From an uncultured Nitrososphaerota archaeon (lineage in GTDB: Archaea > Thermoproteota > Nitrososphaeria > Nitrososphaerales > Nitrosopumilaceae): 64,000 nucleotides of DNA. Both the position numbers and the translations under genes were made by a program. The notes beneath the pieces were generated by a model. It saw only the letters and a program-made list of their open reading frames with translations, was not told the DNA's origin and did no database searches. Of this stretch, positions 1 to 64,000 are shown piece after piece; the stretch's first letter is position 1, and the number at the start of each line of letters is the position of its first letter. The stretch is from assembly GCA_963701075.1 (NCBI GenBank), contig OY969559.1, positions 1,024,001-1,088,000 on the forward strand. The letters are read 5' to 3'.

Positions 1-211
1 ATTCTAAATGAAGACTTATGCCGTGGATATTCTTTTGGTTGAGTTCAATCTCTGTTTTTAACCGTTTGGCCTCTTGAAGAATATTTGATATGCGCGGACC
101 TTCAAGTTCTTTGATGACTGCTGGTATCTCTTGTAAAGAGATCTCTCTTTGGTGTTGAGCAGGACTAATTGGATTTTCTACCGTTTTTTTCTTTCCAAAA
201 CCGAAGACCAT
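1..211 (-). CDS. Conserved thaumarchaeal hypothetical protein (5' part only; runs off the window)
   Basis: ATG at 211 opens MVFGFGKKKTVENPISPAQHQREISLQEIP..., open toward the window edge; not in the ORF track. Confidence 0.7.
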   Translation of the reverse strand, partial: MVFGFGKKKTVENPISPAQHQREISLQEIPAVIKELEGPRISNILQEAKRLKTEIELNQKNIHGISLHLE

Positions 212-269
212 GATATCACTGAAGATAGGATGTCACAACGTTAAATATTATGCATAAGAAAATATCGTT

Positions 270-578
270 ATGAGCGATATCAGGCTAATACTGATAGGAT
301 CTCTGCTCATCTTTGCAGGCTTTTATATTGCTGGCATGGCAGGCTCACAATACACTCAGATTTCCATACAACAAAACCAATTTGACGATTGCTACGACTA
401 TTCCTCTGGAACAGCAGTACATGTTAACTGTGTACAAGCAGAGAAAGATGCACTTCTATATCTCGGTCTGGCATTAGGTATCATCGGAGGAGGAGTGTAC
501 CTTATCTTCAAAGGTATAAAGGGTAGATGGGATCAGAACGTAAAAAGTGATGAAATGGTTGGTCCAAAACATGACTGA
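270..578 (+). CDS. Small membrane protein (2 TM)
   Basis: Two hydrophobic segments flanking a loop with a Cys pair. Confidence 0.75.
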   Translation: MSDIRLILIGSLLIFAGFYIAGMAGSQYTQISIQQNQFDDCYDYSSGTAVHVNCVQAEKDALLYLGLALGIIGGGVYLIFKGIKGRWDQNVKSDEMVGPKHD

Positions 579-712
579 AAATACTACACTTTTTTGATCA
601 TGTCCTACATCTGACAAAACTGTCTAGTGTGCAGTTGATCTTTTTCGGATATCCGTACTGATTCTAACTAGTAACATACGTCTTGTATCACGACAGTAAA
701 CAGAAAAGTCAG

Positions 713-808
713 CGCCAGGTAAGGGATTCGAACCCCTGAGTGCTAATGCACAACCGCTGCCCTGTATATGATCTCGAGGCGGTCGCCGTACCGCTTGGCT
801 AACCTGGC
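713..808 (-). tRNA. tRNA-Ser(CGA) with a 14-nt intron at 37/38 (intron 759-772)
   Basis: Minus strand: acceptor GCCAGGT/ACCTGGC, D-arm GCC..GGC, anticodon stem ACCGC/GCGGT with CT-CGA-G|ATCATATACAGGGC|A, long variable arm GTGC-ATTA-GCAC, T-loop TTCGAAT. Confidence 0.93.
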
Positions 809-919
809 AACCTGTGAAGACTCGGTTTTAGGTACATAAATACAATGAGAATAAAGTGATCAGATGATCAAATATATAATAAAGGATATAAAGTAGACAA
901 TCTATCATAAAAATATCGA

Positions 920-1084
920 ATGGAAGCAATAACTAAGAAAACCGTATCCATCGAGTTTCAAGGAAAAAAATATGCTCTCTCAGATGATTCTACTATCGAG
1001 GATCTTCTAGTTCATCTTGGTCTACCAAAAGACAAGATGGTCAGGCTACAGGCTACGCAAGATGGGTTTATCCTGATTTCATAG
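920..1084 (+). CDS. Small protein, ThiS/ubiquitin-like beta-grasp pattern without C-terminal GG
   Basis: 54 aa MEAITKKTVSIEFQGKKYALSDDSTIEDLLVHLGLPKDKMVRLQATQDGFILIS; below the ORF-track cutoff. Confidence 0.65.
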   Translation: MEAITKKTVSIEFQGKKYALSDDSTIEDLLVHLGLPKDKMVRLQATQDGFILIS

Positions 1085-1152
1085 TTTGTAATAATTGATA
1101 ATAGATAGTTTATTATTGATACTTTTTAATCACTCATTAGGTATAAGGTATT

Positions 1153-1335
1153 TTGACAAAGACTCGTGTATCCATTACCATTGATGGCGATATTGCAAAG
1201 GCAATTGAAAATTATTACCGCGAAAAGGTCAAGATGGCTGCAGAAAAAGGTGAAGCCATACCTAAACTCTCCAACATTTACGAAGAGATAATCGAAAGAG
1301 GTTGGGAGTTTAAATCTGGTACCCGAAAAAAATAG
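1153..1335 (+). CDS. Ribbon-helix-helix (CopG-like) DNA-binding protein
   Basis: KTRVSITID strand followed by two helices; TTG start. Confidence 0.75.
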   Translation: MTKTRVSITIDGDIAKAIENYYREKVKMAAEKGEAIPKLSNIYEEIIERGWEFKSGTRKK

Positions 1336-1370
1336 GAAAAGCAAAAATCACCATGTTCTAAACTAAACTT

Positions 1371-2396
1371 ATGGGGTTAGATCTTAAAACGCTATGTGTC
1401 AGAGAAAAGACCAACCTAGAATCTTTTGCATCCAAAATTGTTGCAATAGATGCCTACAACGCAATTTATCAATTCCTCTCAATTATTCGTGGACCTGACG
1501 GATTACCTTTAACTGACTATAGTGGAAAAATAACTAGTCACATCACCGGTCTATTTTACAGAAATATAAATTTCCTATCTCTTGGAATAAAACCAGTTTA
1601 CGTGTTTGATGGAAAACCTCCATCACTAAAATCAGCTGAGATTGAAAGAAGAAAGCAGATCAAGAAAGAAGCCACCATAAAATACGAAAATGCAGTTAGC
1701 CAAGGAAGATACGAGGAAGCAAAAAAATATGCACAACAAACATCAATTCTAAAGGACGAGATGGTTGGAGATTCTAAAATACTGTTAGGACTATTCGGAA
1801 TTCCTTTTGTTGATGCCCCCTCAGAAGGAGAAGCTACGGCAGCTTACATGACTATAACTGGACAGGCTCATGTATCTGCAAGCCAAGATTTTGACTCACT
1901 CTTATTTGGAGCAAAGAAGCTTGTGCGAAACTTTACAAATAGCGGTAAAAGAAAACTGCCTAACAGAAACACCACCATAGAGGTGGAGCCTGAAATTATA
2001 GATCTAATGAAAACCTTGGATCATCTAGGCATAACACGGGAGCAATTGGTGGATGTTGGAATATTGATAGGCACTGATTTTAATCCAGATGGATTTGAGA
2101 GGATAGGACCAAAGACTGCATTAAAGGCTATAAAACAACATGGGAGACTAGAGGAAATACCACAAATTCAAGAAAAACTAGACCAGATTGACTACAAGCA
2201 AATAAGAGAGATATTTTTGCATCCAAAAGTAGCAAACGTTTCTGATCTAAAGTTTGGAAATGTTGACTATCAAGGCATAACAAACTACCTTACAAAGGAA
2301 AGAAGTTTTTCTATTGAAAGAGTGGAAACATCATTGAACAGATTGAAAAAATCAATAGAAAAGAAAAGCCATAATCTGGAACAGTGGTTTAAATGA
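1371..2396 (+). CDS. fen: Flap endonuclease 1
   Basis: [42 protein letters not shown] motifs; C-terminal PIP-like NLEQWF. Confidence 0.97.
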
Positions 2397-2482
2397 TTAA
2401 CACTCTGGCAATAAATTTAAACCCAATTCGCAGTTTAAGCTGAGTTCTCTTTTTATGTAACAAATTTCGACAAAACTAAAAG

Positions 2483-4549
2483 TTGAACAGAATTTCGGCA
2501 GTATCAATCTCGATTCTAGTATCAGTATTACTCATATCAAGCATCACGATGCCACAAATATACGCAACAGGTCAGAGAGCAAAATGGGACGTATCTCCCT
2601 ACTTTCAACTCAATGGTACGGCTACCTCATCCCCGAAGGGACTTGACCCTGTCCAGATATGGGATGCTTACGGCTTTTCCAAGATGAACTGTGATACCCA
2701 AAGCAGTATGGGGTGGGACTATGCAAATCTCTGCGGGCATGGCCAGATAATTGCCATAGTTGATGCTTACGATGATCCCAGCATCGAAAATGACCTTGCA
2801 ACATTTGACCAACATTGGGGATTACCGGAGTGTACTACCACAAATGGATGCTTTACGAAAATAACGCCAAATGGCGTTCCAAATAGCAACTCAACTTGGG
2901 CGCTCGAAGAATCACTTGATGTAGAGTGGGCACATGCAATAGCACCAGGTGCAAAGATAGCTCTTGTTGAATCACAGTCAAATAACTTCAGAGATTTGAT
3001 TCATTCAATAAATTATACCGAGACCACTACTGGAGCAAAGCAGATCTCTATCAGCTGGGGTATGCCAGAATTTCAAAATGAGACAAGTTATGACTCTTAT
3101 TTTGCCAAGTCAGGCATTAGCTTTTTTGCGCCATCAGGTAATGGGGCATACAATGCATATCCTTCTGTTTCTCCATCTGTAGTATCTGTGGGCGGAACAA
3201 CTCTTGATGTTGCAGCCAATGGAGCAGTACGAAGCGAGACTGCATGGAGTGAGAGCTCAGGAGGATCAAGTTTCTACGAGCCAGAGCCACAATATCAGAT
3301 AGTATACAACATTGACAGTGACGGCAAAAGGGCAATCCCAGACGTTTCCTACGATGCAGACCCACGCACAGGTTTTTCGGTTTATGATTCAACTTCATAT
3401 TATAACCAGACAGGTTGGTTTCTAGTTGGTGGAACAAGTGCAGGCATTCCGCAGTGGACTGCCATTGCAGCAATAGCAAACAGCCAAGGCGCAGGACTCT
3501 CATCATATCGATTTGTTACCAACGGAGATCTCTATACTGCAGCAACAGGCATAGAGTATTCTTCCAATTACAGGGACATTACTCTGGGAGGAAACATTGT
3601 AAATCAAGCAACTTCAGGATATGACTTTACAACCGGCCTTGGAAGCCCGATATCACACAACCTTGCATCACTCTTATCCCCAAAACCTACTACATCATCA
3701 GTCCCACTAAACCTAGTGGTAACCCCATCCAACAGACAGATATCACTGACATGGCAATCTCCATCTTTTACTGGAGGATTGCCAATAACAAAATACAACA
3801 TCTATCGAGGCACAGCGTCTGCAGCAGAGATGGTAATCAATAATGTACCGTCCACTAATCAATCCTTTAACGATATATGGCTTGAAAACGGGATGCCATA
3901 CTACTACTATGTTACTGCTATCAATGCTGCAGGTGAATCTCATGACTCTAATGAAGCATATGCCATCCCTGCAGGAATACCATCTGCTCCACAGAATCTT
4001 GCAGGAAGTACCTCAGGCGATCAGGTATTACTAACGTGGCAGCCTCCGTCCTCTAATAATGGCTCTTCGATAATAAAATACGATATCTATAGGGGAACAT
4101 CATCAGGCCAAGAGACATTGCTCAATTCTATCTCAAATAGCACGACATCATATGAAGACACCATTACTGGTACTGATCAAACTTACTATTACTATGTGAC
4201 AGCGGTAAATGTGATGGGAGAATCACAGAAATCAAATGAAGTTCCTGTGTCCCAGTCTGCAGGAATACCATCTGCTCCGCAGAATCTTGCAGCTAGTGTG
4301 ACAAGTAAACAGATAGTGCTGATATGGCAGCAACCTGCTTCAACTGGTGGCTCTGCAATAATAAAGTATAACATATACCAAGGTACAAGTCAGGGAAATG
4401 AGGTTTTCCTCTCATCTGTTCCACCAGATGCTTCTGATTATACCAATTCCTTTCTTGTCAACGGTGCAACTTACTATTACTACGTGACAGCAGTAAACGC
4501 TATGGGAGAATCACAGAAATCAAACGAAGTTTCTAGTACACCTGGTTGA
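2483..4549 (+). CDS. Secreted S53 (sedolisin-like) peptidase with three C-terminal fibronectin type III domains
   Basis: Signal peptide; EESLDVEWAHAIAPGA, RAIPDVS, VGGTSAG, GYDFTTGLGSP; three LxWQxP...YYYYVTAxN Fn3 units. Confidence 0.9.
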   Translation: MNRISAVSISILVSVLLISSITMPQIYATGQRAKWDVSPYFQLNGTATSSPKGLDPVQIWDAYGFSKMNCDTQSSMGWDYANLCGHGQIIAIVDAYDDPSIENDLATFDQHWGLPECTTTNGCFTKITPNGVPNSNSTWALEESLDVEWAHAIAPGAKIALVESQSNNFRDLIHSINYTETTTGAKQISISWGMPEFQNETSYDSYFAKSGISFFAPSGNGAYNAYPSVSPSVVSVGGTTLDVAANGAVRSETAWSESSGGSSFYEPEPQYQIVYNIDSDGKRAIPDVSYDADPRTGFSVYDSTSYYNQTGWFLVGGTSAGIPQWTAIAAIANSQGAGLSSYRFVTNGDLYTAATGIEYSSNYRDITLGGNIVNQATSGYDFTTGLGSPISHNLASLLSPKPTTSSVPLNLVVTPSNRQISLTWQSPSFTGGLPITKYNIYRGTASAAEMVINNVPSTNQSFNDIWLENGMPYYYYVTAINAAGESHDSNEAYAIPAGIPSAPQNLAGSTSGDQVLLTWQPPSSNNGSSIIKYDIYRGTSSGQETLLNSISNSTTSYEDTITGTDQTYYYYVTAVNVMGESQKSNEVPVSQSAGIPSAPQNLAASVTSKQIVLIWQQPASTGGSAIIKYNIYQGTSQGNEVFLSSVPPDASDYTNSFLVNGATYYYYVTAVNAMGESQKSNEVSSTPG
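3969..4532 (+). repeat. Tandem duplication of Fn3-coding units, 288-bp period
   Basis: 3969-4004 vs 4257-4292 (1 mismatch in 36 bp) and 4181-4244 vs 4469-4532 are near-identical at the DNA level. Confidence 0.85.
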
Positions 4550-4559
4550 TCTTCTTTCT

Positions 4560-5105
4560 ATGGATCGAGTAAAAAGTTCCCCTAAAACGAGTGTTACTTT
4601 TAGGATTGACTCCAACGAATTAAAACAACTAAAGAAAGAAGCCGATCACAAAGAAATTAGTTTAAACACTCTTGCAGGACAAATTTTTAGGCAACACATC
4701 GACTGGCATTCTAATGCTCCAAAAGCAGGTTTTGTTTCAGTTACAAAAGGTCTGATATCTGGCATGTTGAACAAAATCTCGGATGAAGAAATTCTCAAAC
4801 TTGCAGAGTATACTGCAAAAAAATAATCCAAGGACTTTGTTTTGTTGTTGAGAAATGAATACAATATTATTCCTATATTAGATGTGCTTGAGACAAGAAT
4901 GCGAGTATCTGGCTTTCAGTATAGACATGAAGTAAATGATACTGTCCATTCATACGTAATACAGCATGATATGGGAAATAAATGGTCTATCTATATGGCA
5001 GCACAATATAGATATGTTTTTGATGAGTTTAATCTAAAAACAGTTACCTTTGAAATGACAGGCAATACACTTGCATTCATAGTAGATCTCAAAGCTACGG
5101 ATTAA
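4560..5105 (+). pseudogene. RHH-domain protein interrupted by an in-frame TAA (4824-4826)
   Basis: ORFs 4560-4826 and 4842-5105 share one frame: ...YTAKK*SKDFVLLLRNEY...; N-terminal TSVTFRID RHH signature. Confidence 0.65.
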
Positions 5106-5190
5106 CTGTCATTTGTTTGTGCTTGTACAATAAAAACACAAACCGTTTCTAAATATTTGTCTACATGGAAATTTAGAATTTTTATAATCG

Positions 5191-6801
5191 TTATAGTCGT
5201 TTTCGTTTTTCTTCTATTCTTTTTTCAGATTCCAATCTTTCAAGATTGTAGTTTTTAAGATCAACATGTCTTATTATCTGACTAAGATTTGGATGGATCT
5301 TTTTAATCGACTTGAACATTTCTTGCGCGACCTTGCGATAATCTTGATGTCCCTGTGGGACTGTTCTTAGTTCTATTAAATGAGTAGCTTCTCTAAGGTT
5401 CAATTTCATAAAATAAGGATACTTGTAAGCAAAGTTTACTACATACTGTGCTTGCTCTGGCATTTTTTGTCTTACTAAGTTAAAAATTTCTTTTGATTTG
5501 TACATGCAATCTTCAAAGTCTTTTCTTATTCCAAGTGACAAAACTTCTTTTGGAACAGAAAAATCATGATCTGTTGTTAACAACTGTCTCTCTAGCGTTA
5601 AGACTCGGTGCCTATGAAAATCACGGAACATGCCAAAATTAGTCAGTAGATCAAACGTATAGTCTGTCATTTCAAATCCTCTGGGCGGCCTATGGCGTCT
5701 ATTCTGCCTTATGTCTGAAAACGTTTTGATAATTTTCTTTCTTGCAGGAGAACTCATCTTTCGTATCTGAGATAGTATTTCATGGTATGACATACCTAAA
5801 GACTGTTCGTATAGTAATGCAGAGATTATCTTATCTTCTGCCCTTTTTTCAGATTCACATTCAACCATTTGGACTAGAAAGTCTTTTGTCTTTTTAGACT
5901 TGAGGTATTTCTTGTTGAATGTATATGCAGTATTTTTTAGATCAGATAAGTAACTTTGTAAGGCCTTACCATGTTTATCATCGGCTCTTTTTACAAATGA
6001 CTTGATGGTAGTATCTAACTCTCTGTGTATTTTTGTAGCAGTTTCTCTTTCTTCTCTTAGATTAGAAGAGTATAGTACAGTGAGAAGATACTCAAACGCT
6101 CTTCCATTACCGGTAATTCCAACATTTGTAAGAGTTGAGGCAGGTAATATTCCTCGCAAAACATCTAATGATTTTGCTCTTATTGTTGCATTATAAATAC
6201 GCGTAGCAGACTTGATATCAGATTCGTCTTTAAGGTGTGAAAATAAAATATCCTCTCCTGACGAATTTTTGAATTTTTGATTTTCTATTGGCTCTCTCTC
6301 CTGAATATATGATGTCATCAATTGTATATTTTTAGAATAAACATCAAAATCTAAATTACAGGATTCTAAATACTGATCCGCATATTTTGAATTCATTATA
6401 TAGGACTCTTTGAAAAACTTGTATTCTCCATTAACCTTTTTATCCCAAGCTACATACCGTGAAGACTTTTCAAGATACGACAACCCAATTCTACGGTCTT
6501 CAATTTTCTTTACTGCAATATTGGATAGACCTTCTATTGCAATTTGTGCCTCGCCAAGCTCTGCAACAGAATCATCTCCATATTCTAGTAAGACTTTGCT
6601 GTAAAATTCTTCTCCACGATTTTCGTTTTGCAGAAACTCGTCAAGAAATATCCTTCGCATACTTTTATCAGTTCTGCTGTATCTTGACATCAGAGCTCCA
6701 CGATCTACTTGCCGTGGTGTTATGACTGCAAAAACAGAGTCATCTATATTAGAAAAGTGTTTTAGTAGGATCTCTTTTTCAGATTCAGAAAACTCTGACA
6801 A
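5191..6801 (-). CDS. thyX: FAD-dependent thymidylate synthase (tandem ThyX domains)
   Basis: EKSSRYV and RDFHRHR motifs; double length; likely TTG start at 6801 (ORF extends to 6822). Confidence 0.9.
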
Positions 6802-6836
6802 CACGATTCGAAAGTAGTTCAATTATAAATAATCTA

Positions 6837-7157
6837 CTATCTTGTTATCTTGTCTTTTTTCCCGATTTGAATCAAGTCGGTCGATCCTGTTTTCAATGTA
6901 TTGCGTCTTGATTGCCATCTAAGCAATACTTCCTTAAACGACTCTGCTTCTGACGCATCCTCTGTATACATCAAAGTTGTAACCCATCTTCCTTCTCCTG
7001 CAATACCGCCCATCGAGTTCATCCAAAAATCAGTTGGCATGTTTTCAAAGGCTTTATGGTTTGGATCGCGGCTCATGTCTATCCATCGTTTTGCAACAAA
7101 ATGTAAGACTTCGTCTAGTTCTTCCTTTGTAATCATTGTTGGACCATTACAATACAC
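6837..7157 (-). CDS. Conserved hypothetical protein
   Basis: 106-aa ORF with protein-like composition filling the gap between thyX and cdvA. Confidence 0.65.
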   Translation of the reverse strand: MYCNGPTMITKEELDEVLHFVAKRWIDMSRDPNHKAFENMPTDFWMNSMGGIAGEGRWVTTLMYTEDASEAESFKEVLLRWQSRRNTLKTGSTDLIQIGKKDKITR

Positions 7158-7267
7158 ATGATTTTAAAATTACTAAATTTTCAAAAAGTTAAGAAAACTT
7201 AGCTAAAATGATCTTACTAAAATTGAAAACCTTGTTAACACTTTGCTGATTATATCAAAAATATGAC

Positions 7268-8098
7268 ATGTGCACAATGAGCAAAGAAGATGTCGAGTTT
7301 ATCGGCAAGCAAGTTAAGGACATGTATGGCACTTACATTGGTAAGGTCATAGGAACTATAACTGACATAGATGGAAGTGTACAAACCGTAGGTGTCGATT
7401 GTGGTTCTGAAGGGCTGAAGCAAGTTCCATTTGAGCAACTAGTTGTTCAGGGACAATTCGTAATTTTCATTCCTAGATGGAGATTAGATGCCCAGAGATT
7501 GTTGCGAGAAAAGGGCCTTACATTGCGCCGAATTCGCGCGTTGATAGACATCGTATCTGAAAACGACGACATGAAGGAGGATGCTGAATTGATCCACGAG
7601 AAATATAAAATGAAATTACTAACTCTGGATGAGACCGAAAAACAAATCAAAGAAAAACTAGGGCATAGGCTGTCAGATCTTGACAATCAGCTCAAATCAA
7701 TCAGAATGCTGAGGTTTGATGCCAAATTGCAAAACAAAAGCAATGAAATTTCTGATGCCAAGTACGAATCAGTTAAGACCCACACGGTTGAAATCATCGA
7801 GCACATCGAACACGAAAAGGCAGAGATAGTAAACATTCAACGTCGCATCAACGATCTTTCAGTTGATACTGTGGAGCGAACCGAGAGTCCAAAACAGGAC
7901 GTTCATTCAGCTGCTGTTTCCTACCTTGGTAAGGCGGAAACTTCTCCCTCTCCTCAACCAAAGACACCAATATCTACTGAAATGGTAGTTGGTAATACGA
8001 ATTCCCAAACATCAACCCCCAAACCAGTTGCTATTGGAGCCGATGGTGAGGAAGAACCTCAAGACTCAGATTGGCTTAAGAGAATATCGTCTTCTTGA
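7268..8098 (+). CDS. cdvA: Cell division protein CdvA
   Basis: N-terminal PRC barrel (FIGKQVKDMYGTYIGKVIG), long coiled coil, low-complexity linker and short C-terminal motif. Confidence 0.9.
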   Translation: MCTMSKEDVEFIGKQVKDMYGTYIGKVIGTITDIDGSVQTVGVDCGSEGLKQVPFEQLVVQGQFVIFIPRWRLDAQRLLREKGLTLRRIRALIDIVSENDDMKEDAELIHEKYKMKLLTLDETEKQIKEKLGHRLSDLDNQLKSIRMLRFDAKLQNKSNEISDAKYESVKTHTVEIIEHIEHEKAEIVNIQRRINDLSVDTVERTESPKQDVHSAAVSYLGKAETSPSPQPKTPISTEMVVGNTNSQTSTPKPVAIGADGEEEPQDSDWLKRISSS

Positions 8099-8177
8099 GA
8101 ATATCTGATAGGATGGGAAGATTCGCTCCTGCCTCCTTTTAAGCGAACCTTTTTTTTAAGATGAATACAACACATAT

Positions 8178-10100
8178 TTGTTGGATGCGGTACATTCGAT
8201 AGGTCTTGGAAATAATGACACTATAACAAGAAAAAGAGCAAATCAAGATTATTTAAAATTCTGGGAAGAAGAAGCAAGCAAACTTCATTGGTTTGAAAAA
8301 TGGGATAAAACACTAGAATGGAATCCACCTTTTGCAAAATGGTTTGTAAATGGTAAAATTAATGCGTCTTATAACGCACTTGATGTGGTAGTCCAAAAAA
8401 ACCCGCAGAAGAATGCTCTGCTCTGGGAAGGCGAAAATGGAGAGACGCGAACTCTCACATATGTCGAACTGTTGAATTATGTATGTAAAGTAGCAAACTC
8501 TCTCAAGTCCCTTGGGGTAAAAAAGGGAGACCGAGTTACGATATATCTGCCAATGATTCCCGAGTTGATTGTTTCTTTGCTTGCATGTGCAAGAATAGGC
8601 GCAATTCATACTGTCATCTTCTCTGGATTTAGTTCCCAATCTATTAGAGATAGAGTCTATGACTCAAAATCGAAGGTCATAATTACAGCAGATGGAGGAT
8701 TTAGACGTGGAACGATAGTAAAGCTAAAGCAAGTTGTAGACGAGGCAATATCTGACTTTGATTTTGTGGAAAATGTATTGGTATATGTACATGCCAAGAT
8801 TCCAATGACGTTAGGAAAAAAAGACAAGATATGGACTGACCTGATAAACAACGCATCAGAATATTGTGAACCTGAAAAACTTGACAGCGTTCATCCACTT
8901 TACATTTTGTATACTTCAGGAACTACGGGAAAGCCAAAAGGTGTTCTTCACGGAACGGGTGGCTATTTGGTACACCTTTACAGCACATTCAAGTGGGTTT
9001 TTGATATCAGGGAATCTGATATTTATTTTTGTACTGCTGATATTGGATGGGTTACAGGTCACAGCTATATTGTATATGGACCTTTAATGCATGGTGCAAC
9101 TCAGGTTATGTATGAAGGAGCACTGGTCTTTCCAACACCCACGAGAATTTGGGATCTAATTGAAAGATACAAAGTCACAATACTCTATACGACCCCTACT
9201 GCACTGCGCATGTTTATGAAATATGGTAACTCACTACCAAACTCGAAAGATCTGTCCAGTTTGAGACTGCTTGGTACCGTAGGTGAGCCAATAAATCCGG
9301 AAGTATGGGAATGGTATTTTCAAGTAATTGGAAAAATAAATTGTCCCATAGTAGATACTTGGTGGCAGACAGAAACTGGCGGAATGATGATCTCGCCAGT
9401 TCCAGGGCTAGAAACAATATCGCTCAAACCGGGTTCCGCAACTAGACCGTTGCCAGGAATCAGTGTTGACGTGGTTGATGAAAACGGAAATACTCTCCCA
9501 TCAGGAACAAAAGGCTATCTTGTGGTCAAGAATCCGTGGCCTGGAATGCTTCTTTCATTGTGGGAAGACGATGAGAAATACAAAACTGTATACTGGTCAA
9601 AGTACAAAACCATGTACTATCCAGGAGATTATGCAATTAAGGACAAAGATGGTTACTTTTGGATGTTAGGCAGAGCAGATGATGTTCTAAAGGTGGCAGG
9701 TCATAGGCTTGGTACTGCTGAGATTGAAAGCGGATTTGTATCTCATAAATCAATAGCAGAGGCAGCTGCATGTGGAATTCCACATGATGTAAAAGGCGAA
9801 TCAATAATTGTATTCTTGGTATTGAAGGAAGGCGTAACTACAAGTGAACAATTAGAGGATGAGCTCATCCAACACATACGAAAGGTAGTGGGCCCAATCG
9901 CAACTCCTGATCAACTGTATATTGTTTCCAAGTTACCAAAGACAAGGAGCGGAAAGATAATGAGAAGATTGCTAAAGGCTGTGGCAAACAATGAAAATAT
10001 TGGTGATGTAAGCACATTAGAGGACGAATCTGCTGTAGATGAGGTTCGAGCTACATTCAATGAGCTAAGGCAAACCGTTCAAAGAAATCAAATCAAATAG
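8178..10100 (+). CDS. acs: AMP-forming acetyl-CoA synthetase
   Basis: YTSGTTGKPKG, DTWWQTETGG, PKTRSGKIMRR. Confidence 0.95.
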   Translation: MLDAVHSIGLGNNDTITRKRANQDYLKFWEEEASKLHWFEKWDKTLEWNPPFAKWFVNGKINASYNALDVVVQKNPQKNALLWEGENGETRTLTYVELLNYVCKVANSLKSLGVKKGDRVTIYLPMIPELIVSLLACARIGAIHTVIFSGFSSQSIRDRVYDSKSKVIITADGGFRRGTIVKLKQVVDEAISDFDFVENVLVYVHAKIPMTLGKKDKIWTDLINNASEYCEPEKLDSVHPLYILYTSGTTGKPKGVLHGTGGYLVHLYSTFKWVFDIRESDIYFCTADIGWVTGHSYIVYGPLMHGATQVMYEGALVFPTPTRIWDLIERYKVTILYTTPTALRMFMKYGNSLPNSKDLSSLRLLGTVGEPINPEVWEWYFQVIGKINCPIVDTWWQTETGGMMISPVPGLETISLKPGSATRPLPGISVDVVDENGNTLPSGTKGYLVVKNPWPGMLLSLWEDDEKYKTVYWSKYKTMYYPGDYAIKDKDGYFWMLGRADDVLKVAGHRLGTAEIESGFVSHKSIAEAAACGIPHDVKGESIIVFLVLKEGVTTSEQLEDELIQHIRKVVGPIATPDQLYIVSKLPKTRSGKIMRRLLKAVANNENIGDVSTLEDESAVDEVRATFNELRQTVQRNQIK

Positions 10101-10587
10101 AGATTATCTGTAGTTTCGAACTTGCTGTTATGTTGAACTTGCTAACAAAACCAGCGGTCGTTTCTAATACATACTTTGCTGGTTTGCCTCCTCCATCGTC
10201 CACTGTGCATGTTGCGGTCTCAAGAGCTGATTGACACGGCTGCATATATTTTGTTATATGGACCACATTTCCATTACTATCAAACCAGATTACATCAAGA
10301 GGAAATTGCATGTTTAGCATCCATATGGGAATAACCTGCTCGTTGTTCATCACAAAGATCATTCCCTGGTTGTAGGGCAGCTGATCTTGAAACATCAAAC
10401 CCCTATCTCTCTGTGCATCTGTTTCTGCTACCTGTACATTTAGAGTTACATTGTCTATCTTTACAGTGCCACTTGAAAAATTAACCTCGGCAAGTTTAGA
10501 GTCTGCAGGAATTGTCAATACTCCGACGATACCAATGATCACTGCTGTAATGGCTATTGGGATTAATATCTGTCCTCTTGTTGCCAT
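10093..10587 (-). CDS. DUF192 family protein
   Basis: RGLMF...GMIF...WMLNMQFPLDVIW...YVLE; N-terminal TM. Confidence 0.88.
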   Translation of the reverse strand: MATRGQILIPIAITAVIIGIVGVLTIPADSKLAEVNFSSGTVKIDNVTLNVQVAETDAQRDRGLMFQDQLPYNQGMIFVMNNEQVIPIWMLNMQFPLDVIWFDSNGNVVHITKYMQPCQSALETATCTVDDGGGKPAKYVLETTAGFVSKFNITASSKLQIISI

Positions 10588-10650
10588 AAAAATTGTGATA
10601 CACGTCTAGTTAAAAACTAATGCAAAAAATGTGCTAATAAAAAACTCGAA

Positions 10651-11004
10651 CTATCTCATTTTATCCTTGATGTCTGATACATTTCTTGCAAAGTTCTTTG
10701 CTTCGTGACCTATGTCTGCTATGGTGGAGCCATTGTAAACTTTGTCTAGATACTTACCAGCGATGATCATCGGAACACCTGCAACAGTGGTGAATGGTTC
10801 TGGAGCCAAGAATAAAATGAATCCTATCCTTTGAATCTTCTTGCCAGGTGCAGGTGCACGTTGTAGGGAACCCAGTGCTCTGGCAGTACCTCTATCATCC
10901 AAAGTTCCTAATGTAGAGTAAATCTCGGCTCGCCTTTTGATGGAATCGTTCATTTTCTTAATTTTATGAATACGCCTTTTAAGTACATCTTCCATTTGTC
11001 TCAA
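10651..11004 (-). CDS. Hypothetical membrane-associated protein
   Basis: 117-aa ORF with hydrophobic hairpin GFILFLAPEPFTTVAGVPMIIAG. Confidence 0.6.
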   Translation of the reverse strand: MRQMEDVLKRRIHKIKKMNDSIKRRAEIYSTLGTLDDRGTARALGSLQRAPAPGKKIQRIGFILFLAPEPFTTVAGVPMIIAGKYLDKVYNGSTIADIGHEAKNFARNVSDIKDKMR

Positions 11005-11104
11005 GTTCCGATATGTCTAGTTAAGATTCCATGCAAAAGATCAGTCACAATAAGGTAAAGATTTCTGATCAAAGGATTAGGTTATATCGCTTCAAGTATA
11101 ATCC

Positions 11105-11572
11105 TTGATTTATATCATGAAGGAAAAACGCAGTGAAAGACTTGAATCTATCAAGGAGGCGCATAAATCAACCAAGGGTGATTATTCGAGAGTGGAGGAT
11201 TATCTGGAAGTAATATCGGAACTTGTTGAACTAAAAGGGCATGCAAATACTATTGATATTTCAAGATATCTAAACGTCAGCGCTCCTTCTGTTACAAAAA
11301 TGCTTCAAAGACTTGATGAAAATGGATACCTAGAATATGAAAAATACAAGGGAATAAATCTGACTGCAAAAGGTAGTGCAGTAGCATATGCGATAAGGCA
11401 AAAACATGGAATTTTGCTTGAGTTTTTTAAGATGCTTGGTATAAACCACGAGATAGCAAATCAAGATACAGAAGGAATCGAACACCATCTAAATCCCCAA
11501 ACTATAAAGCAGCTTAGAAAATTCATCATGTTTCTAAAGGAAAATCCCAAAATCTTGGAAGATTTCCAGTAG
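11105..11572 (+). CDS. DtxR/MntR-family metal-dependent repressor
   Basis: EDYLEVI, VSAPSVTKMLQRL HTH, KHGILLEFF, EGIEHHL. Confidence 0.92.
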   Translation: MIYIMKEKRSERLESIKEAHKSTKGDYSRVEDYLEVISELVELKGHANTIDISRYLNVSAPSVTKMLQRLDENGYLEYEKYKGINLTAKGSAVAYAIRQKHGILLEFFKMLGINHEIANQDTEGIEHHLNPQTIKQLRKFIMFLKENPKILEDFQ

Positions 11573-13378
11573 CTAGTCACGCGTCACTATCTTAATATCG
11601 TCTTTTGACATTATCGCATTAATTATTCTCTTTCCAACACTTGATCTTTTGGCTATGATTATTCTGCCTCTCTTTCCTACTCTTGTTGCTATCAAGTGTC
11701 TATCCTTGACATAAACATCCGCACTCATTCCAGATTTGTTCTCGTCTACTTCCAATATTACATTGTTACCAGATTCTGACATTTCAAACCACTCATCCTT
11801 TTCACTAATTTCTGTTCTTGGTTCTACATCGATATGCACGCCTAGATTTTTTTCAAGCTCATTGATTGTTGAACCCCCGCGACCAATCAGCGACGGTATG
11901 GAATCTTTGTCAACTTTGACTCTTATGCTATTGTTTGAAAGAATCTCAATTTCTGCATTGGAATCAAATCGTCTGATCACATCTTTTATTTTTGATTCAG
12001 CAAGTCTCTCAATTCCACCACTTTTTGTCTCCTTTGATATTGGTATGACTATGTTTTCTTCTCCATAAGTGTAAATCTCATATTCAAGCGAATGATTCTC
12101 AAAGTTTTTAACCTCAATTACTGGCCTTGCCAAATCTTGTTCAGTCATGCCGGTGGGTACTTTGACCTTGAATTCTAATTCGTATACCTTTGAGATCTGA
12201 CCTGCTTTTACATATACCACAGTATCCAAAACATGGGGAATCATCCCCAATTCTATCTTTCCTATGAATCGCTGGATTGCGTCAAGGGGAGCATTTGCAT
12301 GTACTACGCCAACCATGCCAACTCCAGCTAACCTCAAGTCAGCAAAGACTCGAAAATCATGATATCTTCTTACTTCATCAAATATGGTATAGTCTGGCCG
12401 TACCAACAATAGTATGTCTGCCGCATTCTCAAAACTTCCGTCAAGATGCGTATACTGCGTAATTTTTTCATCTACTTGAAGATCTCTTGGTGACTCAAAC
12501 GTCTTTACAATTTTGCCTTTTTTAGAATAAAAGTCTGCAAGGCTTGATGCCAATGTACTTTTACCTGAGCCTGGTGCTCCTGCAATGAGTACCCCTTCTG
12601 CGCTTTCAGACAACCGACGCATCAGTTTTTCTGATACATTGTACTGCTCAAGTGATAGCTTGACAAGCGGATGTGTGATTGTAATCTCATAGCTACTAGA
12701 AAATGGGCGATGAGTTATTACAACTCTGAAATCCCGGAATTGAACTACAAGCGCACCAGATTTTGAAATCTCAATAACCCCAGCTTGGTTCATTCTTGAA
12801 GCTTCCAAGATCTCCGTAGTAATTCCCTCCAGGTATTCCTTTTCCAGCGTCCTGTCTTCAAGCTCCACTAAAGAAAAAGCGCCAGGTTTTCCACGTTTAG
12901 CAACAGGTTTTGCTCCTTCTTTGAGGTGAACACTCATTGTCTGGTGATCAAAATACTTTTCAAATTCAAGATCTGCTATCTTGACCTGTGGTTTTGAGTA
13001 ACTAGTTTTTACTCCTTCTGCTTGTGCAACTAGGGCTTGTACATAATCTGCCGTATAAAATGTGGCGTTATTTTTCTTTGCAATGTCCTTTATTATGGCA
13101 TCTATTCTACCATGTCTTGCCAATTTGATATCATCCATGCTTGGGCGTTCGCCTTCAAACCGAAGTACGATATTGTTTTTTTGTACCAAGTCACGAATCT
13201 TCTTTATCTCCTCCAAGCCAACAAAACCATAATCCTTGTTTTGTGAAGCTTGAGATTGAAGCTCGTCTAAAACTGCAACAGGAATAATTATTTCACAATC
13301 CTTAAGACTTCCTGATTCGATTAGCTTTGTTATCTCTCCATCTATTATGATGCTTGTATCTACTACTATCTTTTCCAT
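11573..13378 (-). CDS. PINA: PIN domain + P-loop ATPase + KH domain
   Basis: VVDTS PIN start, GAPGSGKST Walker A, RPDYTIFDEVR, KH motif IGRGG. Confidence 0.92.
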   Translation of the reverse strand: MEKIVVDTSIIIDGEITKLIESGSLKDCEIIIPVAVLDELQSQASQNKDYGFVGLEEIKKIRDLVQKNNIVLRFEGERPSMDDIKLARHGRIDAIIKDIAKKNNATFYTADYVQALVAQAEGVKTSYSKPQVKIADLEFEKYFDHQTMSVHLKEGAKPVAKRGKPGAFSLVELEDRTLEKEYLEGITTEILEASRMNQAGVIEISKSGALVVQFRDFRVVITHRPFSSSYEITITHPLVKLSLEQYNVSEKLMRRLSESAEGVLIAGAPGSGKSTLASSLADFYSKKGKIVKTFESPRDLQVDEKITQYTHLDGSFENAADILLLVRPDYTIFDEVRRYHDFRVFADLRLAGVGMVGVVHANAPLDAIQRFIGKIELGMIPHVLDTVVYVKAGQISKVYELEFKVKVPTGMTEQDLARPVIEVKNFENHSLEYEIYTYGEENIVIPISKETKSGGIERLAESKIKDVIRRFDSNAEIEILSNNSIRVKVDKDSIPSLIGRGGSTINELEKNLGVHIDVEPRTEISEKDEWFEMSESGNNVILEVDENKSGMSADVYVKDRHLIATRVGKRGRIIIAKRSSVGKRIINAIMSKDDIKIVTRD

Positions 13379-13563
13379 TATTACCTAGTCAGGCTATTTC
13401 GCACCTTTTAATCATACCTGTATTTTATCCAAATAGCATAGTTTTCAACCATAGAATGTTACAGTTAAAGAATCGATCCTATGATGGAAAAAGTACTTTC
13501 TCACAAGTTCTCATAAGAGCCTTGAAAAAAGACCCAGTCCTAAATAGATTAAAACTCGTTGAT

Positions 13564-13926
13564 CTATGAATTGAGTATTTCTGATATTTTGTGTAACACA
13601 TCCTCAAAATTAAATGGTTTTAGGATGTATGCTACAGCGCCATTTTTGACGCATTCTCTCATCGTTGCTTGATTGTCACTTGCGGTAATCATGATCACCT
13701 TGGCATCTGGTCTATGCGCTATTATCTCTCTTAATACCATAAGACCGTCTTTTTTGGGCATGGCAACATCCAAAAGCACAATGTCTGGATTTGTTTTTTT
13801 AAACTGCTCAAATGCTTCTAGGCCATTTGATGCTTCGGCTACAAACTCATGTTTGCCTATGATCAAAATATCTTTTAACACCATTCTTATGGCATCTGAA
13901 TCATCAGCTATCATTATTCTGGCCAA
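13564..13926 (-). CDS. Single-domain response regulator (CheY-like receiver)
   Basis: IADDS, LLDVAMPKKDG, MITA, YILKPF. Confidence 0.93.
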   Translation of the reverse strand: MARIMIADDSDAIRMVLKDILIIGKHEFVAEASNGLEAFEQFKKTNPDIVLLDVAMPKKDGLMVLREIIAHRPDAKVIMITASDNQATMRECVKNGAVAYILKPFNFEDVLHKISEILNS

Positions 13927-13969
13927 TTCTTACATATCCTCATGTTTGGTATTTAAGTTCAAAAGGGAT

Positions 13970-14338
13970 CTACCATTCTGATATTTGGGGAAATTTGTCA
14001 TGTACATGTTTCTTAAAATCCGAGAGATCGTAAATATTCAAACCGCTGAAGATCTTCTTCATGTCTTCAACTGTTTTGACTATGACCAAACAAGATCCAG
14101 GTAATGAACCCTCACTCATTATGTATCTCAATATGGAATCGCTTATTTTTGCCAACTCTCCAATTTTTTCTTGTCCCATCATGGGGGCTAATCCTTTAAT
14201 TTTATGAAGGTGCGCCTTGATACTCTGAGAGTTCTTGAATATGTGTTCATCATTATTGCAATGCAAGACAATTCGTTCTAACTCGTCCAATTCTGATCGT
14301 ATTTCTCGTCTTGCAACCTTTAGAAACTCGTCAGACAT
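13970..14338 (-). CDS. Standalone Hpt (histidine phosphotransfer) protein
   Basis: HLHKIKGLAPMMG motif in a four-helix bundle. Confidence 0.8.
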   Translation of the reverse strand: MSDEFLKVARREIRSELDELERIVLHCNNDEHIFKNSQSIKAHLHKIKGLAPMMGQEKIGELAKISDSILRYIMSEGSLPGSCLVIVKTVEDMKKIFSGLNIYDLSDFKKHVHDKFPQISEW

Positions 14339-14404
14339 TTTAACTAATTACCAGCTCTCTTTTATACAAGCTTTTATAGGCTTGCCTATGGCTTTCTTAT
14401 CAAA

Positions 14405-16265
14405 TTGAAGATTACGCAGAAAACATATTTGTTACTTGGGATAATAATTGGAGTTTCTGCTGTTAATCTATTTCTCCTACTTTCAATCTCTCAAGAGAAC
14501 TTGGATGTACTTCATTCCATCAGTGATGCAAGCAATCTAAAGGTCATAGTTGAGGGAATATCTGGTACAGCTAACTCTATTGCAAGCGGTAATGAAGCAG
14601 ATAGACAAACATTGGCAGATGAAATTAATGATTTTAACCAAACTTATGAGATTTTAGGAACTGGAGGAACATTTCAAGGTACCACTATAGTTGCCGCGCC
14701 ATCTGAATTACAACCAATTTATGATCAAGTTGGAAATTCATGGCAAGTCTATAGACAAGACGCTGAAAAAATCCGACAAGAATCAGTCTTTGATCCAAAG
14801 GTGGAGAACGCATTAGCGTATATTTTGGGTAAAAACGGTGACTTGATTTCATTGACAAATGGAGTTGTAAATGATCTAGCACCATTAGATAGAAATTACA
14901 ATATCCACAAGATGATTGCAACAAACATGGTAAGCATCGCGCAAGACATAGGACAAAAGACATTGTTGATTTCTATTGGTGAAGGGGGAAATGCCACTGA
15001 TGCTATAAAAAAAGATGCGATAACATTTGATGGAGATCTTAAGAATCTAGAGGGCATACCTTTGGACAGCCCTGATTATGCAAAGTATGGCATAAAGCAA
15101 GAAAATCTGCAACAAATTCCAAGGGAAAACTCTGATTCCCTGAGAAACCTTGATCCATTATGGGAAGCAGAACAATCTAAAATAGAGCATGTTGAAAATA
15201 ATACATTGATTTCAAAAGAATTTGGTTCAGCACTCATGAATCTTAATTCTCAGCGTGGCATCTTACTTGGTAACACTTCTCAATTTGTAGATGAATGGAA
15301 CAACTTCATTGACTCGGAACTGAAACAAAATATCATAATAGTTCAAGGTTTATTGATCTTAGATATTGCAGTATTTGTAACTATAATATTTTCAATTAGA
15401 AAATCATTAAAGCCGTTACAACTGCTCACAAACGCTATTGGAAGAATGAGGAAAGGCTTCTATGGAGAAAAAATTGAATATGTCTCTAATGATGAGATAG
15501 GTGATCTTGCGGAAGCTATAAACTCAATGTCTAGCACTATTCAAAAGAAAGAGGAAGAAGCTTAAGAAGATTGAAATCGCAAAAGATGAATTCCTTGCCA
15601 TGATAACCCACGAACTGAAAACGCCATTGGTTCCCATCCAAGGATATTCAGACATGCTATTGGGTGAACATCTGGGACCACTAAGCAAAAATCAGAAAGA
15701 TAGGCTGCAGGTGATTAGATCAAGTGCCGCATCTTTATTGCAATTAATATCTGATCTACTTGACGCACAAAAACTAGAACTAGGTCAACTTAGAATTAAA
15801 AAATCAAACAATGATCTAAAAGAAACAATTGAAACTACAATAGTATCTATGCAGCCACAGGCCCTTACAGATCAAATAAAACTCACGCATAATCTAAATC
15901 ACTCAATTTATGCTAATTATGATAATGAAAGAATAATACAGGTACTTACAAATCTGATTAAAAATAGTTTAAAGGCAACATTGCCTAAGATTGGAAAAAT
16001 TGAGATATCAGTCGAGGAAAATCCGAAAGAAATCATAGTGTCAGTAAAAGATAATGGAAAAGGGATCCCTAATGACGCGATTGATAATGTATTCAAGAAA
16101 TTCTATCAGGTGGATACTTCTTCTACTAGAGAGTCTGGTGGAAGCGGTTTGGGACTGTCTATATGCAAGGGAATTGTGGAAGCCCACGGTGGAGAAATAT
16201 GGGCACAAAGTAAAGTCAACGAGGGGACTGTGTTCTCATTTGTCATACCAAAAAATGAATCTTAA
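14405..16265 (+). CDS. Membrane sensor histidine kinase (helical sensor-HAMP-HisKA-HATPase), split by a +1 frameshift at ~15563
   Basis: Removing one T joins ...QKKEEEA to KKIEIAKDEFLAMITHELKTPL (619 aa); N, G1 and G2 boxes in the 3' part. Confidence 0.88.
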
Positions 16266-16307
16266 AACACTATCATAAGATAAAATACCTGCATACCAAT
16301 CTTTCAA

Positions 16308-17726
16308 GTGTTGCTGGAAGATTTTGCGGATAAAGCCGTTCAACTTGCACTTCAAAATGGAGCGCAATATTGTGATGTTAGGGCAGAGACGAGTAAAAGT
16401 AATGGCTTTTTGCTTGAAAATGGGCAGATCGAATATTTTTCATCTAAATCTGAGAATGGGTTAGGAATACGTATACTTGCAGATGGTGCATGGGGATTCT
16501 ATTCTGTATCTAATCCAAAATCGGTAGATGAATTAAAAGGGGGCGTAATTAGTGCAGTAAAAAATGCACTTTATTACGCTCAAACAAAGAAGCAAAAAGT
16601 AAAGCTGGCAGAAACTCGTGCATATGTGGATACTGTAGATTATGAGGTAATTGAAAAACCTACGATCGAAGAAATGACAAAATTGGCACTTGAATGTGAT
16701 AGAATAATTCGAGCAAGAAAGAGAATAAACAAATCATCAATTCACATGCATCATGATGTATTTCACAAATACTTTGTAAACAGTGAAGGTGCAAAAATAA
16801 CTCAGAACAATGATGATACTGTAGTACATCTATCTGCTACTGCATATGAATCTGGTCTTTCAGAAACTGTAAGTACAACCGAGGGAGGTCGTGGAGGCAT
16901 GGAAACAATTACAGGAAAAGATAATGTGTTAAAAAAGGCTAATTCCATCTCTGAAAATGCAGATAAACTAATAGATGCAAAACCTGCAAAAGAAGAGAAA
17001 ACAACTGTTGTGATGAATCCTGATTTTGTTGCGTTATTGGCACATGAAATTTTGGGACATCCATCAGAAGCTGACCGAGTACTTGGAAAAGAAATGGCGT
17101 GGGCTGGCGGTGCATGGTGGTGTGGAAAGCTTGGGACAAAAATAGGCTCAACTGAGCTTAACGTAATTGATGATCCTCTGATACACTCTAGCTTGGGATG
17201 GTACAAATATGATGATGAGGGAGTAATGGCATCTAGGAAATCACTTGTAAAAGATGGTGTTCTTGTTGGCCATATGCAGAGTAGGGAAACTGCCTCTCTT
17301 TTTAATACCATGCCAAATTCTGCAATGCGCGCTACCGGATATTCCTTTATGCCATTAATACGAATGGCATGCACTTGCATTGGTCCTGGTAATTGGGATC
17401 CTGATGAGTTGATAAGAGATGTGAAATCTGGTTATCTGATTTGTGACATGAAGGTGCCATCCATCGACATGATGCGGTATAACTGGAGCATATCCTGTCA
17501 ATACGCACAAAAAATTGAGAATGGGGAACGTAAAGAATTGTTAAGAGACGTTATTGTAATGGGAAACGCGCCCGAATTCTTCAACTCAATTGATGCAAGA
17601 GGTAAAGATTTCACTGTACGACCGATAATAAATTGCGGCAAAGGTGATCCCATGCAAATAATGAGAATGGGAAATGGTGGGCCTCATATTCGTGGTGTGG
17701 CTACCGTTAAGAGTGTGGGAGCCTAA
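16308..17726 (+). CDS. tldD: TldD family metalloprotease
   Basis: HEILGHPSEADR and CGKG motifs. Confidence 0.92.
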   Translation: MLLEDFADKAVQLALQNGAQYCDVRAETSKSNGFLLENGQIEYFSSKSENGLGIRILADGAWGFYSVSNPKSVDELKGGVISAVKNALYYAQTKKQKVKLAETRAYVDTVDYEVIEKPTIEEMTKLALECDRIIRARKRINKSSIHMHHDVFHKYFVNSEGAKITQNNDDTVVHLSATAYESGLSETVSTTEGGRGGMETITGKDNVLKKANSISENADKLIDAKPAKEEKTTVVMNPDFVALLAHEILGHPSEADRVLGKEMAWAGGAWWCGKLGTKIGSTELNVIDDPLIHSSLGWYKYDDEGVMASRKSLVKDGVLVGHMQSRETASLFNTMPNSAMRATGYSFMPLIRMACTCIGPGNWDPDELIRDVKSGYLICDMKVPSIDMMRYNWSISCQYAQKIENGERKELLRDVIVMGNAPEFFNSIDARGKDFTVRPIINCGKGDPMQIMRMGNGGPHIRGVATVKSVGA

Positions 17727-17727
17727 A

Positions 17728-18309
17728 ATGCCTAGTGAGATTGATGGCCTGAGAAAGACTGTTATTTCATGCACCTCATGTGAATTGTCCAAATCAAGAA
17801 CAAATGCAGTACCAGGTTCTGGCAGTATTAACACCGAAATAGTGTTTATTGGTGAAGCTCCAGGCCGCACAGAAGATATTCAAGGCATGCCTTTTGTAGG
17901 TACTGCAGGTAAGATACTTTCAGAAGCATTGGTATATGCAGGATTTACGCGTGAAGATGTTTACATTACAAATATTGTAAAATGTAGACCGCCTGATAAT
18001 AGGAGACCAAATAAGCAAGAAATGGATTCGTGTAATAGTTATCTACAAAAAGAACTTGAGATCATCCGACCTAAAATCATCTGTATATTGGGGAACACTG
18101 CCTTTGGTTCATTGCTAAATGGAAATGCAATAACAAAGAATAGGGGAAAAATAATTAAAAGAAATGAGCAACTATATTTTGTTACGATACACCCCGCAGC
18201 TATCATATATAATCAGGATCTGCGCCAAGTCCTAAAAGATGATTTAAAGACGTTGGCAGGCATTCTTGACAAGATAAAAAAGGGAATTCCCATAGAAATT
18301 AACGAATGA
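17728..18309 (+). CDS. udg: Family-4 uracil-DNA glycosylase (4Fe-4S)
   Basis: CxxC, GEAPG, PFVGTAG, KCRPP, HPAA; ATG at 17728. Confidence 0.94.
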   Translation: MPSEIDGLRKTVISCTSCELSKSRTNAVPGSGSINTEIVFIGEAPGRTEDIQGMPFVGTAGKILSEALVYAGFTREDVYITNIVKCRPPDNRRPNKQEMDSCNSYLQKELEIIRPKIICILGNTAFGSLLNGNAITKNRGKIIKRNEQLYFVTIHPAAIIYNQDLRQVLKDDLKTLAGILDKIKKGIPIEINE

Positions 18310-18887
18310 AGGTTATTCCACGTTCGTTTTATGGGAAAGATACCGTTGATGTAGCTAAGAATCTACTAGGAAAGATACTAGTTAGAAGAATCAACGGAAT
18401 GTCAGTCTCAGGAATTATTTCTGAAACTGAAGCCTACAGGTACAAGGATGATCCTGCCAGTCATTCATTTGGAGGTAGAACTGAAAGAAACAAAGCAATG
18501 TTTGGTGAAGTAGGAAGAGCCTATGTTTACTTTACATATGGAATGCATTATTGTGTAAATGCTGTTGCAAAATCTGAAAAATATGATGCAGGTGCAGTAT
18601 TAATACGCGCCATTGTTCCAAAGGATGGACTTGACTTTATGCTAAAGCAACGTAAAACGGACGTAATTTCTAATCTCGCAAATGGTCCTGCAAAGTTGAC
18701 ACAATCCCTCAAAATAACAAGAGCGCAATATGGAGAAGATTTGACAAAAGTATCTGGACTGTATATCACTGATGGCATAAATGTAAAAAGATCCATAATT
18801 GAATCAAGGCCTAGGATTGGAATTAAAAAGGCAGTAGATAACTTGTGGAATTTTAGTATACCGAAAAACTATTTTACAGATTATTGA
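18306..18887 (+). CDS. mpg: Methylpurine/alkyladenine DNA glycosylase (AAG family)
   Basis: ETEAY, YVYFTYGMHYCVN, AVLIRA, NGPAKL, RIGI. Confidence 0.94.
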   Translation: MKVIPRSFYGKDTVDVAKNLLGKILVRRINGMSVSGIISETEAYRYKDDPASHSFGGRTERNKAMFGEVGRAYVYFTYGMHYCVNAVAKSEKYDAGAVLIRAIVPKDGLDFMLKQRKTDVISNLANGPAKLTQSLKITRAQYGEDLTKVSGLYITDGINVKRSIIESRPRIGIKKAVDNLWNFSIPKNYFTDY

Positions 18888-20095
18888 GATGACGGTGCAG
18901 GTCTGACTTCCAAAGTAGCAGTAAGGTCAAGTGATTTTCCTTGTCTGTCAACTGTTATGGTTACCTTATCGCCTACCGATTTTTCGTCATCCAAGTAGGT
19001 AATTATGTCATCAATTGTCTTCATTGGGTGTCCGTCTATCGCAGTTATGATGTCTCCGCCGTGGGGAATGTTGTTCTCATCCAGAGTAGCTGCTATTATG
19101 CCAGCCATATCCGCCGGTCCTCCTGGTACAACCTTTTCAACTATGACACCTTTGAAGTTTCTCGCCAAACCATTAGCCAGTGAAATATCTGGATCCATTG
19201 TTCTGCCTGCTATTCCAAGATAGGGGTGTTGATACGTTCCATTTTTAATTAAAACTGGAGTTATTCTCTCAATACTATTAGATGGAATGGCAAATCCTAC
19301 CCCCGAAAAATCCCCAGTATTTGTAGAAATTGCTGTATTCATTCCTATAACTTCCCCTTGCAAATTTAACAGTGGTCCTCCTGAATTTCCTGGATTGATT
19401 GCTGCATCAACTTGGATGATGTCTGGTATTGAATAACCCACATTTTCATTAGGTAGTAAGCGTCCTATTGCACTGACTATGCCAGTGGTCATTGTATCGC
19501 TGAGGCCAAACGGATTGCCTATTGCAATCACTTGCTGACCAACTTGAATATCTGATGAGTTTCCTAATGCAAGCGGAATCAAATTCTCATCTGAAAAATT
19601 ATCAATAATCTGTATTACGGCAACATCGTTGTCTGGATCGGTTCCTACAACTTTAGCGGTGTATGTATTTCCGTCAATAAAAGTGACATTCACTGTACTC
19701 GAACCCTCTACAACATGGTTGTTTGTTATTATGCGCCCTTCTTTATCATAAATAAAACCTGACCCTAGTCTTGTTGATTGACTTGAAAGTGGTTGTCCAT
19801 TTATAATTATGGTGTTATCTACTGTGGAAACTTTACTAGTTATCTGAACAACGGAATTCTGTGTTTTCTGGAAGAGATCTGTCAGGATTGAATCTTGTGA
19901 AAAAGTTTCTGCGTTACCAGATGATACTGTAGGTTCAGGTGATCCTTGAGGTCTAGGCGGTACAGGCTGACCTACAGATCCTTGTGCCGTTGCTTGAGAT
20001 AAATCTCCAGAAAATCGGTCATTAGCATACTGAACAATAACAATGGCAGAAAGAACGGCAATTACTCCAATAAGTATCATCTCTAATTTTTTCAT
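18881..20095 (-). CDS. HtrA/DegP-like serine protease with PDZ domain
   Basis: GSGF, TNNHVV, DAAINPGNSGGPL, C-terminal PDZ; N-terminal TM. Confidence 0.94.
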   Translation of the reverse strand: MKKLEMILIGVIAVLSAIVIVQYANDRFSGDLSQATAQGSVGQPVPPRPQGSPEPTVSSGNAETFSQDSILTDLFQKTQNSVVQITSKVSTVDNTIIINGQPLSSQSTRLGSGFIYDKEGRIITNNHVVEGSSTVNVTFIDGNTYTAKVVGTDPDNDVAVIQIIDNFSDENLIPLALGNSSDIQVGQQVIAIGNPFGLSDTMTTGIVSAIGRLLPNENVGYSIPDIIQVDAAINPGNSGGPLLNLQGEVIGMNTAISTNTGDFSGVGFAIPSNSIERITPVLIKNGTYQHPYLGIAGRTMDPDISLANGLARNFKGVIVEKVVPGGPADMAGIIAATLDENNIPHGGDIITAIDGHPMKTIDDIITYLDDEKSVGDKVTITVDRQGKSLDLTATLEVRPAPSSQ

Positions 20096-20192
20096 AGTAG
20101 ATCGTTTAAAAAATAGTGTAGACCAGAATAATATTCTTTACGAAGCTTTGTTAATCTCAACATAAATATACGCACTAGTCAGTTAACACCTA

Positions 20193-20687
20193 GTGGTAAA
20201 GAAGCAAAAAAACAAGGCAAAAACTATGCCGATTTCACGTGACATGGTAATCTTTATAGTGATTGTAGTAGCGGCTGCTGGTGGAGGAATCTATTACTTA
20301 CTTAACAATTCAACGCCAGTTAACGAAAAGTTTCCAGTGTTTGCTGCTCCAACCAATATCTACATTATAGCAGTTCATGACCCAACACAAGGATATGTGT
20401 ATGAACAAGAATCTACACGTCAAGCGAAAAAGGCAGTATCTGGAGGAGTAGCTGATGCCTCAATTCATATTCCTCAAGGCATTCTGGTCTCACTTCATTT
20501 CATAAATGAAGATAAAGATACCTACGCTACTATGGACCTTAACATTGATGAGTTTAATGTACACACCAACAAATTGAGCTACTTCCAAGCACAAACAATA
20601 AACTTTCTAGCTGACAAAGAAGGAACCTACTCATACTATTCGAATTTACATCCTGAAATGAAAGGCACCATAACGGTGGATCCGTAA
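20193..20687 (+). CDS. Membrane-anchored cupredoxin-fold protein with atypical ligand set
   Basis: TM anchor; C-terminal GTYSYYSNLHPEMKGTITV matches the cupredoxin motif except Cys>Ser. Confidence 0.8.
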   Translation: MVKKQKNKAKTMPISRDMVIFIVIVVAAAGGGIYYLLNNSTPVNEKFPVFAAPTNIYIIAVHDPTQGYVYEQESTRQAKKAVSGGVADASIHIPQGILVSLHFINEDKDTYATMDLNIDEFNVHTNKLSYFQAQTINFLADKEGTYSYYSNLHPEMKGTITVDP

Positions 20688-20744
20688 TTATATTGAAAAT
20701 GTTTTTTAAAAAATACGCATCATGTAAAATGGAGTTACTAGATC

Positions 20745-21131
20745 TTGATGGATGATAAAGAACATAATTTTTCTAGAACTGATGTTCTTGACCTGATGGA
20801 TAATTTTATTGAAAGAATGCTTGAAATTCGAAGAATACTTCTCAGTGTTTCAGTCTCTGCACTAATACTTGCACCATTTGCAACAGGTCTCTCAATCTTC
20901 CTCTTAACACACCCTCGTTTTTATGCTGTTCTTGAGAGGGAGCATGAGTTTGGTACAATACTATGCGTTCTATTGGGAGTCATCATATCCGTTTCAGTTG
21001 TATGGATAGTAACAGGAGTCAGGCAGTATCTTACACTGAAATCATGGGATCAAAGATATAAAGAATATCTTAAACAAAAAGATGAAATCGACAAGAGAAT
21101 TGCATCAGACTATGGCCTAGAACAAGATTAG
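20745..21131 (+). CDS. Conserved 2-TM hypothetical protein
   Basis: Two TM helices and a charged tail. Confidence 0.75.
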   Translation: MMDDKEHNFSRTDVLDLMDNFIERMLEIRRILLSVSVSALILAPFATGLSIFLLTHPRFYAVLEREHEFGTILCVLLGVIISVSVVWIVTGVRQYLTLKSWDQRYKEYLKQKDEIDKRIASDYGLEQD

Positions 21132-21451
21132 ATTTTGTTCTCATTTACAACCTTCTTGCGAGGGAATAATTTTTCGTATGGCTCTAAAATGGTTCTACAA
21201 AATTCTATTCCCTTTGAAGTAGGATTGTAAATTGTAACAGTTCTTTTTCCTAATGCTTTCTTAGAGCTTATTATCAAATTGTTTGACTCAAGCTCATCAA
21301 GTATGGGTTTGTGTTTTTTGAGGTTTAAACCACAAAAGCTAACCAAAGCTGTCTGATTCAAATCTCCATACTGGACCAACATCAAAATTATGTCTTTTAT
21401 AATATAGATTCGGTCTCTATATGTACTTGAACCAGACATTTGTCGTCTCAA
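21128..21451 (-). CDS. Winged-helix transcription regulator
   Basis: YRDRIYIIKDII...LNQTALVSFCGLN...YNPTSKG. Confidence 0.82.
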   Translation of the reverse strand: MRRQMSGSSTYRDRIYIIKDIILMLVQYGDLNQTALVSFCGLNLKKHKPILDELESNNLIISSKKALGKRTVTIYNPTSKGIEFCRTILEPYEKLFPRKKVVNENKI

Positions 21452-21505
21452 TTATACCTGCTAAATATATCTCTGATTGTCGTATTATGTGCCTTGACTT
21501 GTTTT

Positions 21506-22948
21506 TTAGTATCCTTTTGCAAACATGACATCTATCTTGCTTGGGCTTTTGCAAACTATGCATGGGGCATTTGATCTTTTTCCATCGAATGGTATGACAC
21601 GAATGTCTGCTCCGGTAGATTCTTTGATCATTTCCTCACATTTTTGGTCTCCACACCATGGGGAATAGAGAAACATTCCGTTCTCTATCTCTTTTTTGAA
21701 CTGCTCCAAATCCACGATATTTTGTATCCTGTCACTAAGAAATTTTTTCGCTTTCTCGAAGAGGCCTCTTTGGATCTCATCTAGCATTTTAACAATTCCG
21801 TCTTCAGCATTGTCAAAAGAAAGATCGGATTTCTTTAGGCTGTCACGTTGTACTAGAACCATTTTGTTTTTTGGTAGATCTCTGGGGCCAATCTCAACTC
21901 TGAGTGGAACACCTTTCATCTCCCAATCATTGAATTTGTAGCCAGGAGTAAACTCGTCCCTGGAATCTATATGGATTCTCAAACCTTTCTTTGTAAGAAT
22001 CTCATTGAGCTCATTTGCTTTTTTCAAGACAGCATCCTTGTCAGATTGAGAAGAATAGATGGGAACTATAATTACTTGGATAGGTGCTACGCGAGGTGGT
22101 AAGACTAATCCTTTGTCATCGCCATGAACCATTATCAAAGCGCCGATGAGTCGCCAAGAAACCCCCCATGAGGTCTGCCACGCAAAAGTCTCTATATTCT
22201 GTTTATCCAGATACTTTACATCAAATGGCTTTGAAAAGTTTTGACCTAGAAAATGTGAAGTACCCATTTGTAATGCCTTTCCATCAGGCATGATTGATTC
22301 CATGGTTGTTGTATAGACTGCACCTACAAACTTCTCCTTCTCACTCTTTTTTCCTAGTATGACTGGAATAGCTAGTTCATCTTCCACTGTTCTTCTGTAT
22401 ATGTCAAGTATGACTGCGACCTCTTCTTCTGCCTCTTCTTTTGTTGCGTGTACAGTATGTCCTTCTTGCCATAAAAACTCTGATGTTCTAAGAAACGGTT
22501 TTGTGGACTTGATCTCGGCTCGCAACGCAGAATTCCAAAAATTAATCTTGAGAGGCAGGTCTCTCCAACTCTTTATCCATTTTGAATACATGGAATATGC
22601 AAGGGTCTCAGAGGTAGGCCTAAGCGCTAATCTGTCTCCAATCTCAGTATCACCTGAATGTGTGACCCAAAAGACCTCGGGTGTAAAACCTGCGAAATGT
22701 GTTGTCTCCTTGCTTAATAGTGACTCTGGAATGAGCACTGGAAGAAATCCGTTTTCATGGCCAGTTGCCTTTAGTTTTTGATCAACTGACGACTTGATAT
22801 ATTCCCATATTGAATAACCGTATGGTCTCAGTACAATTAACCCCTTGACTGGCGCATAGTCTGTAAGTTGTGCTTTTATCACTACCTGTGTATACCATTC
22901 GCTAAAATCTTCATTCTTTTTTACCGTGATTCCAATCTCTTTACTCAA
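21506..22948 (-). CDS. proS: Proline--tRNA ligase (archaeal/eukaryotic type)
   Basis: FSEWY, LRPTSET, FLRTSEFLWQEGHT, TSWGVSWR, C-terminal Zn site. Confidence 0.97.
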   Translation of the reverse strand: MSKEIGITVKKNEDFSEWYTQVVIKAQLTDYAPVKGLIVLRPYGYSIWEYIKSSVDQKLKATGHENGFLPVLIPESLLSKETTHFAGFTPEVFWVTHSGDTEIGDRLALRPTSETLAYSMYSKWIKSWRDLPLKINFWNSALRAEIKSTKPFLRTSEFLWQEGHTVHATKEEAEEEVAVILDIYRRTVEDELAIPVILGKKSEKEKFVGAVYTTTMESIMPDGKALQMGTSHFLGQNFSKPFDVKYLDKQNIETFAWQTSWGVSWRLIGALIMVHGDDKGLVLPPRVAPIQVIIVPIYSSQSDKDAVLKKANELNEILTKKGLRIHIDSRDEFTPGYKFNDWEMKGVPLRVEIGPRDLPKNKMVLVQRDSLKKSDLSFDNAEDGIVKMLDEIQRGLFEKAKKFLSDRIQNIVDLEQFKKEIENGMFLYSPWCGDQKCEEMIKESTGADIRVIPFDGKRSNAPCIVCKSPSKIDVMFAKGY

Positions 22949-22990
22949 TTTACATCATTTTGCAGTTTATCCTAATGAGCCTTTGTTCTT

Positions 22991-23284
22991 CTACAAAGGG
23001 TCGCCCTTGCAAAGAACTTTTCCAGTTATTCTGCTTTGAAAATTAGGGCAGACAAAACATTGGATAAATGGTACCTCTTTTTTCAAAACAGGACAGTCTA
23101 CGGATTCCTCTTTCATTTTTTTCAGCATCTTGGGACTAACTCCCTTCAACTTTAATTTTCCTTTATCATCCATCATTCCGGATGCTTTTAGCTCTTCTTT
23201 TGTTTGGTCTGATAGCTTGTTTGATGTTGAAGCAGCCCTGATTGTAACTTCGTATTTGTGTGGAAGCTCGCTCATAATCTTCAT
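22991..23284 (-). CDS. Small Cys-motif (putative metal-binding) hypothetical protein
   Basis: CP-x9-CxxCPN-x9-C at the C-terminus. Confidence 0.7.
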   Translation of the reverse strand: MKIMSELPHKYEVTIRAASTSNKLSDQTKEELKASGMMDDKGKLKLKGVSPKMLKKMKEESVDCPVLKKEVPFIQCFVCPNFQSRITGKVLCKGDPL

Positions 23285-23375
23285 CTTAGATATCTTGAAT
23301 ATATTGCTAGTGGTGGAAAGATCTAAGATCGCTTAAGATTAATATAATCTCCATCATTTCACAAAGCGGAAACTG

Positions 23376-24026
23376 ATGTTAGCAATTTTTGATGTGGAAG
23401 GTGTATTACTTGATGCAGAATTCCTTCCAATATTGGCAGAAAAAATTAACAAACAAGATGAGATCTGGGAAATTACAAGAAAAGGAATTGAAGGAATAAT
23501 AAACTGGGAAGAAGGACTAAAGAAGAGAATAGAACTTCTCAGAGGAATAAACTATGAAACTTGCACAGAAGTTGCTGATTCACTTAGGATAATGACCGGT
23601 GCAAGAGAAGCATGTCATGCTCTCAAGGCTGCTGGCTGGAGACTGATGGCAGTATCAGGGGGATTCACTATAATGACTGATAGGCTACGCGAAGAACTGG
23701 GGTTGGACTATGTCTTTTCAAACGAATTAATTTTCAAAAACGGCAAACTTGATGGTGTTACAATAAATGTCACTTCTGACAAAGCCAAATCAGCTATAAT
23801 AAAGATAAAGGAATGGAAAGAAAAGAAGGAGGATATAGCAGTTGTCGTTGACGGCGCAAACGATGTGAAATTATTTGATATATGTGGACTAGGTGTAGCG
23901 TTTCGAGCCCAGGATATTGTCAAAGACTTGGCTACTGTAACACTAGAAGAGAAAGATCTTTCAAAACTGATTGATATAATAAACACGCATTATGGACTGA
24001 AGATACAGTTACAAACTGTTGCTTGA
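23376..24026 (+). CDS. serB: Phosphoserine phosphatase (HAD)
   Basis: FDVEGVL, VSGGF, DGAND. Confidence 0.88.
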   Translation: MLAIFDVEGVLLDAEFLPILAEKINKQDEIWEITRKGIEGIINWEEGLKKRIELLRGINYETCTEVADSLRIMTGAREACHALKAAGWRLMAVSGGFTIMTDRLREELGLDYVFSNELIFKNGKLDGVTINVTSDKAKSAIIKIKEWKEKKEDIAVVVDGANDVKLFDICGLGVAFRAQDIVKDLATVTLEEKDLSKLIDIINTHYGLKIQLQTVA

Positions 24027-24066
24027 GCAGAATATGATTTTAAGCAGCTAGGTAATAGGTTGCTAG

Positions 24067-24807
24067 ATGACATTAGAGATTATTCCAGTGCATGTTGAAA
24101 ATGAAATCAAACCCGGAGATGATCTAATTGGGTTGATGCTTGTCTCAAATTCAGGATCAAATCTACAAGATGGCGACATTCTAGTTTTTACACAGAAAAT
24201 CATCTCAAAACAAGAAGGACGAATTGTAAATCTTTCAAATGTTAAACCTACTCTCCTTGCTACTGGTATATCTAGTGAATACAGAAAGGATCCTCGAATT
24301 GTACAGCTGATACTTGATCAATCGAAACGTATAGTCAGAATGCGTAATGGCATAATAATTTCAGAGACAATTCACGGTTTCATCTGTGCAAATGCGGGGG
24401 TGGATGAAAGCAATATAGAAGAAGGGTATGCAACTTTGTTACCACATAATGCTGACACATCAGCTGAAACATTACGTAAACAAGTAAAAGAAAAAACTGG
24501 AAAAAACATAGCTGTTATCATATCTGATACATTTGGACGTCCGTTTAGGCAAGGTCAAACTAATGCGGCTGTTGGAATTTCTGGAATTGCCTCTGTATTG
24601 GACTATATTGGGGCAAAAGATACCTTTGGAAGGACTCTCCGTGTAACTTCTATTGCTATTGTAGATGAAATATGCTCAGCTACTGAACTTGTTATGGGCA
24701 AATCACTTCACGTACCGATATCTATAGTGAGAAATTATCATTTCGATGATGCAAAAAATACAATAAATGATATTATTAGACCGCGATCCGAAGATCTATT
24801 TAGGTAA
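24067..24807 (+). CDS. cofE: Coenzyme F420-0:L-glutamate ligase
   Basis: KIISKQEG, CANAGVDESN, SDTFGRPFR, EDLFR. Confidence 0.94.
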   Translation: MTLEIIPVHVENEIKPGDDLIGLMLVSNSGSNLQDGDILVFTQKIISKQEGRIVNLSNVKPTLLATGISSEYRKDPRIVQLILDQSKRIVRMRNGIIISETIHGFICANAGVDESNIEEGYATLLPHNADTSAETLRKQVKEKTGKNIAVIISDTFGRPFRQGQTNAAVGISGIASVLDYIGAKDTFGRTLRVTSIAIVDEICSATELVMGKSLHVPISIVRNYHFDDAKNTINDIIRPRSEDLFR

Positions 24808-24862
24808 GTAAAAATTTTTGAAAACAAAGATTATATTCATAGGTTGGGAGAAGCGATAAACA

Positions 24863-25783
24863 TTGGATGATTTACGGGCAGAACTACACTGTCACAACGA
24901 ATTTTCGAATTTTCAGCTTGGTTTGAAAGAAACTCCGTATGACTGTGGTATAACAATACAAGAACAACTAGAACAAGCATACAAAACTGGTCTAGATGCC
25001 TTCTTTATTACAAATCATAATACATTAGATGGATACAACCAGCTTTTAGGTTACAAAGAAAACCATGAAAAATTCAAAAATATTCAAGTCTATCCAGGTG
25101 AAGAAGTTACAACAGATCAAGGAATCCATGTGTTAACATATGGAATAACCAAGACGATAAGATCAGGTCAAAGTTTTGAAGAAATACTTGATATAGTAAA
25201 ATCACAAGACGCTGTTTCTTGTGCTCCTCATCCTTTTGCGCTAAATAATGGACTACGAGAAAAGGCAATTCTCTGTGATCTGATTGAAGTCTTTAACAGC
25301 AATAATGTTGATAGATATTCAAATCTTAGGGCTTCTCATTTTGCAAAAGCAAATAATATGACAGAAGTGGCAGGAAGTGATTCTCATGTTGTTTCCACAC
25401 TGGGTAGATGTATTGATGTTATTCAGGCAGAAAATACTCTAGACAATGTGTTGCGAGCAATGAGAAGAGGAAAAATCACAATTGAGAACACTGGTTATAT
25501 TACTAGCAAAGAAATGATAGAACACGCGAAATACAAAATTGAAAATTCAAAAGATGATATTATGAGATATTTCAAAGAAAATCATCCTCATCTAACGGGA
25601 GTTTGTAGTTTTCTGATAGATGTATTTGAATCGAATCCAAATAGTATGGTCTGGAGAGCAGTATATCAAGTAGCAGTACATCTTACTACAAAACTATCGA
25701 ACAAAATTAATTTCAAAAATCAAGATTATAATATATTGTATGAGCGTAATCTCAGAGCGATATTACCGATGATCCTAACCTGA
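24863..25783 (+). CDS. PHP-domain phosphoesterase
   Basis: ELHCH, ITNHN, PHPF, GSDSH. Confidence 0.88.
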   Translation: MDDLRAELHCHNEFSNFQLGLKETPYDCGITIQEQLEQAYKTGLDAFFITNHNTLDGYNQLLGYKENHEKFKNIQVYPGEEVTTDQGIHVLTYGITKTIRSGQSFEEILDIVKSQDAVSCAPHPFALNNGLREKAILCDLIEVFNSNNVDRYSNLRASHFAKANNMTEVAGSDSHVVSTLGRCIDVIQAENTLDNVLRAMRRGKITIENTGYITSKEMIEHAKYKIENSKDDIMRYFKENHPHLTGVCSFLIDVFESNPNSMVWRAVYQVAVHLTTKLSNKINFKNQDYNILYERNLRAILPMILT

Positions 25784-25854
25784 GTAATTTTTCTTGCGTA
25801 CATGAATAGCTTTTAATATTACTTTACTAGCTTTTTGTTTACAGGCGAATAGAT

Positions 25855-26094
25855 ATTTCAGAATTATCTCCAACCAAGACAATTGATGTTCGAGGAATGT
25901 TCTGCCCAGAACCTGTCTTTAGAACGAAGATAGAGATGGAAAGAATGGTAGTAGGAAACATTCTGAAAATTATTGCGGACGATCCGGCCTCTGAAGAAGA
26001 TATCTCGCGATGGGTAAACAGAAATGGACACCAATTACTTGGTATAAACAAAGCTGGTAAAGATCTTGAGTTTACCATTAAAAAGGTGAAGTAG
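25855..26094 (+). CDS. tusA: TusA/SirA-family sulfur carrier
   Basis: TIDVRGMFCPEP...IIADDPASEEDI; the frame is open upstream of ATG 25897 and the start is probably a non-canonical ATT at 25855. Confidence 0.85.
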   Translation: MSELSPTKTIDVRGMFCPEPVFRTKIEMERMVVGNILKIIADDPASEEDISRWVNRNGHQLLGINKAGKDLEFTIKKVK

Positions 26095-27096
26095 TTGGCT
26101 ACTAAGGCAATAAATGATGCAGAGACACTTCTGAAAAAAATTGGTAATACACCTATTGTGAAACTGGCATCTCTTTCAAACAATCAGGTAGAGTTTTACG
26201 CAAAATTAGAATCTCATAATCCATTTGGCTCTGTAAAAGACAGAGCTGCGTTTTGGATGATAAAAATGGCAGAAGAAAACGGTCTCATAAAAAGGGGGCA
26301 TAGTGTGATAATTGAACCAACTTCAGGAAATACTGGGATTGCTCTTGCAGGAATTGCAAAACTTCTTGGATATAAAGTGGAAATTGTAATTCCTGAAAAG
26401 GCAAGCGAAGAAACGAAGAAGATAATCGAATCTTTAGGAGCTGTTTTATATCAAACAAGCGATGACCTGTGCCCAAAAGTTGGAGCTGGTACAGATCAGA
26501 GCATTGCACTAGCAAAATCAATCGCATCAGCAAGACCTGACAAGTACTATTCTCCTAATCAATATTCAAACGAGGCAAATTTCATGGGTCATTACAAGGG
26601 CACTGGTCCTGAGATTTGGGATCAGACAAAGGGAAAGATAACTCATTTTTTCTCAGGGGTAGGAACTGGAGGCACTATCACCGGAATAGGTGCATATTTG
26701 AAAGAGAAAAATCCAAACATAAAGATTATTGCAGTACAACCGCAGCAAAATCACTTAATTCAAGGCCTGAGAAATTTTGAGGAATCTGCAAAACCTGATC
26801 TCTTTATCAAACGTGAGCAGGTAGTTGATGATTGGATTACAATTACAAACGATGAAGCATTTATTGCTGTAAAAGAAATATATGAAAAAGAAGGAATGTT
26901 GGTCAGCCCATCATCTGCTACAGTGTATACTGCAATGAAAAAATATGGCATTGAAAAGGGTCACGTGGTCGGAATATTTGCTGACGATGGTAGAAAGTTC
27001 AAAAGTCTCTATACTCAACAGAAAATATTCACTGATGAGGAATTTGATAAAGCATTACAAGCGGCAAAATACCTATCGCCTCCACCGTTTTCCTGA
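26095..27096 (+). CDS. cysM: PLP-dependent cysteine synthase family protein (CysK/CysM)
   Basis: GNTP, NPFGSVKDR, EPTSGNTG, GVGTGGT. Confidence 0.88.
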   Translation: MATKAINDAETLLKKIGNTPIVKLASLSNNQVEFYAKLESHNPFGSVKDRAAFWMIKMAEENGLIKRGHSVIIEPTSGNTGIALAGIAKLLGYKVEIVIPEKASEETKKIIESLGAVLYQTSDDLCPKVGAGTDQSIALAKSIASARPDKYYSPNQYSNEANFMGHYKGTGPEIWDQTKGKITHFFSGVGTGGTITGIGAYLKEKNPNIKIIAVQPQQNHLIQGLRNFEESAKPDLFIKREQVVDDWITITNDEAFIAVKEIYEKEGMLVSPSSATVYTAMKKYGIEKGHVVGIFADDGRKFKSLYTQQKIFTDEEFDKALQAAKYLSPPPFS

Positions 27097-28065
27097 TTAT
27101 TTTCTTCTGCTTTCTGACAGGTATTTGTCAACATCTATGGCTGCCATGCAACCGAATCCTGCTGCAGTAATTGCCTGTCGGTATCTATGATCATGAACAT
27201 CGCCAGCAGCGAAGACTCCGTCTATGTTAGTGTGTGTATGATTTTTGAGTACTATGTAGCCTTGATCGTTTAACTCGATTTGACCTTTGAACAACTTGGT
27301 ATTTGGCTCATGACCTATTGCAACAAATAAGCCGCCCACATCCATTGCCTCCTGATGATTAGTTGTTATGTCTCGTATCATGATTTGGTTTACTTTTTCA
27401 CTTCCTTTGATCTCATCAATCACGGAATTCCAATGAAACTTGATCTTGTTATTTTCAAATGCCCTATCTTGCATTATTTTACTTGCTCTAAGCTTATCTT
27501 TTCTATGAATGACATGTACATTTTTTGCAAATTTAGTAAGAAATATGGCTTCTTCCATGGCAGAATCTCCGCCGCCTGCCACAACTATTTCTTGATTCTT
27601 GAAAAATGGACCATCGCAAGTAGCACAATATGATACTCCCTTGGCGCTAAACTCTTGTTCTCCTTTTGCACCTAGTTTTCTAGGGCTTGCACCAGTTGCA
27701 ATTATGACAGCGTCTGCTTCATATTCTTCAGAGTATGTTAATACCTTGAATGGCTTTCTTCTAAAATCTACATTTACTACCTCATCATCAATGATTGTGG
27801 CCCCCATCCTCTCTGTCTGTTTTCTCATTGTAGTCATCAGCTCGGGACCTAGGATGCCATCTGAAAAGCCTGGATAGTTTTCAACTTCTGTAGTAAGCAT
27901 TAGTTGACCACCAGGTAGCACTCCTGAAATTACCAGCGTATCACGTTTGGCTCTTGATGTGTAAATGGCGGCAGTGTATCCAGAGGGACCAGCTCCAATT
28001 ATTATCACATCAAACTTTTTCTTTGCTTCTGGCTTGTTACTTTCTGCCCTAATTTCTGCCTGCAT
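27097..28065 (-). CDS. trxB: Thioredoxin reductase
   Basis: GAGPSG, CATCDG, GGGDSA, FAAGDV. Confidence 0.96.
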   Translation of the reverse strand: MQAEIRAESNKPEAKKKFDVIIIGAGPSGYTAAIYTSRAKRDTLVISGVLPGGQLMLTTEVENYPGFSDGILGPELMTTMRKQTERMGATIIDDEVVNVDFRRKPFKVLTYSEEYEADAVIIATGASPRKLGAKGEQEFSAKGVSYCATCDGPFFKNQEIVVAGGGDSAMEEAIFLTKFAKNVHVIHRKDKLRASKIMQDRAFENNKIKFHWNSVIDEIKGSEKVNQIMIRDITTNHQEAMDVGGLFVAIGHEPNTKLFKGQIELNDQGYIVLKNHTHTNIDGVFAAGDVHDHRYRQAITAAGFGCMAAIDVDKYLSESRRK

Positions 28066-28109
28066 AAATAAAATTCATCTACAGTTCATATTTAAATTAT
28101 GCACCGATT

Positions 28110-28883
28110 TCAGAGATTATCAAGTGTGTTTTGGTGCTGATCACATAACTTTCCCATTTCTATTTGTGCATGCAAAAGTTCTTCTTGCCAATGCGCGTTG
28201 TGCAGGATGCATTTCTTTGATTCACAAAAAGGAATTCCTGTAAGATGATAAAATATGGCTTGTAAAGCATATCCTCTAACAACCAAACGCAATCGCTCAT
28301 CATGATATTCTAGAAATCTTCCTCTGAATTCTTGTTTAATTGTGTCTAGATTCAGACCTTGTGAAATTTTTTCGTGCAAACGGAGGTAATAATCACATGG
28401 TTTTGCAGGTGCTTCAATCATACCTGTAGTGGAAATGATGGAAGGGTTAGAACATATCACGGCTCTCCCATGATATCTGTAGTCATCATAATCATAACTG
28501 CAAGTCAATCTTGTTGTAAATATGATATGAAATTCGTCAGATGATAATTCTGAATCAGGTATGATATCTCTAAAAATGTTTTGAAGTTCAAAACCGTCGT
28601 ACAAAATTATATTGTTTGATGTATGTGTTGTTTCTTCTAATTGCTTTTCAAATGTTATCTCTTCTGCTGTAGGCATGTGTTTCTCAAAAGGCACGTAGGG
28701 GTTGAAAACTCTACATGCGGCTAATTGCTGGAAGGTTTTTTCTTGTACATGAAAATGCTGAAAAAAACTCTGTCGTACTTCGGTGCTTATTCCACTTTGT
28801 TTCTGTATGAACTCGGCAAGTTCGTTGATCCTGATCTCTGGTATGCTTGGTTCGTCGTACAAAAATAGTTTAGATATTCTCAA
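28110..28883 (-). CDS. Archaeal putative metallopeptidase (DUF6775-like)
   Basis: RYHGRAVI, STTGMIEAPAKP, C-x4-C-x-LHNAHWQEELLHAQ...C. Confidence 0.75.
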   Translation of the reverse strand: MRISKLFLYDEPSIPEIRINELAEFIQKQSGISTEVRQSFFQHFHVQEKTFQQLAACRVFNPYVPFEKHMPTAEEITFEKQLEETTHTSNNIILYDGFELQNIFRDIIPDSELSSDEFHIIFTTRLTCSYDYDDYRYHGRAVICSNPSIISTTGMIEAPAKPCDYYLRLHEKISQGLNLDTIKQEFRGRFLEYHDERLRLVVRGYALQAIFYHLTGIPFCESKKCILHNAHWQEELLHAQIEMGKLCDQHQNTLDNL

Positions 28884-28908
28884 TAATAAAATACTGATTC
28901 TAGTTGAT

Positions 28909-29727
28909 TTATCTTCTTAGCTCTTTTATTTTGGATGCTGTAATCTCGGCTGCTTTCTTGCCTGATAGCAACATGGAACCATATGTTGGCCCCATTCTTG
29001 CTATGCCATAGGTTTCTGTTACGGACATGCCTGTTGCTACAAGGCCAGGGAAAACTTCACCAGTGTGATGTACTACTTTATTTTCCCCATCATCTACCCA
29101 CATGGGATCCATGCCTTTCCATTCCACAAGCTTTCTGTCCACCAATCTCTTTATGGCTACTGAATCATGACCTGATGCATCTATGACCATCTTGGATTCT
29201 AAAGCAACTGGGTCAACACAAGTTATGTTTCTTGGAAGAGCTGACACGGGCATCCAATTTACTACAATGCCGCTTACTCTTCCATTCTTTAATATCAAAT
29301 CATCAAATTTTGTTAGATTCAAGAATTTTACTCCTGCATCACAAGCTGCAGCTATTAATTTTGAAACTGCATGTGGTCCGGGCGTAAGATAAAGTCCCTC
29401 TCTTACCTTCTTGTAGGGAATTCCTAATTCATCCCAGATCTTTTGTGCGGGGGCTCTCACTGTTACTGGATTCATCATATATCCTCCTAGCCAGTATCCG
29501 CCTCCGAGGTAGTTGTTTTGTTCTATGACTAGAACTCTGAATCCCATCAACGCGAGTTCTCTGCTTGCAGTCAAACCTGCTGGACCTGCACCTATAATTA
29601 TTACATCAGAGTCTGCTCTGTCTACAAGTACTGAATGAAATTCATCAGCGATTGCTCGTGTGATTTCTTTCTCATCAACATCTGCAAAGATTTTAGGTAC
29701 TTCATCTTTATGAGTAGCCGTTTGCAT
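28909..29727 (-). CDS. thi4: Thiazole synthase Thi4 (Cys-type)
   Basis: GAGPAGL, GGGYWLGG, TCVDP, DASGHD, RMGPTYGSMLLSG. Confidence 0.94.
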   Translation of the reverse strand: MQTATHKDEVPKIFADVDEKEITRAIADEFHSVLVDRADSDVIIIGAGPAGLTASRELALMGFRVLVIEQNNYLGGGYWLGGYMMNPVTVRAPAQKIWDELGIPYKKVREGLYLTPGPHAVSKLIAAACDAGVKFLNLTKFDDLILKNGRVSGIVVNWMPVSALPRNITCVDPVALESKMVIDASGHDSVAIKRLVDRKLVEWKGMDPMWVDDGENKVVHHTGEVFPGLVATGMSVTETYGIARMGPTYGSMLLSGKKAAEITASKIKELRR

Positions 29728-29763
29728 GAAAAATACCCTTAGAACAGCACATTAATAGTTTGC

Positions 29764-30783
29764 TCAGTTTAAAAACGTGTCTTCAAATGATTTAATGCAT
29801 TCTCTTATGTGCATCTTTTTTGTGGGATTCTTAAATGCATAAGCCGAAATGATATCTGTTTTTGTAAGATCTTTTTTAGTTAACCCATCCTTTGCGGCCC
29901 TGAGCGCGTCAACTATCACATTACAGCCATTAGTACTATCATTTGTTCTAAGTGATAGATCCATTTCTATTGTTGAACCAAGAAATCCTTTGGCCTCCAT
30001 CCAATAATAGCTGACTCTGGAATCGCCAAGTTGCTCTGCATATTCTGTCGTACCGGCAGTAGACCTGAAAGGATACGGTGCTTCAATTGCAATGGATTCT
30101 GTTTTGATGCTTCTCTTTTTCTCTCTTGTTTCTTCAGCCATTGTATTCATGGTGTCTTGATTTCCTCCTACATCAAGCTGGTATGCTTTCTGGATCTTGA
30201 TGCCTCGATTTGTCATAAAGTCTATCATTCCTCGATGAAAGGCAGTTCCACCAAACTGACTCATTAAATCATCTCCTAGAATCATTAACCCCTTTGTTTC
30301 AAACGCCTTTTTTGTCTTGTCGGTTACAATCTTGGAAGATGTAGCGTTAAAAAAAGAACAGCCGGCATCTAACGCTGCCTCAGAATATTTTTCTGATGTC
30401 TTATCAAGTCCAGAAGAAATCGCGTTAATGAGAAAATCTGGTTTGATAGCCTTGAGGGATTTAACAAATTCATCATAACTTACAGATTTTATCTGACCAC
30501 TCTGGTTAATGTGGAGAGGTATCGGATCTGACATTATTCCAGGCTGAATTACAATGTCTGAAAAATCTGTTTTGTAATCTGTGATCAACTGACCTATTTT
30601 TTTTCCTACTTTAGAAGGATCTATGTCAAAAACTGCTGAGATTGTTATGTCGTTCAGGGTTAATCCTGAAATCTTTGGGTGCCAAAGCCCCTCGATTGAG
30701 TTTTTGTAGAATTCTAAGCCTTTTGCCAGAGTTAATGTTACATTTCCGCTTCCAACAACTGCAATCTTGATTTTATCTGACAC
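29764..30783 (-). CDS. ino1: myo-inositol-1-phosphate synthase
   Basis: VGSGN, GDDLMSQFGGT, YQLDVGGNQD, KKRSIKT. Confidence 0.88.
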   Translation of the reverse strand: MSDKIKIAVVGSGNVTLTLAKGLEFYKNSIEGLWHPKISGLTLNDITISAVFDIDPSKVGKKIGQLITDYKTDFSDIVIQPGIMSDPIPLHINQSGQIKSVSYDEFVKSLKAIKPDFLINAISSGLDKTSEKYSEAALDAGCSFFNATSSKIVTDKTKKAFETKGLMILGDDLMSQFGGTAFHRGMIDFMTNRGIKIQKAYQLDVGGNQDTMNTMAEETREKKRSIKTESIAIEAPYPFRSTAGTTEYAEQLGDSRVSYYWMEAKGFLGSTIEMDLSLRTNDSTNGCNVIVDALRAAKDGLTKKDLTKTDIISAYAFKNPTKKMHIRECIKSFEDTFLN

Positions 30784-30918
30784 GCAATTTTTCCTCGTCG
30801 ATCTTCATTTAACTCTTTTCTGATATTGTTATTCGGAAAGGTCGTCTTTTCTTAATGGATTCCCCTTTTTGATGTAAATGTTGATGGAGTGGAAAATCCT
30901 GCCACTATATCCTTGGTT

Positions 30919-30957
30919 AGTGCATATCTGGCGTCTAGTTTAAAATTTATATGCACT
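30919..30957. promoter_or_regulatory. 9-bp inverted repeat at the putative TATA box of the sulfite reductase gene
   Basis: AGTGCATAT (30919-30927) ... ATATGCACT (30949-30957); TTTATAT at 30946-30952, ~26 nt before the TTG start. Confidence 0.45.
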
Positions 30958-30977
30958 TCGCAAAGTAGCTACAATAA

Positions 30978-32783
30978 TTGAGCAAGACAAGCCTTTCTCA
31001 GTCCAGGCCTGATAACCTTCCCAGATCCAAAATACAATGGGGTCGTCTAGAGGAAGCTGAAAAATTTGCAGAAATGGTAAAACTCTTCAGGCAAGGCAAG
31101 ATTAGCCGTGATGATCTACGAAGATTTAGGCTCCAACATGGAGCGTATGGTAGCAGAATGACTGATGATTACAGCATGATTCGTGTCAAAATTCCTGCTG
31201 GCGAAGTTTATCCAGAGCAGATTGAAAAAATGGCAGAACTAAGCGAATCATTTTCGATTGGAAGCGCACATGTTTCTACAAGGCAGAATTTCCAGCTTCA
31301 TTGGGTTGCATTGGAAGATGTTTCTGAAGTTATGCGTGGGCTGGCAGAAATTGGATTGACGTCAAGAGAAGCATGCGGTAATTCGGTAAGAAATGTAATG
31401 TGCAGCCCCCTTGCAGGTGTGTGTCCTGACGAAATATTTGATCCGACACCATATGCACTATCAACAGCAAAGTTTCTACTACGAAATTCGATGAATCAAT
31501 CACTTCCAAGAAAATTCAAGATCAATTATACCTGTTGTGAGAAACACGGAATGGCAAGGATAGTGGATATTGGTCTTATTCCGCAAAGAACAGAAATTAA
31601 CGGAAAACTGCAGAATGGATTCAAGGTTTTCTTAGGTGGTGGACTTGGCGCACAATCATTTGTAGGACATCAACTTGAAGAGTTTACGCCAGAAGAAGAT
31701 TTACTCTATACAATAATTGCAGTCATTAGAGTCTATGATAGAATGGGAAACCGTGAAAATATGGCAAGAAATAGAATGAGATATCTTGTTAATGAGCTTG
31801 GATGGGAAAAATTCCAAAATATTGTACTAAAAGAAAGAACAATGGTAAGACTAACCCAATCTGTTGTGATAAAACTTGATCTTGATAATACTCCTGAAGT
31901 ACTGCGTAAAATATCGATTAGTTCAGAAATTCCTTCGCCTCCTCAGGGCTTGTCTAGATGGATCAAAACTAATACCATGAAGCAAAAACAACAAGGTTAC
32001 AGTGCGGCGTTCATTACACTAGAATCAGGTGACATTACATCAAGTCAATTACGTGCTGTTGCTGACATGGCTCGAGAATTTTCTGCAGAGGGACGAATTA
32101 GAACTGGATTTGTTCAAGATGTGGTGTTTAGGTGGGTGAGGGATGAAGATCTTCCAAAACTTTATGCCAAATTGTTAGAGGTTGGCCTTGCAAATCCTGG
32201 TGCGTTGACTATGGCCTCTGTTGTGGGATGTTCTGGTACTACCTCATGTAATCTTGCATTGACTAATTCTCATAGGCTCGCAAAAGAAGTTCAAAGAAAA
32301 TTTCTTGAGCTAAAACTTGATGAAGATGATGACCTGCGAGATTCTACAATTAAGATAAGTGGTTGTCCCAATTCATGTGGCCAACACGAAATAGCAACAA
32401 TTGGATTTTATGGTGGCGGCGGAAGGCTAGGAAAAGACATGTATCCACAGTATACCATGTCGTTGGGTGGAAGAGCAGATGGAAACTCAATGCTAGGACT
32501 GATGACCACCAAGGTTCCTACGAAGAGAGTCATCCCAACAATTTTGAAAATAATTGAGATCTTCAAATCCGAAAAAAGATCTGGCGAAGTTTTGGATTCT
32601 TGGATTCATAGGGTTATTGAGGGTAACGGCGGACCTAAGATTAAATCAATTAGTGATATCAAGGAGTTGTTAAAGCCTGTTGTAGCACCCCCTACAATTG
32701 AGCAAGATCCTGACTTTTACGTCGATTATGGAAACGATGGAAGTTATCATGCAAAAACTGGAAGGGGCGAATGTGCTGCTTGA
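30978..32783 (+). CDS. Ferredoxin-dependent siroheme sulfite (/nitrite) reductase
   Basis: STRQNFQLH, LPRKFK, CSGTTSC and SGCPNSC siroheme/4Fe-4S ligands. Confidence 0.93.
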   Translation: MSKTSLSQSRPDNLPRSKIQWGRLEEAEKFAEMVKLFRQGKISRDDLRRFRLQHGAYGSRMTDDYSMIRVKIPAGEVYPEQIEKMAELSESFSIGSAHVSTRQNFQLHWVALEDVSEVMRGLAEIGLTSREACGNSVRNVMCSPLAGVCPDEIFDPTPYALSTAKFLLRNSMNQSLPRKFKINYTCCEKHGMARIVDIGLIPQRTEINGKLQNGFKVFLGGGLGAQSFVGHQLEEFTPEEDLLYTIIAVIRVYDRMGNRENMARNRMRYLVNELGWEKFQNIVLKERTMVRLTQSVVIKLDLDNTPEVLRKISISSEIPSPPQGLSRWIKTNTMKQKQQGYSAAFITLESGDITSSQLRAVADMAREFSAEGRIRTGFVQDVVFRWVRDEDLPKLYAKLLEVGLANPGALTMASVVGCSGTTSCNLALTNSHRLAKEVQRKFLELKLDEDDDLRDSTIKISGCPNSCGQHEIATIGFYGGGGRLGKDMYPQYTMSLGGRADGNSMLGLMTTKVPTKRVIPTILKIIEIFKSEKRSGEVLDSWIHRVIEGNGGPKIKSISDIKELLKPVVAPPTIEQDPDFYVDYGNDGSYHAKTGRGECAA

Positions 32784-33580
32784 GCAAAGAAAAGATTGCC
32801 CGAATAACGGTTGATGCTGATACCTTACGATCAGAGATTAGAGACAAGAGTGCTAAGGTACTTGACATAAGGAAAGAAGAAGATTACAAACAAGGACATC
32901 TGCCTGGAGCAATTAATTTCCCATTATCAAGTCTTCTCTCTGACGACAGCCCAGAAAAGACTCTTCAATACACGCAATCTTTTGGTATTGATGACGAAAC
33001 ACATGTTGTTGTATATGATGACACATTTGGCGCCTTGGCGTCACGGGTAGCATGGGCTCTTCAGTATATTGGTCATGAAGAAGTTTCCTTATTAGACATT
33101 ACATACGGATCGTGGAAAAAGCTTGGACTTGAAACAAGCCTCGAATCTCCATCTCTTGAAAAGAAAACACATTCTCTAAAGTTACAACCGCAAATTCTTG
33201 CAACTGCTGATTATCTTATGCCTGCCAAGGAGAAGGGAGCTATATTGATGGATAATAGGGAAAGGCTAAACTTTCTTGAACATCATATTCCTGGTGCCGT
33301 TAACATTCCATATCGAATGCTTGCCTCCCCTCAAAATATACTAAGATCAAAAGATGAGTTGAGAAGACTTCTACAGAACAGAAACATATCTTCTAACTCT
33401 GAGGTGGTTACATATTGTGGTAGTGTGGGAACTCTTTCAGGATTGGGATACTATGCATTAAAGTCGATAGGAATTCAAAATGTAAAACTTTACGTTCGTT
33501 CGTTTAAGGAATGGGAATCGTTAGCAAAACCAATTGAAAAACAAAAAGACGCAAATTATTGGGATCTCTCAGCGGAATAA
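32771..33580 (+). CDS. Tandem rhodanese (thiosulfate sulfurtransferase)
   Basis: GHLPGA and HHIPGA repeats, active loop YCGSVG; likely start TTG 32780. Confidence 0.9.
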   Translation: MCCLSKEKIARITVDADTLRSEIRDKSAKVLDIRKEEDYKQGHLPGAINFPLSSLLSDDSPEKTLQYTQSFGIDDETHVVVYDDTFGALASRVAWALQYIGHEEVSLLDITYGSWKKLGLETSLESPSLEKKTHSLKLQPQILATADYLMPAKEKGAILMDNRERLNFLEHHIPGAVNIPYRMLASPQNILRSKDELRRLLQNRNISSNSEVVTYCGSVGTLSGLGYYALKSIGIQNVKLYVRSFKEWESLAKPIEKQKDANYWDLSAE

Positions 33581-33584
33581 TATT

Positions 33585-34731
33585 CTAGGTATTTTGTGTA
33601 GTCTCGCTTCTTAACTTCTTTGTAGTTTGACTCTCAATGTGATCAAAGAGATCTATCATTTTCTGTTTATTTGCCTGCAAGTATTCATAACCTTTGTCAG
33701 TTAATCTAATCTTGAATAATCTGATGTCCCGATGTTCTTCAAAAAAGTGCTCTATCATCTGTGCACCTCTTTTACTAGGATCAATGAATACGTCCATCTT
33801 TGCAATGACCTCATTAACATCTCCTTTCTCTATTGCAGACTTGACAGCTTGAACTGCCTCGCTAATTTCTTTTAGGTGTTGAATCAATAGTGGATTGATC
33901 TTTTTTGTTGTGCCAAAGAGACCTTTCTTTTCAACGCCTATCTTCAGCTGCCAACTCGGGGGCAATCTCAAACTCTTCCGTCTTAGACAGACCGGCATTT
34001 CTTTCCTCTTTTATCAATAGGCCTTTTTCCACCAATTTTCTTGCTGCGTCTTCTACCTCTGCCTTGCCTAGCATGGTTGTCCAAACTATCTGGCCCACCT
34101 TGTGATATCCCTGTCTTACTGATTCTAATACTACGACCTCAACAATTCTTCTATATCCGTCATCTGCTTTGATATTCTCAAAGTCTTTGTCCCTTACTGC
34201 CTTCTTTGCATTTTTAACATCTATTTCGATTGAACGCTTCAAAGCCTCAATGCCCTCCGGAACATGATTCAAAAGAGAATAATAGCATGCCTTGTTGTAC
34301 CAAGACATACCGTCAGTGGGATTGGTATCAATTGCCTTTTCTACACATTCAAGAGCTTTTTCATAATTTTTCTGTCTATAGTAGATGAGACCTTTTAGGT
34401 TCCAAGCGTCTGAATTTGTAACATCAATCTCGTGAACCTTGTTGTAATCTCCCATGGATCCGGCCAAGTCACCCATGTGAAATCGGGCATAGCCTAACTT
34501 CAGAAGGGAATCGACATGTCCTGGGTCAATCTGTAGTGCTCCTTCAAAGGCTCGCACTGCCTCTTCCATCTTTTCATCGGCCATGCAAGAAATTCCCTTC
34601 TTGTACAGTTTATCTCTAGTATAGTTAGGATCTGTTATCTTTGATTCCTTGGATATCTCTACTGACGTTTCAGGTTTTATCTCTCTAGTGCTTTCAGGTG
34701 ACTCTGAACTCCCCTTGAATAATTTTTTCAC
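33585..34731 (-). CDS. TPR-repeat protein with winged-helix-like and helical C-terminal parts, split by a +1 frameshift at ~33945
   Basis: TPR repeats (AWNLKG, SWYNKAC); deleting one base joins ...PELAA to KIGVEKKGLFG... (381 aa). Confidence 0.82.
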
Positions 34732-34859
34732 GACTGGTCAAATATGGATTTTCCGTAGATAAATACTATTCCGGATGTCTAAAAAGTAAATTTTATTGGC
34801 AAAGCAGACTTTATAACGCTTGGATAAATACAAAAATACTCAGGTATTACACCTAGGAT

Positions 34860-36272
34860 ATGTCAGCCAGAGAAAGGATCATAGAAATAACTGGCGAATC
34901 GCCATTTAAGCTCTCATCGGGCGTCTTTGAGGTGCAAATTTCTATTTGTGATTATCCTCCTTCTCAAGAAGACATAAAACGAAGGAACTTTCCGGTTATC
35001 TGGAAAGATAATTTTCACCTAAGGGTAAAAGATGCAAAATTCACTCAGACCCTGGGCTCTTCAAAAAACCCCATTCCTGATTTTGTGTTTGCAAGAGACT
35101 CAGTTTGGGTCATAATTCTTGATCAGTTTTCCTCAATTAATTCTGCTTTTCAAGTTGACGTGCCAAAGATTCCAGGTGAAGTTCCACCAACTCCTAGTCC
35201 TAGAGATGAATCGTCGTCAAAGGGCCACAAACCATCTCCAGAATATTATTACCCTACATCCGGTACTCAGGGCAGCCGTGGTCCTCCAGGTCAACCGGGA
35301 GTTCAGGGTCCATCAGGACCGCCAGGTCCTCAGGGCCCACCTGGACAGCAAGGGATTCCAGGTTCTCAAGGTGACAAGGGATCTCCAGGCCAGCAAGGTC
35401 CTCCCGGAGATAAAGGCCCACAAGGTCCTCCCGGAGATAAAGGCGATAAGGGAGACAAAGGTCCATCTGGCGATAAAGGCATAACGGGAGACAAAGGTCC
35501 ATCTGGTGATAAAGGTCCAAGAGGAGACAAGGGAGAAATTGGTGACAAGGGAGACAAGGGTGACAAGGGAGACAAAGGGGAAAAAGGCCTTACAGGAGAA
35601 TCAGGTCCTATAGGCGATAAGGGTACAACAGGTCCTCCAGGGCCACTAGGAGATAAAGGAATTCTTGGTCCTCCAGGTGATAAAGGACCAAAAGGTCCTC
35701 CGGGTCCACTTGGCGACAAAGGTCCACTGGGTCCACAAGGTCCACTTGGCGACAAAGGTCTTACAGGTCCACAAGGTCCACTTGGCGACAAAGGTCCACA
35801 AGGCCCACAAGGTCCTCCTGGAGAAAAAGGTCTAACAGGTATTCCAGGCCCTCAAGGTGAAAAAGGACCTAGAGGTTTACCGGGTTCGCCTGGTGAACAA
35901 GGTCCAAGGGGACCGCCAGGCCCACAAGGTCCACCAGGCCCGCAAGGAATTCAAGGTCCTCAAGGTGATAAGGGTCCACTGGGTCCACAAGGTCAATCTG
36001 GAGATAAAGGCCCGCAAGGAGTTCAAGGTCCTCAAGGTGATAAAGGAGTTACTGGTCCTCCAGGTATGTCTGGCGATAAAGGTCCACAAGGCACACAAGG
36101 TACGATGGGAGATGTAGGTCCCCGTGGACCTCCAGGCCCTCCCGGTCCACCCGGCCAGCCAGGATTTTCAGAACAACAAAAGCAAATAATCACTCAACTT
36201 CTTGAAATATTATCTTCCAAGAATCTGATCACAACAGAACAACAGATCAAATTGCTGAGTTTTCTCTATTAG
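34860..36272 (+). CDS. Collagen-like protein (N-terminal beta domain, 101 Gly-X-Y triplets, short C-terminal helix)
   Basis: Translation shows uninterrupted GXY from aa 135 to 437. Confidence 0.93.
35262..36170 (+). repeat. Collagen triple-helix coding repeat (GDK/GPQ/GPP-rich)
   Basis: 9-nt periodicity; recurrent ggtccacaaggtccacttggcgacaaa units. Confidence 0.93.
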
Positions 36273-36556
36273 CATATCTTTGCACAATCCGTATATGACA
36301 TGTACATGAAATGCTCTAAAAGACAAAGTTGAACTTAAAATGCTAATGTAAAAAATTCAGTAATCTACTCTATACATGCAATAATGCTATGGAGATGAAT
36401 TTGATTTGTATTGATGTGAATTAAGGGAATAATTTGATACTCAATTGTATTGTGAGATTGTAAATCTTAATGCTTCAAAATGGAGAGTCCTTCTTAGCTT
36501 GAATCTATATTCATTATATGTCATGCTGTCTAAGAAAGATGGTTAGCTAAAATATT

Positions 36557-36588
36557 AAAATTATCGCCTGATGTCAAGCGATAATTTT
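36557..36588 (-). terminator. Hairpin with flanking T-run, probable terminator of the basic-protein gene
   Basis: AAAATTATCGC (36557-36567) / GCGATAATTTT (36578-36588) perfect 11-bp inverted repeat, 6 nt after the corrected stop. Confidence 0.55.
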
Positions 36589-36594
36589 TTGATT

Positions 36595-36749
36595 TTATCT
36601 TCTGCGTTTCTTTGCAGATTTTCTTTTAGCTGTTCTTTTAGCTTTTTTACCCGCTGTTCTTTTACTGCTGATCTTCTCTTCGGAGCAGATTTTCTTTTTG
36701 GAGCTGATCTTCTTTTGGCAGCTTTTTTAGCGCGTCTTTTCATTGCCAT
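36595..36749 (-). CDS. Protamine/histone-H1-like K/R/A/S-rich basic protein (one A missing in a homopolymer at ~36660)
   Basis: Adding one A gives MAMKRRAKKAAKRRSAPKRKSAPKRRSAVKRTAGKKAKRTAKRKSAKKRRR* (51 aa). Confidence 0.75.
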
Positions 36750-36862
36750 TGATAAGTTTTACATTTAACTTGTTTTTCTATAGTTACGCTTAAGAAAATT
36801 ACACCAAATGATGATATTCTATAAACAAATTTTTCATAAAATTCTAAAATTTTGATCGCATT

Positions 36863-37048
36863 TTAGTAAACCGACTCAGCTGATGGTCGTCTTCCTTGTA
36901 ACCATGAGATCTGTCCACATTGTGCGCATTTGTATTGGCGCCTTCTTTTGTAAGTTGGAATCTCTGGCATGAAAATTATCTCTTGTTTTGTTTTCGAAAT
37001 GCATTTCTTACACCATCTGTATTCTGTTTCTTTTTCCATGAATCGCAA
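36863..37048 (-). CDS. Small zinc-ribbon protein
   Basis: CKKC...CAQCG. Confidence 0.75.
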   Translation of the reverse strand: MRFMEKETEYRWCKKCISKTKQEIIFMPEIPTYKRRRQYKCAQCGQISWLQGRRPSAESVY

Positions 37049-37073
37049 GACTTGTCTGTTAAATTAGTTGTTG

Positions 37074-38174
37074 CTATTTGCTTTTTACTATAGTGAGCAC
37101 GTCTTCATCTTCTAATATGTGACTCAAACCAGCTCTTTGTCCTCCAAACTTGACGCTCTTGCCCCACACTAGCGCATATCTAAAGTCTTTTTTCAAATCT
37201 CTGTGTAATTTGTTACACACGTCTAAAACAGTTGAACTGCGCCTAACAATAAGCGGTTCTTTGTAATCCGTCTCGCCGCCTTTTGGTCTCATGTAAATTC
37301 TGATAAAATCCAGATATTCGTAAATTGCATCTCTGAGTGCAGCTATGTTAACGTCAGCATCAGCTGATATGGGGATGATTTTTGATTTTACTTTTTCTTG
37401 TAATTCGTTTAGGAATCCTTGGTTTACCAAGTCTATTTTGTTCATCACGGTTAAAGATTCGACATAAAACTTGTTACCTGATACATAATCAATTAATTGT
37501 TCAGAATCGATATCCTCTCTTATCAAAACACGCGCATTATTTATCCCGTATACTCGCAAAATGTCTTTGAGTAAGTTTACTGGCATCTTCGTCATTGGAA
37601 CCTGCTGGCTTACTGCTAATCCTCCATCACCTGTTTTTTCTATGACTATGTTGGGAGGTTTTTGATCTAACCTGATTCCTATGTTTCCAAGCTCAGTTCT
37701 AATTACTTCCTCATGATAGGGCTGAAATACGTCTAATATGATTAGCACCAAATCTGCACTCTTTGCCACTGAAAGAACTCTTTTACCAAGTCCCTTACCT
37801 GTAGATGCTCCTTTGATTATCCCTGGCAAGTCAAGAACTTGAATCTTGGCGCCGCGGTATTCCATCATACCTGGAACTACTGTTGTAGTTGTAAATTGAA
37901 ATGCACCAACAGCTGACTTTGCACCGGTAAGCCTGTTAAGTAAAGTAGATTTTCCAACACTTGGAAGTCCGATGAACACAACCGTTGCATCTCCTGTTCT
38001 TTTTACATCAAAACCGATTGAACTGCCTGAGCCTTTTGATTTTCTTTCCTCTTCTTCTCTTTTTAATTTGGCAAGCTTTGCCTTTAGCAGACCTACATGG
38101 TGTTCAGTAGCCTTGTTGATCTGAGTTTTGGCCATCTCGTCTTTTATGGCCTGAATCTTCTCTGGTACTCCCAT
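37074..38174 (-). CDS. DRG/RBG-family GTPase with TGS domain
   Basis: TQINKATEHH, GLPSVGKST, DLPGII, NKID, C-terminal TGS. Confidence 0.95.
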   Translation of the reverse strand: MGVPEKIQAIKDEMAKTQINKATEHHVGLLKAKLAKLKREEEERKSKGSGSSIGFDVKRTGDATVVFIGLPSVGKSTLLNRLTGAKSAVGAFQFTTTTVVPGMMEYRGAKIQVLDLPGIIKGASTGKGLGKRVLSVAKSADLVLIILDVFQPYHEEVIRTELGNIGIRLDQKPPNIVIEKTGDGGLAVSQQVPMTKMPVNLLKDILRVYGINNARVLIREDIDSEQLIDYVSGNKFYVESLTVMNKIDLVNQGFLNELQEKVKSKIIPISADADVNIAALRDAIYEYLDFIRIYMRPKGGETDYKEPLIVRRSSTVLDVCNKLHRDLKKDFRYALVWGKSVKFGGQRAGLSHILEDEDVLTIVKSK

Positions 38175-38239
38175 CTATCTTACTTGACTTTCATACTGAA
38201 TAAAATCTTTCTAATTAGATTTGACTCGATGTTTTCTAG

Positions 38240-38758
38240 TTAAAGTTTGAACGAATTAAAATAATGAACAAACATGTTTCCAAAATAAACTGAAGCAAAC
38301 GCACTAGTTGTCCTTGCTATGCTCATAGTTATGAGAAATTTCTTGAAATTGTATCTTTTTACTCCTGCTATTATTGTGACAATTTCTGTTAATATGGGTA
38401 CTAAACTTAAAGCAAAGATTATACTCCAACCATGTTTGTTTAACCGTTCAAAGCTCTTCTTATAATGCTCTTCACTATGGGTTTTTCTCAGTAATTTGTA
38501 CATCTTTTTCCCATCATACCCTATGAAATAAGTTATAATGCCTCCGCCGACAGAACCAACTGCCATAATGACAAACACAGTGACAGCGCTTTGACCGTTT
38601 AGAAGTAATGCGGTTGATGTTATTACTATTGGAAATGGAATAATTGAAGCAAAAATACAGTTTAGAAAAAGACCAACTAATCCATATTTTACAAAGAACG
38701 GATTCTCAAGTATTGGTTTTAAAAAATCAATTAGCACAATCCTAGGTGATTTTCTCAC
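38240..38758 (-). CDS. VTT/DedA (YqaA-like) membrane protein
   Basis: Hydrophobic; GSVGGGIITYFIG, IIAGVKRYNFKKFL. Confidence 0.8.
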   Translation of the reverse strand: MRKSPRIVLIDFLKPILENPFFVKYGLVGLFLNCIFASIIPFPIVITSTALLLNGQSAVTVFVIMAVGSVGGGIITYFIGYDGKKMYKLLRKTHSEEHYKKSFERLNKHGWSIIFALSLVPILTEIVTIIAGVKRYNFKKFLITMSIARTTSAFASVYFGNMFVHYFNSFKL

Positions 38759-38775
38759 ATATTATAACTGAATGC

Positions 38776-39024
38776 TCAAAAACATTCCGAGTGCTTGGGG
38801 TCTTTTTTATTATTTGATTTATGGTATAATATCTTGTCTCCTTTCTTTATGTAAAAAATCCTTGTAGCAGGTATCGTCTCAAAGTTCTCAGAAATCTTGA
38901 GAAATTCTGTTAACGTAGATTCCTTAATTATGTTAAAGTCAAGATAGCCGACAAAATAGAGGTCTGGGTTGTCATAATGTAGTGCTTTGCTGAAAATTTC
39001 AGCCACTGATCCTTTTCTGGTCAC
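38776..39024 (-). CDS. DUF504/MJ1316-like protein
   Basis: VGYLD...IPATRIFYIKKGDKILY. Confidence 0.75.
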   Translation of the reverse strand: MTRKGSVAEIFSKALHYDNPDLYFVGYLDFNIIKESTLTEFLKISENFETIPATRIFYIKKGDKILYHKSNNKKDPKHSECF

Positions 39025-39112
39025 AAATTAGCAACCAGATGTGAATATTTTAGCTAACCTCATCAAAATCTATCTTTACACAGAAGTGCATAATTTTAAA
39101 TTCTAACAATAA

Positions 39113-39430
39113 ATGATTCAAATCATGACTAATAAAATCACGCTAAATATAGACAAACCGATCTACAATGAAGGTGAATATATGAAATTAAAAGTAGATT
39201 ACGAGACACTTAATCCTAAACAGACAATCCATGTGACAGTTTTAGATCCGTCTGAGAAGGAAGTTTTTAGTGCAGATCAGTACATTAATTCTCAAAAGGG
39301 AACTTATTCTACTGTGCTAAAGTTTGATACAAAACAATGGAGAATTTCTGGCAGATACAAAGTTGCGGCGTGGGATCAGGAAGGAACGAGAAAAGAAGTG
39401 TTTTTCCAATTCAAGGGAAAGACTTCATGA
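39113..39430 (+). CDS. Hypothetical Ig-like beta-sandwich protein
   Basis: DKPIYNEGE...VLDP...GRYKV pattern. Confidence 0.65.
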   Translation: MIQIMTNKITLNIDKPIYNEGEYMKLKVDYETLNPKQTIHVTVLDPSEKEVFSADQYINSQKGTYSTVLKFDTKQWRISGRYKVAAWDQEGTRKEVFFQFKGKTS

Positions 39431-39503
39431 TACTTTGCAGATAACACGATAGAATGGATTGTCTATTACAGTTATTATGCCCGGGACTCATTATGTGATT
39501 TGA

Positions 39504-40199
39504 TTGAAACCCAAGATATATGCAGTGGACATAGACGGCACCATTACAGATAACAAAGGGGGACGGGTTGATCTTGACGCACTTGCAGCCCTGCGTTATT
39601 TAGTAAAACTTGGCCATAAAGTAATTTACGTGACAGGAAGATCATCAATTGAAGCCTATGTCCTGTCAGTATTTGGCGGTACAACAAGGATAGCAGTAGG
39701 AGAGAATGGTGGAATTATTACCTCTGGACCAGATGAACACAGGTTGATTGGAAACAAACAGGAATGCTTGAAGGCATTCCAATTCATTAAAACCCAGATT
39801 CCTGAGGCAGTTGAAAAACCTGTTTTTCCGCGTATTACTGAAGTGGTTCTTGAAAGAAATTTTGATGTCAATCTGGGAAAAAAGATTCTAACTGAAAATA
39901 ATTTTAACGTGCAGTTATCTGATAGCATGTATGCTTACCATATCAACTCAAAAGGGGTTAACAAGGCAAATGGATTCCTTGAGGTTATGAAGATGTTCTC
40001 AGCTACCAAGCAAGATATTATTGCAATAGGTGACAGCGAAACAGACGTGCCTCTTTTTGGACTAGCTGACGTAAGCGTGGCATTGGGAAATGCTACTGAT
40101 GATGTAAAATCTCATGCCACAATTACAGTTCAGGGTCATGCAGGAGACGGAATAATAGAAGCGCTTGAAAAGATTGAACTAAAACTTTTAGTGAAATGA
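39504..40199 (+). CDS. Phosphoglycolate phosphatase (HAD IIB)
   Basis: DIDGTIT, TGR, ENGG, NKANG, GDSETD. Confidence 0.88.
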   Translation: MKPKIYAVDIDGTITDNKGGRVDLDALAALRYLVKLGHKVIYVTGRSSIEAYVLSVFGGTTRIAVGENGGIITSGPDEHRLIGNKQECLKAFQFIKTQIPEAVEKPVFPRITEVVLERNFDVNLGKKILTENNFNVQLSDSMYAYHINSKGVNKANGFLEVMKMFSATKQDIIAIGDSETDVPLFGLADVSVALGNATDDVKSHATITVQGHAGDGIIEALEKIELKLLVK

Positions 40200-40203
40200 T
40201 ATC

Positions 40204-42091
40204 ATGACACTGCGACTTCTTTTCGATGAAATTCGATCTAACGTACAAAAAATCTCAAATGATCTAGGCTATCCACTGGTAGAGTTTGATGTATCAGAGG
40301 CATCCAAACCGGAATTTGGGGATGTAAGCTGTAATATTGGATTTCTGCTGGCAAAACCACTCAAAAAAAGGCCATCGGAAATCGCAGAGATTATTGCAAA
40401 TGAATACCAAAAGCACGAATGTGTATTCGTATCAAAAGTAACCGTCCATGCATCAGGATATCTTAACTTTGTTGCAAACCATTCCGCTTTCATTAAATCC
40501 GTTATGCAATCGTCAGTAAGACAAGACTATGGAAAGTTTGATCTTGGAAAGAATTCAAAGATTGTAGTAGAGCATACGAGTGTTAACCCAAACAAGGCAT
40601 TGCATATTGGGCACGTGAGAAACATCGTAATTGGAGATACAATGGCAAGAATTCTACACAAAGCCTGTTATGATGTCAGGATTTTAAACTATGTAGACGA
40701 TTCTGGGCTTCAGGTGGCAGATATTGTCGTTGGCTTCAAGTACGGCGGTTTTGATAGCGAGCCGTCACAGAACCAGAAATTCGATCATTATTGTGGTGAT
40801 GTCGTATATGTGAGCATCACTGAAAGATATGAAAAAGAACCGCTTCTTGCAGAAAAAAGAACTATGGTACTCAAAGAACTTGAAGAGGGAAACTCTGAGA
40901 TTGCAAAATTTGGTGATAAGATAACTCGAAGAGTTCTTGAAGAACAACTCAAGACTTGTTGGCGACTTGGAGTAACATACGACTGTCTAAATTTTGAATC
41001 GCAGATAATTCGCTCTAGGTTATGGAATATAGTTCTTGAGAAAATGAAATCCATGGGACTGATATATCTTGAAAACGAAGGAAAGAATGCTGGTTGCTGG
41101 GTAATAAAATCTGATTCAGAAACAGAAGAAGATAAGATTTTGATTAGAAGTAACGGTATTGCTACGTATATTGCAAAAGATATTCCATATGCTACGTGGA
41201 AGCTGAGGGATCTTGGAAGATCCTTTCTACTATAAACAATACACTGTACAGAAAAATGACAGAATACTTTGGGAGACCACTCTGGAAAATACCAAAACAA
41301 AACTGAATTTCACTGGCGATACTGTAATCACAGTTATTGATTCAAGACAATCAAGACTGCAAAAAATTATTACAAAAATAATAGATGATTTCAAATCAGA
41401 GGGAAAATCATATGTGCATCTTGGCTATGAGTCTGTTACTTTGAGTTCAGACACTGCAAAAAATCTTAATCTTGAAACTGAAGGCAAGTCTGTCCAGATG
41501 TCAGGCAGAAAGGGAATCTATGTTAACGCTGATTCTGTTTTGGACATACTTGGTAAAAAAACGTATGATGAAGTAAAGAAACGAAATCCAGAACTTGATG
41601 ATGCTCTTCTTATAAAAATTGCAGAACAGGTTGCGGTTGGTGCTCTACGATATGCCATGATAAAACAAGATCTTGATAAAATAATTACCTTTGATATGAC
41701 CGAATCGCTGAGTCTTGAAGGGGATACGGGGCCATACATACAGTATGCATACGCAAGATCTGTGAGAATTCTTGAAAAATCTGGCAAAACGCCTGCATTT
41801 GACGTCTCTTTTGATGATCTGAATACCTCCTACGAGAGAAACCTGGTAAAAATAATTGGCAAATTTGACATACAGGTAGAAGACTCTGCAAAGAACCTGT
41901 CTCCTAAGCTAATTGCCAGGTACTGTTATGAACTTGCAGTATCTTTCAATTCATTTTATGAACACGTCAAAGTATTGACTGCCGAATCTCCTGAAATGAT
42001 AAACGCAAGGCTTTGTCTTGTATGGTCGTTCAAAGAAACTCTAGTCAAGGCACTTTCTTTGCTGGGTATTGATGCTCCGCATAGGATGTAA
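40204..42091 (+). CDS. argS: Arginine--tRNA ligase, split by a +1 frameshift at ~41205
   Basis: EHTSVNPNKALHIGH, MSGRKG, GDTGPYIQYAYAR, C-terminal RM; deleting one base gives WKLGILEDPF (628 aa). Confidence 0.95.
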
Positions 42092-42144
42092 TTCTGACCA
42101 TGAAATTTGGAAATACTATTATCCATATGGAATAAGGTCTAGTT

Positions 42145-43027
42145 GTGAAGAAAATAAAACAGAATAGCAACGTGTTGTTCTTCTATGATGATTCAAAGAA
42201 GTGGCTGATGAAAGTATCGCGGAAACAACAATTTCATACTCATGTTGGAATTATTGATCATAAAAAAGTAATAGGTAAAGAATATGGAAGTGCAATCAAG
42301 ACCAATAAAGGAAAGATAATCTATCTTTTAGAGCCCACCGTATATGACTATGTTATGAAAAGCCAGCGCAGTACTCAGATAGTTTATCCAAAAGATCTAG
42401 GTTACATTGCTGCACGAACAGGATTACAAAGTGGGCAAACAATTGTTGAAATTGGAACTGGGAGTGGTTCACTAACTACTTTTCTTGCCAGTATAGTAAA
42501 ACCGCGTGGTCATGTGTATACATATGATGTAGATGAAAACTTTATGGCAATAGCAAAGAAAAACATCGAAAAAGCCGGAATCTCAAAACATGTTACAATG
42601 GAAAAGTTAGATATCAAAAACATCAAGAAAGTACCACAAACAGATGTAGATATGGTTGTAGTGGACTTGGGGGATCCATGGACTGTAGTTCCACAAGCAA
42701 GAAAGATGCTCAAAGGCAGTGGATATTTTGTAGCAATATGCCCAACAATGAATCAACTTGAGAAACTTGCATCCGCATTGCGGGAAAATGACTTTTTTGA
42801 TTTAGAGTTTACTGAACAGATTGTGCGAACAATAGAAGCTGAGGGAAGGTAAGACACGACATTCTTTCCGAGGTATTGGGCACACTACATATGTCGCATT
42901 TGCTCGGAAAGTTACTACTCCAAAAGATCTTAGAAGAGCAATACCGCGTATAGAAGCTAAAGATGTACCTGATGAAGAGTCTGTGGAAGAATCTGAAGAC
43001 GAAGGTTTATCCGGTGTCAAAAAATAG
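42145..43027 (+). CDS. trmI: tRNA (adenine-N1)-methyltransferase, +1 frameshift at 42841
   Basis: TQIVYPKD, EIGTGSG, DLGDPW, PTMNQ; corrected C-terminus IEAREGKTRHSFRGIGHTTY (293 aa). Confidence 0.92.
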
Positions 43028-43032
43028 GACAT

Positions 43033-43896
43033 TTGTTGGCCAAAATTCTGCAGGCTACTGTTGTCAAAAATTTTATTCCTCCAAGAAAATCTTTGTCAAG
43101 AAAGGGAGAAAACGGAAAAGTGTTAGTTGTTGGAGGAAGTTATCTGTATCACGGCGCTCCAATTCTCTCATCACTGGCAGCACTCCGGGCAGGGACTGAT
43201 CTAGTTTACACATGTGTACCTAAAACACATGTGACATCCACAAGAGCATATTCACCAAATCTTATTGTAATTCCACTGGTTGACGTCAAGCTTACAAGAG
43301 GTGCAGCTAGAAAATTGGTTGGAATAATTCCAAAGGAACTTGATTCTGCAACTATCGGCATGGGACTTGGAATCCAAGATCGGGAGGCATTAAAGATGCT
43401 GGTAAAAGATCTACTTGACAGAGCAGTTATGTTATCTCTTGACGCAAGCGCCCTCATACCTGAAATTCTTCCTGAAATTAAAGACAAAAAAGTTGTAGTC
43501 ACTCCTCATGCTGGCGAATTCAAAAGATTGTTTGGGGAGATTCCTCCGGATAACGTAAAGCAGAGGACCGCAATGGTGCAAAAACATGCAAAAGACAATG
43601 GCATAACCGTGCTGCTCAAGGGACCAACTGACATTGTTTCAGACGGGGCACAAACGTTCCTTAATCCAAAGAACTTGGCATCAATGACTGTGGGTGGTAC
43701 AGGGGATGTTCTCTCTGGAGTAGTAGCTGCAATGCTATCGAAGAATCGAAAACCTGTAGAGGCAGCATCTGGCGCTGTGTTCATAAATGGAAAAGCAGGT
43801 GCACTGGCACAAAAGAAAAATGGTTTTCACATTGTGGCAACAGACATCTTGGATTTTATTCCAGTAGCAATGAAATCATTTGATAGAGTAAAGTGA
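43033..43896 (+). CDS. nnrD: ADP-dependent NAD(P)H-hydrate dehydratase
   Basis: KGENGKVLVVGGS, TPHAGEF, LKGPTD, GGTGDVLSG. Confidence 0.93.
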   Translation: MLAKILQATVVKNFIPPRKSLSRKGENGKVLVVGGSYLYHGAPILSSLAALRAGTDLVYTCVPKTHVTSTRAYSPNLIVIPLVDVKLTRGAARKLVGIIPKELDSATIGMGLGIQDREALKMLVKDLLDRAVMLSLDASALIPEILPEIKDKKVVVTPHAGEFKRLFGEIPPDNVKQRTAMVQKHAKDNGITVLLKGPTDIVSDGAQTFLNPKNLASMTVGGTGDVLSGVVAAMLSKNRKPVEAASGAVFINGKAGALAQKKNGFHIVATDILDFIPVAMKSFDRVK

Positions 43897-43902
43897 TTTT
43901 GC

Positions 43903-45249
43903 ATGCAGGAACAATATATAGACAAAAACATGCCGGCATTAATTTCTGACTTGCAGAAATTAATTCAACAACCAAGTATATCTGCAAAAAACCTTGGATT
44001 GGAAGAATGTGCAAGACTAGTGGTTGGAATAATGGGCCACTCTGGAATCAAGGCAGAAATACTAAGGCTAGGTAAAAACGTCCCGCCTGTAGTCTATGGG
44101 GAAGTCAGGTCAAAGAAAAACCCCCACAAAACACTCCTGTTTTACAATCATTACGATGTTCAACCCGAAGAACCTCTTGAATTGTGGAATGATGCGCCGT
44201 TTAGCGGTAAGATACGAGGAAACAAAATCTATGGTCGTGGCTCGGCTGATGATAAGGGAGAACTAATCACCCGAATCAAAGCAGTTGAGGCATTTATCAA
44301 AACAACAGGTGATGTACCATGTAACATAAAATTTCTAGTTGAAGGCGAAGAAGAAATTGGCAGCATGCATGTTGAAGAATATCTGAAAAGATACCAAAAG
44401 AAGCTGTCATGTGATGGCATAATCTGGGAATTTGGATATGTTGATGAAAAGGACAGACCTGTAATCAGCCTTGGCATGAAAGGTTTGCTGTATGTTGAGC
44501 TCTCTGTACAGGAATCCATTCGTGACGCTCATTCTAGCCTGGCAGTCTTAATTGAAAATCCGGCTTGGAGATTGATCGGAGCGCTAAAAACACTACGTGA
44601 TAAAAATGGATTAATTCTCATTAAAGATTGGTATAGAGAAGTTGATAATTTTACAAAAGAGGAACTTGGTGTAATTGCCAGAGAACCATTTGATGAAAAA
44701 TCGTTCAAAAAAGAATATGGTATAAAGAGATTTGTGGGAAATAGAAAAGGAATAGACATACGAAAGGCAGTGGTAGGTGATCCTACTTGTAACATAGCAG
44801 GATTTTCATCTGGATGGGAAGGACCTGGAGCAAAAACAGTTTTACCATCAAAGGCGCTAGTAAAAATTGATTTTAGACTTGTTCCAAAAATGGATCCTCT
44901 GAGGCAACTATCTAGACTAAAGCGACATCTCAAAGACAAAGGATTCGGGGATGTCAAAATACAAATGATTCATGGGGAAGCAGCTTCTAGAACTACAATA
45001 TCTGATCCATTTGTAAAGTTAGTAAAGAAGGCAGCAGACGAATCTTTTGGAACGTCAATAATAAGCGTCTCCTCTGCTGGGACAGGACCAATGCATTCGT
45101 TTTCCAAAGTGCTCAAGGCCCCATGCATTTCAATTGGGAGTACGTATGTCTATGCAAGGATCCACTCACCTAATGAATTTGCAAGAATTGACCTGCTAAA
45201 AAAGACAACAAAATGCATGTGTAAAATAATAAAAAAATTCAATGCCTAG
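43903..45249 (+). CDS. M20 family metallo-dipeptidase/deacylase
   Basis: HYDVQP, GRGSADDKG, EGEEEIGS, HSPNE. Confidence 0.93.
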   Translation: MQEQYIDKNMPALISDLQKLIQQPSISAKNLGLEECARLVVGIMGHSGIKAEILRLGKNVPPVVYGEVRSKKNPHKTLLFYNHYDVQPEEPLELWNDAPFSGKIRGNKIYGRGSADDKGELITRIKAVEAFIKTTGDVPCNIKFLVEGEEEIGSMHVEEYLKRYQKKLSCDGIIWEFGYVDEKDRPVISLGMKGLLYVELSVQESIRDAHSSLAVLIENPAWRLIGALKTLRDKNGLILIKDWYREVDNFTKEELGVIAREPFDEKSFKKEYGIKRFVGNRKGIDIRKAVVGDPTCNIAGFSSGWEGPGAKTVLPSKALVKIDFRLVPKMDPLRQLSRLKRHLKDKGFGDVKIQMIHGEAASRTTISDPFVKLVKKAADESFGTSIISVSSAGTGPMHSFSKVLKAPCISIGSTYVYARIHSPNEFARIDLLKKTTKCMCKIIKKFNA

Positions 45250-45375
45250 CGGGGAAAATCTTGGGCAGGCGATTTTTTGCATGTAGGCTAAGTGTCTGAT
45301 CTTGACGGCAAGAAGAATTCGGATCACAAGCGATTTAGAGAAAGGCCTTTATTGTGCTCATTTGGCAGTTCAATT

Positions 45376-45969
45376 ATGGCCTTTATGTACATGCCAGGCG
45401 CCACGGCAGTTGGAATAACCTATGATGGAGGTATAGTACTAGCAAGCGAGAGAAGGATATCTTATGGAAATTTTGTAGTAAGTAAAAACACAAAGAAGAC
45501 TTTTAAAATAACAGATTTTGTAGGCGCATGCTGTGCAGGAATGGTAGCAGATATGCAAGTTTTGGCAATGCAGATGCGTGCACTGACAAAGATTAGAAAA
45601 TTGGAACTCAAAAGGGAGATTCCGCCAAATTCTGTAGCTAAAATGATGTCATCTCTCATGTATGAAAGGAGATTCTATCCTTTGCTCACTCAGGTAATTG
45701 TCGGTGGTGTTAATGGTGACGCTGCAATTTACACACTTGACCCGTTAGGTTCTGTTCTTCCAGATGATTATGCAGCTGTAGGTACAGGTGCAGAGATGGC
45801 ACTGGGAGTATTAGATCAGGAGTTCAAAAAAGGAATGAAGGAAAAGGACGCAGTAACACTTGCAGTAAAATCAATCAAATCTGCTATAATGCGAGATGCG
45901 GCAAGCGGAGATGGTATTGATGTGCTTGTTATTGACAAGACTGGGGCAAGAGAGTCCACCGAAAACTAG
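45376..45969 (+). CDS. psmB: Proteasome beta-type subunit
   Basis: PGATAVGI, AGMVADMQ, RDAASGDG; ATG at 45376. Confidence 0.93.
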   Translation: MAFMYMPGATAVGITYDGGIVLASERRISYGNFVVSKNTKKTFKITDFVGACCAGMVADMQVLAMQMRALTKIRKLELKREIPPNSVAKMMSSLMYERRFYPLLTQVIVGGVNGDAAIYTLDPLGSVLPDDYAAVGTGAEMALGVLDQEFKKGMKEKDAVTLAVKSIKSAIMRDAASGDGIDVLVIDKTGARESTEN

Positions 45970-46446
45970 TTACTTTTTTATCGTTTTTGCAGATTCCCAA
46001 TATTTGTCTGAAATATAATGTAAATTCTTGACTACCTCTCCTTTTGTGATGTTGGGCATTTCATCGCTGGGTATGAGGGATTTTCCTATTGCAAGAAATT
46101 TGTTATGGGTTTCCTCTGCAACACATATGATTTGATCCTTTTGAAAATCAGTATATTTTTTGATTCCTGGGCGCATGATATTTGCCCCGTTGCACACGAA
46201 CTTTATTGCTCCTGCATCTACCATGATTTTTGGAAATTTTTCAAGCAAGGAAGTTTCGGAAAGAAATGGAAGATATGTTTCACCAATTTTAACTGCCATG
46301 AAACTATCGCCTGTGATTATAGACGTTTCATCATCAATCTCATATTTCACTAATGTCTTTAGTTTTGGTAACTCTATTTTCCACTGGGATGCAATTGCTT
46401 CAAGAATATCATTGCTGTCACTTTTAGATAGTGGATGTGATTTCAA
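45970..46446 (-). CDS. PUA-domain RNA-binding protein (MCT-1/Tma20-like)
   Basis: VDAGAIKFVCNGANIMRPGI, NLHYISD. Confidence 0.9.
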   Translation of the reverse strand: MKSHPLSKSDSNDILEAIASQWKIELPKLKTLVKYEIDDETSIITGDSFMAVKIGETYLPFLSETSLLEKFPKIMVDAGAIKFVCNGANIMRPGIKKYTDFQKDQIICVAEETHNKFLAIGKSLIPSDEMPNITKGEVVKNLHYISDKYWESAKTIKK

Positions 46447-47462
46447 ACTCTAGACATTTCCTGTTTTATATCAAGCAAATCACGCAATATGGAACTTGCA
46501 GTCTCCATGCCGCCGGCACCGCGTCCAATTATGGTCTGTTGACCAGAATGTTCTGAATTAAAGGTAATTGCATTTAATGTCCCGTTGACACAAAGCGGGT
46601 CTTCTACTGATATTTCTCTTGGAGCTACCTCTAGATCTTTATTGCATGATGCGATTAGTTTGACTGCGGCACGATTAGCAGATGCTTTCTTAATATCAGA
46701 AGTTGATACGTCTCTAATCCCAATTCTCTTGATATCCTTGATGGTTACTTTCATGTCCATTATCCAGTTTGCAAGTATTACAAGCTTGGCTGCTGCATCA
46801 AAACCATCGATATCCAACGACTCATCGGCCTCAACATATCCTTTTTTCTTTGCATCTGCAAGTGCTGTCTTAAACGTCATACCGCCCGCCATGTTTGTAA
46901 GAATATAATTTGTTGTACCGTTTAGGATGCCTTGAAAAGAAACTATTCTTTCTCCTCTGAGGCTATTTTTTGCATAATCTAGTATTGGAGTGCCCCCGCC
47001 CACAGTTCCACTAAATCTTAATTGTACCTGATTGTATGTGGCTAACTCTATCAATGACGGAAACGCAAGTGCCAGAGGACCCTTATTTACTGTGATAACA
47101 TGAAGACCTTTTTTCATTGCAGTCACTATATGTGACATGCCAGGCTCTGCATCCTTGTAGTTACTTGGTGTGGTCTCAATTAAAACTTCAGCCTCCATAC
47201 CATTTATCATGTCTAGTCCGTTTGCTTCTTTTTCCTTGTTGTGATACTTTCGTATGTTTCCGTATTTTTTCTTGACTTCTAGCAATCTGTTTAGATCAAT
47301 ACCTGCAGAAGAAGCAGCAGAACCTTTACTATCGAACACGCCAACAATTCTAGGCTTGAGTCCATGTTTTGCGTAAAGATCCTCAGATCTTGAAAGAAGA
47401 AGCTTTGCAAAACTTTGTCCTACCACACCAAAGCCACACAGTATTATGCGCAACATCCACAA
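46443..47462 (-). CDS. hom: Homoserine dehydrogenase
   Basis: GFGVVG, NKGPL, GILNGTTNYIL, DAAAKL, GRGAGG. Confidence 0.95.
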   Translation of the reverse strand: MWMLRIILCGFGVVGQSFAKLLLSRSEDLYAKHGLKPRIVGVFDSKGSAASSAGIDLNRLLEVKKKYGNIRKYHNKEKEANGLDMINGMEAEVLIETTPSNYKDAEPGMSHIVTAMKKGLHVITVNKGPLALAFPSLIELATYNQVQLRFSGTVGGGTPILDYAKNSLRGERIVSFQGILNGTTNYILTNMAGGMTFKTALADAKKKGYVEADESLDIDGFDAAAKLVILANWIMDMKVTIKDIKRIGIRDVSTSDIKKASANRAAVKLIASCNKDLEVAPREISVEDPLCVNGTLNAITFNSEHSGQQTIIGRGAGGMETASSILRDLLDIKQEMSRV

Positions 47463-47536
47463 GACGCATGTTGGGATTAATTAAGATTCATGAATTCCGA
47501 GATTCCTTTATTAAAGCTTGAAAAACTTCGGATATA

Positions 47537-48196
47537 GTGAAATCTAAAAAATATGCTTACGTCGGAATTGCAGCAGCGGCTAGCATTGCAGCTGTAGTTG
47601 TATTTTTCACTCAATTCAATATGGCACCCACAGAACCAAGTGCACCAACTGGACTTTCGGCATATACTTTGGATTTTACCTATGCAGAAGTGAATTCAGA
47701 CTTGAAAAATATTCTAATAAGTCAGAACATAAACATGTCAAAACCTGTGAAGTTTAGCACTCAATCTGACATTAATCAATACTGCAATTTTCTCACTAAT
47801 CAGACAAGACAAGCCATGATTGAATATTGCACTTCCACAGAAATAAAGGACGAACATGGTAATTTCCTTGGAAATCTTGACATGATAGGATCTCCACTCA
47901 CTCCTGTGATGGTGATTGCAGCAGCACAATCTGATCCTATGTTTGGTAACTATAACGATGTAAAAATTCTATTTGGAGATGTTGTTAATGAAACAATCTG
48001 TCAGTGTTGGGCAACGGAAACACCAGGTAACTATACTACATTGTCAGGCATGATGGACGCGCTCCGCGATTTTCATGTGAAAGGAAAAGAACCTGATAGC
48101 ACTACTCACGGTGTACCATTAAACGACAAACACTTTGAAATAGAATTAACTACAACCAGTCAAGGCTATTTGTGGAAATTACTTGTGGCCAAGTAA
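47537..48196 (+). CDS. Exported/membrane-anchored hypothetical protein
   Basis: N-terminal signal/TM and four Cys. Confidence 0.75.
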   Translation: MKSKKYAYVGIAAAASIAAVVVFFTQFNMAPTEPSAPTGLSAYTLDFTYAEVNSDLKNILISQNINMSKPVKFSTQSDINQYCNFLTNQTRQAMIEYCTSTEIKDEHGNFLGNLDMIGSPLTPVMVIAAAQSDPMFGNYNDVKILFGDVVNETICQCWATETPGNYTTLSGMMDALRDFHVKGKEPDSTTHGVPLNDKHFEIELTTTSQGYLWKLLVAK

Positions 48197-48256
48197 TTAC
48201 TCTATACTCAGGTCCATTAAGCTTGACGCGCTCACTTAATCCATGGAAATTTCAAT

Positions 48257-49036
48257 TTGGTGTTAGCATTGCTTGAATATCTATGGCTAATACCACTTGG
48301 TTTTGCTGCTGGTATCATAGGATCGATGATTGGCCTTGGGGGTGGATTTGTTATTGTACCCGCATTGACTTTTGCTGGGTTTTCGCCTACTCTTGCAGCA
48401 AGTGATAGCCTCTTTGCCGCCTTTTGTAATGCAGTAGCATCTACACTATCTTATGCTAGGCAAAAACGGATTGTGTATTCCCTAGGGATAAAACTGGCGT
48501 TGTTTTCCATTCCGGGAACAGTGCTTGGAGCGTATATCTCAGATGAAATATCTGCTTCTGCATTCAAGATACTATTTGGCATAGTACTGGTTGCTTCTAG
48601 TGTCTATATTTACTCTAGAAGAAAGATGGAGCCTAAAGAATACCATCTTTCAAAACAGATCATGATGCTTGCAATAGGTGCTAGCTTTTTTGCAGGTATA
48701 ATCTCAAGCCTATTTGGAATTGGGGGAGGTACTGTCTTTATTCCTCTCATGGTTGTAGCAATAGGATTATCCATGAAACTAGCTGCCCCTACATCGCAAT
48801 TCATATTGATGTTTGCAGCCGCATCTGGAATGATTGTCCATTCTCTATTGGGTCATCCTGATTATGCTCAGGCTGGTTTGTTGTCAATAGGCGCATTTGC
48901 TGGAGGAATTGTGGGAAGTAAAATGTCGTCAAGAGTAGACGAAAGAAAACTCAAGATATTTGTCACACTGGTGCTTGCTATCACGTCAATCAAGCTCTTC
49001 ATGGACGCTTTTAACACTCCGGTTAAAACACACTGA
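48257..49036 (+). CDS. TauE/SafE sulfite-exporter family permease
   Basis: Twin GLGGG / GIGGG motifs, ~8 TM. Confidence 0.9.
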   Translation: MVLALLEYLWLIPLGFAAGIIGSMIGLGGGFVIVPALTFAGFSPTLAASDSLFAAFCNAVASTLSYARQKRIVYSLGIKLALFSIPGTVLGAYISDEISASAFKILFGIVLVASSVYIYSRRKMEPKEYHLSKQIMMLAIGASFFAGIISSLFGIGGGTVFIPLMVVAIGLSMKLAAPTSQFILMFAAASGMIVHSLLGHPDYAQAGLLSIGAFAGGIVGSKMSSRVDERKLKIFVTLVLAITSIKLFMDAFNTPVKTH

Positions 49037-49074
49037 TGGTAGCATGGGGAAATAAATGCTGAAATAGTTTTCAG

Positions 49075-49542
49075 TTATTTTCTGGTCGGAGGTTCCTTTC
49101 TAATTTGGTAAAGATTTCTTTTAGATAAAAGAACAATCTCCCCGTTGTCTTTTGTCCCTTCAAAATCAATTGATATTAGACCAAACTCATCATTAAGATC
49201 GCGCTTGTCCGATATCTTGAATTTGATTTTTAATTTTTCATCTGTGTTGACAGGCTTGAGAAATCTAGTTTGTCTGTTGTTCCAAGCTGGATCTCCATCT
49301 ATGCCATAGAAAATCAAAAGGTTGCCATACATTTCTTCAAGCCTTGTAAATTCCCCTTCTATTCTTGCTAGTATGGCTCTACCTGAAACCATTTTACCGC
49401 GTTGGTGTGAAAGTTCTCCCTTTTCATAAATTATGTTCTTTATTCCTGAAAAGGAAAGATATCTGTCAAGATCATCTGAAGAAATCTTACACTCTGAAAA
49501 AAACTCGTCTCCAATTTTAAGCTCGGAGAACTTTTTCATCAA
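49075..49542 (-). CDS. MaoC-like hot-dog fold protein
   Basis: KFSELKIGDEF, RFLKPVNTDE; start overlaps the stop of the upstream SDR. Confidence 0.78.
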   Translation of the reverse strand: MMKKFSELKIGDEFFSECKISSDDLDRYLSFSGIKNIIYEKGELSHQRGKMVSGRAILARIEGEFTRLEEMYGNLLIFYGIDGDPAWNNRQTRFLKPVNTDEKLKIKFKISDKRDLNDEFGLISIDFEGTKDNGEIVLLSKRNLYQIRKEPPTRK

Positions 49543-51327
49543 GATCTTGTTTCGTCTGGATAGTAAATTACTTCTGAGTTTGTAACTGCTTTTCCAGATC
49601 TGAAGAAATTCACCGCATTTAGGATTTTTGAGTTGTCTGGTTCTGTCCCATCAATACTTCCAGGAAGAATTAGGTGTATTCTGATTTTTGACTTGAGAAC
49701 ATCACTTAGTTCCTGATTGACTGTTGTGACAAAAGGTCTTAGTGCTCCTCTGAACACTTCTACTTTTGCTCTGTCTCTGCCTGTTACCTTGCTGCCTGAT
49801 GGCATGTCTGGACCAATTATTATGATGCTGCCTTCTTTTTCCTTGAAAAGAGGCGGGTTTTTTGCTCCCCCTGGAACAAATCTGTTAAGGACTTCTTGAA
49901 GGACAAGGGCAGGCGTGTTTATGAATTTGTCTACTAGGCCATCCCATTGTTGCCTTGATAGACTCTGTAATCTTTGGGACTTGAGGCAATTTTCCAGTTA
50001 CATAAATCACTGCATTTATTGGCCCTATCTTTTCTGTGGCTGTATTTAGCATTCTTTTCATGTTTTCTTGACTGTTGATATCCATCACATGCGAATGAAA
50101 CTTGGATAATCGTTCTTCAGCCTGCTTGATGCTGGTCTTTGAAATCAAAATTACAGTTTTTCCTCCATTGTTTTCAATATTTTGTGCAAGATGTTCTACT
50201 CTTGATACATCTGACTCTTCTGTGGCATCTACTACAAACAAAATTACTTTTGAGTTATAGTCTGGCTTGGTATCTGGTATTGAGCAAGCTATATGTGGTT
50301 TAACAGGATAGAAGACTCTGTCGCCTGGAATTACTTTGCCATTTAGAATCTTTGATATGTTTTCATCACATAGCATAAGGACAGTTTCAGCAACTTGCTG
50401 CTGTGACAAGAACTGTTCATCTGCAATCATTTTGCTAGTATTATTTTGAATCTTTTCTGCAATCTGTTGTATTTTGACCAAAAGCGAGGTGATTGTATTG
50501 TCAAGTTTTTGAATTTCTGGTTCTGACGTTATCGACTTTGTCTTTGCTAGCTTTGTTGTTGCTTGTCTTACTCCATTTTTTACTGTGTTCTCATCTTCGC
50601 CTAATAACGGAAGGATATCATTGTTGACCGTCTCTACTTCCTCTGGAGTTATATTTTCAAAACCACTGACTCGCATAAACTCTGCTGCTGCTTTTGGATA
50701 TACGGTTTTGTATATTCTGTCAGAATGAACTGGCCCAGGATTTGTAGCAATTGATATTATTCCTTTGTCTGTAAGCTCCCACGACATTGCCTCTGCAAGT
50801 CTATTCTTTGCTCCTTGAGAAGCTGTATATGGACTTCTAAACCTGTATGGTCTTTGCTCAAACGGGCGTTCTTCTGTGAAGAAAGTAGATATTGTTACAA
50901 TTTTGCATCCTGATTTCATGGATTTGATTGCCTGAGCTGAAGTCCAAAATGTACCGGTGAGGTGAATACCGACAGTACTCTTGAAATCACTCATTGGGGA
51001 ATTGGCAAAACATGTTACTGGACCTGAAACTCCTGCGTTATTTACTAAAATATCGACGGTTCCATGAGTCTTCTTTAAATCTTCAAACATTTGAGAAACC
51101 CCTGCCTCATCGCTGACATCAACTCCTGGGAAAATTTTCACAAACGCACCGCTTTTGGCTTTGTCAATTATTGGTTGCAGCTCCTTGGCAGCTTCTTCAA
51201 GCGGCTCCTTTCTTCTTCCTAAAATGACTATATTTGCACCATTTTCGGCAAATTTGATCGCTATTGCTTTTCCAATTCCAGTGCCGCTACCAGTGATAAC
51301 CACGAGTTTATCTTGGAACTTTAACAT
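49539..51327 (-). CDS. Tandem SDR oxidoreductase resembling the C-terminal half of bacterial malonyl-CoA reductase; +1 frameshift at 49962
   Basis: TGSGTGIG, NNAG, PYRFRSPY, PGPVHSDRI, helical insert and second degenerate SDR; deleting one base joins KITE to LSRQQWDGLVDKFINTP (595 aa). Confidence 0.85.
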
Positions 51328-51426
51328 TAACAGAATTTGGCATGTTTTGGACTATTTATTCGATTGTGCCTATGCGCTAGTGTTGGCACACTAATATTTA
51401 TTTGAGGGTCAAATTCAACCTGACGC

Positions 51427-51663
51427 ATGCACGATTCTGAACCTGATACTATTGTACGAAAAAACAAGCCAAAAGAATACTGTGATCTGTTGGAAAAGAT
51501 TGGGATAAATGCGGAACCAAAACAATTTGAGACAGACGAAGTTGAAAAAAGTGATTATTATTCAAAGTATTTCTCACATTCACCAGCTATGGTTACAAAC
51601 CATGGTTGTATAGATCTAAAAGGAAGTAACATCGATATTATTCAAATCATCCAGAAGGGTTGA
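51427..51663 (+). CDS. Hypothetical protein
   Basis: 78-aa ORF, first of a tightly linked pair. Confidence 0.7.
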   Translation: MHDSEPDTIVRKNKPKEYCDLLEKIGINAEPKQFETDEVEKSDYYSKYFSHSPAMVTNHGCIDLKGSNIDIIQIIQKG

Positions 51664-51664
51664 A

Positions 51665-52048
51665 ATGTCACAAGATCTAAATCCGTCACCTTGGGGAGCA
51701 CAAGACAGATTTCAAGCTCATTTTATTGTCAAAACTAAAAACCAACTAGCAGATACTGATGATCTTCTTGCCAAAACAAAACTAAATACCGAAGGACACT
51801 TTTCCACAAAGAAAGTATCTGGAATAGAATGGGTTGGAGGAAACCTTACAGCATCTCTAAATTCAGACGAAGAACTCAAAAACATGATTTTGAAGCTCCC
51901 TCCAAATGACGCCTTAATTTGGGTAGAGCCAACCAAGAAAGGAATTAGAATTCATGGTAAATGGAAGAGTAGTCAAGAATTGGGTATTACAAAAGAACTA
52001 TTCGATGTCTATGACAGGATAGCTTCTCATATCAAAAAACTTCTCTAG
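51665..52048 (+). CDS. Hypothetical protein
   Basis: 127-aa ORF starting 1 nt after the previous stop. Confidence 0.72.
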   Translation: MSQDLNPSPWGAQDRFQAHFIVKTKNQLADTDDLLAKTKLNTEGHFSTKKVSGIEWVGGNLTASLNSDEELKNMILKLPPNDALIWVEPTKKGIRIHGKWKSSQELGITKELFDVYDRIASHIKKLL

Positions 52049-52584
52049 GCTCGCCACCAGTCAAGTGCTAAGCAATCAATCTTATTTCCTCTTGGAATTG
52101 CAAGGATGAACTGCTTTCGAACGGTTGTAGCCAATCTACCTGCTAAAACAACTGCGGTTGCAGATATTGTATCTGTGGAATTGTAAACCTGTAACAAATA
52201 TGGTGCATGGTCAATACCTGGACCTTTTTGGTAAACTGCAAAATCACAACCAAACTTGATTCCGGGATTTATGATATATCCTTTATCTCTAAAATCTTTG
52301 TAAACAAGATATTTCTTGTCAAAGTTGTGATGCTCACGTCTACATATATCCAACATTTCATTTGGGACGACTTTCTTTTTAGCTTGATAGATCTTCAATT
52401 TTGATTTCTCTAGAAGATAATATCCTTCTATGAGATCTAAAATCAAAGGTACGTTAATCTCGTCAGGTTTTGGTTTTGTGATTCCGATTGGTTTTCCATA
52501 ATATCCGTTGACAAATAATGACTTTGATTCTTCCAAATCCCATACTACTATTCTGTTCTCGATTAGTTCTCCTTTCAAGTACAT
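52045..52584 (-). CDS. endA: tRNA-splicing endonuclease, catalytic subunit
   Basis: VYKDFRDKGY, GIKFGCDFAVY, PGIDHAPY, RLATTVRK (Tyr/His/Lys triad). Confidence 0.94.
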   Translation of the reverse strand: MYLKGELIENRIVVWDLEESKSLFVNGYYGKPIGITKPKPDEINVPLILDLIEGYYLLEKSKLKIYQAKKKVVPNEMLDICRREHHNFDKKYLVYKDFRDKGYIINPGIKFGCDFAVYQKGPGIDHAPYLLQVYNSTDTISATAVVLAGRLATTVRKQFILAIPRGNKIDCLALDWWRA

Positions 52585-52657
52585 CTATCACGAATAAGGC
52601 AATTGATTTTAGTGTTTACAAAATGTTGTAAAAAAAGAGAAAGATAGTTTCAAGATT

Positions 52658-53311
52658 TTATAGGCTAAGAGCCAGTAGAATGAATGAATCTGACACCTGA
52701 AGGCATTTGTCAGACATTTCCTCTATGCCTTCCACCACATCTTTTAGAAGCATTAGTTCCTTTGTAGTTGTAACCTCGTCCAAGACCTTTATGGTTAACG
52801 CGCGATATTTTTCATCTACCATTCTTTCCATCTTCTGGGCTTCGTGGGCCAGATCAATTGCAACTGTGGCATTACCGCCCATTGCACGAACAATTTCGTT
52901 TATCTTATAGATCTGGTCTACTGCCTGCTCAATCAATTCTGATAGGTCTTTTTCTATTTTTTCCTTCTTCAGCGTGGCTCCCTTTATGTTTGATAGCTTG
53001 AAGGCTATGCCTGTGATGTAACCTGCGATTTCATCCATCGTGTATGCAGTATTCAACAGGTTCTCTCTGTTCATCATGAGTCCACCCACATCTGCAATTT
53101 CGCGAGTTATTTTTCTGCGCAAAGCCTCAACTTCATCCTCGGTGTTCTTTATTCTCTCAAGAACTTGTTTTACCTCTGACTTGTCAGCCTTGATTATCAA
53201 CTCGGGAAGTGATGAGAGGTCCCTCACGGCGTTAAGGATCCTGTTTATTTCATCCTGCAAAACGGCAAGTGCCTTTCTCTTTGCCTGAACTTCAAGTTCT
53301 CCGCTGTACAT
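52658..53311 (-). CDS. DUF47/PhoU-like phosphate transport regulator
   Basis: Duplicated helical repeats with E-x3-E/D motifs, NRENLL, EEMSDKC. Confidence 0.82.
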   Translation of the reverse strand: MYSGELEVQAKRKALAVLQDEINRILNAVRDLSSLPELIIKADKSEVKQVLERIKNTEDEVEALRRKITREIADVGGLMMNRENLLNTAYTMDEIAGYITGIAFKLSNIKGATLKKEKIEKDLSELIEQAVDQIYKINEIVRAMGGNATVAIDLAHEAQKMERMVDEKYRALTIKVLDEVTTTKELMLLKDVVEGIEEMSDKCLQVSDSFILLALSL

Positions 53312-53382
53312 CTAGACGTTTAATTCTATGCCAGCAGCTAATAATCCTTACGTAAAGAGCTTTTGATCAAGTTAATCTTTAC

Positions 53383-55149
53383 TCAAAATTGTTTTTCATC
53401 TTGTACAACTTTCTTTTGGCTGTTGTACATGGTGATAACCTCATTCACAGAAGTAGCGTTTTCTGGAGTTTTTTCAAATCTGATCTTCCCAGTAAATTTG
53501 GGGAAACGCAAGGCAAGACCGCTACCTTTTCGTATCTTGTCTAAAGCTGCCTTGTGAATGGGGCTCAGTGTAATCTCAGAAGCAACTACTTCAATTACAA
53601 CTTCTGGTTCAAACCATACGTCTGCTTCAAGGCCACTGTCAATTCTAGGATCTTTTTTGATTATGATTTTGTCAGATAATATTTGATAGAATTGATCCAA
53701 GCTCTCATCTGTAAATCCGGTTCCGACTTTACATACACTGGGATAACTATCTGTCTCTTCGTCATATGTTGACAAGAGCAATGCGCCGTATCTGCCAGTT
53801 CTTCGACCGCGACCATAAAATGCACCTACTACAACCAAATCTAGAGAATCACCCAACTCATTTCTATATTCGCGTTTTAGTTTGAGCCAATTGCTTGCTC
53901 TGGCACCAGCTCTGTATGGAGAATCAAGTTGTTTGAGCATCAGTCCCTCGCAACCAGAGTTAATGGCGTTTTCAAGAAAGTCCTCTACCTCGTCATCTGT
54001 TTTAACTAACATCATAGGCATGACTTTGACAAAAGAATTGTCATTTACAATATTTTCAAGTATGTGTCGGCGTTCCTTATACGACATGTCTAAACAGCTT
54101 TTACTATCTACAAATAATACATCAAAGAAATTGACTGTTATGGGATAGTCCTGCACGGCCTTTGCAATGTCGTATTTCCGTCTTCTATGCATGAGCTCTT
54201 GAAAAGGTAAGAACTCTCCAGTGTCTTCGTTTATTGCTACTATTTCTGCCTCTAATATGACTTCGTTAGCCTTTATGGATTTTCCAATCTTCTCCACAAT
54301 GTCAGGATAATAATTGGTGATATTCTCAAGGCTTCTAGAATAAAGAATGATCTTGTCTTTTTGCATGTGGAGTTGAACCCGTTCTCCATCAAGTTTGTAT
54401 TCTGCTGCAAATTCTGTCTCTATTTTCTCGTGAGCTTCCTGTGCACTCTTTACTCTCTCAGCAAGCATGGGACGAATCGGACTGAAAACTGATACCTGAA
54501 AACTCTTCAACGCACTGGCTCCATTTTTTGCAACAGCCTCTGCTACTCTGCCCAAGTCACTGCAAACATTGTACGCATGTTCTAACAGCGGTCTATTTTC
54601 TTTTGAACCCGTAAATGCAATAGATAGTGCGTCAAGAATAGTATAATCTGCCACCCCTAATCGTAGGTTGGCTGTAATTATTTTTGCAATGAATCTTCCT
54701 TCTGTGGGGCTAGCGTCATTTAATAGACTAGATATGTACTTCATCTTCATATCTTGGGACCTGTTCCCCTTGAGTGACGCTATCTTGAATAAAGTGTCAT
54801 AAACTCTCTCTACGGTGATGTCTTCCTTGAGAAAAGTTGTTTGTGTTTTTTGTTCTAAGATATTGGCAGTAGCCTGACCAAAATCGCCGACTTTTTTGTA
54901 TTCGTGTTCTATCTTCAATACTGGGACTCCTGTTGATTTCGATAGTGCTCTAATTGCGATCTTCTCGGCAACTCCAATTTCTACTCCTTCGTGTTCGGGT
55001 CTCAACTTGCCTTGAAGCAAATATGCCACCTTTGAAATTATTTCAGATGAAGTGATCTTAAATAAATCTACTAGATGCTGAGTCAGTTCTAGCCGTTTAG
55101 TAGTCCCCTCCATGTATCCTAGAGTGTCAGCAACCAACGAGAATTTCAT
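53383..55149 (-). CDS. lig: ATP-dependent DNA ligase
   Basis: EYKLDGERVQ, EGLMLK, WLKLK, LRFPKF. Confidence 0.97.
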   Translation of the reverse strand: MKFSLVADTLGYMEGTTKRLELTQHLVDLFKITSSEIISKVAYLLQGKLRPEHEGVEIGVAEKIAIRALSKSTGVPVLKIEHEYKKVGDFGQATANILEQKTQTTFLKEDITVERVYDTLFKIASLKGNRSQDMKMKYISSLLNDASPTEGRFIAKIITANLRLGVADYTILDALSIAFTGSKENRPLLEHAYNVCSDLGRVAEAVAKNGASALKSFQVSVFSPIRPMLAERVKSAQEAHEKIETEFAAEYKLDGERVQLHMQKDKIILYSRSLENITNYYPDIVEKIGKSIKANEVILEAEIVAINEDTGEFLPFQELMHRRRKYDIAKAVQDYPITVNFFDVLFVDSKSCLDMSYKERRHILENIVNDNSFVKVMPMMLVKTDDEVEDFLENAINSGCEGLMLKQLDSPYRAGARASNWLKLKREYRNELGDSLDLVVVGAFYGRGRRTGRYGALLLSTYDEETDSYPSVCKVGTGFTDESLDQFYQILSDKIIIKKDPRIDSGLEADVWFEPEVVIEVVASEITLSPIHKAALDKIRKGSGLALRFPKFTGKIRFEKTPENATSVNEVITMYNSQKKVVQDEKQF

Positions 55150-55186
55150 CTGACGATTTTTACAAGCTGTAGGATAAAAGGTTGAG

Positions 55187-55489
55187 TTATTTTAGATGTA
55201 AATGTGTCTTGATTTTTAATCGTATTTCGGGAGTTCTTTTCAAAATGGTGTTATGAAAGTCTGAGGATTCTTCCAAATCTAAGTATCTCTTATTTCTCTT
55301 TAAAAACCCATCAAAGAAAACTCCACAGATATAGCCAATGTAAATCCCATATGCAAAGTCTTCAAGGTTAGATGTTACTGATACAGACTTGGACTCGGAC
55401 AAAACCATTTTTGGATAATCTAGTGCATATGTTATGATATCGTCAAGATTTTTTTCTTCGATCACACCCAAGCCCATATGAGTGCCCAA
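55187..55489 (-). CDS. Hypothetical protein
   Basis: 100-aa ORF with DFAYGIYIG pattern. Confidence 0.7.
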   Translation of the reverse strand: MGTHMGLGVIEEKNLDDIITYALDYPKMVLSESKSVSVTSNLEDFAYGIYIGYICGVFFDGFLKRNKRYLDLEESSDFHNTILKRTPEIRLKIKTHLHLK

Positions 55490-55556
55490 ATTTAGCTTGT
55501 ATTTAGAACTTCTGAAATTCTCGTTCGTTTATAAATAGGAAATAGAGAGCTTGATT

Positions 55557-55865
55557 ATGGGTGGAGCAAAGAAAAAATCCCCGGCACAAGCAGAAAAGTC
55601 ACAGACTGCAGAAGCCGCGAAGAAGGATGGTCAAAAGAAAGACAAGAAAGAACAGAAACAAAGAACAAACATTTCTGTAATCATAGATGAAGGGCAGGCC
55701 ATGAATTTTATAAAAAACTCCAAGGTCTTCACCGTACAAGAATTATCCAGACAAACAAATGTCAAAGTGTCAGCAGCAAATGCATATCTGCTAAACTTGT
55801 TAAAACAAGGATCAATAAAGAGAATAGGCGGATATAGCGGACATCATATCTATGTGCCGTCTTGA
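55557..55865 (+). CDS. rps25e: 30S ribosomal protein eS25
   Basis: MGGAKKKS basic N-terminus and winged helix (TVQELSRQTNVKVSAAN); TTTATAAA at 55528-55535 upstream. Confidence 0.85.
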   Translation: MGGAKKKSPAQAEKSQTAEAAKKDGQKKDKKEQKQRTNISVIIDEGQAMNFIKNSKVFTVQELSRQTNVKVSAANAYLLNLLKQGSIKRIGGYSGHHIYVPS

Positions 55866-56236
55866 GATATAGAAAATATATCACCAGGTTTAATTTCTCT
55901 TAACGCTTCCAAGTTTGACGTTATTTTGCCAACAAGTGTCATAAGTTTGGCAGAAGACACATCTTCTAAAAAGAAACAAATCGAACCGTTTGATGCCATA
56001 AAGCCGACTTCACCCTTTTTGAACTGTGTTCTGAGTTTTTCACCACCTGCAGTGAGAGATGTATCCATAAATGCAATGGAATTGCCCATCATGTGTGAAT
56101 TGCCCTCAAGTGGTAATGCTCTCAGTATGGAACCGACAGTTTTTGGTGCAAGATGACGTTTTAATTCCAATCTCATCTCTGCCTTTCCTTTCAGCGATAG
56201 TGTTAGATCAATTTTCGATACCGATCCAGCACTCAT
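55850..56236 (-). CDS. Cyclophilin-like fold protein
   Basis: LAPKTV...LPL...GEVGF...SICFF...LVGKI. Confidence 0.8.
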   Translation of the reverse strand: MSAGSVSKIDLTLSLKGKAEMRLELKRHLAPKTVGSILRALPLEGNSHMMGNSIAFMDTSLTAGGEKLRTQFKKGEVGFMASNGSICFFLEDVSSAKLMTLVGKITSNLEALREIKPGDIFSISQDGT

Positions 56237-56288
56237 TTTTGAAGGAGAGTATTATGAAATATATAACGTTTCTTGCCGTTCCATCTTA

Positions 56289-56798
56289 ATGTCTGATGAA
56301 CCTGAGGAAGTTAGTGTAGATACTGAAGAGGTTCCAGCAGAAGAAGAACCCGTAGAATCAATTTTACCACGAGAGCCAGAACCTGTAGAAGTTGTGTCTG
56401 AGGATGGTGTAGAAGAAAAACCGGTAACTAAGAGAGGAAAGAAAGAACTCTCGCCAGAAGAACTCGCAGAACAGGAAAGGCTACAAAAAATTATTGCCGC
56501 AAGAGAAATTATCGAGGTAGATCCAGTACATATTCCAATAGAATATGAAACTACAGGAAAGGGCAAGATCATGATAGGTCCTCCCACACTTACACGCTTT
56601 GAAAAAGCTAGGATTCTTGGAGCAAGAGCATTACAACTTTCTCTTGGAGCTCCACCGTTCATTTCAGTACCTAAAGAAGTAGCAACCTCTCTTGATTTAG
56701 CTTACACTGAACTTGAAAAACGTGTCATCCCAATTACAATAAGACGCGTATTGCCAAATGGTGATTTTCAGAATATTCCAATTGATCTCTTCGATTAA
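56289..56798 (+). CDS. rpoK: RNA polymerase subunit Rpo6/K with long acidic N-terminal extension
   Basis: LTRFEKARILGARALQLSLGAPP...IPITIRRVLP. Confidence 0.95.
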   Translation: MSDEPEEVSVDTEEVPAEEEPVESILPREPEPVEVVSEDGVEEKPVTKRGKKELSPEELAEQERLQKIIAAREIIEVDPVHIPIEYETTGKGKIMIGPPTLTRFEKARILGARALQLSLGAPPFISVPKEVATSLDLAYTELEKRVIPITIRRVLPNGDFQNIPIDLFD

Positions 56799-56854
56799 TG
56801 GATGATTTGTCGATAAGATTTTAATAGAATGTATAATTTGGTGTTTGGTAGAGT

Positions 56855-57175
56855 TTGTTGAGTGGAATTGAGGAAAACGTGCAACTAAACGATATGTCAT
56901 CCAATTCAAAAGATGGAAAATTGATCGCAATTAATCAACAACCAGTAATGGAGTGTGCACTGGACATTTTGACAGAATTGGTAAAACATAGGACCGTCAC
57001 TCTCAAGGCTAAGGGTGACTCCATACCTACAGCGGTGGCAGTGGCAAACGTGATAACTGAAAACATGATGAGGGGCAATTCTAAGATATCTGATATTGTG
57101 GTAGATAGTGAGAGCCAAGGAAATCACGGTCCGCTTGTCTCAATAATTGAAATAACTATAACCAAAACGAATTAG
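56855..57175 (+). CDS. Alba-family nucleic-acid-binding protein (divergent)
   Basis: VTLKAKGDSIPTAVAVA...VSIIEITI. Confidence 0.85.
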   Translation: MLSGIEENVQLNDMSSNSKDGKLIAINQQPVMECALDILTELVKHRTVTLKAKGDSIPTAVAVANVITENMMRGNSKISDIVVDSESQGNHGPLVSIIEITITKTN

Positions 57176-57588
57176 AAAGTACTTCTTGGACCCTTGAGGA
57201 GCATGCTTTCGCATTCCTTGCATATTGCCTCGTCTATGTTTGATTCTAGCTTGTGATGTATATCACAGATCAAAAGACTTGATTTTATGTAATTGCAGAG
57301 ACCTATGAATTTTGAAAGGCTAGAAGGTGTGTATGCCATATTAGATGCTAAATTGTTACAAATGTCACTTATCATATCTGATACTTCCTTGATTGCAAGA
57401 AGCTTGTTGATTAATTCCGGATCGCCTCTGGTCCCTCTTACATAGTTACTAATTGCAGCTTGAGTTACACCTAGCATCTTTGAAACTTCCTCCTCTCGTA
57501 TTTTATGATCCTCGATGAGCTTTTTAGCCAAGATAGCTCTTAATGCAGGAATTAGCGTCTTTGTTTCAATTTCAGCAGGTAAAAGCAT
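57172..57588 (-). CDS. XRE-type HTH transcriptional regulator with Cys/His tail
   Basis: LLPAE...IPALRA...LGVTQAAISNY...C..H...C..C. Confidence 0.85.
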   Translation of the reverse strand: MLLPAEIETKTLIPALRAILAKKLIEDHKIREEEVSKMLGVTQAAISNYVRGTRGDPELINKLLAIKEVSDMISDICNNLASNMAYTPSSLSKFIGLCNYIKSSLLICDIHHKLESNIDEAICKECESMLLKGPRSTF

Positions 57589-57671
57589 ACGGTTTTTTCC
57601 TTTGTAAAATATTTAAAGCTAATCTTTATCACCGTGATAACTTATTTGAGAGATTACTTCAGATCAACTGA

Positions 57672-58622
57672 TTGCAAGATATTTGTTCAAGGTTACAGTC
57701 ACTCGTATTTGATGCTGTTAAGAGATGCAAAGCTGAAAGTATTTCTCTATCGGGAGGTCTTGACTCATCAATCATTGCATCTTGCCTTGACGCCAAAACA
57801 ACTCAAGCATATGTCATGGTAGCGGCAGATTTTCCATCGACAGACTTGGTGCATGCCCAATTGGTTGCTAAGCTGAGTGGCCTGAAACTAACCATAATCT
57901 CTGCATCTATTGATGAATTATTACAAGCAATTGAACAAACAATCAAAATCCTACATGTTTTCAATCCTATAGAGATTCGGAATAACGTTGTACTTTATCT
58001 TACAATGAAAAATGCAAAGAATGATGGTTTCAAGTCTATTATGACAGGTGATGGAGCAGATGAGCTTTTTGCAGGCTATCACTTCTTTCAAAGGATGCAG
58101 CAGTCTGAACTACAAAAAGATCTTGAACGAATATGGAAAATAATGCATTTTCCATCCATGTCGATATCAAAGGCTCTCGGAATAGCCTTGCAGGCCCCGT
58201 TTCTTGATGAGAAAATTGTAGAATATGCAAAATCAATACCGCCCGAACTCAAGATTCATGAAGAAAATGACAAAAAGTATGGCAAATGGGTTCTGAGAAA
58301 AACATTTGAGGGCATGTTGCCACAATCAATTGTATGGAGAGACAAGGATGCAATGCAAGATGGCTCAGGTACAAATGGGCTAACACATTTTTTTGATAGT
58401 TTAATACCAGATTCTGTCTTTTTGGAAAAGACCAAAAAATATTTGGAAAAAGAACAAGCCGCATTATTATCAAAAGAAGCGCTTTATTATTATGAGATCT
58501 ATCGAAGATACCACGATTATCCTGCTAGACTTGGATTGTCGAAAAATAAATGTCCACATTGTAGTTATTCTGTTGAGGAGGGATCACATTTTTGCCGCAT
58601 GTGTGGGGCCTTTCCTATCTAG
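57672..58622 (+). CDS. Asparagine synthase C-terminal-domain protein with zinc ribbon
   Basis: SGGLDSS, TGDGADELFAGY, PFLD, KWVLR; CPHC...CRMCG; no glutaminase domain. Confidence 0.88.
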   Translation: MQDICSRLQSLVFDAVKRCKAESISLSGGLDSSIIASCLDAKTTQAYVMVAADFPSTDLVHAQLVAKLSGLKLTIISASIDELLQAIEQTIKILHVFNPIEIRNNVVLYLTMKNAKNDGFKSIMTGDGADELFAGYHFFQRMQQSELQKDLERIWKIMHFPSMSISKALGIALQAPFLDEKIVEYAKSIPPELKIHEENDKKYGKWVLRKTFEGMLPQSIVWRDKDAMQDGSGTNGLTHFFDSLIPDSVFLEKTKKYLEKEQAALLSKEALYYYEIYRRYHDYPARLGLSKNKCPHCSYSVEEGSHFCRMCGAFPI

Positions 58623-58762
58623 TCCTTTTTCCACTTGTTGGGTTTCCTTACAAAAATTCTTTTGCAGCCGTGACAACAAAAGTAATATTTTTTTCCTTTA
58701 TACTCATGTTCTAGAGCAAGTTTCTCATCAAGCTCTATACCACAGACTGGATCTACTGGCAT
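58619..58762 (-). CDS. YHS/TRASH-domain small metal-binding protein
   Basis: 47 aa MPVDPVCGIELDEKLALEHEYKGKKYYFCCHGCKRIFVRKPNKWKKD; below the ORF-track cutoff. Confidence 0.9.
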   Translation of the reverse strand: MPVDPVCGIELDEKLALEHEYKGKKYYFCCHGCKRIFVRKPNKWKKD

Positions 58763-58800
58763 GTTTTGATTCGTCTGTTATTTGTATTTAAAACTTACAA

Positions 58801-59907
58801 TTACGGTGATAATTTACTAACAATATCCGAAAATTCTTTTTCACTTAAAACAGGAATCTTTGTTAATTCTAAATTCTCGTCTACATGAGAAGAGGATTTT
58901 TGTCCTACCAATGGTGCTATGACACCTGGGGTAGACCTAACAAATTGAATTGCTCTGTGAGATGCTCGTGTTAATTCTCCAAACTCAGGTAAGACATTTG
59001 GGCCTAGAAGTTTTGCCTGCATTAGGGGAACGCTTGTAAAAACTCCTATTCCAAGCTTGGTTGCAGCCTCAAAAATATTGAGTGTTATGCCGTCTTGTGT
59101 TTGATTCTTCATGGTCAGAGCTTGATCAAGATACATATTGTATGGAAGTTGGATGAACTTGAATCCATTTTCAGAACCACCTATGTCTCTTGCTATCTTA
59201 ACAATGTCAAAAATAGAGAGATACTGCGGGTGTTCTTGTGGTACTCTAAAGCAATCCCATGTGGCCATACCGTAGTATCTTATTGTTCCGGACTTTCTTT
59301 GATTTTCGTAAAACTCAAACACGTCTCCAAGTTTTTTCATGAATTCCTCTTTTGACATGTCTTGGAGCTGTCCTTCAGCAGCATTGTGCAGATACATCAA
59401 GTCAATGCACTCTAGTCCCAAATTCTTGAGACTCCTGTTTAATTGATCTTGAAGATATGGTATTGTCATGCAGTGATATCCAGAAGAGATGTCCCCCGAT
59501 TTGATTATGTTAGATTTTACAAGGGTATTTTGAATATTCTGCCAAAATTCTTCTTTTACATCGCCGTCATTTGTTATGTAGCCATTCTTTGTACTTATGA
59601 ATAATTGATCCCTTTTTGCCTTGTTCTTTTCAATCAGTTGAGCAATTGCTTTACCTACTGATCTTTCAGCCTTCTGTGATCTATAATTAATAGCGGTATC
59701 TATTACGTTTACACCCAAAGTGGTTGATTTTATCACCGCATCCTTGACTAGTACGTCAGTCATATCGTCTGGATTTCCAAGATACGTGCCTATCCCAATA
59801 GATGATAACGTTAACCCATCGAATTGTTTGAAGTGATTTTTTGCAACATTTGGATGATTCTTTGCAAACTCGGCTGTCCCTTCTGGTGTGGCATGTCCCG
59901 TTATCAC
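58801..59907 (-). CDS. Aldo/keto reductase
   Basis: SIGIGTYLG, IDTAINY, ISTKNG, DLMYLHN. Confidence 0.9.
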   Translation of the reverse strand: MITGHATPEGTAEFAKNHPNVAKNHFKQFDGLTLSSIGIGTYLGNPDDMTDVLVKDAVIKSTTLGVNVIDTAINYRSQKAERSVGKAIAQLIEKNKAKRDQLFISTKNGYITNDGDVKEEFWQNIQNTLVKSNIIKSGDISSGYHCMTIPYLQDQLNRSLKNLGLECIDLMYLHNAAEGQLQDMSKEEFMKKLGDVFEFYENQRKSGTIRYYGMATWDCFRVPQEHPQYLSIFDIVKIARDIGGSENGFKFIQLPYNMYLDQALTMKNQTQDGITLNIFEAATKLGIGVFTSVPLMQAKLLGPNVLPEFGELTRASHRAIQFVRSTPGVIAPLVGQKSSSHVDENLELTKIPVLSEKEFSDIVSKLSP

Positions 59908-59937
59908 AAAATGACTTTAGATATGGTTGATTTAATT

Positions 59938-60840
59938 CTACTGAACAATTTTCATGAGATAGTCTACAACAAAGCTTAGAACAAGTAAAACACCGGTGAT
60001 TCTGCTGTATGATACAAAGTTTTTCATTATAGGAACAAATTCTTCTACCTGATCAAATTTTTGTTTCAAGGCCATGCCGGATTTTATTACAATGGGTATG
60101 GTAACAAGTGTGACAAGAGATACAGCTGGAAAGAGGCGTAATGCAACTGCAGTTATGATTACCCCGTATGATATGACTGGAAAAATCCATATGCTCGAAG
60201 CTGCCTTTGCTCTTCCAAGTAGTATGACAAGCGTCTTTCTTCCGTGAGATTTGTCTGCATCATGATCTGGAAATGAATTTACAAAGAGAACCGTTGATGA
60301 TAAAACTCCCGAGACTATGCCTGCAAGTATGGGCTCGGCGGTTATATGGGCGGCCTGCACAAAGTATGTTCCAAGCACTATCATTGCACCTTTGATGGCA
60401 ACAAAGACTTCGCCCAGACCTGAATCAACTATTCTTGTAGAATAAAAATAGATTGAAATAATTGCAAATCCCAAAATTATTGCAATTGTTATGCCTCTTT
60501 CAAATACAAAATATGCCCCAATTAGTGCGCCAACAACCAGTAAAATAATTCCTGCACGATAGACTTCAGATGGGTTGAGCAATCCCTCTGGTAAAACTCC
60601 GGTACCTCCACTGAACTTAGTTCTCTTAGTTTCTGTATCTATCTTTCTTTTATAATCCCAATAATCATTGAGTAGATCCACACTTGCATGTAGTGCCACG
60701 ACACCTGCTAATGTTAACACGGCAAATTCTATGTTGATAGTTGTATTTTGCCACCAATTTATGGCGAGACCAAGAAAGACTGAGATTATTGACGCAAGTA
60801 AAAATTTGATTCTAACTATACGTAGCCAGGATGACAGCAT
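59938..60840 (-). CDS. menA: UbiA-family prenyltransferase, MenA-like
   Basis: NDYWDYKRKID, NSFPDHDADKSHGRKTL; multi-TM. Confidence 0.82.
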   Translation of the reverse strand: MLSSWLRIVRIKFLLASIISVFLGLAINWWQNTTINIEFAVLTLAGVVALHASVDLLNDYWDYKRKIDTETKRTKFSGGTGVLPEGLLNPSEVYRAGIILLVVGALIGAYFVFERGITIAIILGFAIISIYFYSTRIVDSGLGEVFVAIKGAMIVLGTYFVQAAHITAEPILAGIVSGVLSSTVLFVNSFPDHDADKSHGRKTLVILLGRAKAASSIWIFPVISYGVIITAVALRLFPAVSLVTLVTIPIVIKSGMALKQKFDQVEEFVPIMKNFVSYSRITGVLLVLSFVVDYLMKIVQ

Positions 60841-60905
60841 TATGTAATGTTCAGATATATGGTCTATTTCGGTATATTGTCTGTACTGGGAGAGATAGTA
60901 GTTGG

Positions 60906-61316
60906 TTAGCGTAATTTTTCCAAGTCTACATTTTCTACTGGCTTTCTGCCGTTGAAGCCTTCATCCTTTCCATGCCAAAACTTGATCTCAGTTTCACCTT
61001 CTTTCCAACAAAGCCATATTTCTTCATTAAATCGAAGTGATGGAAAATCCAACAATCCTTCATCTATGCTTTTTATGGTTATCCCAGAACTCTCCATATC
61101 TTCTATTGCTTTATAAAAACTTGAGATTGCTGTATTGAGTTCTTGTTTCTTGAGGGCATATTCTTTGAAACTAGACATGTATTTGGGATTTGTTTCCATC
61201 TCGGTTTGTATTCTTATGACTTCATTTTTCAAATTTACCAGATCTTTAAATTTCTTAATTACGGAAGGAAGCATTGCATTTGCCTCTTTTAGAGTAAAAT
61301 GAGAAAACATTACCAA
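60906..61316 (-). CDS. DUF2203 family protein
   Basis: FTLKEANAMLP, GLLDFP, LCWKEGE...WH...GFNGRKP. Confidence 0.9.
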   Translation of the reverse strand: MVMFSHFTLKEANAMLPSVIKKFKDLVNLKNEVIRIQTEMETNPKYMSSFKEYALKKQELNTAISSFYKAIEDMESSGITIKSIDEGLLDFPSLRFNEEIWLCWKEGETEIKFWHGKDEGFNGRKPVENVDLEKLR

Positions 61317-61343
61317 ACTAGCACGATGGCCCAGTTAAAAGTA

Positions 61344-62189
61344 TTAAGTCTCATTCAGGGATGATATTACTTCAGCAATCATTCTTGATGCCAAGTGGGA
61401 TGTTCTGTCCTTGATGTCGTAACCTGGACAAACTTCCATGATATCAAATCCAACAATCCCTTTCTTTGCTATTGATTTGAGAAGGTATAGCGTCTCGAGA
61501 TTTCCAAGTCCTAATGGAACAGGAACCGAGACTCCGGGGGCATAAGCAGGATCAATCGCGTCCATGTCTACTGAGACATATGTGTTTTTTCCAATCTTGT
61601 CAAGTATGGTTCTGTCAATTTCTGTAATGCCGTTTTTGAGAATATCAAGAGGAGTTATTACCGATAAATTATATTTTTTGATATTGTCTATTTCTTCTTG
61701 TTCTGGAGTTCTTATCCCTATCTGGACACTTGATTTTGTATCTATGTCAGGCAAGACATCATGCAAGACAGAGCCGTAATAACCACTGGAAGAACTAATA
61801 AAATCTGGATGGGCGTCAAAATAGACAAGAGATATTGGACCGTATCTTTTGGATAATGATTTGATGATTTCTGTAGAAACAGAATGATCGCCACCCATAG
61901 TTATGGGAATTTTTGATTTTGAAACTATCTTACTTATCACGTCATTAACTTCAGTCCTTAGTATATTTCCATAATCGTACACTTTCTTGTTTATGCCGCC
62001 AAGCGGATATCCGGCAGAAATCTCATTGCCTCTCTTGTATGTGTCTCTTATGTTGGAGATTTCTCTTATCTTATGAGGTGCTTCCGAAGTCCCTTTACGC
62101 AGTGAATGTGATTTTGATTCGTCAGGTACTCCTAAAATTACAACATTTGATTCGTCATAATCTTCAGTATTTGCCCAACATATTCTCAT
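61344..62189 (-). CDS. Ureohydrolase (agmatinase/arginase family)
   Basis: GGDHS, DAHPD, SVDMDAIDPAYAPG, DIMEV. Confidence 0.9.
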   Translation of the reverse strand: MRICWANTEDYDESNVVILGVPDESKSHSLRKGTSEAPHKIREISNIRDTYKRGNEISAGYPLGGINKKVYDYGNILRTEVNDVISKIVSKSKIPITMGGDHSVSTEIIKSLSKRYGPISLVYFDAHPDFISSSSGYYGSVLHDVLPDIDTKSSVQIGIRTPEQEEIDNIKKYNLSVITPLDILKNGITEIDRTILDKIGKNTYVSVDMDAIDPAYAPGVSVPVPLGLGNLETLYLLKSIAKKGIVGFDIMEVCPGYDIKDRTSHLASRMIAEVISSLNET

Positions 62190-62257
62190 TCTTATACTCT
62201 CAATTTGTAATTATAAAAACTGACTAGTAAACACGCAAGTATGATGATGCAGCATGG

Positions 62258-63256
62258 TTAGACTTGATAAGACATGTCTCCAACCAGTAATCTCTGTGTC
62301 TTTCCCTTGCTGAGAACTAACAACGCCCCGTCGCTATCTATTCCTACGGCCTTTCCTTTTATTTCTCCGCTAGGGTGTGATATCCTGACATTTCTTCCTA
62401 TGGTTGAAGATCTTTTTTCCCACTCACTTTTGATTCCATGGAAATTGTTTGTAACTAGTTTGTTGTATAGTTGTTCAAGTTCATAGAGAAATGTTTGAAG
62501 CAACAGCACGGGGTCGGCCTTTTCTTTTTTTCCAACCAGTGTTGTCAAGCCGTAAAAATTCTCAGAATTCTTAACAATCTTAGTTATCGTACTAGGTTGA
62601 ATCTTGAAATTTATTCCAACGCCTATGACTAGGTAATCTATTTGATTAGATTCAATGGATGCGTCAACTAGTATGCCAGCTACTTTCTTATCATCTAGAG
62701 TAAGGTCATTTGGCCACTTTAATTTGGGCCTTAACCTCAATACTTTTTCTATAGACACGGCAAGAGCAAGTGAGGTCAGCATAGGAAACAGCGAAGCTTG
62801 AGAGATTTCGAAATTTGGCTTGAGAAGAACTGATAGCCATATGCCCCCTCTCGGAGATACCCATTTCCTATTTTGTCTTCCTCTACCCCGTGTCTGCTGT
62901 TCAGATATTACAATAGAGCCATTCTCATGTGGCTTTGAAGCCAGCTTTAATGCAAAACTCTGTGTTGAATCGATTGTGTTAAAATAATATATTTTTCTTC
63001 CAATAGTTTCTGTTTGCAGTCCATCTGAAATTTCCCATGGCAACATTAGATTTGTCTTGTCAATTAGTCTGTATCCCGATTTCTGCTTTGATCTTATTTT
63101 GTAACCTAGGGACTGGAGTTTTTTTATATTCTTCCAGACTGCAGCTCTACTAAGTCCTAATGACTTGCTAAGTTCTTCTCCAGAAAGAAACTCTGATTGA
63201 TGAGATTTTAGTAGTCTGACTATCTTGTCAAGAGTGTCATCAAATGAAGTGTACAT
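62258..63256 (-). CDS. birA: Bifunctional biotin--protein ligase/repressor
   Basis: N-terminal HTH (SGEEL...SRAAVWK), DSTQ, GRGR..RKW, KWPND, KVAGIL; ATG 63256. Confidence 0.95.
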   Translation of the reverse strand: MYTSFDDTLDKIVRLLKSHQSEFLSGEELSKSLGLSRAAVWKNIKKLQSLGYKIRSKQKSGYRLIDKTNLMLPWEISDGLQTETIGRKIYYFNTIDSTQSFALKLASKPHENGSIVISEQQTRGRGRQNRKWVSPRGGIWLSVLLKPNFEISQASLFPMLTSLALAVSIEKVLRLRPKLKWPNDLTLDDKKVAGILVDASIESNQIDYLVIGVGINFKIQPSTITKIVKNSENFYGLTTLVGKKEKADPVLLLQTFLYELEQLYNKLVTNNFHGIKSEWEKRSSTIGRNVRISHPSGEIKGKAVGIDSDGALLVLSKGKTQRLLVGDMSYQV

Positions 63257-63293
63257 GTGTTGTTTATTTGACAAATTAGCATTACATGGAGTT

Positions 63294-63965
63294 TTATTCT
63301 TTGAGTAACTTTTTGATATTTTCTTCAAGAAAATCGTTTTGACCAAATCCGACATCTCTGAGTATTCCCTTCTTATCAATTAGAATGAAAGATGGTGTGC
63401 CTCGTAGAGCATACTGTTCAAATGTCTGGGCGGAATATTCTTTGTTTTTTAGATATTGCTTGACACGCTCAATGATATCTGACTTTTGATGCTCATTATA
63501 AGAGTCAAATCCTGGTACATTGGCTTCTATGATCTCATTTATTTTCTCTTGACTAATAGGACCTTCGTCTTTCTTTAAAATATCCATGCCGACCGGGAAT
63601 GGAATTTTGTATGGAAGTTTTTTTCCATCTACCAGTTGACCATATTGCCCTAATGCTCTGAGTGTCTCACCTATTGTTTCACCCGTTGTCAGAAGAAGTT
63701 CAAGGTTGTCGATGGTATTTTTATCAAAATCCTCAAACGCAGTTGAGATCCCGAGAACTGTGACACCGTCTTTACGGTACTTGTTGTAAATGTCAATTGC
63801 CTGTGGTATTGCATGTAGAAAACATCCTGGACAATTTACTTGGAATACTTCAACCAAAACAACATTGTCTTTTTCCTTATCTATGTTGGTAGGTAAACCT
63901 TGTACCCATTTTGAGACTCCGAGATTTGGTGCCTTTGAACCTATTTTTGCAATCATGAATAACAT
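63294..63965 (-). CDS. Thioredoxin-fold (TlpA/AhpC-like) redoxin
   Basis: FQVNCPGC, GTPSFILIDKKG. Confidence 0.88.
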   Translation of the reverse strand: MLFMIAKIGSKAPNLGVSKWVQGLPTNIDKEKDNVVLVEVFQVNCPGCFLHAIPQAIDIYNKYRKDGVTVLGISTAFEDFDKNTIDNLELLLTTGETIGETLRALGQYGQLVDGKKLPYKIPFPVGMDILKKDEGPISQEKINEIIEANVPGFDSYNEHQKSDIIERVKQYLKNKEYSAQTFEQYALRGTPSFILIDKKGILRDVGFGQNDFLEENIKKLLKE

Positions 63966-64000
63966 CTAGAATTAATTTAGTATCTATTTCTTTGTAAGGT

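Follow-up and report, generated by a model that had tools for sequence, protein, structure and literature searches.

The window, a 64,000-nucleotide stretch of contig OY969559.1 from an uncultured Nitrososphaerota archaeon, carries a gene for a 595-aa tandem-SDR protein, followed by a short ORF with a MaoC-like hotdog fold (Table 1). As deposited, translation of the minus strand with table 11 gives two ORFs, 49885..51327 (480 aa) and 49539..49805 (88 aa), the longer of which matches the Pfam family adh_short (PF00106) with an E-value of 4.4e-40. Deletion of one base, made by comparison with the relatives L009 and L011, yields the repaired ORF of 595 aa that an initial annotation of this DNA had proposed. 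The extra base is missing from the Logan contigs of all four public runs in which it was looked for (X1, X3, X4 and X5, from two studies), of which X1 is possibly the source sample. Since the contigs lack this base, the frameshift is most likely an assembly or consensus error and the gene is intact. The same contigs read CT at 51069-51070 where the window has TC, a difference that changes Thr86 to Ala. On the strength of the run contigs we rejected the very improbable reading that the +1 shift in the deposited sequence marks a pseudogene, inactivated in the source organism: beyond the shift the reading frame stays open and shares 93% identity with the orthologue, and the gene is present in all 24 same-genus genomes searched, with an internal stop in only one.

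Table 1. Positions in the window of the tandem-SDR gene, its domains and motifs, and the adjoining ORF.
Feature	Position	Strand	Remarks
Whole gene, 595-aa tandem-SDR protein	49539..51327	-	Stop TGA at 49539-49541; deposited frame broken by one extra base
Catalytic Rossmann SDR domain, residues 1 to ~202	50722..51327	-	TGSGTGIG (12-19), GRR (37-39, NADPH-type), D70, NNAGVSGPV (96-104), T148
Active-site motif, residues 161-174	50806..50847	-	Y161-R-F-R164-S-P-Y167-T-A-S-Q171-G-A-K174; YxxRxxY; Gln at the SDR Lys position
Most conserved block of the protein, residues 196-219	50671..50742	-	NPGPVHSDRIYKTVYPKAAAEFMR; R204 aligned to the CoA-binding Arg785 of Roseiflexus MCR
Helical insert, residues 203-327, six helices	50347..50721	-	Same insertion point as the MCR-C extra domain (ED)
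Pseudo-SDR domain, residues ~355-595, Rossmann-like	49542..50262	-	Invariant FRGALRP (525-531); contains the extra base
Extra base (G on + strand, C on - strand)	49961..49962	.	Breaks the frame past residue ~455; lacking in relatives L009 and L011
Downstream ORF, MaoC-like hotdog fold	49075..49542	-	155 aa from TTG or 154 aa from ATG; start and SDR stop codon overlap

Domain architecture and comparison with the halves of malonyl-CoA reductase

An AlphaFold2 model (pLDDT 87.9, pTM 0.89) was made for the L009 orthologue, which is 98% identical to the window protein. In this model a strand at residues 332-334 goes back to the first domain. The predicted order of an SDR domain, a helical insert and a degenerate SDR domain is that of the initial annotation; the insert, put there at about 90 aa, measures about 125 aa in the model. 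The first domain belongs to the SDR superfamily, with a Rossmann fold and with TGSGTGIG and NNAGVSGPV motifs that are invariant in an alignment of 24 orthologues, and the second (residues ~355-595) has neither a Gly-rich motif nor YxxxK. The classical Ser/Thr-Tyr-Lys set of SDRs is incomplete: T148 and Y167 are in place, and the Lys position is occupied by Q171 in 24/24 orthologues from ammonia-oxidizing archaea (AOA). The entire active-site motif is invariant among these orthologues, which come from four families, as is GRR. The GRR, the odd YTASQ and the Lys three residues further on (K174) were all pointed out in the initial annotation.

The nearest known counterpart is MCR-C, the C-terminal half (SDR3, the ED and SDR4) of the bifunctional malonyl-CoA reductase (MCR), known from Chloroflexus aurantiacus, Roseiflexus castenholzii and Porphyrobacter dokdonensis (PDB 8j2b, 8hi5 and 6k8s). 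In Foldseek searches, all entries listed above rank 26 were MCR halves or full-length MCR. MCR-C scored best (E 5.4e-26, TMq 0.72), followed by MCR-N (3.1e-24), and the next fold was 2et6 at 5.2e-19. Structural alignment with VIA-align gave a Z-score of 36.2 for MCR-C (rmsd 3.0 Å over 522 of the 595 residues) and 34.9 for MCR-N (489 aligned residues); MCR halves fell between 33 and 36, and everything else, single SDRs included, reached at most 27.1. As modelled, the protein has the fold of an MCR half-enzyme, MCR halves being its only full-length matches. The expectation that MCR-C structures would rank top and unrelated SDRs lower was thus borne out, and the fold and rank of the suggested MCR-C match hold; its specificity to MCR-C does not, with MCR-N nearly tied.

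Profile comparison by hhalign scored the MCR-N half at 314.1 (E 2.7e-40, 394 columns) versus 290.5 for the MCR-C half (E 1.7e-36, 526 columns). The alignment to MCR-C spans the helical insert, whereas in that to MCR-N, which has no large helical insert, AOA residues 224-300 are treated as an insertion. In a sequence-only PDB search the second domain was unmatched and the first was no nearer to MCR than to ordinary SDRs, its per-domain score being 83 bits for SDR3 versus 91.5 for 4iuy and 87.9 for glucose dehydrogenase. The four first-domain motif pairs that the initial annotation had drawn with the Chloroflexus enzyme were recovered in a HMMER alignment to 8hjw, Chloroflexus MCR, and the fifth pair reappeared when hhalign aligned FRGALRPFVTTVNQE to FIKTTLHSLTATLGVE of the related MCR P0164.

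At the residue level, Thr148, Tyr161, Arg164 and Tyr167 fall at the positions of Ser731, Tyr743, Arg746 and Tyr749 of Roseiflexus MCR, and Arg204, Arg39 and Asp70 at those of Arg785, Arg616 and Asp651; each of these is invariant in the 24 AOA orthologues. The window protein shares with MCR-C a three-part architecture, in which a helical insertion that follows PGPV separates the catalytic SDR from a pseudo-SDR, together with NADPH-type cofactor residues, the YxxRxxY motif, the long loop that precedes it and the Arg785 equivalent. The loop between the catalytic Ser/Thr and the first Tyr has 12 residues here, 11 in MCR-C, 6 in MCR-N and 6 in module X of the bacterial proteins described below, so that the spacing reads T-x12-Y-x2-R-x2-Y-x3-Q and not, as in MCR-N, T-x6-Y-x2-R-x2-Y-x3-K. 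Unlike MCR-C, which is half of a protein of ~1220 aa, the window protein stands alone, and sequence identity between the two is only ~18-19%. Its insert of ~125 aa is shorter than the 150-aa ED (residues 783-932 of Roseiflexus MCR). In place of the MCR-C triad Ser731-Tyr749-Lys753 it has Thr148, Tyr167 and Gln171, with a Lys at position +7; the Lys753Ala mutant of Roseiflexus MCR is inactive. Two further CoA-binding residues of MCR-C, Arg1164 and Arg799, have no confident equivalents in the hhalign alignment: the former position aligns to Asp542 in a low-confidence stretch and the region of the latter aligns poorly, with K207, K212 and R219 nearby being invariant. MCR-N (the N-terminal half, SDR1 and SDR2; malonate semialdehyde reductase; PDB 8hi6, 8aew and 6k8v) likewise has the tandem SDR fold, a catalytic Thr (Thr165) and YxxRxxY, and differs from the window protein in its short active-site loop and canonical YxxxK. 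The YxxRxxY motif is also found in single-domain SDRs of ~260 aa and hence is not exclusive to MCR.

Distribution in AOA and bacterial relatives

In four families, 145 genomes out of 146 had a full-length orthologue (f1, 64/64; f4, 8/8; f9, 10/10; f15, 63/64), and none was found in the 104 genomes from 13 other families of the order. The same four families carry amoA (64/64, 8/8, 10/10 and 61/64, respectively; 0/104 elsewhere), and in them the gene is mostly single-copy. This largely agrees with the pattern of presence and absence that the initial annotation had put forward as a check. Co-distribution with amoA is weak evidence, because any AOA-core gene would have it and related genomes are not independent. 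No gene of the 3HP/4HB cycle lies within ~5 kb of the gene in the AOA loci. The hotdog ORF adjoins the SDR gene in 10 of 24 loci, all from family f1, and may be functionally linked to it. Neither this ORF, in its 155-aa form, nor the conserved upstream ORFs 51427..51663 and 51665..52048 matched any Pfam family, even at an E-value of 5.

A phylogeny built from catalytic domains places the AOA protein in a separate clade (Q, support 98), apart from the C clade (support 100) and from MCR-N, and it is thus no member of the MCR-C clade. The hallmark of the Q type is Gln for the catalytic Lys with a Lys three residues on (YT..Q..K). Clades Q, C, N and X form one group (support 92, not starred) within which the tree gives no firm branching order; the clade nearest to Q is X, with support of only ~65.

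The Q-type motif is shared by bacterial proteins of the same clade, among them P0143 and P0140 in Acidobacteriota MAGs as well as P0126, P0131, P0148 and P0154. The P0131 Q module and P0001, an orthologue 97% identical to the window protein, share 36% identity over residues 3-592, insert included; in P0121-type Q modules the helical insert is much shorter. Whereas the AOA form stands alone, the bacterial Q module invariably occurs in one protein with an MCR-N-like module, X, and in many cases the fusion also takes in hydratase, CoA-ligase and enoyl-reductase parts. In P0140, P0143, P0152 and P0142 (~1135-1186 aa) the Q module is followed by X; P0126 and P0146 additionally contain an enoyl reductase and an enoyl-CoA hydratase; and the giant proteins P0131, P0148 and P0154 include a region colinear with a propionyl-CoA-synthase-like protein. 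Giant Q-containing proteins, from uncultured bacteria, are 4,500-6,900 aa long. In the Acidobacteriota MAGs, the gene immediately upstream of Q-X encodes a propionyl-CoA-synthase-like protein at seven of nine loci, and one of the remaining two has no upstream DNA at all. These propionyl-CoA-synthase-like fusions and neighbours include the acyl-CoA synthetase domain that characterizes propionyl-CoA synthase. In the bimodular proteins, X has the exact MCR-N spacing and a canonical YxxxK, which makes Q the likelier CoA-acylating partner. The fusions and the adjacency with MCR-N-like and propionyl-CoA-synthase-like parts tie the family to the route from malonyl-CoA to 3-hydroxypropionate. Our literature search found no description of the bacterial Q-X proteins or of the Acidobacteriota system.

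Candidate function and alternative readings

In Metallosphaera, one enzyme carries out both the malonyl-CoA and the succinyl-CoA step. The Sulfolobales malonyl-CoA/succinyl-CoA reductase, a paralogue of aspartate-semialdehyde dehydrogenase, has the reaction and the place in the 3HP/4HB cycle that we propose for the window protein. The folds of the two are unrelated, so a common function would be convergence; the Semialdhyde_dh and Semialdhyde_dhC domains are absent from the Pfam matches of the window protein. Only one clear Asd-type gene was found, and two Fe-ADH genes are available in the organism's own genome for the semialdehyde steps. The malonic semialdehyde reductase of N. maritimus reportedly belongs to the Fe-ADH family, as described by Otte et al. 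in 2015. The ALDH family was set aside as a source of a universal CoA-acylating reductase, because 7 of the 64 f1 genomes, themselves 98-99% complete, yielded no gene of this family and such genes are common in non-AOA families.

PMC6038301, PMC6964070 and bioRxiv 10.64898/2026.09.02.748891 describe the AOA malonyl-CoA reductase as unidentified, in line with the initial annotation. That annotation had also allowed, correctly, for a candidate being listed already. Hallam et al. 2006 (PMC1403158) tentatively named a related, possibly orthologous, Cenarchaeum symbiosum ORF, its N-terminal SDR domain being 32% identical to Chloroflexus MCR. A related candidate thus dates from 2006, and no activity has been published for it since, which could reflect failed attempts. 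In the papers searched we found no published identification of the AOA enzyme; the gene might be named in supplements to papers on AOA genomes and proteomes.

On the evidence of its sequence motifs and fold, of where it occurs, and of the bacterial fusions and gene neighbours, we propose that the gene encodes the missing NADPH-dependent malonyl-CoA reductase, perhaps also the succinyl-CoA reductase, of the AOA 3HP/4HB cycle, and we put the probability of this reading at a little under 60%. What survives of the stand-alone MCR-C-type reductase suggested at the outset is the stand-alone MCR-half fold; specificity to MCR-C does not. The protein would be a half-enzyme in which a helical lid lies between the catalytic SDR and a pseudo-SDR that takes no part in catalysis. 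Within the thaumarchaeal 3-hydroxypropionate/4-hydroxybutyrate cycle it would reduce malonyl-CoA, giving malonate semialdehyde, and possibly also succinyl-CoA, giving succinate semialdehyde, the substrate and direction being inferred. By analogy with MCR-C, NADPH would be held in the Rossmann fold by TGSGTGIG, Arg39 and Asp70, and the free carboxylate of the acyl group would be gripped by Tyr161 and Arg164 of YxxRxxY. The thioester carbonyl, polarized by Thr148 and Tyr167, would receive the hydride, and CoA would sit with the helical insert on one side and the pseudo-SDR domain on the other, Arg204 contributing. Gln171 together with Lys174 may substitute for the usual SDR Lys.

It is also conceivable, though unlikely, that the protein is an AOA-core oxidoreductase acting outside the 3HP/4HB cycle on some other carboxylate-bearing carbonyl or thioester, such as a 3-oxoacyl-CoA or a substrate of an AOA-specific pathway, and that its likeness to MCR is no more than a sign of common descent. 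Neither characterized MCR half belongs to the Q clade, and the loss of the catalytic Lys to Gln would fit such a divergence; yet the carboxylate-binding Tyr-Arg pair is invariant. The next structural match after MCR, 2et6, is a tandem-SDR (3R)-hydroxyacyl-CoA dehydrogenase, and the enoyl reductase, enoyl-CoA hydratase and SDR of P0126 could equally be a set for processing the beta-carbon, but the bacterial fusions and neighbours include an acyl-CoA synthetase domain and not merely a hydratase and a reductase. Genomic context in AOA is also in keeping with another substrate, given the lack of 3HP/4HB neighbours and a downstream hotdog ORF that suggests some acyl-thioester chemistry. Against this, the distribution is exactly that expected of a cycle enzyme, and the cycle is still without two CoA-acylating reductases.

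Rather improbable, in our judgement, is an MCR-N-like function as a semialdehyde reductase, which would use NADPH to make 3-hydroxypropionate from malonate semialdehyde, or 4-hydroxybutyrate from succinate semialdehyde, and would not act on a CoA thioester. The slightly higher hhalign score for the MCR-N half, the nearly tied structural Z-scores, the catalytic Thr in place of Ser and the presence of YxxRxxY in both MCR halves are all consistent with it. The length of the active-site loop, however, is that of MCR-C, and the large lid insert sits at the position of the MCR-C ED. Moreover, the constant pairing of bacterial Q with an X module of MCR-N spacing favours Q as the CoA-acylating member. 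With regard to a vacancy for such an enzyme, PMC6038301 listed the succinic semialdehyde reductase of N. maritimus, too, as unidentified in 2018, but two Fe-ADH genes are already present in the AOA genome.

Implications for 3-hydroxypropionate-type carbon fixation

AOA are among the most abundant microbes of ocean and soil and account for much of the carbon fixation in the dark ocean, and their version of the 3HP/4HB cycle is the most energy-efficient aerobic CO2-fixation cycle. Two CoA-acylating steps of this cycle have no assigned genes in AOA, so that pathway-prediction resources cannot take those steps as markers. If the candidate malonyl-CoA reductase described here were confirmed, the gap in the AOA cycle would be closed and a marker gene gained. 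It would also be an SDR acyl-CoA reductase that operates without the canonical Lys, and would draw attention to kindred systems for malonyl-CoA-to-propionyl-CoA conversion among Acidobacteriota and elsewhere in the bacteria. MCR is, in addition, the key enzyme in the biotechnological production of 3-hydroxypropionate.

More tentatively, and with odds that we place somewhat short of even, the Q-type tandem SDRs as a whole may constitute a second, unrecognized line of malonyl-CoA reductases whose catalytic motif has been rewired, with Gln at the position of the SDR Lys and a new Lys one helical turn further along. The stand-alone AOA form would then be the missing malonyl-CoA and succinyl-CoA reductase, and the bacterial units of Q, MCR-N-like and propionyl-CoA-synthase-like parts would lead from malonyl-CoA to propionyl-CoA. 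In that case 3-hydroxypropionate-type carbon modules would be far commoner than present marker genes reveal.

Reading frame, conservation and predicted fold

On the minus strand the gene is split in the deposited sequence into two ORFs, and three-frame translation shows that the 480-aa frame continues in the +1 frame. Alignment with the same gene of the close relatives L009 and L011 located one extra base in the window at 49961/49962, outside any homopolymer; L010, from an unpublished genome, was also in this alignment, and the result stands without it. Removing the base gives 595 aa, the length that the initial annotation had reported for the repaired ORF. At least part of the stretch is present in 20 public sequencing runs, none of them on record as RNA, and the frameshift was checked in Logan contigs of four runs from two studies, one of which (X1) is possibly the source sample of the genome. 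The extra base was absent from the contigs of all four (X1, depth 8.6; X3, 11.1; X4, 5.4; X5, three contigs). All 24 same-genus genomes searched also carry the gene (one with an internal TAA). The frameshift is taken to be an artefact and the gene to be intact in nature. The contigs of all four runs and L009 read CT at 51069-51070, where the window has TC (Thr86 to Ala), probably a second consensus error in the deposited genome (one contig, 1.92 Mb) or else a strain variant. The nearest homologues in public sources belong to Nitrosotalea and are annotated merely as "SDR family NAD(P)-dependent oxidoreductase". Alignment and modelling used the L009 orthologue, 98% identical to the window protein.

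Conservation was assessed by aligning 24 orthologues, drawn from four of the order's families and 47-88% identical to the first sequence. The departure from the SDR YxxxK motif that had been singled out, YTASQ with a Lys three residues on, recurs in all 24; the combination of Gln with invariant K174 is a conserved design rather than decay. The AlphaFold2 model (mean pLDDT 87.9, pTM 0.89) has low confidence at residues 151-161 and 336-343, yet both stretches are highly conserved, and they may therefore be mobile substrate loops.

Features of the gene, its flanks and its product (window positions for DNA; residue numbers for the protein)
Feature	Position	Strand	Remarks
ORF, 480 aa	49885..51327	-	table 11; Pfam adh_short E 4.4e-40 and related SDR models
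ORF, 88 aa	49539..49805	-	table 11; no Pfam match
Downstream ORF, 155 aa from TTG, 154 from ATG	49075..49542	-	start overlaps SDR-gene stop (TGATG); no Pfam family
Two small ORFs, 78 and 127 aa	51427-52048	+	divergent from SDR gene; no Pfam family
TauE/SafE-family membrane protein	48257-49036	+	near SDR gene
Rossmann SDR domain	residues 1 to about 202		AlphaFold2 model
Six helices	residues 203-327		AlphaFold2 model
Strand going back to first domain	residues 332-334		AlphaFold2 model
Second Rossmann-like domain, without cofactor motif	residues about 355-595		AlphaFold2 model
TGSGTGIG	residues 12-19		invariant, 24 orthologues
G37-R38-R39			invariant, 24 orthologues
D70-V71			invariant, 24 orthologues
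NNAGVSGPV	residues 96-104		invariant, 24 orthologues
T148			invariant, 24 orthologues
E152-E153, then Q158-R-P-Y161-R-F-R164-x-P-Y167-T			invariant, 24 orthologues
Q171-G-A-K174-N-R-L			invariant, 24 orthologues
N196-PGPVHSDRIYKTVYPKAA-E216, 21-residue run, then F217 and R219			invariant, 24 orthologues
D336-RVFYPV			invariant, 24 orthologues
F525-x-GALRP			invariant, 24 orthologues

Kinship with the halves of malonyl-CoA reductase

Sequence alone does not reveal kinship with bifunctional malonyl-CoA reductase (MCR): only the first domain matches, with 83 bits to MCR SDR3 and 73 to SDR1, beside 91.5 for 4iuy (an unrelated SDR) and 87.9 for a glucose dehydrogenase. In a Foldseek search of the PDB, all listed entries above rank 26 were an MCR half or full-length MCR. 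The CoA-acylating half (MCR-C) gave E 5.4e-26 and TMq 0.72, the alcohol-dehydrogenase half (MCR-N) 3.1e-24, the next match, the tandem-SDR dehydrogenase 2et6, 5.2e-19, and single SDRs values near 1e-13. VIA-align gave Z 36.2 for MCR-C (rmsd 3.0 A, 522 aligned residues), 34.9 for MCR-N (3.0 A, 489) and 27.1 for the best ordinary SDR. Because both methods place the MCR halves above all other folds, the modelled protein of ammonia-oxidizing archaea (AOA) is a stand-alone half-enzyme of the MCR type. The proposed structural match to MCR-C was borne out in so far as this half ranks first, but MCR-N is nearly tied with it.

Residue correspondences were read from HMMER and hhalign alignments. In the Roseiflexus study (PMC10470521), the MCR-C triad is Ser731-Tyr749-Lys753, the malonyl carboxylate is held by a YxxRxxY motif (Tyr743, Arg746, Tyr749), and CoA binding is aided by Arg785, Leu795 and Arg799 of the extra domain (ED, residues 783-932) and by Arg1164 of SDR4; alanine mutants of Ser731, Tyr749, Lys753 and Arg799 were inactive. 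In the AOA protein Ser731 corresponds to Thr148, the carboxylate-binding residues to Tyr161, Arg164 and Tyr167, Arg785 to Arg204, Arg616 to Arg39 and Asp651 to Asp70, whereas the triad Lys753 is replaced by Gln171. The Arg799 region aligns poorly, and the Arg1164 position is probably Asp542, in a low-confidence part of the alignment. The large helical insert is placed as the ED, but one bacterial subgroup with the same Gln (P0121 type) has a far shorter insert. The fifth motif pair of the initial annotation was recovered by hhalign, FRGALRPFVTTVNQE aligning to FIKTTLHSLTATLGVE of the related MCR P0164. YxxRxxY-x3-K also occurs in single-domain SDRs of about 260 aa (P0226, P0239, P0245, P0246, P0253, P0257), so that YxxRxxY extends beyond malonyl-CoA reductases. 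Action on a different carboxylated substrate is one of the two main rival readings of the function, and an unlikely one.

With hhalign, the AOA profile scored 314.1 (E 2.7e-40, 394 columns, query 3-482) against the N-halves of 18 MCRs and 290.5 (E 1.7e-36, 526 columns, query 5-577) against the C-halves. A quick IQ-TREE search on the catalytic domain used the 71 rows that were left of 111 once near-duplicates, fragments and half of the MCRs had been removed. Its groups, assigned by motif and so partly circular, were MCR-C, MCR-N and X (the MCR-N-like partner module in bacteria), each with support 100, and Q (Gln for the catalytic Lys, AOA proteins included) with 98. Together these four stood apart from ordinary SDRs with support 92 (not starred); the tree fixes no branching order among them, Q plus X having support of about 65. 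Neither hhalign, structural Z nor the tree separates MCR-C-like from MCR-N-like for the AOA protein. Read straight from the sequences, the number of residues that separate the catalytic Ser/Thr and the first Tyr of YxxRxxY does discriminate the MCR halves: 12 in Q and 11 in MCR-C, against six in both MCR-N and X. A semialdehyde reductase, towards which the higher N-half profile score would lean and from which the loop spacing would lead away, is still less probable than another carboxylated substrate.

Bacterial proteins with the Q-type module

Of 1.84 billion representative proteins scanned, only 92 matched the AOA profile at E 1e-30; hits beyond AOA proteins and fragments are multi-module proteins with the same YT..Q..K motif. 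In P0140, P0143 and P0152 (about 1105-1137 aa), and in P0142, a Q module precedes an X module in which the YxxxK is canonical and the spacing is that of MCR-N. P0121-P0125 (about 1660 aa) have an extra N-terminal region of no assigned kind, and P0126 and P0146 (about 2551 aa) consist of enoyl reductase (ADH_N, ADH_zinc_N), enoyl-CoA hydratase, Q and X. Four giant proteins carry both Q-type and X-type modules; in P0131 (5572 aa), P0148 (6910 aa) and P0154 (4553 aa) a stretch N-terminal of them is colinear with a propionyl-CoA-synthase-like protein, and P0132 lacks this stretch. Over residues 3-592, with the insert, the Q module of P0131 shares 36% identity with P0001, an orthologue 97% identical to the window protein. 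All four giants (4,553-6,910 aa) have hydrophobic N-termini resembling signal peptides. An unexpected pairing was seen in P0139 (1465 aa), where a C-terminal HATPase_c domain (histidine-kinase-type ATPase) is fused to a tandem-SDR module of the Q type.

Searching species genomes with P0143 gave nine loci, eight of them in Acidobacteriota MAGs and one in a MAG labelled Rickettsiales. A propionyl-CoA-synthase-like gene lies upstream of the Q-X gene in seven of the nine; L051 has no upstream DNA, and the gene is absent from L056. In L052 (span 796-11408) the product of the directly upstream same-strand gene is 2377 aa long and combines domains of three kinds: enoyl-CoA hydratase, acetyl-CoA-synthetase-type AMP-binding and zinc-ADH. 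The pair, with a Q-X gene of about 1135 aa second, is conserved on the Acidobacteriota contigs L048-L055, and an FG-GAP repeat protein follows it in L052 and L055. Chloroflexus converts malonyl-CoA to propionyl-CoA with two enzymes, MCR and propionyl-CoA synthase. Given this route, the fusions and the conserved adjacency tie the Q-X pair to malonyl-CoA-to-propionyl-CoA conversion; in its features Q resembles the CoA-acylating half, and X the alcohol-dehydrogenase half. The Acidobacteriota gene pair could be an undescribed module for this route; our literature search found no description of bacterial Q-X proteins.

Occurrence and probable function in AOA

We surveyed 250 genomes of the archaeal order, each at least 80% complete, with amoA detected by PF12942. 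Full-length orthologues (E from about 1e-104 to 0) occur in 64/64, 8/8, 10/10 and 63/64 genomes of families f1, f4, f9 and f15, which have amoA in 64, 8, 10 and 61; both were found in 0/104 genomes of 13 other families, where five gave generic SDR matches near 1e-21. The expected distribution was observed, with the gene in nearly all AOA-family genomes and in none of those searched from the other families, although any AOA-core gene would give the same result and related genomes are not independent. The tallies include unpublished genomes in f1 (G011) and f15 (G267) and give the same result without both. Most genomes have one match; some in f15 have two or three, partly split genes.

Besides its single copy of the gene, the genome encodes seven other SDR matches of about 250-290 aa (at most 36% identity), two Fe-ADH genes, one gene resembling 4-hydroxybutyryl-CoA dehydratase, one clear Asd-type gene with one weak match, and two ALDH genes. 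ALDH genes were not found in 7/64 f1 genomes (98-99% complete, four of them single contigs) and occur in most non-AOA families (58/58 in f10, for example); they are thus not shared by all AOA, nor are they confined to AOA.

No 3HP/4HB cycle gene lies near the SDR gene in the AOA loci examined. The downstream ORF, which adjoins the SDR gene in 10 of 24 loci (all f1), is modelled (pLDDT 64) with a MaoC-like hotdog fold (TMq 0.70, E 5e-8 to 1q6w); the Asp and His of what we take to be the hydratase-2 motif seem to be replaced. The 78- and 127-aa ORFs stay beside the gene in 15/24 loci from three families, and the TauE/SafE-family gene is near it in 15/24 from all four AOA families, which may reflect either ancient gene order or a functional association.

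Hallam et al. (2006; PMC1403158) tentatively put forward an ORF of C. symbiosum as a candidate malonyl-CoA reductase; its SDR domain shares 32% identity with Chloroflexus MCR. The AOA enzyme is called unidentified in papers of 2018 (PMC6038301) and 2020 (PMC6964070) and in a 2026 preprint (10.64898/2026.09.02.748891), and a 2026 marker-gene resource (PMC12894919) offers no marker for the reductase of the AOA variant. The literature searched contained no published identification, and a negative test of the candidate could exist outside it. The initial observation is confirmed and its interpretation supported in part: the protein is a stand-alone half-enzyme of the MCR superfamily, present across nearly all AOA genomes searched, but it falls outside the MCR-C clade, in a separate Q-type clade whose catalytic motif is rewired. 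Its best-supported function, with a probability of roughly 0.57, is that of a candidate NADPH-dependent malonyl-CoA reductase of AOA, possibly acting on succinyl-CoA too.
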